A stretch of 64,000 nt of DNA from the human T2T-CHM13v2.0 reference genome, Homo sapiens, in NCBI RefSeq assembly GCF_009914755.1, contig NC_060943.1; one strand, 5' to 3'. This document shows positions 1 through 64,000 of the stretch, piece by piece. Numbering within the stretch: the first letter of the stretch is position 1; each line of letters starts with the position of its first letter. The notes below the pieces were generated by a model. The model saw only the letters and a program-made list of their open reading frames with translations. It was not told where the DNA came from and did no database searches. The translations under genes were made by a program, and so were the position numbers.

Positions 1-115
1 GCGGGGCGGGGGTTCTGGGGGCGGGGCGGGGCGGGGCGGGGCGGGGCGGGGCGGGGGTTCTGGGGGCGGGGCAGGTCAGGTCTCGGGGGTCTCGGGGGTC
101 TCGGGGGTCTCGGGG
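1..115 (+). repeat. (GGGGC)n tract plus (GGGGGTCTC)x4; G-quadruplex-prone intronic repeat
   Basis: Directly visible G4-G5 runs separated by 1-4 nt loops. Confidence 0.85.
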
Positions 116-161
116 CCTGTCTAGGCAGGGATGGGGTCGGATTTGGGTGCCCGGGGCTCAC

Positions 162-8117
<7,956 letters not shown>

Positions 8118-8149
8118 CTGGACACTGGCCTCACAAGCCGGCACCAGGC

Positions 8150-8200
8150 CCTTTAACCTCCTGAGTCACGGGGGCGGGGCCTCTCTTCCATTGGAGCCCC
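8150..8200 (-). promoter_or_regulatory. Candidate CAPN12 proximal regulatory module (CCAAT, GC box, AP-1, TATA-like)
   Basis: ATTGG 8190-8194, GGGGCGGGG 8171-8179, TGAGTCA 8162-8168, TTAAA (minus) about 8152-8156, all within 80 bp of the ATG. Confidence 0.4.
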
Positions 8201-8381
8201 AGTGGGGTCTTTAGGCAATGAGGAGCCTTCCCTCGTTAATATTAATTGATGGTTTGGGGTGCTGGGGAGCAGGGACGCCTCTTCAGTAGCTTTCTTCCCA
8301 GGGCGTGGGGCCTTCAGTTGTGGCCAAGGTAGCAGCTTAATGGGCTTGGCCAGCAGCAGGAGAGAAGGCGGGCAGAGCTGA

Positions 8382-8841
<460 letters not shown>

Positions 8842-9274
8842 TAAAAAAAATTTTTTTTAAAGTAGAGACAGAGGGGTGGCGGGGGGCGGTCCCATATGTT
8901 CCCCAGGCTGGTCTTGAACTGCTGGCCTCAAGTGATCCTCCTGCTTCAGCAGCCTCCCAGAGAGCTGGGATTACAGATGTGAGCTACTGTGCCTGGCCCT
9001 TTCTTGTTTTTTGTTTCTGGCAATATTTGTGTCTCTGTATTTCCCCAACTCCACCCCTCTCCCCACCCCACCCTCTTTTTTTTTTTTTTTTTTTTTTTTG
9101 TAGAGATGGGGCGGGGATCTCACTTTGTTGCCCAGACTGGTCTCGAACTCCTGGGCTCAAGTGATCCTCCCCGCTTGGCCTCCCAAAGTGTTGGGATTAC
9201 AGGCGTGAATCACTATGCCTGTCCCCTCTCTCTTTGTGTCTCTTTCAGCGTGTGTCTGTTCCTCTCTGTACCTG

Positions 9275-9319
9275 TCAGACCCAGGAGTCCAGGCCCCCAG
9301 CCCCTCCTCCTTCAGACCC
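9275..9319. repeat. Single orphan MSR1 unit
   Basis: TCAGACCCAGGAGTCCAGGCCCCCAGCCCCTCCTCCTTCAGACCC. Confidence 0.8.
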
Positions 9320-9779
9320 TGTCAGTGTACCTTGTGTCTGCCTCCCTGTCTCTTCCTCTCCATCTTTCTGTCTGTCCCTGTAACCCATATGTGGCTCCTC
9401 CATCATCCACCGAGGGACCCTGAGCTCCCCTCCGCTCACGCCCCCTAAGCCCTCAGGATGCGCCTCCTCCCCTCCCGGACAAGGTAGACTCAGCCTGCTT
9501 GCCCAGGGAGGCTGACCCTGGAGGGATGGCTCTGTACCTCTCCTGTGCTGGGAGCCATCTGGTGACCATGATGCCCTGCCCTGGCCCACGCCACTCAGAG
9601 TCTGGATGGAGCAGTATTTCCCCCAAAGGACTCTGGAGCCATTGGAGGAAATGGGAGAAACAGGTACGGAGATGCCAGAGCCTCAGCAGTGCTGGTCCCA
9701 GCAGACCTTCCACCCTCGTTGAGGGTGTCTGCTGCCCTCCCAGAGCCTTGTCACCTCCACGCCACTCAGATGTCCCTCA

Positions 9780-12006
<2,227 letters not shown>

Positions 12007-12658
12007 TGAGACAGGGTCTGACTCTGTTGCCCAGGCTGGAGTGCAGTGGCACAATCTTGGCTCACTGCAGCCTTGACCTCCCGGGCTCAAGCAATCCTCC
12101 TGCCTCAGCTTCCTGAGTAGCTGGGACCACAGGCTTGTGCCACCATACCCAGCAAATTTTTAGACTTTTTGGTGGAATGGAGTCTCACTTTGTTGCCAGG
12201 GCTGGTCTTGAATCCCTGAGCTCAAGCAAACTTCCCATGTCAGCTTCCCAAAGTGCTGGGATTATAGGCCTGACCCACTGCACCTGGCCAGATGTACAAC
12301 TTTCAAACCACTGAAGTAGCTTAAAATGAAAGGAAAAGAAAATGTAATCTATTTGGCAATGGTCGAAAAGCAAAGGAAAATGCAGCGAATCATAGAAAAT
12401 AAAAGCAAAAAGCATCACACAATGACCTAAATAAAACCAAGCATATCAGTTATAACAACATTATGCAAATGTGTGAAACGTACTTGGGAACATCAACAAA
12501 CAAAATTCAACTGTTTAGCTTTCAAAACACTTTCCAAAGATAACACCACCAAGTTTTAAAATAAAAGGATTAGAAATAGCTATCAGTCAAAAGCAGATAC
12601 ACAAAAATCAGGGCAAATCTGATATTAGAGAAAACCGGATTTAAAGCAGATAGCATTA

Positions 12659-12907
<249 letters not shown>

Positions 12908-13517
12908 TCAAGAATCACTTGAACCCAGGAGGTGGAGGTTGCAGTGAGCCCAGATTGTGCCAGTGCACTCCAGCCTGGGTGACAGGACAAGACTCTGTCA
13001 AAAAAAAAAAAAAAAGCCTGGGAGCGATGGCTCACGCCTGTAATCTCAGCAGTTTGGGAGGCCCAGGCAGACGGATTACTCAAGGTCAGGAGTTCAAAAC
13101 TAGCCTGGCCAACATGGTGAAACCTGGCTCCACTAAAAATACAAAAAGCCAGGTGTGGTGTGTGCCTGTAATCCCAGCTACTCACGAGGCTGAGGCAGGA
13201 GAATCACTTGAACCTGGGAGGCAGAGGTTGCAGTGAGACACTGCACTCCAGCCTGGGTGACAGTGTGAGACTCCATCTCAAAAAAAAAAAAAGTGATCAT
13301 TTATTACACTATTAGAAACAAAAGGAAAAATACACAGAAACACAGTAGTGGTCATGGGTAATTTGAAACCACCATTATTCTTCAAATATCAAGTCTTTTA
13401 AAATGTGATATTTTGAATAATAGAATACAGTGAATTTAATATATATGCACACTCATTACATCTATATACACTCATGATTTTCAAGCATATATCAAACATT
13501 TGCAAAGACTCAATTTA

Positions 13518-13880
<363 letters not shown>

Positions 13881-13914
13881 TCACAAGGTCAGGAGATCCA
13901 GACAATCCTGGCTA

Positions 13915-14256
<342 letters not shown>

Positions 14257-14439
14257 TTACACCAAACTCCAAGCAAACAAACATATGTATAATAGGACTC
14301 TGGGGAAAGGAGAGGAAGGAGAAAAATTTTTGTAGCATTAATGGCTGGAAACTTTTCAAACTTGGTGTAAACGTTAATTTACACAAACTCCAAGAAGTAT
14401 AAATACAAAGAGAGCCATATCTAGATTCATCGTAGTAAA

Positions 14440-14549
14440 TGTCAGGCCTTTGAGCTTAAGCTAAGCTATCATTATCTTTTGTGACTTGCACATACACATC
14501 TAGATGGCCGGTTCCTGCCTTAACTGATGACATTCCACCACAAAAGAAG
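14440..14549 (+). mobile_element. 5' LTR7 remnant (first 110 bp of U3 only)
   Basis: Aligns to the start of the 3' LTR, then jumps straight into leader sequence AACCCCTCAACCCC; no R/U5/PBS. Confidence 0.9.
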
Positions 14550-15834
14550 AACCCCTCAACCCCTTCTCCTTCACCGTTAGTGGCAAGTCCCGCTTTTCTG
14601 GGGGAGGGGCAAGTACCCCAACCCCTTCTCTCCGTGTCTCTACCCCTTCTCTGCTTTTCTGAGTGGCAAGAACCCCTCAACCCCTTCTCCTTCACCCTTA
14701 GTAGCAAGTCCCGCTTTTCTGGAGGAGGGACAGGAACCCCGACCTCTTATCTCTGCACCCCGATCCCTTATTTCCATGCCCAGACCTCTTATCTCTGTGC
14801 CCCATCCCTTATTTCTGCACCCCAACCTCTTATCTCTGTGCCCCAACCCCTTCTCTGCTTTTCTGGAGGGCAAGAACCCCCCCACCCCTTCTCCATGTCT
14901 CTACTCTCTTTTCTCTGGGCTTGCCTCCTTCACTATGGGCAAGCTTCCACCTTCCATTCCTCCTTCTCCCTTAGCCTGTGTTCTTAAGATCTTAAAACCT
15001 CTTCAACTCTCACCTGATGTAAAATCTAAGCATCTAATTTTCTTCTGAAACGCCGCTTGACCCCCATACAAACTTGACAGTAGTTCCAAATAGCCAGAAA
15101 ACAGCACTTTCAATTTTTCCATCCTACAAGATCTAAATAATTCTTATCATAAAATAGGCAAATGGTGTGAGGTGCCTGACATCCAGGCATTCTTTTACAC
15201 ATCAGGCTCTCCCTAGCCTCTGTTCCCAATGCAACTCGTCCCAAATCTTCCTTCTTTCCCTCCCACCTGTCCCCTCAGTCCCAACCCCAAGTGTCACTGA
15301 GTCTTTCTAATCTTCCTTTTCTACAGACCTATCTGACCTCTCCCCTCCTTGCTAGGCCGAGCTAGGTCCCAATTCTTCCTCAGCCTCCGCTCCTCCACCC
15401 TATAATCCTTTTATCGCCTCCCCTCCTCACACCCGGTCCCCCTTACAGTTTCGTTCCGTGACTAGCCCTTCCCCACCTGCCCAGCAATTTACTCTTAAAA
15501 AGGTGGCTGGAGCTAAAGGCATAGTCAAGGTTAATGCTCCTTTTCCTTTATCCCAAATCAGATAGTGTTTAGGCTCTTTTTCATCAAATATAAAAATCCA
15601 GCCCAGTTCATGGCTCGTTCGGCAGCAACCCTGAGACACTTTACAGCCCTAGACCCTAAAATGTCAAAAGGCCGTCTTATTCTCAATATACATTTTATTA
15701 CCCAATCTGCTCCCGACATTAAATAAAACTCCAAAAATTAAATTCCGGCCCTCAAACCCCACAACAGGACTTAATTAACCTCGCCTTCAAGGTGTACAAT
15801 AATAGAGGCAGCCAAGTAGCAACATATTTCTGAG

Positions 15835-16164
15835 TTGCAATTCCTTGCCTCCACTGTGAGACAAACCTCAGCCACATCTCCAGCACAAAAGAACCTCCAA
15901 ACGCCTAAACCGCAGTGGCCAGGCGTTCCTCCAGAACCGCCTCCCCCAGGAGCTTGCTACAAGTGCCAGAAATCTGGCCACCAGGCCAAGGACTGCCCGC
16001 AGCCCAGGATTCCTCCTAAGCCGTGTCCCATCTGTGCAGGACCCCACTGGAAATCGGACTGTCCAACTCACCTGGCAGCCACTCCCAGAGCCCCTGGAAC
16101 TCTGGCCCAAGGCTCTCTGACTGACTCCTTCCCAGATCTTCTCGGCTTAGCAGCTGAAGACTGA
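15835..16164 (+). pseudogene. HERV-H gag remnant (nucleocapsid zinc knuckles)
   Basis: [14 protein letters not shown] and [13 protein letters not shown]; upstream gag interrupted by stops. Confidence 0.85.
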
Positions 16165-16230
16165 TGCTGCCCGATTGCCTCGGAAGCCCCGTAGACCATC
16201 ACGGACACCAAGCTTTAAGTAACTCTCACA

Positions 16231-17170
16231 GTGGAAGGTAAGTCCGTCCCCTTCTTAATCAATACGGAGGCTACCCACTCCACATTACCTTCTTTTCAAA
16301 GGCCTGTTTCCCTTGCCTCCATAACTGTAGTGGGTATTGACAGCCAGGCTTCTAAACCTCTTAAAACTCCCCAACTCTGGTGCCAACTTAGACAATATTC
16401 TTTTATGCACTCCTTTTAGTTATCTCCACCTGCCCAGTTCCCTAATTAGGCCGAGACACTTCAAATTATCTGCTTCCCTGACTATTCCTGGATTACAGCT
16501 GCATCTCATTGCCGCCCTTCTTCCCAATCCAAAGCCTCCTTTGCATCCTCCTCTTGTATCCCCCCACCTTAACCCAAAGGTATAAGATACCTCTACTCCC
16601 TCCTTGGCGACCAATCATGCACCCCTTACCATCTCATTAAAACCTAATCACCCTTACCCCGCTCAATGCCAATATCCCATCCCACAGCATGCTTTGAAAG
16701 GATTAAAGCCTGTTATCACTCGCCTGTTACAGCATGGCCTTTTAAAGCCTATAAACTCTCCTTACAATTCCCCCATTTTACCTGTCCTAAAACCAGACAA
16801 GACTTACAGGTTAATTCAGGATCTGCGCCTTATCAACCAAATTGTTTTGCCTATCCACCCTGTGGTGCCAAACCCATATACTCTCCTATCCTCAGTACCT
16901 CCCTCCACAATCCATTATTCTGTTCTGGATCTCAAACATGCTTTCTTTCCTATTCCTTTGCACCTGTCATCCCAGCCTCTCTTTGCTTTCACTTGGACTG
17001 ACCCTGACACCAATCAGGCTCAGCAAATTACCTGGGCTGTACTGCCTCAAGGCTTCACAGACAGACCCCATTACTTCAGTCAAGCCCAAATTTCATCCTC
17101 ATCTGTTACCTATCTTGGCATAATTCTCATAAAAACACACGTGCTCTCCCTGCTGCTTGTGTCCGATTAA
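16231..17170 (+). pseudogene. HERV-H pro/RT remnants (non-functional)
   Basis: Protease motif decayed to FLINTEATHS (no catalytic DTG); RT motifs YRLIQDLRLIN, SVLDLKHAFF, WAVLPQGF; YxDD region absent; frameshifts. Confidence 0.85.
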
Positions 17171-18962
17171 TCTCCCAAACCTCGATCCCTTACAAAACAA
17201 CAACTCCTTTCCTTCCTAGGCATGGTTAGTTCGGTCAGAATTATTACACAAGAGCCAGGACCGCACCCTGTAGCCTTTCTGCCCAAACAACTTGACCTTA
17301 CTGTTTTAGCCTAGCCCTCATGTCTCCGTGCAGCGGCTGCCGCTGCTTTAACACTTTTAGAGGCCCTCAAAATCACAAACTATGCTCAATTCACTCTCTA
17401 CATTTCTCATAATTTCCAAAATCTATTTTCTTCCTCACACCTGACGCATATACTTTCTGCTTCCTGGCTCCTTCAGCTGTACTCACTCTTTGTTAAGTCC
17501 CACAATGACCATTGTTCCTGGCCCGGACTTCAATCCGGCCTCCCACATTATTCCGGATACCACACCTGACCCCCATGACGGCATCTCTCTGATCCACCTG
17601 ATGTTCATCCCATTTCCCCACATTTCCTTCTTCCCTGTTCCTCACCCTGATCACGCTTGATTTATTGATGGCAGTTCCACCAGGCCTAATCGCCACACAC
17701 CAGCAAAGGCAGGCTATGCTATAGTACAAGCCACTAGCCTGCCTCTTAGAACCTCTCACTTCCTTTCCATTGTGGAAATCTATCTTCAAAGAAATAAATT
17801 CTCAGTGTTCCATCTGCTATTCTACTACTCCTCATGGATTATTCAAGCCCCCTCCCTTCCCTACACATCAACTCGAGGATTTGCCCCCACCCAGGACTGG
17901 CAAATTAGCTTTACTCAACATGCCCCGAGTAAGATAACTAAAACACCTCTTAGTCTAGGTAGACACTTTCACTGGATAAGTAGAGTCCTTTCCTACAGGG
18001 TCTGAGAAGGCCACCACAGTCATTTCTTCCCTTCTGTCAGACATAATTCTTCAGTTTAGCCTTATCATTCCCTTCTGTCAGACGTAATTCCTCAATTTAG
18101 CCTTCCCACCTCTATACAGTCTGATAACAGACCAGCCTTTATTTGTCAAATCAGCCAAGCATTTTTTCAGGCTCTTAGTATTCAGTGACAGACTAAAACA
18201 CACCTCACCAACCTCAGCCACCAACTTAAAAAGGACTGGACAATATTTTTACCACTTTCGCTTCTCAGAATTCAGGCCTGTCCTCAGAATGCTACAAGAT
18301 ACAGCCCATTTAAGTTCCTGTATAGACACTCCTTTTTATTAGGCCCCAGTCTCATTCCAGACACCAGACCAACTTAGACTGTGCCCCCAAATAACTTGTC
18401 ATCCCTACTATCTTCTGTCTAGTCATACTCCTATTCACCGTTCTCAACTACTCATGCATGCCCTGCTCTTGTTTACACTGCCAGTTTACACAGTTTCTCC
18501 AAGCCATCACAGCTGATATCTCCTCGTGCTATCCCCAAACTGCCACTCTTAACTCTTGAAGTAAATAAATAATCTTTGCTGGCAAGGCTATGCTGAACCT
18601 CCTTAGGCACTCTCTAATTAGATGTCCTAGGTCCTCCCAATTCTTAGTCCTTTAATACCTGTTTTTCTCCTTCTCTTATTCCGTTTAGTTTTTCAATTCA
18701 TACAAAACCGTATCCAGGCCATCACCAATCATTCTACACGACAAATGTTTCTTCTAACAACCCCACAATATCACCCTTTACCACAAAATCTTCCTTCAGC
18801 TTAATCTCTCCCACTCTAAGTTCCCACGCCGCCCCTAATACCGCTGGAAGCAGCCCTAAGAAACATCACCCATTATCTCTCCATACCACCCCCAAAAATT
18901 TTCACTGTCCCAACACTTTACTACTATTTCATTTTATTTTTCTTAATATAAGAAGACAGGAA

Positions 18963-19610
<648 letters not shown>

Positions 19611-20155
19611 TAGCCAGGATGTTCTCGATCTCCTGACCTCGTGATCCACCCTCCTTGGCCTCCCAAAGTGCTGGGATTACAGGCGTGAGCCACCGTGCCA
19701 GGAAAATGGAAAATTTTAAAGGAGCAAGTGAAAAACAGCTCATTATGTACAGGGGAACAATAGAATTAATGGCTAGATTCTCCTAGGAACAATGGAGGCC
19801 AGAAGGCAGATGAATGATTTATTCAAAACACTGAAAGAAAAATAAAACTGTCAACTGATAATTCTATATTCAACAAAACTATACTTCAAAACAAAAGGCA
19901 AAAGAAAATCATTCCCAGATAAACAAAAAGAGAATTCCTGACTAGCATATACCTAAACGCAGGGAATACTCAAGGAAACCCCTCACACTGAAAATGACAG
20001 TAGACAGAAACTCAAATCCACAGGAAGAAATGAAGAGCCCCAGAAATGTATTTTTCTTTTCTTCTTTTAATTTATTTTAAAACATAAGGTCAGGCTGGGC
20101 ACGGTGGCCCACGCCTATAATCCCAGCACTTTGGGAGGCCGAGGCAGGCAGATCA

Positions 20156-20845
<690 letters not shown>

Positions 20846-20848
20846 TTA

Positions 20849-21028
<180 letters not shown>

Positions 21029-21049
21029 CTACAAGAGCGAAACTCCATC

Positions 21050-21080
<31 letters not shown>

Positions 21081-21894
21081 AGGAAAGGTTATAAGGCCGG
21101 GCATGGTTGCTTACGCCTGTAATCCCAGCACTTTGGGAGGCCGAGGCGGTGGATCATGTGAGGTCAGGAATATGAGACCAGCATGGTCAACATGGTGAAA
21201 CCCTGTCTCTACAAAAATACAAACTTAACCAGGCATGATGGTGGCTGCCTGTAGTCCGAGGTACTCAGGAGGCTGAGGCAGGAGAATGGCTTGAACCCAG
21301 GTGGTGGAGGTTGCAGTGAGCCAAGATCACGCCATTGCACTCCAGCCTGGGCGACAGAGCAAGACTCCATCTCAAATAAATAAAAATAAATAAATAAAAT
21401 ACAAAAAATTAGCTGGGTGTGATGGTGCACGCGTTTAGTCCCAGCTACTCAGGAGGCTGAGACAGCAGAATGGCTTGAACCTGAAAGGTGGAGGTTGCAG
21501 TGAGCTGAGATCATGCCATTGCGCTCCAGAGCGAGACTCTGTCTCAAAAACAACAACAACAAAAAAACGCGAGGCACAGTGGCTCACGCCTGTAATCCCA
21601 GCACCTTGGGAGGCTGAGGTCGGGGGGATCACCTGAGGTCAGTTCAAGACCAGCCTGGCCAACATGGAAACCCCATCTCTACTAAAAATACAAAAATTAG
21701 CCGGGCATGGTGGCGGGTGCCTGTAATCCCAGCTACTTGGGAGGCTGAGGCAGGAGAATCACTTTAACCCAGGAAGCAGAGGTTGCAGTGAGCCAAGATC
21801 GCGCCACTGCACTCCAGCCTGGGTGGCAGACTGAGACTCCATCTCAAAAAAAAAAAAAAAAAAAACCCAGTTATATAGCACTGTATTTTTTTAG

Positions 21895-22199
<305 letters not shown>

Positions 22200-22207
22200 T
22201 GACATAC

Positions 22208-23390
<1,183 letters not shown>

Positions 23391-23391
23391 A

Positions 23392-23562
<171 letters not shown>

Positions 23563-23716
23563 TTAGCCGGGACTGGTGGTGGGCACCTATAATCCCAGAT
23601 ACTCAGGAGGCTGAGGCAGGAGAATCACTTGAATCCAAGAGGCAAAGATCGCACCATTGCACTCCAGCGCCTGGACCACAAGAGTGAAACTCCGTCTCAA
23701 AAAAAAAAAAAAAAAG

Positions 23717-23967
23717 GAACCGGGAAGGTCATGAAAGGAGCGTGCTCATGCACAAATGCCTGATAGGAACAATTGCGGAAGACTCTCCAAAAACCACAAC
23801 CTCGCACAAAGTCCACTGCAACGTTACACAGAAAGTACTTTTGTCCAGTAACTGCCTGTCCAACCTTGGACTGATGCCACCCTTGTTTCAAGTCTCGTAG
23901 CCAAGGATAATTGATTCAAAACACTTTATGTAATCCTCCTCATTTTGCCTTTGAAAACTTCCCCTTG
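23717..23967 (+). mobile_element. ERV1-class LTR fragment (family uncertain)
   Basis: AACCACAACCTCGCACAAAG...AACTGCCTGTCCAACCTTGGACTG resembles old ERV1 LTRs. Confidence 0.45.
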
Positions 23968-25395
23968 GCTGGGCATGGTGGCTCACACCTGTAATCCAAG
24001 CACTTTGGGAGGCTGACCCAGGCAGACCCCTAGAGTCCAGGAGTTTGAGATCGGCCTGGGCAATATGGTGAAACTCTGTCTCTAGAAAAGATACAAAAAT
24101 TAGCTGGGCATGGTGGTGTGCGACTGTATTCCCAGCTACTCAGGAGGCTGAGGTGGGAGGATGGCTTGAGGACGGGAAGCGGGGGTTGCAGTGAGCCGAG
24201 ATTGCACCACTGTTCTCCAACCTGGGCAACAGATCGAGATCTTGTCTCAAAATAATAATAATAATAATTATTATTGTTATTATTATTTAAAAATTTAAAA
24301 CTTCGCCTTGCCTCAATCTCCTCTTTTTTTTTTTTTTTTTAAGATAAGGAGAGGCCAGCTATGCAGTGGCTCACACCTGTAATCCCAATACTTTGGGAGG
24401 CCAAGACGGGCAGATCACAAGATCAGGAGTTTGAGACCAGCCTGGCCAATATGGTGAATCCCCAACTCTACTAAAAATACAAATTAGCTGGGTGTGGTGG
24501 CAGGCACCTGTAGTCCCAGCTACTCGGGAGGCTGAGGCAGGAGAATCACTTGAACCAGGTTGCAGTGAGCTGAGATCACACCACTGCACACCAGCCTGGG
24601 CAATAGAGAGAGACTCCATCTAAAAAAAAAAACACACACAAAAAAAGAGAGAGACATAGGATTGGGCCGGGCACAGTGGCTCACGCCTGTAATCCTAGCA
24701 TGTTAGGAGGCTTAGGCAGGTGGACCACCTGAGGTCTGGAGTTTCAGACCAGCCCAGTTAACATGGCAAAACCCCATCTCTACTGAAAATACAAAAATTA
24801 GCCAGGTGTGGTGGCACCTGCCTTTAGTCCCAACTACTTGGAGGCTGAGGCAGGAGAATCACTTGAACCCAGGAGGCAGAGGTTGCAGTGAGCTGATTGC
24901 ATCAGTGCACTCCAGCCTGGATGAGAGAGACTCCATCTCAAAAAAAAAAAGAAGAAGAAGAAAGAAAGAAAGAAGGAAGGAAGGGAGGGAGGGAGGGAGG
25001 GAGGGAGGGTGGGAGGGAAAGAAATTATTATGTGAGATAAGACAGGTGGATCTCGTGAGCCCAGGAGTTTGAGGCCATCCTGGGCAACATAATGAGACCC
25101 CCATCTCTATTAGAAAATAATAATAGTAAAAATAAAAAATAATTTAAAAAGTATTACTTCTAACTATAATGGAACTAAGCTAAAAGCCAACAATAAAATG
25201 AAATTTAGAAAATCTCTAAATATAAGAAAACTAAACAACATACTTGTAGATGACCTATGTGTCAAAGAAGGAATCTGGCTAGGTGTGGTGGCTCATGCCT
25301 ATAATCCCAGCCAAGGGAGGCCAAGGCCAGTGGATCACCTTAGATCAGGAGTTCGAGACCAGCCTGGCCAACACGGTGAAACCGTGTCTCTACTA

Positions 25396-25554
<159 letters not shown>

Positions 25555-26151
25555 CTAAAAAAAAAAAAAAAAAAATCAAAAATGAATTTAGAAAATACCT
25601 TGAGCTGAATAAAAACAAAAACACAGGAAATAAAAATGTACAGGATGCTGGCAATGTAGTAATTAGCGGGAAACTTATAGCTTAAAAAACATATTAGTGT
25701 TGAGTCAGCCTGGTGAAAATTTTAAAAACCCCAACACATTAGAATGGAAAGAAGGCCTAAAATCAATAATTTAGGCTTCCACCTCCAAAGCTAGAAAAAG
25801 AAGAGTAAATCAAACTCAAAGAAAATAGTAAGAAGGAAGTAATAAAGATCTAAATGGACAGCAATGAAACAGAAATATAAAAACAATAGAGAAAAAGCAA
25901 TGAAACTGAAATTGGCTCATTGAAAACATCAACAAAACCGGTATTGAAAAGATTAACAGGCCAGGTGTGGTGGCTCACACCTGTAATCCCAGCAGTTTGA
26001 GAGGCCAAGGTGGGTAGATCACTTGAGCTCAGGCGTTCGAGACCAGCCCGGTCGACATGGAGAAACCCTGTCTCTACTAACAATACAAAAATTAACTGGG
26101 CATGGTGGCACACACCTGTAATCCCAGCTGGAGGCTGAGACAGGAGAATCA

Positions 26152-26435
<284 letters not shown>

Positions 26436-26971
26436 TCAGGAGGCTGAGGCAGGAGAATCGCTTGAATCCGGAGGTGGAGGTTGATGTGAGCCGAGATCAC
26501 ACCACTGCACTCCAGCCTTTGGCGACAGAGTGAAACTCTGTCTCAAAAACAAACAAACAAACAAACAAACAAACTAGTATACTGGTTTTCAATGAAATCA
26601 GTTAGCTCATTAAAAAGTTCAACAAAAGAGTAAGAAAAATAAAAAAGACAGAAGCCCTCAATTACCAAAAGCAAGAATGAAGGAGGGAAAAACACTAACA
26701 TGGTACACAAATTTTAAAAAATCACAGGGGAATATTATGAACAGATTTAGGTCAACTAATTAGGCAATTTAAATGAAATGAACAAATCCCTAGAGAGACA
26801 CAAATTACCAAAACTGACTCAAGAACAAAATAGAAACACAGATACAATTTTTGTACAAGTATCCATTGAAATGTATTGAAAAATGAAAATGACATAGAAT
26901 AAACAAAACAATTTTGAGAAAGGAGAACAAAGTTGCAAGGCATATAATGTGACTTTAAGACTCACTATTCA

Positions 26972-27596
<625 letters not shown>

Positions 27597-27648
27597 TCAG
27601 GAGTTAAGAGACCAGCCTGGCTAACACGGTGAAACCCCGTCTCTACTA

Positions 27649-27855
<207 letters not shown>

Positions 27856-28338
27856 CTACAGTAATCAGGAATATGCTATCATGATAAGGATAGATATATA
27901 AATCAAGGAATCAGAAGAATGATTAAGTCCAGATTTAAAACAACAAAAATGGTCAATTAATTTTTAACAAAATTGCCAATATAATTCAATGAGGAGAAAA
28001 AACAGTCACTTCAACAAATGGTGCTGAAATAACTGGACATCTATAGAGTGAGAAAAGAACCTTGACCCTTAACTCATACCACACACAAAAATTAACTAAA
28101 AATAACTAAAAATTAACTAGAAATAATATATTAACTAATGAGACAAAAATTAACTAAAGTTAGGCCGAGTGCTGTGACTCACGCCTGTAATCCCAGCACT
28201 TTGGGAGACCAAGGCGGGTGGATCACCTGAAGTCAGGAATTCAAGAACAGCCTGGCCAACATGGTGAAACCCTGTCTCTACTAAAAATACAAAAATTAGC
28301 CGGGCGTGGTGGCGGGTGCCTGTAATCCCAGATACTCA

Positions 28339-28443
<105 letters not shown>

Positions 28444-28694
28444 TCAAAAAAAAAAAAAAATTAACTAAGGTTTAAAAACTAAACTTAAATGCTAAAACTA
28501 TAAACCTTCTACAATAAAATGTAAAAAGAAATCTTTGTGACAAATGTTTCTCACGAAGATTTCTTAAGCAAAGATTTAAGTAGGTCACAAAAGCACACTA
28601 CATAACAGAAAAAATAACTGATAAAATGAACGCCATCACGATTAGACTTTTGTTCTGAGGAAGACATCTTTAAGAAAATAAAAAGGCTCGGTCA

Positions 28695-29362
<668 letters not shown>

Positions 29363-29750
29363 TCATATTACATATATTTGACAAAGGAAATATCCAGAAA
29401 ATATGAAAAGCTCTTGCAACTCAATAAGAAGAAAATAAACAATCCAATTGAAAATGAGCAAAAGATTTGAACAGGCGATTCACAAGAGAGGATATCGAAT
29501 GGCCACAGGCATGTCAAATAATGGTCAAGAACATTAAAGGAAAATGCAAATGGAAACAGCAATGAAATATCAATAAACATCCACTAGAATGGATAAAATT
29601 AAAACAAACAAAAAAACCCCAAAACCTGACAATACCAAGTATTGATAAGGATAAAGCTTAGCTGAAATGTTCATATACTGAAGGTTGGGAGTATAGAGTG
29701 GTTCAATCATACTGAAAAATAGTTTGGCCATTTCTTTCTTTTTTTCCTGA

Positions 29751-30173
<423 letters not shown>

Positions 30174-30255
30174 TGAGGCAGGAGGATTGCTTGAGCCCAG
30201 GAGTTTGAGACCAGCCTGGAGAATACAGTGAGACCTTGCCTCTAAATAAAATTTA

Positions 30256-30567
<312 letters not shown>

Positions 30568-30984
30568 TCAAATAAAAATTATCTATGCATAGTGGCATAC
30601 ACCCATAGTCCCAGCTGCTCTAGAGGCTGAGGCAGGAGGATTGCTTGAGCCAAGGTGGAGGCTGCAGTGAGCTATGGTGGTGCCACTGCACTCCAGCCTC
30701 AGTGACAGAGAGAGACCCTGGCTCAAATAATAATAATAATAAATAAATAAACTTAAACATACACTTATATGACACAGCAACTCAACTCCTGGGTATTTAC
30801 CCAAAAGAAATCAAAACATCAGCCCACAAAAAGACTTTTCATACAATCTTTATTCATAAACATCCACACTGGAAACAACTCACGTGTACATCAACAGGTG
30901 AACAGATCAGCAAACTCAGGTTCACACAATGGATTACAACCCAAAGAAATGAACTGCATGAAGAAAACACACGAATGAACTTAA

Positions 30985-31391
<407 letters not shown>

Positions 31392-31401
31392 TGAAGCTTG
31401 A

Positions 31402-31980
<579 letters not shown>

Positions 31981-32242
31981 TGAGGCAGCAGGATTGCTTG
32001 AGTCCAGGAGTTCCTACTGTGTCTAGCCACTGTGCCAACCCTTCCTTGAGTTCCCAATTGGGAAACTTCCCAATGAGGAATTTGATGCCTACAGAGGTTG
32101 AGTGACCCTGTCCTTAAAAAAAAATTTTTTTTTTTAATTAGCCAGGAACGGTGGTGCGTGCCTGTAGTCCCAGGTACTCTGGAGGCTGAGTCAGGAGGAT
32201 CGCTTGAGCCTTGGAGGTCGAGGCTTCAGTGAGCTGGGATCA

Positions 32243-32800
<558 letters not shown>

Positions 32801-33699
32801 CTACTTGATGTGTGATCTTAAACCAATTCACTCAACCTTCGTGGGCACCAAATTCCTCATTAGGAAACTATGCATAGAGGATCTCCTTCAGAAGGTTGTT
32901 TCGGGGATTGAAGGAATGGTTAGCGCAGCGGCTACACATAGTAGGAACTCAGGGAATGCTGCTGGGACTCACGTTCCTAAGCCATGAAAACGGTCCAGTG
33001 GGTGGAGGGTGCTACCATTTATGCATGGAGGGGAAGAAACTACCCGTGCATATGTGCAGAGGTCCACAGGGGATTTTCTGAAAGATACACATGAAATGAA
33101 GACCAGGGAAACAGCAGTATTCTCCCAGTAAAGAGGATAGATGTATGTGTACATATATGTGCATATACATATATACACGTATATTTATAAATGACAAACA
33201 CACAAAAATAACAGTATAAATCTCCATTTGTTATATATTTAAATTTTTTGTAGCGATCGGGCTGTTGCTATATTATCAAGGCTGGTCTCATACACCTGGC
33301 CTCAAGCGATGCTCCGACATCAGCCTTCCAAAGTGCTGGGATTACAGGCCTGAGGCATCGCGCCCAGCTCCAAATCTCCATTTTCGGTGAACCATTTGAG
33401 AAAAAATCGCAAACATGCTGCATCTCCAAATACCTAACTATGTTTTCCACAAACAGGGACAGGTTCCCACGTGCACACTGTAAGGCACGGTGAAAATCGG
33501 GACATTAACACGGCTGAATCGCTACCATCTAATCCGAAGGCCCAACCACATTCACCACTTGTGCCAATAATATGTTCATTTCACTGTATGTTTTGAAATG
33601 TGTACCACATGCATATGTTATCTTTACGAAAAAAAAAATAGTATGTTGAAACCACTCGTCACAGCCAAATGAAATAAGAGCTAACTCATTCAAGCAGGA

Positions 33700-35230
33700 A
33701 CCCCGGAGGACTAAAAGAATCCGGCCTCTCCCAGGCCTCCTCACCTGAGCAGGGCTCCCTCCTGACTACCGCCCACCCACTCCAGGGCAGGACGCGGGAA
33801 GAGACTGCCCAGCCCGAGGGTCGCAGGGGCAGAAAACCCCAGGTCCTGAACGCGCCTGGGCCCCGCGGCGAACCTGGCGTCCCCACCCGACACCAGAATC
33901 AGATTCAGGCCAGGCCAGGAACCACCCCAGCTTCCTGCATCCGCCTTGGTCCAGGCAGCAAAGACGGCGGCGGCCGCCAGGGGGACGGAAGCTCAAGGGC
34001 GGGGATGCAGGCCCAAGCCTGGGCGCGCCCACCAAGGCGTGGATCCGGACGAAGGTTCCGGAACAGCCGGTCCCGAGCACCCACGTGCAGCTTCCGATCT
34101 CAGCCCTGGCGTGGCTTCTGTGTCCCCGGCTAAGGCCCGCGGTCGCTGCAGGGTGCCTCGCCGAGGGTGCGGGCTCGGGGCTCACAGTGCTCCCAGCCTC
34201 TCCCACCCCAACCCCGCCATTAAGGGGAGCCCCAGCGACGCCCTGAACCCTGAAAGTCACACTGGGGCCGGGGCTGCACTTGGCGTCCGCTTCCCCTCCC
34301 GTCACAGTGACCAGGGCTAGGACCGGGGTCCGGGCCGTCGGGGAGAGCGGAGGGCGCGTGGGAATGGGGCTCGCTGCGCCACGGAAACCCCGCGCCGCCC
34401 TTCGAGTCCTCCCCGCTGCTCCGCAGAGCCGGGGCCGCTGCCATCGCGTCTGCCCCGAGGGTGCGCAGGCGGGTACCTGTCCCGACTCGGGGAACAGCGG
34501 GAGCCCGGAGACGCCCGTCGGGCTTCCCAGCCCCACCTGGGACGTCTCTAGGGGCGGGAGGCCAGGAGAGCAGAGGGTGGGAGAGATGAGCTGCAGGGGG
34601 ATACGGGACCCAGGGACCCGGGATATTATAACACGCTTTCCACCCGTAGGATTGGGGCCCACAAATGACCAGAAAGGTGGGACTCATTCGCCCCCTTTGC
34701 AGATGGACCCATGTTGGCGCCCCTTAGATCTGCAGTGGGGGCACCAGGACCTGCGGTGAGCGCCTCTGCGCCCCAAACGCCAGCAGGTCCGCCCGACCGC
34801 ATTCCCACCTGGCTTGCTTTGCACAAATGCTGCGTCAGGGCACGCCCCACACCCACTCCTTCCCAGATCGCGACCCTCACGCCTTCGCAGACAGAAAGTG
34901 TCCTAAGCACAGGCAGGCTCAGAGCCCGCCTCCGCCTCGGATTCGCTGTGTGGCCCGGAGCCAGTATCTTGGCCTCTCTGGGTCTCAGTTTGCTCATCTC
35001 AGTGAATGGGACACAGACACAGTCGCGCTGCGGGCTAACGCTTTATTTGCCAGCCAAGGCCCCGGGCCCGCCTGGGCTTCTGCTCAGAAGATCCTCACGG
35101 AGTCCAGCTGCACGTCCCCGCCCACCTCCACCAGGCGCACGCGCGCCAGCGGCAGGCGGTGGCGGAAGTGGTGGTACTGGGCGTCCCCAACCACGGCCTG
35201 CAGGGGAGGGTCGGTGGTGAGGATTCCGGA
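33700..35230. promoter_or_regulatory. CpG-island-like region over the last exon and 3' flank of LGALS7
   Basis: High GC content and dense CpG over about 1.5 kb; mirrored at about 55600-57130. Confidence 0.7.
35042..35047 (-). terminator. LGALS7: LGALS7 polyadenylation signal AATAAA
   Basis: TTTATT on + strand, 36 nt after the stop codon. Confidence 0.85.
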
Positions 35231-37550
35231 GGCCCGTGCTGGGTGGCCCTGGGGAAATCACTCATCCCCTCTGGGCCTCAGTTTCCTCACTGGGAAAATG
35301 GGGCTATTGTTCATTCTAACTCTTGCGTGAGGATCAAACGAGTTGACTGTGTGGCACAGTAAAAAGCGGCTTTTTTAGTGCTGGTAATGGATATTCTCAT
35401 TTCAGCGACCATTACCCGCTATTAAAGCGCAGAGGAGGGAGGTGAATTCGCGTAAGCTGTGGGTGGTGGAGGATCTGCCGCCACTCCCACCCGCCAATCC
35501 TTGCTAGGACGAGTTCCTGGGCGCTGTTTCCAACCCATCCCTCCCCATGCCTCAAACCCCGGACCTCAGGAAGGAATGAACTGGGAGTAGGGTCTGGGAT
35601 GGCGAGTCTGGGCCACGCCTTCCCGCTAGGACGCCCACCCCTTGGACACTTGGCTGGTGCTCGCCTCGTCCTGACCCTGCTGTCTCTCTGTCCCTCGGAC
35701 CCAAGTGGGAGTTGTTTAGGCGAGAGAGAGGGTCGAAGGACACCCTTCTCCGCCTTGGCCACGACTTCCCTACGCTCCTCACCCCACCCCGAACCTCCCT
35801 GCCTTCCACCAATAGCCTGGCTTTGCCCAACCCTCTGCTCCAGGGACCTAAGTCTTGGCGTCCACGCCCCTGTCGCTGAGACGCACCTTGAAGCCGTCGT
35901 CTGACGCGATGATGAGCACCTCGAAGGGCTGCCCGCGCTGGAAAGGAACGCCCGGCCCGCGCTCCTCGCGGCCCCAGGAGCCTTGCTCCTTGCTGTTGAA
36001 GACCACCTCCGACGTGTCCAGCCGGGGGTTGAAATGCAGGGCGGCATCGGAGCCCTGCTCCTCCCCGCACAGCAGGTTTACATGGAACCTGGAAGAGGGG
36101 GATGGTGGCCGTCAGGGCTCAGAAACCACCCAGACCAAGAAATGTTGAGGGTGAGGAATACCGATGTCTACAATTTACTTTGAATGAATAAGTAAATGAA
36201 ATGTTGGCTGGGTGCAGTGGCTCACCCTGTAATCCCAGCACTCTGGGAGGTGGAGAAGGGAGGATCGCTTGGGCCCGGAAGTTAAAGACCAGCCTGGGCA
36301 ACATAGCGAGACCCCACCTTACAAAAAAACGAAAGAACAAACAAAACATAAACCGCCCAGACCAAAGTGAAGGTCTTATGGGCTGGCACTCCCCATTCCC
36401 AGAGTACCCCCAAATTAACAGGGACCTGAAGACAGGCACACACCGCAGAAGGAGAGGTGGGCGACTAATGACCAGGGAGCTTAGATTCCCAAGGCAGCCA
36501 AAATATCATGAGGCCCTTGGCAGAAACCTACCCAGACCAAACTCACTACACTTAGGGCAGGGTGCCCTCATTTCCAAAGAGCCTGGGAGCTGCCCAGGAG
36601 GTCTGGGTGATAGCCAGGGTGCTCCTGATGCTCAGGGAACCCTCAGCTTCTACAGGACAAAGAATAATACCAGGAACCCCAGTATTTCCAGGGTACCTCA
36701 GAATCCAGAAGGCCCGAAGTTCCTTAGCCAGGAAGTCAAAGGATGGCTTGGCAAGGACTCCCAGGGTCCAGGGTGTCTCCAGGACTTGGAGTATTTCCAG
36801 AGTTCCCTGGGACTCAGACATGGAAGTCACAGGACTATATCTAGGAACCCTGAGATTACCCAGGGACCTCAAATGCTTAGGGAAACTTAGGGACCCCAGC
36901 CACAAAGGCACGGGGGCAAATACGAATACATCAGATTTGAGGTCAGAAATGGCCTCGGACTCCTAGCCTGGTGGATACAGGTGGCCTCGGGCCCCTACTT
37001 CTGGACTGCAAAAATTGGGAGTCAGCTGATCCTGAGACCTGTACCCTTTACCCCTAGGGCCTGGGGCCTCACCTGCTGGCATTGGGAGGAACCAAGCCGC
37101 GAATTCTCAGCACCGTGCCAGGGCGGATGCCCTCGGGCAGCGAGGACTTGTGGGGGACGTTCTGCAAGAGTGGGGTGCAGGGGCCACTGTGAGCCGGTGA
37201 GACCGAAGGAGGGAGGCAGAAGGTGGGTCACCCCTCAGAGGAGCCGACCAGGGCTGAGACTGGCAGAAATCAGTGGAAGAGGAAAGGTTGGCGGAGAGGC
37301 AGGAAAGAGACCAGAAACAGACAGGGAAACAGATGGGGAGAGCAACAAAGACAAACAGAAAGATCCTCAAAGAGGGCCCCAGAGGAAGCCACAAAGAGGT
37401 AGAGGGGACAGTCGGGATGGGGGTTACCCGGAGGCCACAGCCCAGGCCAGTCCGTGGCACACTCACTGCCCACTTGCTCCTTTGAAAGAGGAGCCCCCAG
37501 CCCCCTCCCTGCTTGGCCCCGCCCCGGGCCCCTGGAGCACTCACGGACAT
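35084..37550 (-). CDS. LGALS7: Galectin-7 (136 aa), 4 coding exons
   Basis: Exons 37545-37550, 37073-37161, 35887-36088, 35084-35197 total 411 nt; [17 protein letters not shown]...HFNPRL...[16 protein letters not shown]...DSVRIF*; galectin CRD residues intact. The LGALS7 vs LGALS7B name is assigned from known gene order (minus-strand copy next to CAPN12). Confidence 0.96.
36139..36349 (+). mobile_element. Alu left monomer plus 67-bp 5' extension, TSD-flanked, in LGALS7 intron 2
   Basis: TSD AAACC(A/G)CCCAGACCAA at 36123-36138 and 36350-36365. Confidence 0.8.
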
Positions 37551-37598
37551 GGCTGGGACCGGGTTGGGCAGCCGTGGTGGTGGGGCCTGCTGGGGACC

Positions 37599-37700
37599 TT
37601 AAATAAAAGCAGGGCGGGGCTGGCCCTGATGACTCACCCCACCCCTTCCCACCCACCACCCACACCTGGCACGGACCCTGGCCCTGGGGCAAGCCTGGCG
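37599..37700 (-). promoter_or_regulatory. LGALS7: LGALS7 proximal promoter (TATA-like, GC box, AP-1, p53-family half-site)
   Basis: TATTTAA 37605-37599; GGGCGGGG about 37612-37619; TGACTCA 37630-37636; GGGCAAGCCT 37687-37696 fits RRRCWWGYYY. Confidence 0.7.
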
Positions 37701-38564
37701 AAGCGGGAGTGGCGCCTCTTCTTGGGGGCCCTGATCCCCCCATCACCCAGAGCCCGGGTGCACTGCCCCTCTCCTAGGAGCTGATAATAAGAGCCACCGC
37801 CCCTCCACCCCTGTCTTCCCACTGCCTGGCACACAGGAGAGTCTCTCATGCTCATTTTATCCACAGACATGTTGGGTCCTGAGAAGCCAAGCCCAGCGGG
37901 AACTCTAGACCCTTCTCTCCAGCTGAGAACCTCCTGCCTAGACTGGAAATGTCTGCGCTGAAATCCCTGCTTCTAAGTCTCCAGTGGAACAGCAGCCACA
38001 ACAACGACGATAGTGCCAGACAGGGGGACTTCACAGGGTCGGAGGGCGGCCTGGTTGGCTCAGTGCTGCACCCCTGGGTCCTGGAGTGTGCCGGGTTCAT
38101 GGGAAGTCCTCAGTCAGGAGGGGTGAAAGGAGGGGATCCACTAGGACTACGCTTGTCATTTCCCAGGCCCTTGGGCTGCCCAGGATATGCAGGAAATCAC
38201 TGATTGGGACCCCACCATTCCAACAGAGAGAAGCATGGGTCACCCCCATTGTACAGAGAAGGAGGCTGAGGCTGGGATGGGAAGTGATTTTCCACAAGCC
38301 GGGCAGGACCCATTGCCCCAACCTCTGCCTTTCCTCACCTCTGGGCGTGCCTCTCCTGTGGGTTCTGTCTCTGGGGCTGGCTGTCTGGCTCTGTTTGTCT
38401 CTGTCTATAACTGTCTACCGCGTATTCCTGTCCCACTTCTCTCCTTCAAGTCTCTCTTGTTCCTCCTTCCAGGACTGTTACCATCTTCCCACCAATTTTG
38501 CAGGTCAGGATGAGGTGGGTTTTAGGGTGGTGGGTGGCCTAGCATTCCATCACCACCTAGATCA

Positions 38565-39118
<554 letters not shown>

Positions 39119-39121
39119 CTA

Positions 39122-39752
<631 letters not shown>

Positions 39753-40082
39753 TCATGGGCACGGACAGAGAGGACAGCAGGGTGTCCGGTGATCACACCA
39801 CCAGCGCAGCTCAGTTAGTTCCCGAGAATGTTCCCTTGAATGGTGAACTCCATCATTCTAACATTATTGACCATTCTAAAGAACACACTCCTCACATTAC
39901 TGACGCCTCATGCTGTGTACCGTGTTTCCCAGGAACTCAACTTTTTAGTGATCGCTTCACTGTGGCTGGATGTAACTTCACATGCAGCCAACATGCTGCA
40001 AGTCCCAACGTGCCTTTGCTGACTGGCCAAAGCTTTCCATTCACTCTATTATTAGCCTGAAGTCCTGACTCCTTTCTGGTAA

Positions 40083-40484
<402 letters not shown>

Positions 40485-41030
40485 TAATTTTTTTTTTTTT
40501 TTTTTGAGACAGGGTCTGGCTCTCTCTGTGATCATGGCTTACTGCAGCCTTGGCCTCCTGGGCTTGGGAATCCTCCCGCCTCTGGAGTAGCTTGGACTAC
40601 AGTTGCACGCCACCATGCCCAGCTTTTTTTTTTTTTTTTTTTTTTTTCCTAGAGAGGAGGTCTCACCATGTTGCCCAGGCTGGTCTCAAACTCCTGGGCT
40701 CAAGCGATCCTCCCACCTTGGTCTCCTAAAATGTTGTGATTACAGGCCTGGCCACGGTAATATTTGTGTGTCTTTTTTCGGTTTTAAATAACTAATGTGT
40801 TTATTTCCCAATTGTTATTTCATTGAGGTATTTTTCCCATTAAATAAAAGGTTCAGATTTTGTTGTTGTTGTTGTTGTTTTGAGACAGGGTCTTGTTCTG
40901 TCGCCCAGGCTGGAGTGCAGTGGTATGATCTCAACTTACTGCAACCTCTGCCTCCCAGATTCAAGTGATCCTCCCACCTCATCCTCCTGAGTGGCTGGGA
41001 CTACAGGAGTGTGCCACCACACCTGCCTAA

Positions 41031-41171
<141 letters not shown>

Positions 41172-41480
41172 TAATGGAATAGTTCAATGAGTTTTGACAC
41201 ATATAGTCACCTGTGTAACCACCTCCCCAATCAAGTTTCCTGGTGCCCCTAGAAACAGTCACTGCTCCTTCTGCCACATGAAGCCACTGTCACTCCTGAG
41301 CAGTTAGTAGCCACAAAGTTTCCTTTGATCCATTGTGGTGGCATGTGCCTGTAGTCCCAGCTACTCGGGAGGCTAGGGCAGGAGGATCACCTGAGCCCTG
41401 GAGGTGGAGGCTACAGTGACCCAAGATCACACCACTGCACTCCAGCCTGGGTAACAAGGCGGGCGGATCACCTGAGGTCA

Positions 41481-41732
<252 letters not shown>

Positions 41733-41839
41733 TCAGGAGATCGAGACCATCCTGGCTAATACGGTGAAACCCCGTCTCTACTAAAAATACAAAAAATTAG
41801 CCAGGCGTGGTGGCGGGCACCTGTAGTCCCAGCTACTCA

Positions 41840-41986
<147 letters not shown>

Positions 41987-42983
41987 TCATTTGCCGTGAA
42001 AATGAGAAAGTGGGTTGGGACAGACTGATTTTTCTGATTTTAGGCCTCTTTCAGGATATAACTTAGGTGAAAAGTAACTAATCGCACACTAAGTGTTTGT
42101 AGGGATTTAAAACCCCAGGTTCTGTCAGTGCCATTTTGTTAGTGATATTTTGAGTTATTGTTTTTTGTTTTATTTTTGATTTTTTTTTAGTGATTGCTTC
42201 ACTGTGGCTGGATGTAACTTCACATGTAGCCAACATACTGCAAGTCCCAATGTGCCTTTGCTGATTGGCCAAGGGTTTGCACATTAACTCTGTTATCAGC
42301 CCGAAGTCCTGACTCATTTCTGATAACAGATCTACGTCCTTGATGGGTTCTTTTTTTTTTTTCTTTTGAGATGGAGTCTCACTCTGTTGCCCAGGCTGGA
42401 GTGCAGTGGCTCAATCTCAGCTCTGCCTCCTGGGTTCAAGCGATTCTCTTGCCTTGGCCTACTTAGTAGCTGGGATTACAAGCATGCACCACCACTCTTG
42501 GCTGATTTTTGTATTTTTAGTAGAGATGGGGTTTCACCATGTTGGCCAGGCTGGTCTCGAACTCCTGACCTCAAGTGATCCACCCACCTCAGCTTTCAAA
42601 AGTGCTGGGATTACAGATGTGAACTACTGTGCCTAGCCAAGGGTCTGGCTATGTTGCCCAGGCTAGTCTGGAACCTGGGCTTAAGTGATCCTCCAACTTC
42701 TGGCCTCCCAAAGTACTGGGATTACAGGTGTGAGCCACCATGCCCTGTGGTTTTGGTTATTTTTTAAACACAGTGAAGATACTTCAGGGACTCCTTTGGT
42801 TTTATATATTAACATTCCAGTGATGAAAATGATACAGGTAAAAATCTTTTTAGTGAATTCTAACTGTTCCCACAGTTAAAGACATTTACCCACTATGTAA
42901 CTAATTATATCTTTCCAAGTAATTTGGTAACCACCACTGAAGATTGGCTTACTCAGCTTCTAACTCACTCCCCAGCGGGCCCA

Positions 42984-43019
<36 letters not shown>

Positions 43020-43706
43020 AGACAGGGCCTTAATCTATTGCCCAGGCAAGATCATCATGCACTGCAGCCTCAACCTCCTGGGCTGAAGCGATCCTCCTGC
43101 CTCAGCCGCCAAAGTGGCTGGGACTACAGGCATGTGACACCACCCCCAGTTAATTTTTTTTTTATTTTATTTTAGTAGAGCTGATGCCTCACTATGTGGC
43201 CCAGGCTGGTCTCAAACTCTGGAACTCAAGTATCCTCCTGCCTTGGCCTCCCAAAGTGCTGGGATTACAGGCGTGAACCTCCGCACCCAGCCTGGCCTGC
43301 TTTCTTGCATTAGGCAGTTAAAAACTACATTTCCCAGAGTTATTTGTAGCTAGATTCACATAGGACTGGGTTTCCCCAAGCTGAGTTTGCACCCCTGGAA
43401 AACTCTTTTTTTGAAGACATGCCCTCGTGGCCAGGTACTGTGGCTCACACCTGTAATCCTAGCACTTTGGAGGCTGAGGTGGGCAGTTTGCCTGAGCTCC
43501 AGAGTTCAAGACCAGCCTGGGCAACATGGCAAAACCCCGTCTCTACTAAAATACAAAAAATTAGCCTGGCATGGTGGCACGCACCTGTAATCCCAGCTAC
43601 TGGGTAGGCTGAGGCACAAGAATCACTTGAATCCAGAAGGTGGAGGTTGCAGTGAGCAGAATTTGTGCCACTGCACTCCAGGCTGGGTGACAGAGCAAGA
43701 CTGTCC

Positions 43707-43825
43707 AAAAAGAAAGAGAGAGAGAAGGAAGGAAGGAAGGGAGGGAGGGAGGGAGAGAGGGAGGGAAGGAGGGAAGAGAGAGAGAGATGAAAGAAAGAAA
43801 GAAAGAAAGAAAAAAGAAAGAAGGA

Positions 43826-43916
<91 letters not shown>

Positions 43917-43931
43917 GAGAAAGAAAGAGAA
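43707..43931 (+). repeat. Polypurine (GAAA)n/(GGAA)n/(GAGG)n tract from an Alu tail
   Basis: About 225 nt of pure purine sequence on the + strand. Confidence 0.92.
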
Positions 43932-44108
43932 AGCCAGCCAGCCAAGAAAGAAGTGGTCTTGCTCTGTGGTTTTGCCCTGTCACCCAGCCTGGAGTGCAGT
44001 GGCACCATCATAGCCCACTGCAGCCTAGAACTCCCAGGCTGAAGCAATTTTCCTCAGTCTCTGGAGTAGTAGGTAGGACAACGGTTGTGTGCTACCACAC
44101 TTGGCTAA

Positions 44109-44336
<228 letters not shown>

Positions 44337-45080
44337 TAGGATGTTCTCGATCTCCTGACCTCATGATCTGCCCGCCTCGGCCTCCCAAAGTGTTGGGATT
44401 ACAGGCGTGAACCACCGCGCCTGACTCTTTTCTTTTTTTGAGACAGGATCTCACTCTGTCACCCCAGCTGGAGTGCAGTGGTGTGATCTCGCCTCACTGC
44501 AGCTTCAACAGCCCAGGTTCAAGCAATCCTCCTGCCTCAGCTTCCTAAGTAGCTGGGATTACAGGCATGTGCCACTGTGCCCGGCTTTTTTTTTTTTTTT
44601 TTTTTTTTTTTTAGAGATAGGGTCTCACTGTGTTGCTCAGGCTGGTCTTGAACTCCTGGGCTCAAGCGATCTACCAGCCTCAGTTGCCCAAAGTGCTGGG
44701 ATTACAGGTGTGAGCCCCCATGCCTGGCCCAAAACTGGCTCATTTTTAAATTTTTTTTTTTTGTAGAGACAGGGTCTTCCTCTGCTGCCCAGGCTGGTCT
44801 CAAACTCCTGGCCTCAAGGAGTCTTCCCAGTTCAGCTTCCCAAAGTGCTGGGATTACAGGTATCAGCCACTGCACTCCACCACCTGCAAAACTTAGAAGG
44901 TGAAAATGAGGTAACACTTACGGGAGGGAGATGAGCCTTCTGGCTAGTTAGGTGATGGAGGTATTTATTTTTATCTAGAACAGCCTAGGAAGCTCTGGCC
45001 AGGGAATGCTCTCCGCATCCACCCTCTAGCTTTGCAGCACGGAAGCTTATTCCCTAGTCCTCTGAAAATTCTGTAAGCTA

Positions 45081-45416
<336 letters not shown>

Positions 45417-47063
45417 CTAGCGGAGGAGGGTTCTGTTGCCAGCAACCAGCAACCCCAACATGACAGTGGGAGAAGTGGCTGATACAGGCAGCAGAACTTA
45501 AAATGAGGGCGTGGCTGGAGGAGATAGAGGAGAGGCTGATAGGAAGGACTCCTGTATTGCAGGGTGGAAAGCCAGTGTCTCTTGCTACATGGTAACAAAT
45601 TATCCACTCACACTGTCACCTGCTGTGCCTGGAAAGGCAGATTGCGGGCTGGCCAAGGCTGCAGCCTCAGAAAAATAGTAAAGATGTTTCAGAATGACAA
45701 CGTTTTCTTGTTTCTTCCACTTTTGGAGAAGTCCTAAGAAGCAATCAAGAGCCTATGGACAGAAACAGAAGGAATTAATCCATCTGTCTTAAACAGGGGA
45801 TTTTTTTTTTTAGACAAGGTCTCTTTCTGACGCCCAGGCTGGTTGGAGCGCAGGATCTCGGCTCACTGCAACCAACCTCTGCCTCCCAGGTTCAAGTGAT
45901 TCTCCTGCCTCAGTCTCCCGAGGAGCTGGGACTACAGGCGAGCACCACCACGCCTGGCTAATTTTTCTATTTTTAGTAGAGACAGGGTTTTGCCATGTTC
46001 TCAAACTTCTGACCTCAGGTGATCCACCCACCTCACCTCCAAAATGCTGGCATTACAGGCATGAGCCACCACGCCTGGTCATGTCCAGCTTTTTATTTCT
46101 TCTAGAGATGAGGGTCTTGCTATGTTGCCCAGGCTGGCCTTGAACTCGTGGTCTCAAACGATCCTCTTGCCTCAGCCTCTCACAGTGCTACAGGCGTGAG
46201 CCACTGCTCCCTACTAGGGGGTTCTATCTTGCTGCATACTATGAATCTTAATTGAATGAAGGTCCCATGTCTTTTTTTGACACAAGGTCTCGCTCTGTCA
46301 CCCAGGCTGGATTGCAATGGCGTGATCTTGGCTCACTGCAACCTCCGCCTCCCGGGTTCAAGCGATTCTCCTGCGTTCAAGTGATTCTCCTGCCTCAGCT
46401 TCCAGAGTAGCTGAGATTACAGGCGTGCGTCACCACACCCGGCTAATTTTTTGTATTTTTAGTGGAGACAGGGTTTCCCCATGTTGGCCAGGCTGGTCGC
46501 AAATGCCTGACCTCAGGTGATCCGCCCACCTCAGCCTCCCAAAGTTCTGGGATTACAGATGTGAGCCACCACACCCGGCCATAGTTGGGAGTTTTGAAGA
46601 GTCAATGTCATATAAACCAAAAAGGGTGGATGATTGTTCCAAATTCAAAGAGAATGACAGGACAGCCAGATGAAATTTACCAGCCTTTACTGACTGCTGA
46701 ATAAGGGAGGAAAGTGTGACATAAGTTACCCTTGGGACCCAGGCATTCTACTCCTAGGGATATGCCCAAGGGGAATAAAAACATGTTCGTGCTAAATATT
46801 TAAACAAAATGTTCGTAGAAGCGTTCATTATTCATAACAGCCAAACAGTGGAAACAACTCGAATGTCCTTTGCAGGGGAAAGAAAACTTTACCTCTCCCT
46901 CCTACGGTCTTCAGTGGGCTTGGGTATAAAACTACCATAAGAATGCCGGGCGCAGGGCTCACTCCTGTAATCCCAGCATTTTGGGAGGCCAAGGCGGGCG
47001 GATCACCTGAGGTCGGGAGTTTGAGACCAACCTGACCAACATGGAGAAATCTTGTCTCTACTA

Positions 47064-47198
<135 letters not shown>

Positions 47199-47309
47199 CT
47201 AAAAAACAAACAAACAAAAACAAACAAACAAAAAAAACTGGTATAAGAAGGCTCACGCCTGTAATCCCAGCATTTCGAGAGGCCGAGGCAGGTGGATCAC
47301 CTGAGGTCA

Positions 47310-47599
<290 letters not shown>

Positions 47600-48396
47600 T
47601 TAGCTCACGCTAATGCCTCCACTTCCAGTCCAGCTCCACAGGGCTGGTGCCTACCTCTCCCTTTCCATATCTGTAACTCCCTCCCAGAAAAAAAAAGCAG
47701 TTCCAGTCCTCATCTCTGACTCCCACATGGCACCTCCCCCCGAGGCTGGTTCCAATGCCCCTCGTCGGGCACCCACCCCACACAGGTGTCCTCCTCCCAT
47801 GCTGGGAGTGCAGGCTCCCTGTCACGTGTCCTGCTGGCCCTCACTGGGCACTTACGCGCAGCCTCTGCTGAGCGCTCCTCATCCTGCTCAGCCCTGACCC
47901 CCAAACACCTCTCCCAAGGACATCCCACCCCAATCAGCCCATTCAGGGCCACCATGACCTTGCTCAGCCCCACATAATAGCTTTAGGGCCCAATTGTTCA
48001 GCAAAGGAAGGAAAGGAAGGAAAGGAAGGAAGAAGAAAAAGCTATGCATGTATTTTACTGTTTAAGCATTGAAATGTACAAGAATCACTAGGAAACTTAC
48101 AAGAATTACTTGGATGAGTTTATAGAGCAATTGAAACACTGAAAAATGAATAACCTCTAAAATTATGCATTCAGTTTAAAATATTTAAGAGAGTTTAATT
48201 AACTAAGTTTATAAATGGAACTGAACACTAGAGAATAGACTTTTTCTTAGCGGTAATTGGATTGTTTTATTAATATTTACTATATTTATAAAAATAGAGT
48301 CGTGAGATTTCCAATGGGCATAAAAGCTTAAGAACAAAGTGAGTTTCTGGGGTTTTTTTGTTTTTGTTTTTGTTTTTTTGTTTGGTCTTTTTTTGA

Positions 48397-48540
<144 letters not shown>

Positions 48541-48729
48541 TAGATATATATAATTTTTTGGTATTTTTAGTAGAGGCAGGGTTTCGCTATGTTGGCCAGG
48601 CTGGTCTCAAATTCCTGACCTCAGGTGATCCACCGCCTTGGCCTCCCAAGGTGCTGGGATTACAGGGTGAACCACTGCGCCTGGCCAAGAACAAAGTGAG
48701 ATTTCTTTCCTTTTTTTTTTTTTTTTTGA

Positions 48730-49015
<286 letters not shown>

Positions 49016-49578
49016 TGAGATTTCTAAGTGTCATTTTCATCATCAGAATGTTGATTTACAAAAAGCAGCCCCAGAATTACCTTCACTGTGTATAAAAAAT
49101 AACCAAAATGTGACCAACAAATGACATTCATGGAGCCTGAATTTTAAATCTCTACAACCACCTAGTGTGCAATTAGCTACTTTTCATCTAAATTATTTCC
49201 TAAAAGAGGCATAAAGTAAGAAAAATCAGTCTACTCCCTCTTCTTTATTTTGAGACAAAAGAACCTCGGTGGCTAGTCAATGCTCAGCAGTGGCCAGGCC
49301 CAGTGGCTCATGCCTGTAATCCCAGCACTTTGGGAGGCTAAGGCAGGCAGATCGCTTGACTCCAGGAGTTCAACACCAGCCTAGGCAACATCGTAAAACC
49401 CTCTCTCTACAAAAAATACACAATTAGCCAGGCATGGTGGCGTGTGTCTGTAGCCCCAGCTACTCGGGAGGCTGAGGTGGTGAGCCCAGGAGGTTTAAGC
49501 TTGGAAGATTGAGGCTGCAGTGAGCGGAGACTGCACCACTGCACTCCAGCCTGGGTGACAGAGTGAGACCCCCATCTC

Positions 49579-49609
<31 letters not shown>

Positions 49610-49811
49610 AATGGTCAGGAGTGACACTGGTCAGTGGCTTCCTGGAACTAGAAGAGAGGCCACTATTTCCTGGACACCAGGAAACTTAATTGAGGAGGTG
49701 GTTAGATAGGTCTCCACAGTTCTCAAAATCAGTGAACTATACCTTTAATATCTGCATCTTTTATTTTATGGGAAGGATACCTTGATAGAAAGACTATTGA
49801 GAAATATATAC

Positions 49812-49847
<36 letters not shown>
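49812..49847. repeat. (ATT)n microsatellite
   Basis: Directly visible, in an Alu tail. Confidence 0.85.
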
Positions 49848-49852
<5 letters not shown>

Positions 49853-49860
49853 CTTTTTGA

Positions 49861-50347
<487 letters not shown>

Positions 50348-50675
50348 TCACGAAAATATTATTTCAGGCCAGGCGCAGTGGCTCACACCTGTAATCCCAA
50401 CACTTTGGGAGGCCGAGGAGGGCAGATCACGAGGTCAGGAGTTCGAGACCAGCCTGACCAACATGGCGAAACCCTGTCTCTACTAAAAATACAAAAATTA
50501 GGCCAGGCGCGGTGGCTTATGCCTGTAATCCCAGCACTTTGGGAGGCCGAGGCGGGCGGATCATGAGGTCAGGAGACCGAGACCATCCTGGCTAATACAG
50601 TGAAACCCCGTCTCTACCAAAAATGCAAAAAATTAGCTGGGCGTGGTGGCGGGAGCCTGTAGTCCCAGCTACTCA

Positions 50676-50813
<138 letters not shown>

Positions 50814-53132
50814 TTAGCCAGGCATGTTGGTGGGTGCCTGTAATCCCAGCTACTCAGGAGGCTGAGGCCAAAGAATCACTTCAACCCGGGAGGTGGAGGT
50901 TGCAGCGAGCCGAGATCGCACCACTGCACTCCAGCCTGGGTGACAGGGTGAGCCTCTGTCTCAAAAAAAAAACAAAAGAAAAAAAAAACAAAAGAAAATA
51001 TTGTTTCACAACTGATGAGAAACATAACCAACACTAATGAATAAGAGCCCATCGAGGATGCATATCTCAGTTACAGGAAAGGAGCCAGCCTTTTAGACTG
51101 GTAACAGATTGACTGCAACCATTTGGCCAATCACTTAAGGCAAGTTGGGACTTGCACGTTGGTTGGGTGTGAAGTCATATCCAGCCACAGTGAAGAAATA
51201 GAAATAAATAAAAAGATGTTCTTGGGAAACAATAGCAAGGTACAGAATGATGTATCAAGTAATGTAAGGAGTGTCTTTTCTTTTTGTGGACTGAGGTCTC
51301 ACTGTGTTGCCCAGGCTGGAGAGCTGTGGTGTGATCATAGCTCCCTGCAGCCTCTGATCTCCTGGGCTCAAGCAATTCTCCTGCCTCAGCCTCCCAAGTA
51401 GCTGGAATTACAGGCAGATGTGCGCCAACCCACTGGGCTATTTTATTTTATTTTTATTTTTTGTAGTGATGAGGTCTTGCTGTGTTGCCCAGGCGAGAGT
51501 GTCTTCTTTAGAATGGTCAATAATGTTAGAACAATGGAGTCCACCATTCAGGGGAACATTCTCGGGAACTAACTGAGCTGGGCTGGTGGTATGATCACCG
51601 GACACCCTGCTATCCTCTCTGTCCGTGCCCATGACATGTCCTTGGCACAAAGACCCCTCTGGAGCTGAGGGGCTGGCCTCTTCCTTGACTGAGAGGTGGC
51701 CCCTGTCTAAGCCTCAGTTTTGTCCTCTGCAGAATGGGGGTGCTTGCAGCCCCTACTGAAATGCAGCTGCTAGCCTCCCTCTCTGAGCTCATGTTCCCAA
51801 GAACTGGTCCCTGAGCTTGGTGCCTTGGAGTGTGTGGGGAGGGGGCGAGAGGCTGGGGGCCTGGGACGCAGAGGGTGGAGGATGGTTCTGGGTCTGCTGT
51901 CTCCACCCAAACTTTCCACTGCCAGCCTGCCTCTGCCCAGGCCTCTCAGCAGCCTGCTGGGTGGGGCAGGAGCTGGAGTGGCGAGTGGAAAAGGTCCAGG
52001 AGGGCTGCTGGGCTGCTAGGAGTGGTTTCTGCTCAGCTCCCACACCATCCCTGCCTTTCAGAAGCATCTTTCAGCCCTACCCGCCCCTCCACCAAGCCAA
52101 TTCCCCAACCCTGAGTTCTCTTGCAGAGTCTTAGGCCCAAGGGGGCTGTTTCGGGCCTGGCGGGAGGGTCCCCACCTTGCTCTGCTTTTGATCTAGGTGG
52201 TGATGGAATGCCAGGCCACCCACCACCCCAAAACCCACCTCATCCTGACCTACAAACTTGGTGGCATGATGGTAGCAGTCCTGGAAGGAGGAAGAAGAGA
52301 GACTTGAAGGAGAGAAGTGGGACAGGAATATGTGGTAGACAGAGTTAGGGGCAGAGACGGACAGAGTGAGACAGCCAGCCCCAGAGACAGAACCCACAGG
52401 AGAGGTGCGAGCAGAGGTGAGGAGAGCCAGAGGTCAGGGCAACGGGTCCTGCACGCTCCTGCCTTTGGCAAATCGCTTCCCATCCCAGCTTCAGCCTCCT
52501 CCTCTGTACAATGGGGGTGACCCATACTCCTCCCTGTTGGAATGATGGGGTCCCAATCAGTGATTTCCTGCATCTCCTGGGCAGCCGAGGGGCCTTGGAA
52601 ATGACAGGCATAGTCCTAGTGGATCCCCTCCTTTCACCCCTCCTGACTGAGGACTTCCATGAACTGGGCACACTCCAGGACCCAGGGGTGCAGCGCTGAG
52701 GGGATCAGGCAGGCCCCCTGTGAACCCATGAAGCCACCCTGTCAGTCACTAGTGCTCCTATTGTGGCCGCTGTTCCATTACAGAGGCAGAAGCTTAGATT
52801 TCAGCACGGATCAGTCCAGGCAGGAGGTTCTCAGCTGGAGAGAAGGGTCTGGAGTTCCCACCCAGATTGGCCTCCCAGGACCTAATATGTCTGTGTATAA
52901 AATAAGAGAAATTACTAACAAATAAATACATGAAATGAGATAGAGGCTCTCCGTGTGCCAGGCAGCGGGAAGACAGGGGTGGAGGGGCAGTGGCACAAGG
53001 AGCCTTCTCTGCTGTGAGTTTATTACTATTAAACATTCCCTCTTATTATCAGCTCCTAGGAGAGGGGCAGTGCACCCGGGCCCTGGGTGATGGGGGGATC
53101 AGGGCCCCCAAGAAGAGGTGCCACTCCCGCTT

Positions 53133-53234
53133 CGCCGGGCTTGCCCCAGGGCCAGGGTCCGTGCCAGGTGTGGGTGGTGGGTGGGAAGGGGTGGGGTGAG
53201 TCATCAGGGCCAGCCCCGCCCTGCTTTTATTTAA
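53133..53234 (+). promoter_or_regulatory. LGALS7B: LGALS7B proximal promoter
   Basis: GGGCTTGCCC 53137-53146; TGAGTCA 53197-53203; TATTTAA 53228-53234. Confidence 0.7.
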
Positions 53235-53282
53235 GGTCCCCAGCAGGCCCCACCACCACGGCTGCCCAACCCGGTCCCAGCC

Positions 53283-55749
53283 ATGTCCGTGAGTGCTCCA
53301 GGGGCCCGGGGCGGGGCCAAGCAGGGAGGGGGCTGGGGGCTCCTCTTTCAAAGGAGCAAGTGGGCAGTGAGTGTGCCACGGACTGGCCTGGGCTGTGGCC
53401 TCCGGGTAACCCCCATCCCGACTGTCCCCTCTACCTCTTTGTGGCTTCCTCTGGGGCCCTCTTTGAGGATCTTTCTGTTTGTCTTTGTTGCTCTCCCCAT
53501 CTGTTTCCCTGTCTGTTTCTGGTCTCTTTCCTGCCTCTCCGCCAACCTTTCCTCTTCCACTGATTTCTGCCAGTCTCAGCCCTGGTCGGCTCCTCTGAGG
53601 GGTGACCCACCTTCTGCCTCCCTCCTTCGGTCTCACCGGCTCACAGTGGCCCCTGCACCCCACTCTTGCAGAACGTCCCCCACAAGTCCTCGCTGCCCGA
53701 GGGCATCCGCCCTGGCACGGTGCTGAGAATTCGCGGCTTGGTTCCTCCCAATGCCAGCAGGTGAGGCCCCAGGCCCTAGGGGTAAAGGGTACAGGTCTCA
53801 GGATCAGCTGACTCCCAATTTTTGCAGTCCAGAAGTAGGGGCCCGAGGCCACCTGTATCCACCAGGCTAGGAGTCCGAGGCCATTTCTGACCTCAAATCT
53901 GATGTATTCGTATTTGCCCCCGTGCCTTTGTGGCTGGGGTCCCTAAGTTTCCCTAAGCATTTGAGGTCCCTGGGTAATCTCAGGGTTCCTAGATATAGTC
54001 CTATGACTTCCATGTCTGAGTCCCAGGGAACTCTGGAAATACTCCAAGTCCTGGAGACACCCTGGACCCTGGGAGTCCTTGCCAAGCCATCCTTTGACTT
54101 CCTGGCTAAGGAACTTCGGGCCTTCTGGATTCTGAGGTACCCTGGAAATACTGGGGTTCCTGGTATTATTCTTTGTCCTGTAGAAGCTGAGGGTTCCCTG
54201 AGCATCAGGAGCACCCTGGCTATCACCCAGACCTCCTGGGCAGCTCCCAGGCTCTTTGGAAATGAGGGCACCCTGCCCTAAGTGTAGTGAGTTTGGTCTG
54301 GGTAGGTTTCTGCCAAGGGCCTCATGATATTTTGGCTGCCTTGGGAATCTAAGCTCCCTGGTCATTAGTCGCCCACCTCTCCTTCTGCGGTGTGTGCCTG
54401 TCTTCAGGTCCCTGTTAATTTGGGGGTACTCTGGGAATGGGGAGTGCCAGCCCATAAGACCTTCACTTTGGTCTGGGCGGTTTATGTTTTGTTTGTTCTT
54501 TCGTTTTTTTGTAAGGTGGGGTCTCGCTATGTTGCCCAGGCTGGTCTTTAACTTCCGGGCCCAAGCGATCCTCCCTTCTCCACCTCCCAGAGTGCTGGGA
54601 TTACAGGGTGAGCCACTGCACCCAGCCAACATTTCATTTACTTATTCATTCAAAGTAAATTGTAGACATCGGTATTCCTCACCCTCAACATTTCTTGGTC
54701 TGGGTGGTTTCTGAGCCCTGACGGCCACCATCCCCCTCTTCCAGGTTCCATGTAAACCTGCTGTGCGGGGAGGAGCAGGGCTCCGATGCCGCCCTGCATT
54801 TCAACCCCCGGCTGGACACGTCGGAGGTGGTCTTCAACAGCAAGGAGCAAGGCTCCTGGGGCCGCGAGGAGCGCGGGCCGGGCGTTCCTTTCCAGCGCGG
54901 GCAGCCCTTCGAGGTGCTCATCATCGCGTCAGACGACGGCTTCAAGGTGCGTCTCAGCGACAGGGGCGTGGACGCCAAGACTTAGGTCCCTGGAGCAGAG
55001 GGTTGGGCAAAGCCAGGCTATTGGTGGAAGGCAGGGAGGTTCGGGGTGGGGTGAGGAGCGTAGGGAAGTCGTGGCCAAGGCGGAGAAGGGTGTCCTTCGA
55101 CCCTCTCTCTCGCCTAAACAACTCCCACTTGGGTCCGAGGGACAGAGAGACAGCAGGGTCAGGACGAGGCGAGCACCAGCCAAGTGTCCAAGGGGTGGGC
55201 GTCCTAGCGGGAAGGCGTGGCCCAGACTCGCCATCCCAGACCCTACTCCCAGTTCATTCCTTCCTGAGGTCCGGGGTGTGAGGCATGGGGAGGGATGGGT
55301 TGGAAACAGCGCCCAGGAACTCGTCCTAGCAAGGATTGGCGGGTGGGAGTGGCGGCAGATCCTCCACCACCCACAGCTTACGCGAATTCACCTCCCTCCT
55401 CTGCGCTTTAATAGCGGGTAATGGTCGCTGAAATGAGAATATCCATTACCAGCACTAAAAAAGCCGCTTTTTACTGTGCCACACAGTCAACTCGTTTGAT
55501 CCTCACGCAAGAGTTAGAATGAACAATAGCCCCATTTTCCCAGTGAGGAAACTGAGGCCCAGAGGGGATGAGTGATTTCCCCAGGGCCACCCAGCACGGG
55601 CCTCCGGAATCCTCACCACCGACCCTCCCCTGCAGGCCGTGGTTGGGGACGCCCAGTACCACCACTTCCGCCACCGCCTGCCGCTGGCGCGCGTGCGCCT
55701 GGTGGAGGTGGGCGGGGACGTGCAGCTGGACTCCGTGAGGATCTTCTGA
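53283..55749 (+). CDS. LGALS7B: Galectin-7B (136 aa, protein identical to LGALS7)
   Basis: Exons 53283-53288, 53672-53760, 54745-54946, 55636-55749; GT-AG introns; stop TGA 55747-55749. Confidence 0.96.
54484..54694 (-). mobile_element. Alu left monomer plus 67-bp 5' extension, TSD-flanked, in LGALS7B intron 2
   Basis: TSD TTGGTCTGGG(C/T)GGTTT at 54468-54483 and 54695-54710. Confidence 0.8.
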
Positions 55750-55785
55750 GCAGAAGCCCAGGCGGGCCCGGGGCCTTGGCTGGCA

Positions 55786-55791
55786 AATAAA
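55786..55791 (+). terminator. LGALS7B: LGALS7B polyadenylation signal AATAAA
   Basis: AATAAA 36 nt after the stop codon. Confidence 0.85.
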
Positions 55792-57446
55792 GCGTTAGCC
55801 CGCAGCGCGACTGTGTCTGTGTCCCATTCACTGAGATGAGCAAACTGAGACCCAGAGAGGCCAAGATACTGGCTCCGGGCCACACAGCGAATCCGAGGCG
55901 GAGGCGGGCTCTGAGCCTGCCTGTGCTTAGGACACTTTCTGTCTGCGAAGGCGTGAGGGTCGCGATCTGGGAAGGAGTGGGTGTGGGGCGTGCCCTGACG
56001 CAGCATTTGTGCAAAGCAAGCCAGGTGGGAATGCGGTCGGGCGGACCTGCTGGCGTTTGGGGCGCAGAGGCGCTCACCGCAGGTCCTGGTGCCCCCACTG
56101 CAGATCTAAGGGGCGCCAACATGGGTCCATCTGCAAAGGGGGCGAATGAGTCCCACCTTTCTGGTCATTTGTGGGCCCCAATCCTACGGGTGGAAAGCGT
56201 GTTATAATATCCCGGGTCCCTGGGTCCCGTATCCCCCTGCAGCTCATCTCTCCCACCCTCTTCTCTCCTGGCCTCCCGCCCCTAGAGACGTCCCAGGTGG
56301 GGCTGGGAAGCCCGACGGGCGTCTCCGGGCTCCCGCTGTTCCCCGAGTCGGGACAGGTACCCGCCTGCGCATCCTCGGGGCAGACGCGATGGCAGCGGCC
56401 CCGGCTCTGCGGAACAGCTGGGAGGACTCGAAGGACGGCGTGGGTTTTCCGTGGCGCAGCGAGCCCCATTCCCACGCGCCCTCCGCTCTCCCCGACGGCC
56501 CGGACCCCGGTCCTAGCCCTGGTCACTGTGACGGGAGGGGAAGCGGACGCCAAGTGCAGCCCCGGCCCCAGTGTGACTTTCAGGGTTCAGGGCGTCGCTG
56601 GGGCTCCCCTTAATGGCGGGGTTGGGGTGGGAGAGGCTGGGAGCACTGTGCGCCTCGAGCCCCCACCCTCGGCGAGGCACCCTGCAGCGGTCGCGGGTCT
56701 CTCAACCGGGGACCGAGGAGCCAGGCCAGGGCTGCGATCGGAAGCTGCACGTGGGTGTTCAGGGCCGGCTGTTCCGGAACCTTAGTCCAGAGCCACATCT
56801 TGGTGGGCGCGCCAGGGCTTGGGTCTCGATCCCCGCCCTTGAACCTCCGACCCCCTGGCGTCCGCCTTCCGCATTGCTGCCTGGACCAAGGCGGATGCAG
56901 GAAGCTGGGGTGGTTCCTGGCCTGGCCTGAATCTGATTCTGGAGTCAGGTGGGGACGCCAGGTTCGCTGCAGGGCCCAGGCGCATTCAGGACCCGGGGTT
57001 TTAGGCCCCTGCGACCTTCGGTCTGGGCGGTCCCTTCCCGTGTCCGGCCCTGGAGTGGGTGGGCGGTGGCCAGGAGCGAGCCCAGCTCAGGTGAGGAGGC
57101 CTGTGAGAGGCCGGTTTCTCCCAGTCCTCCGGGGTTCCTGCTTGAATGAGTTAGCTCTTATTTCATTTGGCTGTGTCGAGTGGTTTTAAAATATCAGTTT
57201 TTTCATAAAGATAATATATGCATCTGGTATACATTTCAAAACATACAGTGAAATGAACACACATTATTGGCACAAGTGGTGAATGTGGTTGGGTCTTCGG
57301 ATTAGACAGTAGCGATCCAGCCGTGTTAATGTCCTGAATTTCACCGTTGACTGACAGTGTACATGTGGGAACTTGTCCCTGTTTGTGGAAAATAGAGTTA
57401 GGTATTTGGTGGTGCAGCATGTTTGCGACTTATTCTCAAATGGTTC

Positions 57447-57761
57447 TGAGGCAGGAAAATAGGGTCTGGAGGCAGGGAACATAAGGCTGATTCACACTTC
57501 AGATATGACAGGAAACATCCTCTCCATTTACATAGGGCGTACAGCAAGTAACCAATGGAAACCTCTAGAAGGTATTTAAACGCCAAAAAATTATGTAACC
57601 CAGCCCTTGAGCCCCTATGCTCCGCCACACCCACACTGTGGGGTGTATTTTTATTTTCAATAAATCTCTGCCTTTGTTGCTTCATTATTTCCTTGCTTTG
57701 TGCGTTTTGCCCAATTCTTCATTCAAGAGACCAAGCACCTGGACACCCTCCATCGGTAACA
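57447..57761 (+). mobile_element. Solo ERV1 LTR (MER61/MER51-like), 315 bp
   Basis: TG...CA termini, 4-bp TSD GTTC (57443-57446, 57762-57765), internal TATTTAAA and AATAAA. Confidence 0.85.
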
Positions 57762-59255
57762 GTTCATCAAAAATTTTTAAATAAAAAATTTTTTTTGTTG
57801 AGGCAGGGTCTTGCTCTGTTGCCCAGGCTGAGTGGAGTTGTGGATAAGGGCTTACTGCAGCCTCAACCTCCCAGGCTGAAGCCATCCTCCCACCTCAGCC
57901 CCCCAAGTAGCTGAGACTACAGGCACGTGCCATGGTGCCAGGCTAATTTTTTTTGGGGGGGCGGGTGTTTGTAGAGCCAGGGTCTTGCTATGTTGCCCAG
58001 GCTGGTCTTGAACTCCTGGACTGAAACTCCTGAGCTCAAGCGATCCTCCCACCGAGGCTTCCCAGAGTGCTGGGATTACAGGTGTGAGCCATGGTGCCCA
58101 ACCTAAATCCTTCTTTATTAAGTTTGTCTTCAAAGAAATTTAGAATTTATGATTCAGCTTCCCTTCTCTCCTCCCCATCCTCCTGGATCTTTCTGTAACA
58201 GCTATATTGACATATAACTCATATGCTATACAAGTCACCCATTCAAAGTATACAAGTCAATGTTTTTCAGTATATTCACACGGTTGTGCATCCATCAACA
58301 CAATCTAATTTTAGAACATTTTTATCATCTCAAAAGACCTTGGCTCACAGATGTAATCCCAGCACTTTGGGAGCCTGAGGCGGAAGGATTGATTGAGCCC
58401 AGGAGTTCAAGACCAGCCTGAGGCCGGGCGCTGTGGCTCACACTTGTAATCTCAGCACTTTGGGAGGCTGAGATGGGCGGATCACTTGAGCTCAGGAGCT
58501 CGAGACTAGCCTGGCCAACATGGCAAAACCCCATCTCTACTCAAAATACAAAAAATTAGCCAGGCGTGGTGGCACGCACCTGTAATCCCAGCTACTTGGG
58601 AGGCTGAGGCAGGAGAATTGCTTGAACCCGGTAGGCGGAGGCTGCAGTGAGCAGATAGCACCATTGCACTCCAGCCTGGGTGACAGAGCAAAGCTGTGTC
58701 TCAAAAAAAAAACAAAAAAACAACCTGGGCAATATAGGGAGACCTCATCTCTACAAAAAATAATTTTAGCTGGGCATGGTGGTACACACCTGTGGTCCCA
58801 GTTACTCGGGAGGCTGAGCTAGGAGGATGGCTTGAGCTGGAGAGGTCGAGGCTGCAGTGAGCCGTGATCGCTCCACTGCACTCCAGCTTGAGCAACAGAG
58901 TGAAACCCTGTTTCAGAAACAAAACAAAACAAAAAAGAACAACTAAAAGAAACCCCATACCCATAAGCAGTCACTCTCCAACTTGCCCCTCCCCCAGCAC
59001 CTGGCAATCACTAACCTACTTTCCAGCTGTATGGATTTATGAATCTGCTTGTTTTCCACACGTGGAATCATACAATATGTGGCCCTGTATATCTGGCTTC
59101 TTCCACGGAGCATCATGTTTTCAGGGTTTGTCCATGTCATAGCATGCATCAGCACTTCATTCCTTTTCATGGCTGAATGCTGTTCCAATGTGTGGATCGA
59201 ATATACGCGTTTACCCATTCATCATGGTGAATAGTGGATATCTGGGTTGTTCCTA

Positions 59256-59660
<405 letters not shown>

Positions 59661-59968
59661 TCACATGATTCTTTTAAGTTCCGTTTCAAAGAACTGCCAA
59701 ACCATTTTCCAAAGTAACTGTAACATTTTACATTACCATCAGCAACCTATGTGTTCCTATTTCTCCATGTTCTCTCCAACACTTGTTATTGTCTTTTTTT
59801 TTTTTTTTTTTTGAGACAGGTCTTGTTCTGTTGTGTAGGCTGGAGTGCAGCGGTGAAATCATGGCTCACTGCAGCCTCCACCTCCTGGGCTCAAGCAATT
59901 CTCCTACCTCAGGCCTCCCAATTAGTTGGAACTATAGGTATGCGTCCCCATGCTTGGCTAATTTTTAA

Positions 59969-60091
<123 letters not shown>

Positions 60092-60609
60092 TGACCTATC
60101 TGTCTTTTTTATTATAGCCATCCTAATAGGTTGGCTTCACCACTTGGTGAAGAGATATGTCATGTGGTTTTGATTTGCATTTCCCTAATGACATGGGTTG
60201 CCGTTTATATATCTTCTTTGCAGAAATGTTTATCGAAATTTTCTGCCCATTTTAAATTGGATTTTTAAAAGGTGTTATATAATCTTATCCATAAATATGT
60301 GTATAATTCTAAATGATATTTATTTTTTAATTTTTATTTTTGAGATGGGGTCTCACTCTGCTGCCCAGGCTGGTCTCAAACTCCCAGGTTCAAACAGTCT
60401 TCCCACCTTAGCCTCCCAAGTAGCTAGGATTACAGGCATCTGCCACCATGCCTGGCAGGCTCTCTTTTTAAACAAAACCTCATTACCATTCTAACTCCTA
60501 AAAAATTTACAGTTCATATCATTGTATGATACAATGTTTGCAAAGTTTGTATGCAAAGGTTTCCCCCAACATTTTATTATGAATTTTTTCAGACATGCAG
60601 AAAAGTTAA

Positions 60610-61045
<436 letters not shown>

Positions 61046-64000: not shown

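What the first reader, a model, noticed from the sequence alone, without database searches (positions are those of the whole stretch)
14440..14492. APOBEC3G-like plus-strand C>T scar confined to the start of the HERV-H 5' LTR U3
Seen: compared with the 3' LTR (from 18963), the first 53 bp of the 5' LTR has 8 C>T differences (14450, 14456, 14457, 14467, 14477-14479, 14486), one extra T and one CpG G>A (14492). The next about 57 bp are identical. Seven of the 8 changes hit the 3' C of a CC, and the 5'-most C of every C-run is spared (CCC>CTT, CC>CT, CCCC>CTTT). Established: LTRs are identical at integration; APOBEC3G deaminates the 3' C of CC on ssDNA, normally giving G>A on the plus strand, but plus-strand C>T can arise in the 5' LTR U3, which is transiently single-stranded during plus-strand displacement. 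Inference: this is a fossil of restriction-factor attack on the plus-strand strong-stop DNA of this provirus. It would also badly inflate LTR-LTR dating.
Basis: partly seen in the sequence, partly recalled or inferred. Interest (0 to 1): 0.8.

Follow-up and report, generated by a model that had tools for sequence, protein, structure and literature searches.

The report
APOBEC3G-type scar on truncated HERV-H LTR
A 37-base stretch at the start of an ancient retrovirus remnant on human chromosome 19 carries eight one-directional C-to-T changes of the kind made by the antiviral enzyme APOBEC3G; it is a real single molecular fossil, but whether it arose before or after the virus inserted cannot yet be told.

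Summary
The 5' LTR (14440-14549) differs from the 3' LTR (18963-19374) by 8 plus-strand C>T changes (14450-14486), one extra T and one CpG G>A. The next 57 bp are identical.

- **Polarity:** the Ts are derived. 29 of 29 related LTRs carry C at 7 sites and 28 of 29 at the eighth. The T haplotype is unique in the genome.
- **Context:** 7 of 8 CC-context Cs are changed against 1 of 11 other Cs (p=0.0012). None of the 5 CC sites in the next 57 nt is changed.

- **Truncated LTR:** the "5' LTR" is only a 110-bp stump. About 0.8 kb (rest of the LTR, primer-binding site, part of the leader) is missing. The junction is unique and has 3 nt of microhomology, 57 bp from the cluster.
- **No G>A excess:** the other 4.8 kb shows none. 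Ordinary virion APOBEC3G hypermutation is therefore not seen.

My reading is one burst of APOBEC3G-type deamination on single-stranded plus-strand DNA. The timing is open: reverse transcription (about 0.45) or post-integration break repair (about 0.40). It is a new member of a known kind, of moderate interest.

The parts
14435..14439 (.). Left copy of the 5-bp target-site duplication GTAAA, in an old L1 fragment
   Evidence: The host flank is continuous across the empty site in one L1 relative.
14440..14549 (+). 5' LTR stump: only the first 110 nt of U3
   Evidence: Homology to the 3' LTR and to every related LTR ends at 14549.
14450..14486 (+). Cluster of 8 derived C>T changes (14450, 14456, 14457, 14467, 14477-14479, 14486), 7 of them in CC context
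   Evidence: C in 29 of 29 related LTRs at 7 sites and 28 of 29 at 14479; statistics; the haplotype is unique.
14472..14473 (+). One extra T inside the cluster (TCATATC to TCATTATC)
   Evidence: absent from the 3' LTR and from 29 of 29 related LTRs.
14492..14492 (+). G>A at a CpG, probably independent methyl-CpG decay
   Evidence: A also in 3 of 29 related LTRs.
14500..14500 (+). Private T shared with 19023 in the 3' LTR (ATCTAGATGG), marking the two LTRs as sisters
   Evidence: C in 29 of 29. C in 54 of 54. One solo LTR on contig 8 shares the T and has C at all 8 cluster sites.
14547..14549 (+). Deletion junction with 3-nt microhomology (AAG) between LTR nt 108-110 and a leader repeat unit
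   Evidence: all other genomic hits split at query 55 and 53, and only this locus spans the junction. Also.
14550..14566 (+). Last 17 nt of a leader repeat unit, joined directly to the LTR stump
   Evidence: the same 17 nt precede the next unit at 14671-14687.
14567..14900 (+). C-rich tandem repeat units of the leader (121-nt spacing; units start at 14567 and 14688)
   Evidence: (D10, D15). Unit number varies among related proviruses.
14901..18962 (+). Degraded internal region, with a Gag zinc knuckle (15820-16164) and a reverse-transcriptase remnant (16586-17170)
   Evidence: zf-CCHC E=1.3e-8, RVT_1 E=1e-10. No G>A excess.
18963..19374 (+). Complete 3' LTR (412 nt), carrying the ancestral C at all 8 sites
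19375..19379 (.). Right copy of the target-site duplication GTAAA

Best explanation
One burst of CC-specific cytidine deamination, of the APOBEC3G type, struck the plus strand of the first ~50 nt of U3 while that strand was single-stranded. Copying of the uracils fixed 8 C>T changes in the 5' LTR only.

I rate the enzymatic, single-event reading at about 0.85. The timing I commit to, narrowly, is reverse transcription. The plus strand primed at the polypurine tract is the only molecule whose changes end up in the 5' LTR and not the 3' LTR.

The most economical version ties the scar to the truncation. The nascent plus strand stopped after 110 nt, was displaced from its 5' end and edited there. 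Its 3' end then switched through 3 nt of homology to the leader (a premature second-strand transfer). The provirus then integrated with normal ends.

- **Shown:** the derived state, strand, context, clustering, LTR truncation, junction microhomology and target-site duplication.
- **Inferred:** the enzyme, the single-stranded state and the timing.
For: - **Derived and unique.** C in 29 of 29 related LTRs at 7 sites and 28 of 29 at the eighth. None of 54 other LTR starts has more than 3 private C>T changes. The haplotype occurs once in the genome at 3 or fewer mismatches.
- **One strand, CC context, near saturation.** 7 of 8 CC sites are changed against 1 of 11 other Cs, p=0.0012.
- **5' LTR only.** RNA editing or minus-strand editing of U3 would mark both LTRs (logic of reverse transcription). 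The 3' LTR is ancestral.
- **Position.** The cluster begins 11 nt inside the provirus. The two CC sites in the 53-nt host flank (14390, 14415) are intact. One L1 relative shows no CC>CT candidate there.
[quoted passage not shown] It accounts for 20 of 23 large 5' deletions (PMC12657518, section 10 and passages read).
- **Polarity of the enzyme.** 3'-to-5' processive action of APOBEC3G is cited in PMC1635257 (passage).
- **Precedent.** Plus-strand C>T in the HIV-1 5' U3 and primer-binding site under APOBEC3G is recalled from Yu et al. 2004. That paper is not held.
Against: - **No minus-strand editing.**
  - Against 7 sisters there are 13 private G>A changes (4 at GG) among 97 private changes. 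The sisters themselves show 11-19.
  - In the 3' 1.9 kb against 24 relatives, G>A is 7 of 255 Gs and C>T is 17 of 603 Cs. There is none of the expected peak just 5' of the polypurine tract.
- **Canonical model.** A review states that in canonical reverse transcription only the minus strand is single-stranded (PMC4488724, passage).
- **Target-site duplication.** A perfect 5-bp duplication needs two finished double-stranded ends. That is demanding for an aberrant transfer product.
- **Deletions are common.** Deletions of this size accumulate in old proviruses. This one has others of 165, 210 and 57 nt.
- **Sharp island.** The edited zone is sharply bounded. The CC at 14447-14448 and 5 CC sites in 14493-14549 are untouched. 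A simple 5' tail does not fully predict this.
- **No recurrence.** There is no second comparable example among 54 LTR starts.
Confidence: 0.45

Rival explanations
1. Post-integration editing at a chromosomal break. A double-strand break in the integrated 5' LTR or leader was resected 5' to 3'. This left the plus strand single-stranded to the left of the break, and APOBEC3G (or another CC-preferring deaminase) edited it. Microhomology-mediated joining then deleted about 0.8 kb. Fill-in running leftwards from the junction protected the nearest 57 nt first.
For: - The cluster lies 57-99 bp from a unique deletion junction with 3-nt microhomology.
- C>T falls on the strand whose 3' end points at the junction, as resection predicts (inference).
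- No minus-strand editing of the provirus is needed, which matches.
- Germline CC/CCC-type clusters consistent with APOBEC3G are described in hominid genomes. APOBEC3G recruitment to double-strand breaks is cited there (PMC4864454, abstract, section 4 and passages read).
- The 1-nt insertion inside the cluster fits error-prone fill-in (inference).
Against: - There is no mirror G>A cluster right of the junction. With 36 relatives only one private G>A (14703) remains within 300 bp. An earlier hint of four from 7 sisters dissolved.
- The left limit of editing would coincide with the provirus end by chance.
- 7 of 8 CC sites edited within 37 nt is denser than the clusters defined in PMC4864454, which set aside changes 10 bp or less apart.
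- That the deletion and the cluster arose together is assumed, not shown.
Confidence: 0.4
2. Not enzymatic editing. Either gene conversion or templated repair from a T-rich LTR-like donor that has since been lost, or piecemeal point mutation.
For: - LTR position 46 (14486) is T in another LTR subfamily.
- Single C>T changes at the same C-runs occur sporadically in other copies, at positions 17, 18, 28, 37 and 39.
Against: - No sequence within 3 mismatches of the T haplotype exists elsewhere in the genome.
- The best non-self matches to the edited 110 nt are 91-92% identical, the same as unedited LTRs (40 of 841 candidates scored).
- The other subfamily's diagnostic changes (positions 23, 32, 33, 55, 57-59) are absent here.
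- The chance of 8 independent same-direction changes in 37 nt is about 8e-10.
Confidence: 0.1
3. Assembly or sequencing artefact in this copy of the genome.
For: None found. Only one assembly could be read.
Against: The changes are clean substitutions in unique sequence. The flanks are intact and the reading on both sides is normal. Such a context-specific error pattern is not a known assembly error (general knowledge).
Confidence: 0.02

Closest known systems
Germline C-coordinated clusters attributed to APOBEC3G in hominid genomes (Pinto et al. 2016, PMC4864454; abstract, section 4 and passages read)
   Same: Strand-coordinated C>T changes enriched at CC/CCC, arising in one event and inherited.
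   Different: This cluster lies in a proviral LTR, is far denser (8 changes in 37 nt, with adjacent Cs hit), and can be polarised by the sister LTR rather than by outgroups. That study set aside changes 10 bp or less apart.
G>A hypermutated endogenous retroviruses (Jern et al. 2007, PMC2041998; Knisbacher and Levanon 2016, PMC4866542; passages read)
   Same: A deaminase footprint fossilised in a provirus.
   Different: Those are minus-strand events, seen as plus-strand G>A across the genome with a gradient. Both papers use C>T as the negative control. Here the polarity is the opposite, the changes are confined to ~40 nt, and the G>A signal is absent.
Rare plus-strand C>T in the 5' LTR U3 and primer-binding site of HIV-1 made with APOBEC3G (Yu et al. 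2004, Nat Struct Mol Biol 11:435; recalled, not held)
   Same: The same strand, the same LTR, the same enzyme context.
   Different: In that system, as I recall it, the changes accompanied heavy minus-strand editing. Here there is none. This is an ancient HERV-H, not an experimental lentivirus.
HIV-1 proviruses with defective 5' LTRs from premature second-strand transfer (PMC12657518; section 10 and passages read)
   Same: [quoted passage not shown]
   Different: Nothing about plus-strand editing appeared in section 10 or the passages I saw for 'plus-strand' and 'APOBEC3G'. Here the time of the deletion is unknown.
Kataegis at rearrangement breakpoints in cancer genomes (recalled; Pinto et al., cite Nik-Zainal 2012 and Roberts 2012 for enzyme-induced clusters in cancer)
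   Same: A strand-coordinated C>T cluster next to a junction, with the polarity expected from resection.
   Different: CC context rather than TC. The event is germline. It is one-sided, with no G>A run on the other side.

Membership tests
APOBEC3G-type editing cluster | All changes are C>T on one strand | tested here: met
   8 of 8 substitutions in 14450-14486 are plus-strand C>T.
APOBEC3G-type editing cluster | The target is the 3' C of CC | tested here: met
   7 of 8 changes are in CC context. CC sites are edited 7 of 8 against other Cs 1 of 11, p=0.0012.
APOBEC3G-type editing cluster | The changes are derived and clustered beyond chance | tested here: met
   C in 29 of 29 or 28 of 29 related LTRs. 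Poisson chance about 8e-10. 0 of 54 other LTR starts is comparable.
APOBEC3G-type editing cluster | The APOBEC3G protein itself was the agent | not testable with these tools
   Inferred from context only. That APOBEC3G is the CC-preferring member is stated in PMC4864454 and PMC1635257.
Retroviral hypermutation during reverse transcription (minus strand) | Excess of plus-strand G>A, mainly GG>AG, over C>T in the proviral body | tested here: not met
   13 G>A (4 at GG) among 97 private changes, against 11-19 in the sisters. 7 of 255 Gs against 17 of 603 Cs in the 3' 1.9 kb.
Plus-strand strong-stop DNA editing | Change present in the 5' LTR and absent from the 3' LTR, on the plus strand | tested here: met
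Plus-strand strong-stop DNA editing | Present at the moment of integration (shared by all orthologues) | not testable with these tools
   No primate genomes are held. The flank cannot be polarised because its L1 relatives are only 67-73% identical.
Break-associated cluster (kataegis-like) | Adjacent to a rearrangement junction, with the polarity expected from resection | tested here: met
   The junction at 14549/14550 is unique in the genome, has 3-nt microhomology, and lies 57 bp from the last changed site.
Break-associated cluster (kataegis-like) | Complementary (G>A) cluster on the other side of the junction | tested here: not met
   Only 1 private G>A within 300 bp to the right, judged against 36 relatives. 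This feature is not obligatory.
Premature second-strand-transfer provirus | [quoted passage not shown] | tested here: met
   LTR nt 111-412, the primer-binding site and part of the leader are missing. The primer-binding site is present in 7 of 7 sisters.
Premature second-strand-transfer provirus | Deletion formed before integration | not testable with these tools
   Needs orthologues.
HERV-H (LTR7-type) provirus | Two LTRs with a target-site duplication, Gag and Pol remnants, and a TGGTGCC-type primer-binding site in the family | tested here: met
   Target-site duplication GTAAA. zf-CCHC and RVT_1 matches. Primer-binding site in 7 of 7 sisters. That it pairs with tRNA-His is recalled.
HERV-H (LTR7-type) provirus | Match to a curated LTR7 or HERVH-int repeat model, and subfamily assignment | not tested
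No repeat library is on hand.

The most novel reading that the evidence does not exclude
The scar and the truncated LTR record a single failed step of reverse transcription some tens of millions of years ago.

A 110-nt nascent plus strand was peeled off its template and deaminated by APOBEC3G on its exposed 5' half. It then jumped prematurely into the leader, and the product still integrated.

If so, this would be a natural fossil of plus-strand attack by a restriction factor, coupled to a plus-strand-transfer defect. It would also show that plus-strand C>T clusters, routinely used as the negative control in screens for edited retroelements, contain a true editing signal.
Probability: 0.3. Interest if true: 0.65.

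Novelty: new member of a known kind. Interest (0 to 1): 0.45.

Why it matters
- **Dating.** A single enzymatic event can add 8 differences to an LTR pair: 10 in 110 nt here against 0-3 in the sister proviruses. LTR-LTR dating of this element would be badly wrong. Clustered same-strand changes should be masked before dating.
- **Screen design.** Screens for edited retroelements treat plus-strand C>T clusters as background (PMC4866542; PMC2041998). A locus where such a cluster is clearly enzymatic argues for looking at the 5' ends of 5' LTRs separately.
- **A testable question.** The pairing of the cluster with a deletion junction asks whether APOBEC3G-type germline clusters mark break repair or aberrant reverse transcription. 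That can be tested genome-wide and across primates.

Tried and rejected
- **RNA editing or minus-strand editing of U3.** Rejected, because either would mark both LTRs.
- **Known LTR subfamily or conversion donor.** Rejected.
- **Mirror G>A cluster right of the junction.** Seven sisters hinted at four GG>AG changes. Only one survived comparison with 36 relatives.
- **Polarising the host flank.**
  - The flank is an old L1 whose relatives are 67-73% identical, too far for a firm call.
  - The one relative spanning the site shows no CC>CT candidate.
  - The flanking 122-bp tandem duplication has 4 differences, none a C>T in the copy nearer the provirus.
- **DNA secondary structure as the cause of the sharp boundary.** The 109-nt strand folds no better than shuffles (z=0.73).
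- **Wider two-LTR screen.** The screen therefore stayed at 54 LTR starts and 7 LTR pairs.
- **Second example.** The 5' LTR in L050 (contig 23) has C>T at positions 18, 36 and 37, and its contig-24 paralogue has 18 and 37. Its 3' partner was not among the 40 scored hits, so 5' specificity is unknown.
- **Sources not available.** Yu 2004 and Mbisa 2007 are not held.
- **Literature searches.** Searches for plus-strand editing of HERV-H listed no title or abstract start reporting such a case. Supplements were not opened.

Full report
**What is there**

The window holds a short, degraded provirus.
- It runs from 14440 to 19374 and is flanked by a 5-bp target-site duplication, GTAAA, at 14435-14439 and 19375-19379.
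- The host DNA is an old L1 fragment. One L1 relative aligns straight through the empty site.
- The 3' LTR is complete (18963-19374, 412 nt). It is 93-95% identical to the 39 best of 2898 candidate LTRs in the same genome.
- The internal part keeps a Gag zinc knuckle and a reverse-transcriptase remnant.
- Seven of seven sister proviruses carry a TGGTGCC-type primer-binding site after their 5' LTR.
No repeat library was on hand.

**The observation**

The 5' copy (14440-14549) was aligned with the start of the 3' LTR.
- There are 8 C>T differences, at 14450, 14456, 14457, 14467, 14477-14479 and 14486.
- There is one extra T (14472/3) and one G>A at a CpG (14492).
- The following 57 nt are identical.

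**Polarity**

I aligned the first ~110 nt of the 29 related LTRs for which loci were cut. Ten further scored hits had no locus and were not examined.
- All 29 have C at seven of the sites, and 28 of 29 at 14479.
- None has the extra T.
- 26 of 29 have G at 14492.

Both LTRs of this provirus share a T at 14500/19023 where 29 of 29 and 54 of 54 other copies have C. They are therefore sisters from one integration. A solo LTR on contig 8 that shares this T has C at all eight sites.

The T haplotype occurs once in the genome at 3 or fewer mismatches. The best non-self matches to the edited 110 nt are 91-92% identical, no better than unedited LTRs (40 of 841 candidates scored). The Ts are therefore derived, private and not a subfamily state. 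The one exception is LTR position 46 (14486), which is also T in a second subfamily.

**Context and chance**
- In the ancestral first 52 nt, 7 of 8 Cs preceded by C are changed, against 1 of 11 other Cs (Fisher p=0.0012).
- The first C of each run is spared.
- In the next 57 nt, none of 5 CC-context Cs is changed (p=0.0047).
- Seven sister proviruses have LTR pairs 1.7-4.4% divergent, with 0-3 differences in the first 110 nt. None has more than 3 same-direction C/T differences in any 53 nt.
- At their rate, 8 such changes in 37 nt have a Poisson probability of about 8e-10.
- Among 54 distinct other LTR starts (28 classed 5', 16 classed 3', 10 unclassed), none has more than 3 private C>T changes. 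Those 54 came from 68 hits. Duplicates were collapsed, and hits not covering positions 15-50 or lying at a locus edge were dropped.

*1. The 5' LTR is a 110-bp stump.*
- After 14549 the sequence continues with the last 17 nt of a 121-nt leader repeat unit, then whole units from 14567.
- Relative to the sisters, LTR nt 111-412, the primer-binding site and the first part of the leader are missing. That is about 0.8 kb, give or take a repeat unit.
- A search across the junction finds only this locus spanning it. All other hits split at query positions 55 and 53, which defines 3 nt (AAG) of microhomology.

*2. The rest of the provirus shows no minus-strand editing.*
- Against 7 sisters there are 97 private changes, of which 13 are G>A (4 at GG) and 26 are C>T. 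The sisters, treated the same way, have 11-19 G>A.
- In the last 1.9 kb, against 24 relatives, private G>A is 7 of 255 Gs and C>T is 17 of 603 Cs. These are equal per-base rates.
- There is nothing just 5' of the polypurine tract, where editing should peak. The twin-gradient logic for that expectation is in PMC1635257 (passages).

**Mechanism**

The pattern is one strand, the CC dinucleotide, near saturation and a sharp island. That is what a CC-preferring single-strand DNA deaminase does. APOBEC3G is the family member with that preference (PMC4864454 section 4; PMC1635257). RNA editing and minus-strand editing are excluded, because U3 changes made there reach both LTRs. Two timings fit.

*(a) During reverse transcription.*
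- Only the plus strand primed at the polypurine tract feeds the 5' LTR alone.
- Plus-strand C>T in the HIV-1 5' U3 under APOBEC3G is something I recall from Yu et al. 2004, which is not held.

*(b) After integration.*
- A break that was resected would expose exactly this strand to the left of the junction.
- APOBEC3G-type germline clusters, and recruitment of the enzyme to breaks, are in print (PMC4864454).

*Weighing the two.*
- Against (a): the missing G>A signal, and the demand for two finished ends to give a perfect target-site duplication.
- Against (b): no mirror G>A cluster on the right, and the coincidence of the island with the provirus end.
- DNA folding does not explain the island's boundaries.
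- I put (a) at 0.45, (b) at 0.40 and non-enzymatic causes at about 0.1.

**Verdict**
- The claim that it is a fossil of attack on strong-stop DNA is only one of two live readings.
- It is a new member of a known kind, namely inherited deaminase clusters. It has an unusual polarity and an informative neighbour, the deletion junction.
- It is worth a primate comparison and a genome-wide screen, which I could not run here.

Noticed in passing
window 14143-14386: A 122-bp tandem duplication in the L1 flank just upstream of the provirus. The two copies differ at 4 of 122 positions.
   Followed up: partly
window 14567-14900, and related loci: The C-rich leader repeat (121-nt units) varies in copy number among related proviruses. 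Several loci carry three or more tandem copies.
   Followed up: partly
L050:652-713, and L057 (contigs 23 and 24, same flank): A 5' LTR with three private C>T changes in the same C-runs (LTR positions 18, 36, 37). Its paralogue on contig 24 has 18 and 37. The 3' partner was not found among the 40 scored hits.
   Followed up: partly
L032-L038 (7 sister proviruses): Pooled LTR-pair differences lean towards T or A in the 5' LTR. 5'T/3'C is 22 against 5'C/3'T 11, and 5'A/3'G is 20 against 5'G/3'A 12. Together that is 42 against 23, binomial p=0.025. This may be faster CpG decay of 5' LTRs. It was not separated by context.
   Followed up: no
window 18027-18104 and 18194: A 41-nt tandem duplication (18027-18063 and 18068-18104) and a ~57-nt deletion, both private to this provirus relative to the 7 sisters.
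   Followed up: no
window 19026-19107: The LTR itself contains a 31-nt direct repeat spaced 51 nt apart (19026-19056 and 19077-19107). It is present in related LTRs too.
   Followed up: no
L074 (contig 8, 63922231 onward): A solo LTR flanked by ATAAA on both sides. It shares the otherwise private T of this provirus's LTRs, so it is a likely close sibling of the source element.
   Followed up: partly

What the first reader, a model, noticed from the sequence alone, without database searches (positions are those of the whole stretch)
54468..54710. Intronic Alu-monomer retrocopy with 5' flank whose apparent source is only 8.5 kb away
Seen: LGALS7B intron 2 holds a 211-bp insert (minus strand: 67-bp flank, Alu left monomer, A-tail) between 16-bp direct repeats TTGGTCTGGGYGGTTT. 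The 67-bp flank (54628-54694) aligns to 63167-63234 with 9 mismatches and 1 gap. It joins the Alu at exactly the same base as the AluJ-like element at 62888-63166, in the same orientation. The insert stops where that Alu's middle A-rich linker lies (about 63036-63048). Inference: a minus-strand transcript starting upstream of that Alu was primed at the mid-A linker and reinserted locally. Read-through from LGALS4, known to lie on the minus strand just right of this window, is a plausible source transcript. This would be a 5'-transduction-like, cis-local retrotransposition or RNA-templated repair event. Caveats: the flank is old L1-derived sequence, and the nick site (AG|AAAC) is a weak L1 endonuclease match.
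Basis: partly seen in the sequence, partly recalled or inferred. Interest (0 to 1): 0.78.

Follow-up and report, generated by a model that had tools for sequence, protein, structure and literature searches.

The report
Local retrocopy of an L1-Alu junction
A 211-base insert in an intron of both galectin-7 genes looks like an old reverse-transcribed copy of a unique L1/Alu junction that lies only 8.5 to 27 kb away; this is a known kind of event, unusual only in how close the copy sits to its source.

Summary
16-bp direct repeats (15 of 16 matching) at 54468-54483 and 54695-54710 bracket a 211-bp insert. On the minus strand it reads: 67 nt of an old L1-type 3' end, an AluJ-type left monomer, then an A-rich tail.

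It aligns to 63043-63234 over 189 columns, with 28 mismatches and 4 one-base gaps. The flank/Alu joint is collinear.

At 63 kb the Alu is an ordinary insertion into an L1 3' fragment. The rest of that fragment lies at about 60.57-60.73 kb, beyond a nest of later insertions. So the 63-kb locus is the parent.

The best reading is an L1-type, target-primed insertion of a piece of a read-through transcript not made from the Alu's own promoter. It was primed or ended in the Alu's A-rich linker, roughly 35-55 My ago.

Untested: LGALS4 read-through as the template, and any mechanism that favours local reinsertion. The closeness could be chance. This is a new member of a known kind (class 1 templated insertion, internal priming). 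Interest is modest.

The parts
54468..54483 (-). Target-site duplication, copy next to the A-rich tail (the 3' copy in the element's sense)
   Evidence: Matches 54695-54710 at 15 of 16 bases. On the + strand its 3' end...GGTTT, is the presumed primer end.
54484..54513 (-). A-rich tail: 9 nt homologous to the source Alu's linker (54505-54513) plus 21 further A-rich nt (54484-54504)
   Evidence: The alignment ends at 54505. The extra 21 nt show no significant similarity to the source's right monomer: 1746 of 2000 shuffles reach the score.
54514..54627 (-). Alu left monomer of the old (J-type) kind
   Evidence: Aligns to the left monomer of the Alu at 63052-63166. Insert and source share states that differ from the AluS-like majority consensus of 61 other Alu hits in the window. 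The subfamily name is recalled, not tested against a library.
54628..54694 (-). 67-nt piece of an old L1-type 3' end, carried with the Alu
   Evidence: 9 mismatches and 1 gap against 63167-63234. It is 84.8% identical to the source and at most 74.2% to 19 other family members.
54695..54710 (-). Target-site duplication, copy at the element's 5' end; lies 34 nt upstream of LGALS7B exon 3
   Evidence: exon coordinates come from the hub's gene table.
36123..36365 (+). The same insert with both repeats in LGALS7 intron 2 (mirror copy)
   Evidence: 36093-36393 is 301 of 301 identical to 54440-54740 in reverse orientation.
63043..63234 (-). Parent stretch: L1-type flank (63167-63234), Alu left monomer, and the start of the A-rich linker
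   Evidence: It is the only other place in the genome with this junction.
62888..63166 (-). Full dimeric Alu of the parent locus. Its linker now holds AATAAA at 63039-63044
   Evidence: for the sequence; for the hexamer positions.
63167..63330 (-). Upstream part of the 5'-truncated L1-type 3' fragment into which the Alu inserted
   Evidence: 19 other genomic loci match it at 70-81%. The family homology reaches about 63330, where a plus-strand Alu begins.
60572..60735 (-). Downstream remainder of the same L1-type 3' fragment, displaced by the nest of insertions
   Evidence: By my reading, the sequence continues the family members exactly where the 63-kb flank stops (alignment).

Best explanation
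The insert is a reverse-transcribed copy of part of an RNA made from the minus strand at 63.0-63.2 kb.

1. That RNA began upstream of the Alu. It therefore did not come from the Alu's own Pol III promoter; most likely it was a Pol II read-through or intergenic transcript.
2. It ran through the last 67 or more nt of an old L1 3' fragment into the Alu nested in that fragment.
3. Reverse transcription started in or at the Alu's A-rich middle linker, from the 3' end ...GGTTT of a nicked or broken + strand in intron 2 of a galectin-7 gene.
4. Synthesis stopped or was truncated 67 nt upstream of the Alu. Staggered second-strand cleavage then produced a 16-bp target-site duplication.
5. The enzyme was most likely L1 ORF2p acting in trans.
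6. The event dates to very roughly 35-55 My ago.
7. The insert now sits in both LGALS7 and LGALS7B. Either the genes duplicated afterwards or gene conversion carried it across.

Shown: the anatomy, the parent-copy relation, and the uniqueness of the junction. Inferred: the RNA intermediate, the enzyme, the promoter and the date.
For: **Retro-insertion hallmarks**
- 16-bp repeats (15 of 16) abut both ends of the homology exactly.
- The copy ends in the Alu's A-rich linker and carries 21 more A-rich bases that do not resemble the sequence following the source's linker.
- The A-rich end abuts the repeat copy whose + strand ends in TTT, as target priming requires.

**The 63-kb locus is the parent**
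- The Alu there is an ordinary insertion into an L1-type 3' fragment.
- 19 other family members run on through the joint.
- The missing downstream part of that fragment is found at 60572-60735.
- So the joint was created at 63 kb and then copied.

**The junction is unique**
- Three junction and flank patterns of 34-35 positions, each with up to 3 mismatches allowed, find 3 of 3 hits at LGALS7, LGALS7B and 63 kb. The reversed-pattern controls find 0.
- Flank identity is 84.8% to the source and at most 74.2% to the others, with 8 shared rare states.

**Print supports the kind of event**
- Internal priming of Alu with target-site duplications, possibly at staggered breaks without an L1 endonuclease site (PMC5402677, passages).
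- L1 ORF2p inserting intronic or intergenic transcript fragments, called class 1 templated insertions (PMC5110952, part 1 of the text and passages).
- The Alu middle A-rich region as a poly(A)-site hotspot (PMC2553571, passages).
Against: - The nick site, 5'-GTTT/CT-3', is a poor match to the L1 endonuclease preference TTTT/AA. It has three Ts but no purines after the nick.
- The copy's homology ends within the linker's AATAAA (63039-63044), not 10-30 nt downstream of a signal. A normally polyadenylated RNA is therefore not shown. Yet the tail is about 10 nt longer than simple priming on today's linker would give.
- L1-mediated insertion is described in print as landing in seemingly random places, from donors spread over the chromosomes (PMC5110952). 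On my arithmetic, landing within 27 kb of the source has a chance of about 2 in 100,000 per event. A DNA-level local copying mechanism would explain the closeness more naturally.
- No RNA-specific mark was found. There is no splice junction to see, and no A-to-I editing bias: 6 changes from source A to insert G against 6 from source G to insert A.
- No orthologous empty site could be examined.
Confidence: 0.7

Rival explanations
1. DNA-level local copying. A broken or stalled strand in the galectin-7 intron copied about 190 bp from the nearby 63-kb DNA, by replicative template switching or synthesis-dependent patch repair. It then returned 16 bp upstream of where it left, making the flanking duplication.
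For: - Source and copy lie 8.5 or 26.8 kb apart on one chromosome. Template-switch mechanisms are expected to work locally (my knowledge, not from a call), whereas L1 insertion is not known to.
- The nick site is a weak L1 endonuclease match.
- No RNA-specific mark was found.
Against: - I see no microhomology at the 5' joint between target and source.
- This model has no reason for three things to coincide: the copy ending in an A-rich tract, 21 extra A-rich bases, and that end abutting a T-run primer.
- A clean 16-bp duplication is typical of target-primed reverse transcription.
Confidence: 0.15
2. The 63-kb locus is not the parent. Both it and the intron insert derive from a third locus that is lost or was not detected, so the closeness is incidental.
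For: - The searches have limits. The DNA searches missed known relatives: one search did not find the 63-kb locus and one search did not find the insert.
- By my estimate, the patterns with up to 3 mismatches would miss perhaps one in five siblings at this age.
Against: - At 63 kb the L1 fragment continues on both sides of the Alu nest. The Alu therefore inserted there in place; the junction was not imported.
- The three patterns found nothing else in a complete telomere-to-telomere genome.
Confidence: 0.05
3. Chance resemblance. A free left Alu monomer inserted independently beside an unrelated copy of the same old L1 family inside the intron.
For: - The A-rich patch of this L1 family does attract Alus. 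1 of 19 other family members (L036) has a same-orientation Alu about 7-10 nt from the equivalent site.
Against: - The 16-bp repeats enclose flank and monomer together.
- The joint is collinear to the base.
- The flank shares 8 rare states with the 63-kb copy.
- The L036 Alu is not at the same base.
Confidence: 0.01

Closest known systems
Class 1 templated sequence insertions (Onozawa and Aplan; PMC5110952, part 1 of the text and passages read)
   Same: A short fragment of non-mobile, intergenic or intronic transcript inserted with a target-site duplication and an A-rich 3' end. It is attributed to L1 ORF2p acting in trans.
   Different: - Those come from distant donors spread over the chromosomes. 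They carry a poly(A) tract 10-20 nt (abstract: 10-30) downstream of AATAAA and sit at TTTT/A sites.
- Here the donor is 8.5-27 kb away, homology ends within the hexamer, and the site is GTTT/CT.
Internal-priming Alu insertions (described in PMC5402677, passages read, which cites Srikanta et al. 2009; that paper was not seen)
   Same: Reverse transcription starts on an internal A-rich tract rather than the 3' tail. Target-site duplications are present. An L1 endonuclease site is not always present, and staggered breaks are proposed as entry points.
   Different: - Published cases are Alu RNAs proper.
- This template carried 67 nt of upstream non-Alu sequence, so it was not an Alu-promoter transcript.
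- The tail here is longer than the present-day linker.
5' transduction by SVA and L1 (recalled, not checked in a call)
   Same: Upstream flanking sequence is co-mobilised because transcription began at an upstream promoter.
   Different: - There the mobile element itself is the retrotransposed unit and stays recognisable as such.
- Here only half an Alu is present, and nothing shows that the Alu drove the event.
Free left Alu monomers (FLAM; recalled)
   Same: A lone left monomer with an A-rich end.
   Different: FLAMs are independent elements with their own target-site duplications. Here the duplication encloses an L1-derived flank shared with a dimeric Alu locus.
Alu middle-linker polyadenylation sites (PMC2553571, passages read)
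   Same: The sense-strand linker of the parent Alu today reads AATAAA and is followed by TG-containing sequence. That is the configuration the paper describes as a poly(A)-site hotspot.
   Different: The copy does not extend 10-30 nt past the hexamer, so use of this site is not shown.

Membership tests
L1 ORF2p-mediated (target-primed) retro-insertion | Target-site duplication of about 7-20 bp flanking the insert | tested here: met
   16 bp, 15 of 16 matching, exactly at the ends of the homology.
L1 ORF2p-mediated (target-primed) retro-insertion | A-rich tail at the 3' end, next to the primer side of the target | tested here: met
   30-nt A-rich end, of which 21 nt do not resemble what follows the source's linker. 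It abuts ...GGTTT-3' on the + strand.
L1 ORF2p-mediated (target-primed) retro-insertion | Nick at a TTTT/AA-like site | tested here: not met
   The site reads GTTT/CT. There are three Ts for priming but no purines after the nick.
L1 ORF2p-mediated (target-primed) retro-insertion | Identifiable parent locus elsewhere, and an RNA intermediate | tested here: inconclusive
   The parent is identified. The RNA intermediate is inferred only. There is no intron to be lost and no editing bias.
Class 1 templated sequence insertion | Poly(A) added 10-20 nt (abstract: 10-30) downstream of a cryptic AATAAA in the donor | tested here: not met
   The donor's minus-strand hexamers lie at 63039-63044 and 63172-63177. 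Homology ends at 63043, which is inside the first and about 128 nt past the second.
Class 1 templated sequence insertion | Donor in a distant region | tested here: not met
   The donor lies 8.5 kb (LGALS7B) or 26.8 kb (LGALS7) away.
Internal-priming Alu insertion | 3' end of the copy falls in an internal A-rich tract of the template | tested here: met
   The alignment ends in the middle linker.
Internal-priming Alu insertion | Template is an Alu RNA starting at Alu base 1 | tested here: not met
   67 nt of upstream L1-type sequence are included.
Free left Alu monomer (FLAM) | Monomer alone between its own target-site duplications | tested here: not met
   The duplication encloses the flank plus the monomer.
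Segmental (DNA) duplication | Homology without target-site duplication or added tail, usually longer | tested here: not met
   Homology is 190 bp. It is bounded by the 16-bp repeats and by an extra A-rich tail.

The most novel reading that the evidence does not exclude
The closeness is mechanistic. A read-through RNA still tethered to chromatin at 63 kb, for example downstream of LGALS4, was captured at its internal A-rich Alu linker. The capturing end was a nick or staggered break a few kb away in three-dimensional contact. The RNA was then reverse-transcribed on the spot by ORF2p or a repair polymerase. This would be an example of cis-local, nascent-RNA-templated insertion in the primate germline. 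It would explain together the weak endonuclease site, the internal priming and the short distance.
Probability: 0.15. Interest if true: 0.65.

Novelty: new member of a known kind. Interest (0 to 1): 0.3.

Why it matters
On its own this is an old, probably neutral intronic insert. It is nonetheless a clean case: the parent locus of a non-autonomous retro-insertion can be named with confidence, and it lies on the same chromosome within 8.5-27 kb.

If a genome-wide census showed more such near-parent copies than random landing predicts, that would point to local reuse of nascent or chromatin-bound RNA by reverse transcriptase. That question is open in L1 biology and in RNA-templated repair. A single case cannot decide it.

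The finding also shows that gene conversion keeps LGALS7 and LGALS7B almost identical, intron insert included.

Tried and rejected
**Genome DNA searches**
- The junction-spanning query was swamped by Alu 5' ends: 843 candidates, 40 scored. The best hits other than the two galectin-7 copies covered the Alu part and at most about 50 nt of flank at 81-85% identity. I did not follow these up, because the exact pattern scans found no shared junction.
- The search with the 67-nt flank alone returned only the two galectin-7 copies. It missed the 63-kb locus, so it is too insensitive to count as evidence of uniqueness.
- The search with the source flank found 19 family members and missed the insert.

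**RNA-specific marks**
- A-to-I editing signature: 6 changes from source A to insert G against 6 from source G to insert A, so none.
- Extension of the copy into the source's right monomer: not supported, 1746 of 2000 shuffles reach the score.

**Other origins considered**
- Orphan 3' transduction from an active L1 just upstream: unlikely. Family homology upstream of the source stops at about 63330-63700, and only about 2.5 kb separate the source from LGALS4's 3' end (and the hub table).
- L1 identity of the flank family: a Pfam scan of read-through translations upstream of 3 of the 19 family loci gave one hit, the L1 ORF1 RBD-like domain at E 9.4e-9, in 1 of 3 loci. This is weak support. The names 'L1M' and 'AluJ' are recalled; no repeat library was available.

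**Not available or found nothing**
- Paper searches on retrocopies near their parents and on LGALS7B duplication turned up nothing on this insert. From I read only listings. From I read passages of two reviews.

Full report
**What is there**

On the + strand of the window, TTGGTCTGGGCGGTTT (54468-54483) recurs with one mismatch at 54695-54710. Between the two copies lie 211 bp. Read on the minus strand, they consist of:
- 67 nt of non-Alu sequence (54694 down to 54628);
- an Alu left monomer (54627 down to 54514);
- an A-rich end of 30 nt (54513 down to 54484).

A local alignment puts 54505-54694 against 63043-63234: 189 aligned columns, 28 mismatches and four one-base gaps. There is no indel at the flank/Alu joint. 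Homology ends within the source Alu's middle A-rich linker. The last 21 nt of the insert's tail are A-rich but bear no significant likeness to the start of the source's right monomer: 1746 of 2000 shuffles reach the observed score.

The stretch 54440-54740 is 301 of 301 identical to 36393-36093. The same insert, with both repeats, therefore sits in intron 2 of LGALS7 as well as LGALS7B.

The two genes lie in an inverted duplication.
- The arms 33389-37793 and 57446-53040 are 97.7% identical overall, but very unevenly so.
- There are 6 differences in 53040-56289 and 96 in 56290-57446. An unbroken identical run covers 54004-55277.
- Further in, collinear mirrored matches continue at 91%, 71%, 73%, 81% and 78% identity, out to about 42.8 kb and 49.0 kb.

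This pattern suggests an old duplication whose gene bodies are kept alike by gene conversion. A review notes two galectin-7 genes in human, cow and dog (PMC5751359, passage). The insert therefore either predates the duplication or entered one copy and was carried to the other by conversion. The original distance to the source was 8.5 kb or about 26.8 kb.

**Is the 63-kb locus the parent?**

The flank belongs to an old dispersed repeat. A genome search with 63167-63330 found 19 other loci at 70-81% identity. In the aligned copies the family runs on through the point where the Alu sits.

At 63 kb, reading the minus strand, the order of elements is:
1. the upstream repeat part (about 63330 to 63167);
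2. the dimeric Alu (63166-62888) with its A tail;
3. an SVA-like element, recognised by its hexamer run and VNTR-type repeats (a recalled resemblance), bracketed by a 16-bp duplication (about 62870 to 61192);
4. the annotated U6 pseudogene (61154-61048);
5. a full Alu directly abutting the U6 pseudogene;
6. the missing downstream part of the old repeat (about 60735 to 60572), which ends in an AATAAA-containing terminus.

So the Alu entered this repeat copy in place, and the joint was made here.

The insert's flank is 84.8% identical to this copy. It is at most 74.2% identical to the 19 others. It shares 8 rare states with this copy, against 0-5 for any other member.

Three patterns of 34-35 positions were scanned over the whole 3.1-Gb assembly, each allowing up to 3 mismatches. 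They cover the joint from both sides and the flank. Each found exactly three places: LGALS7, LGALS7B and the 63-kb locus. The reversed-pattern controls found none.

The limits of this are as follows:
- The patterns overlap one another.
- By my estimate, a sibling that has drifted about 8% would pass each pattern with a probability of roughly two in three.
- The BLAST-type searches of this tool missed known relatives.

One other family member (L036) carries a same-orientation Alu about 7-10 nt away from the equivalent site. The A-rich patch is thus a repeated target, but the exact joint is not shared.

**Names**

I call the flank 'L1M-type' and the Alus 'AluJ-type' from recall. No repeat library was at hand.
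- Partial support for the flank: one of three family loci examined has an L1 ORF1 RBD-like domain upstream, in the same orientation (E 9.4e-9).
- Partial support for the Alus: insert and source share states that differ from the AluS-like majority consensus of 61 other Alu hits in the window.

**Mechanism**

Three features together are the signature of target-primed reverse transcription:
- a 16-bp duplication that hugs the homology;
- an A-rich 3' end;
- that end lying next to a + strand 3' terminus ...GGTTT.

Because 67 nt upstream of Alu base 1 are included, the template cannot be a transcript from the Alu's internal Pol III promoter (established knowledge). It was a read-through or intergenic transcript of the minus strand.

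How the 3' end arose is open.
- The linker of the parent today reads AATAAA (63039-63044). It is followed by TG-containing sequence, the configuration described as a poly(A)-site hotspot in sense Alus (PMC2553571, passages). But the copy does not run 10-30 nt past the hexamer.
- Internal priming on the linker fits better. It is described in print, including at staggered breaks without an L1 endonuclease site (PMC5402677, passages).
- The source reads AAGCC right after the linker, where the target repeat begins AAACC. The primer end could therefore have annealed there. This is inference only.
- The tail is about 10 nt longer than today's linker would give. That needs either later expansion or some added A.

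The nick site, GTTT/CT, is a poor L1 endonuclease site.

The closest published category is the class 1 templated sequence insertion, attributed to ORF2p acting on intronic or intergenic RNA (PMC5110952). Two of its listed features are not met here: poly(A) downstream of a signal, and a distant donor.

**Date**

The Jukes-Cantor distance between copy and parent is 0.165. Halved, and divided by recalled neutral rates of 1.5-2.2 per 10^9 per site per year, this gives roughly 38-55 My. That is a rough figure. I give the wider 35-55 My elsewhere, because the flank alone gives about 34-50 My on the same arithmetic.

**The closeness**

With random landing, a copy falls within 27 kb of its parent about 2 times in 100,000 (my arithmetic). 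The genome holds perhaps ten to twenty thousand insertions with a nameable parent (a recalled order of magnitude), so chance predicts a few tenths of such a case genome-wide. One case therefore neither proves nor excludes a local mechanism.

A DNA-level template switch would explain the closeness. It would not explain the A-rich end, the extra tail or the T-run primer, and I see no microhomology at the 5' joint.

LGALS4 read-through is possible. Between LGALS4's 3' end and the source, the minus strand has one AATAAA (65487) and three ATTAAA. It is untested, and LGALS4 is not known to me as a germline gene.

**Verdict**

The retro-insertion reading is the best explanation, at about 0.7. The cis-local mechanism and the LGALS4 template remain speculation. 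It is a new member of a known kind and of modest interest.

Noticed in passing
33389-42850 and 49000-57446: The LGALS7/LGALS7B inverted duplication is larger and older than the 4.4-kb high-identity arms suggest. The gene bodies are 99.8% identical (6 differences in 3250 bp). The outer flank is about 8% diverged. Collinear inner matches fall to 71-81% identity. This pattern points to ongoing gene conversion over the genes.
   Followed up: partly
60572-63330, minus strand: One A-rich patch of an old L1-type 3' end has taken a nest of insertions: a dimeric old Alu, an SVA-like element with a 16-bp target duplication (about 61192-62870), the U6 pseudogene RNU6-140P, and a full-length Alu.
   Followed up: partly
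61045-61154, minus strand: The U6 pseudogene ends in its T-run and is followed with no spacer by base 1 of a full Alu. It could be a U6-Alu chimeric retrocopy made by template switching, or two separate insertions. The flanking repeats are too A-rich to decide.
   Followed up: no
54484-54744: The insert lies antisense to LGALS7B and ends 34 nt upstream of exon 3, just ahead of the likely branch-point region. Its T-rich stretch followed by AG (about 54505-54515) and a GTGAG a little downstream (about 54608) look like cryptic splice sites. This was not tested.
   Followed up: no
L036 (G000:C17:30112678-30115776): Another copy of the same L1-type family has a same-orientation Alu about 7-10 nt from the equivalent site. 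This suggests the patch is a recurrent insertion target.
   Followed up: no
14148-14894: Low-copy tandem or near-tandem repeats about 120 bp apart at 85-98% identity showed up in the self-comparison. They were not examined.
   Followed up: no
34976 and 55549 (mirror pair): A second isolated 16-mer direct repeat 293 bp apart lies in both galectin-7 arms, near exon 4. It may bracket another small insert. It was not examined.
   Followed up: no
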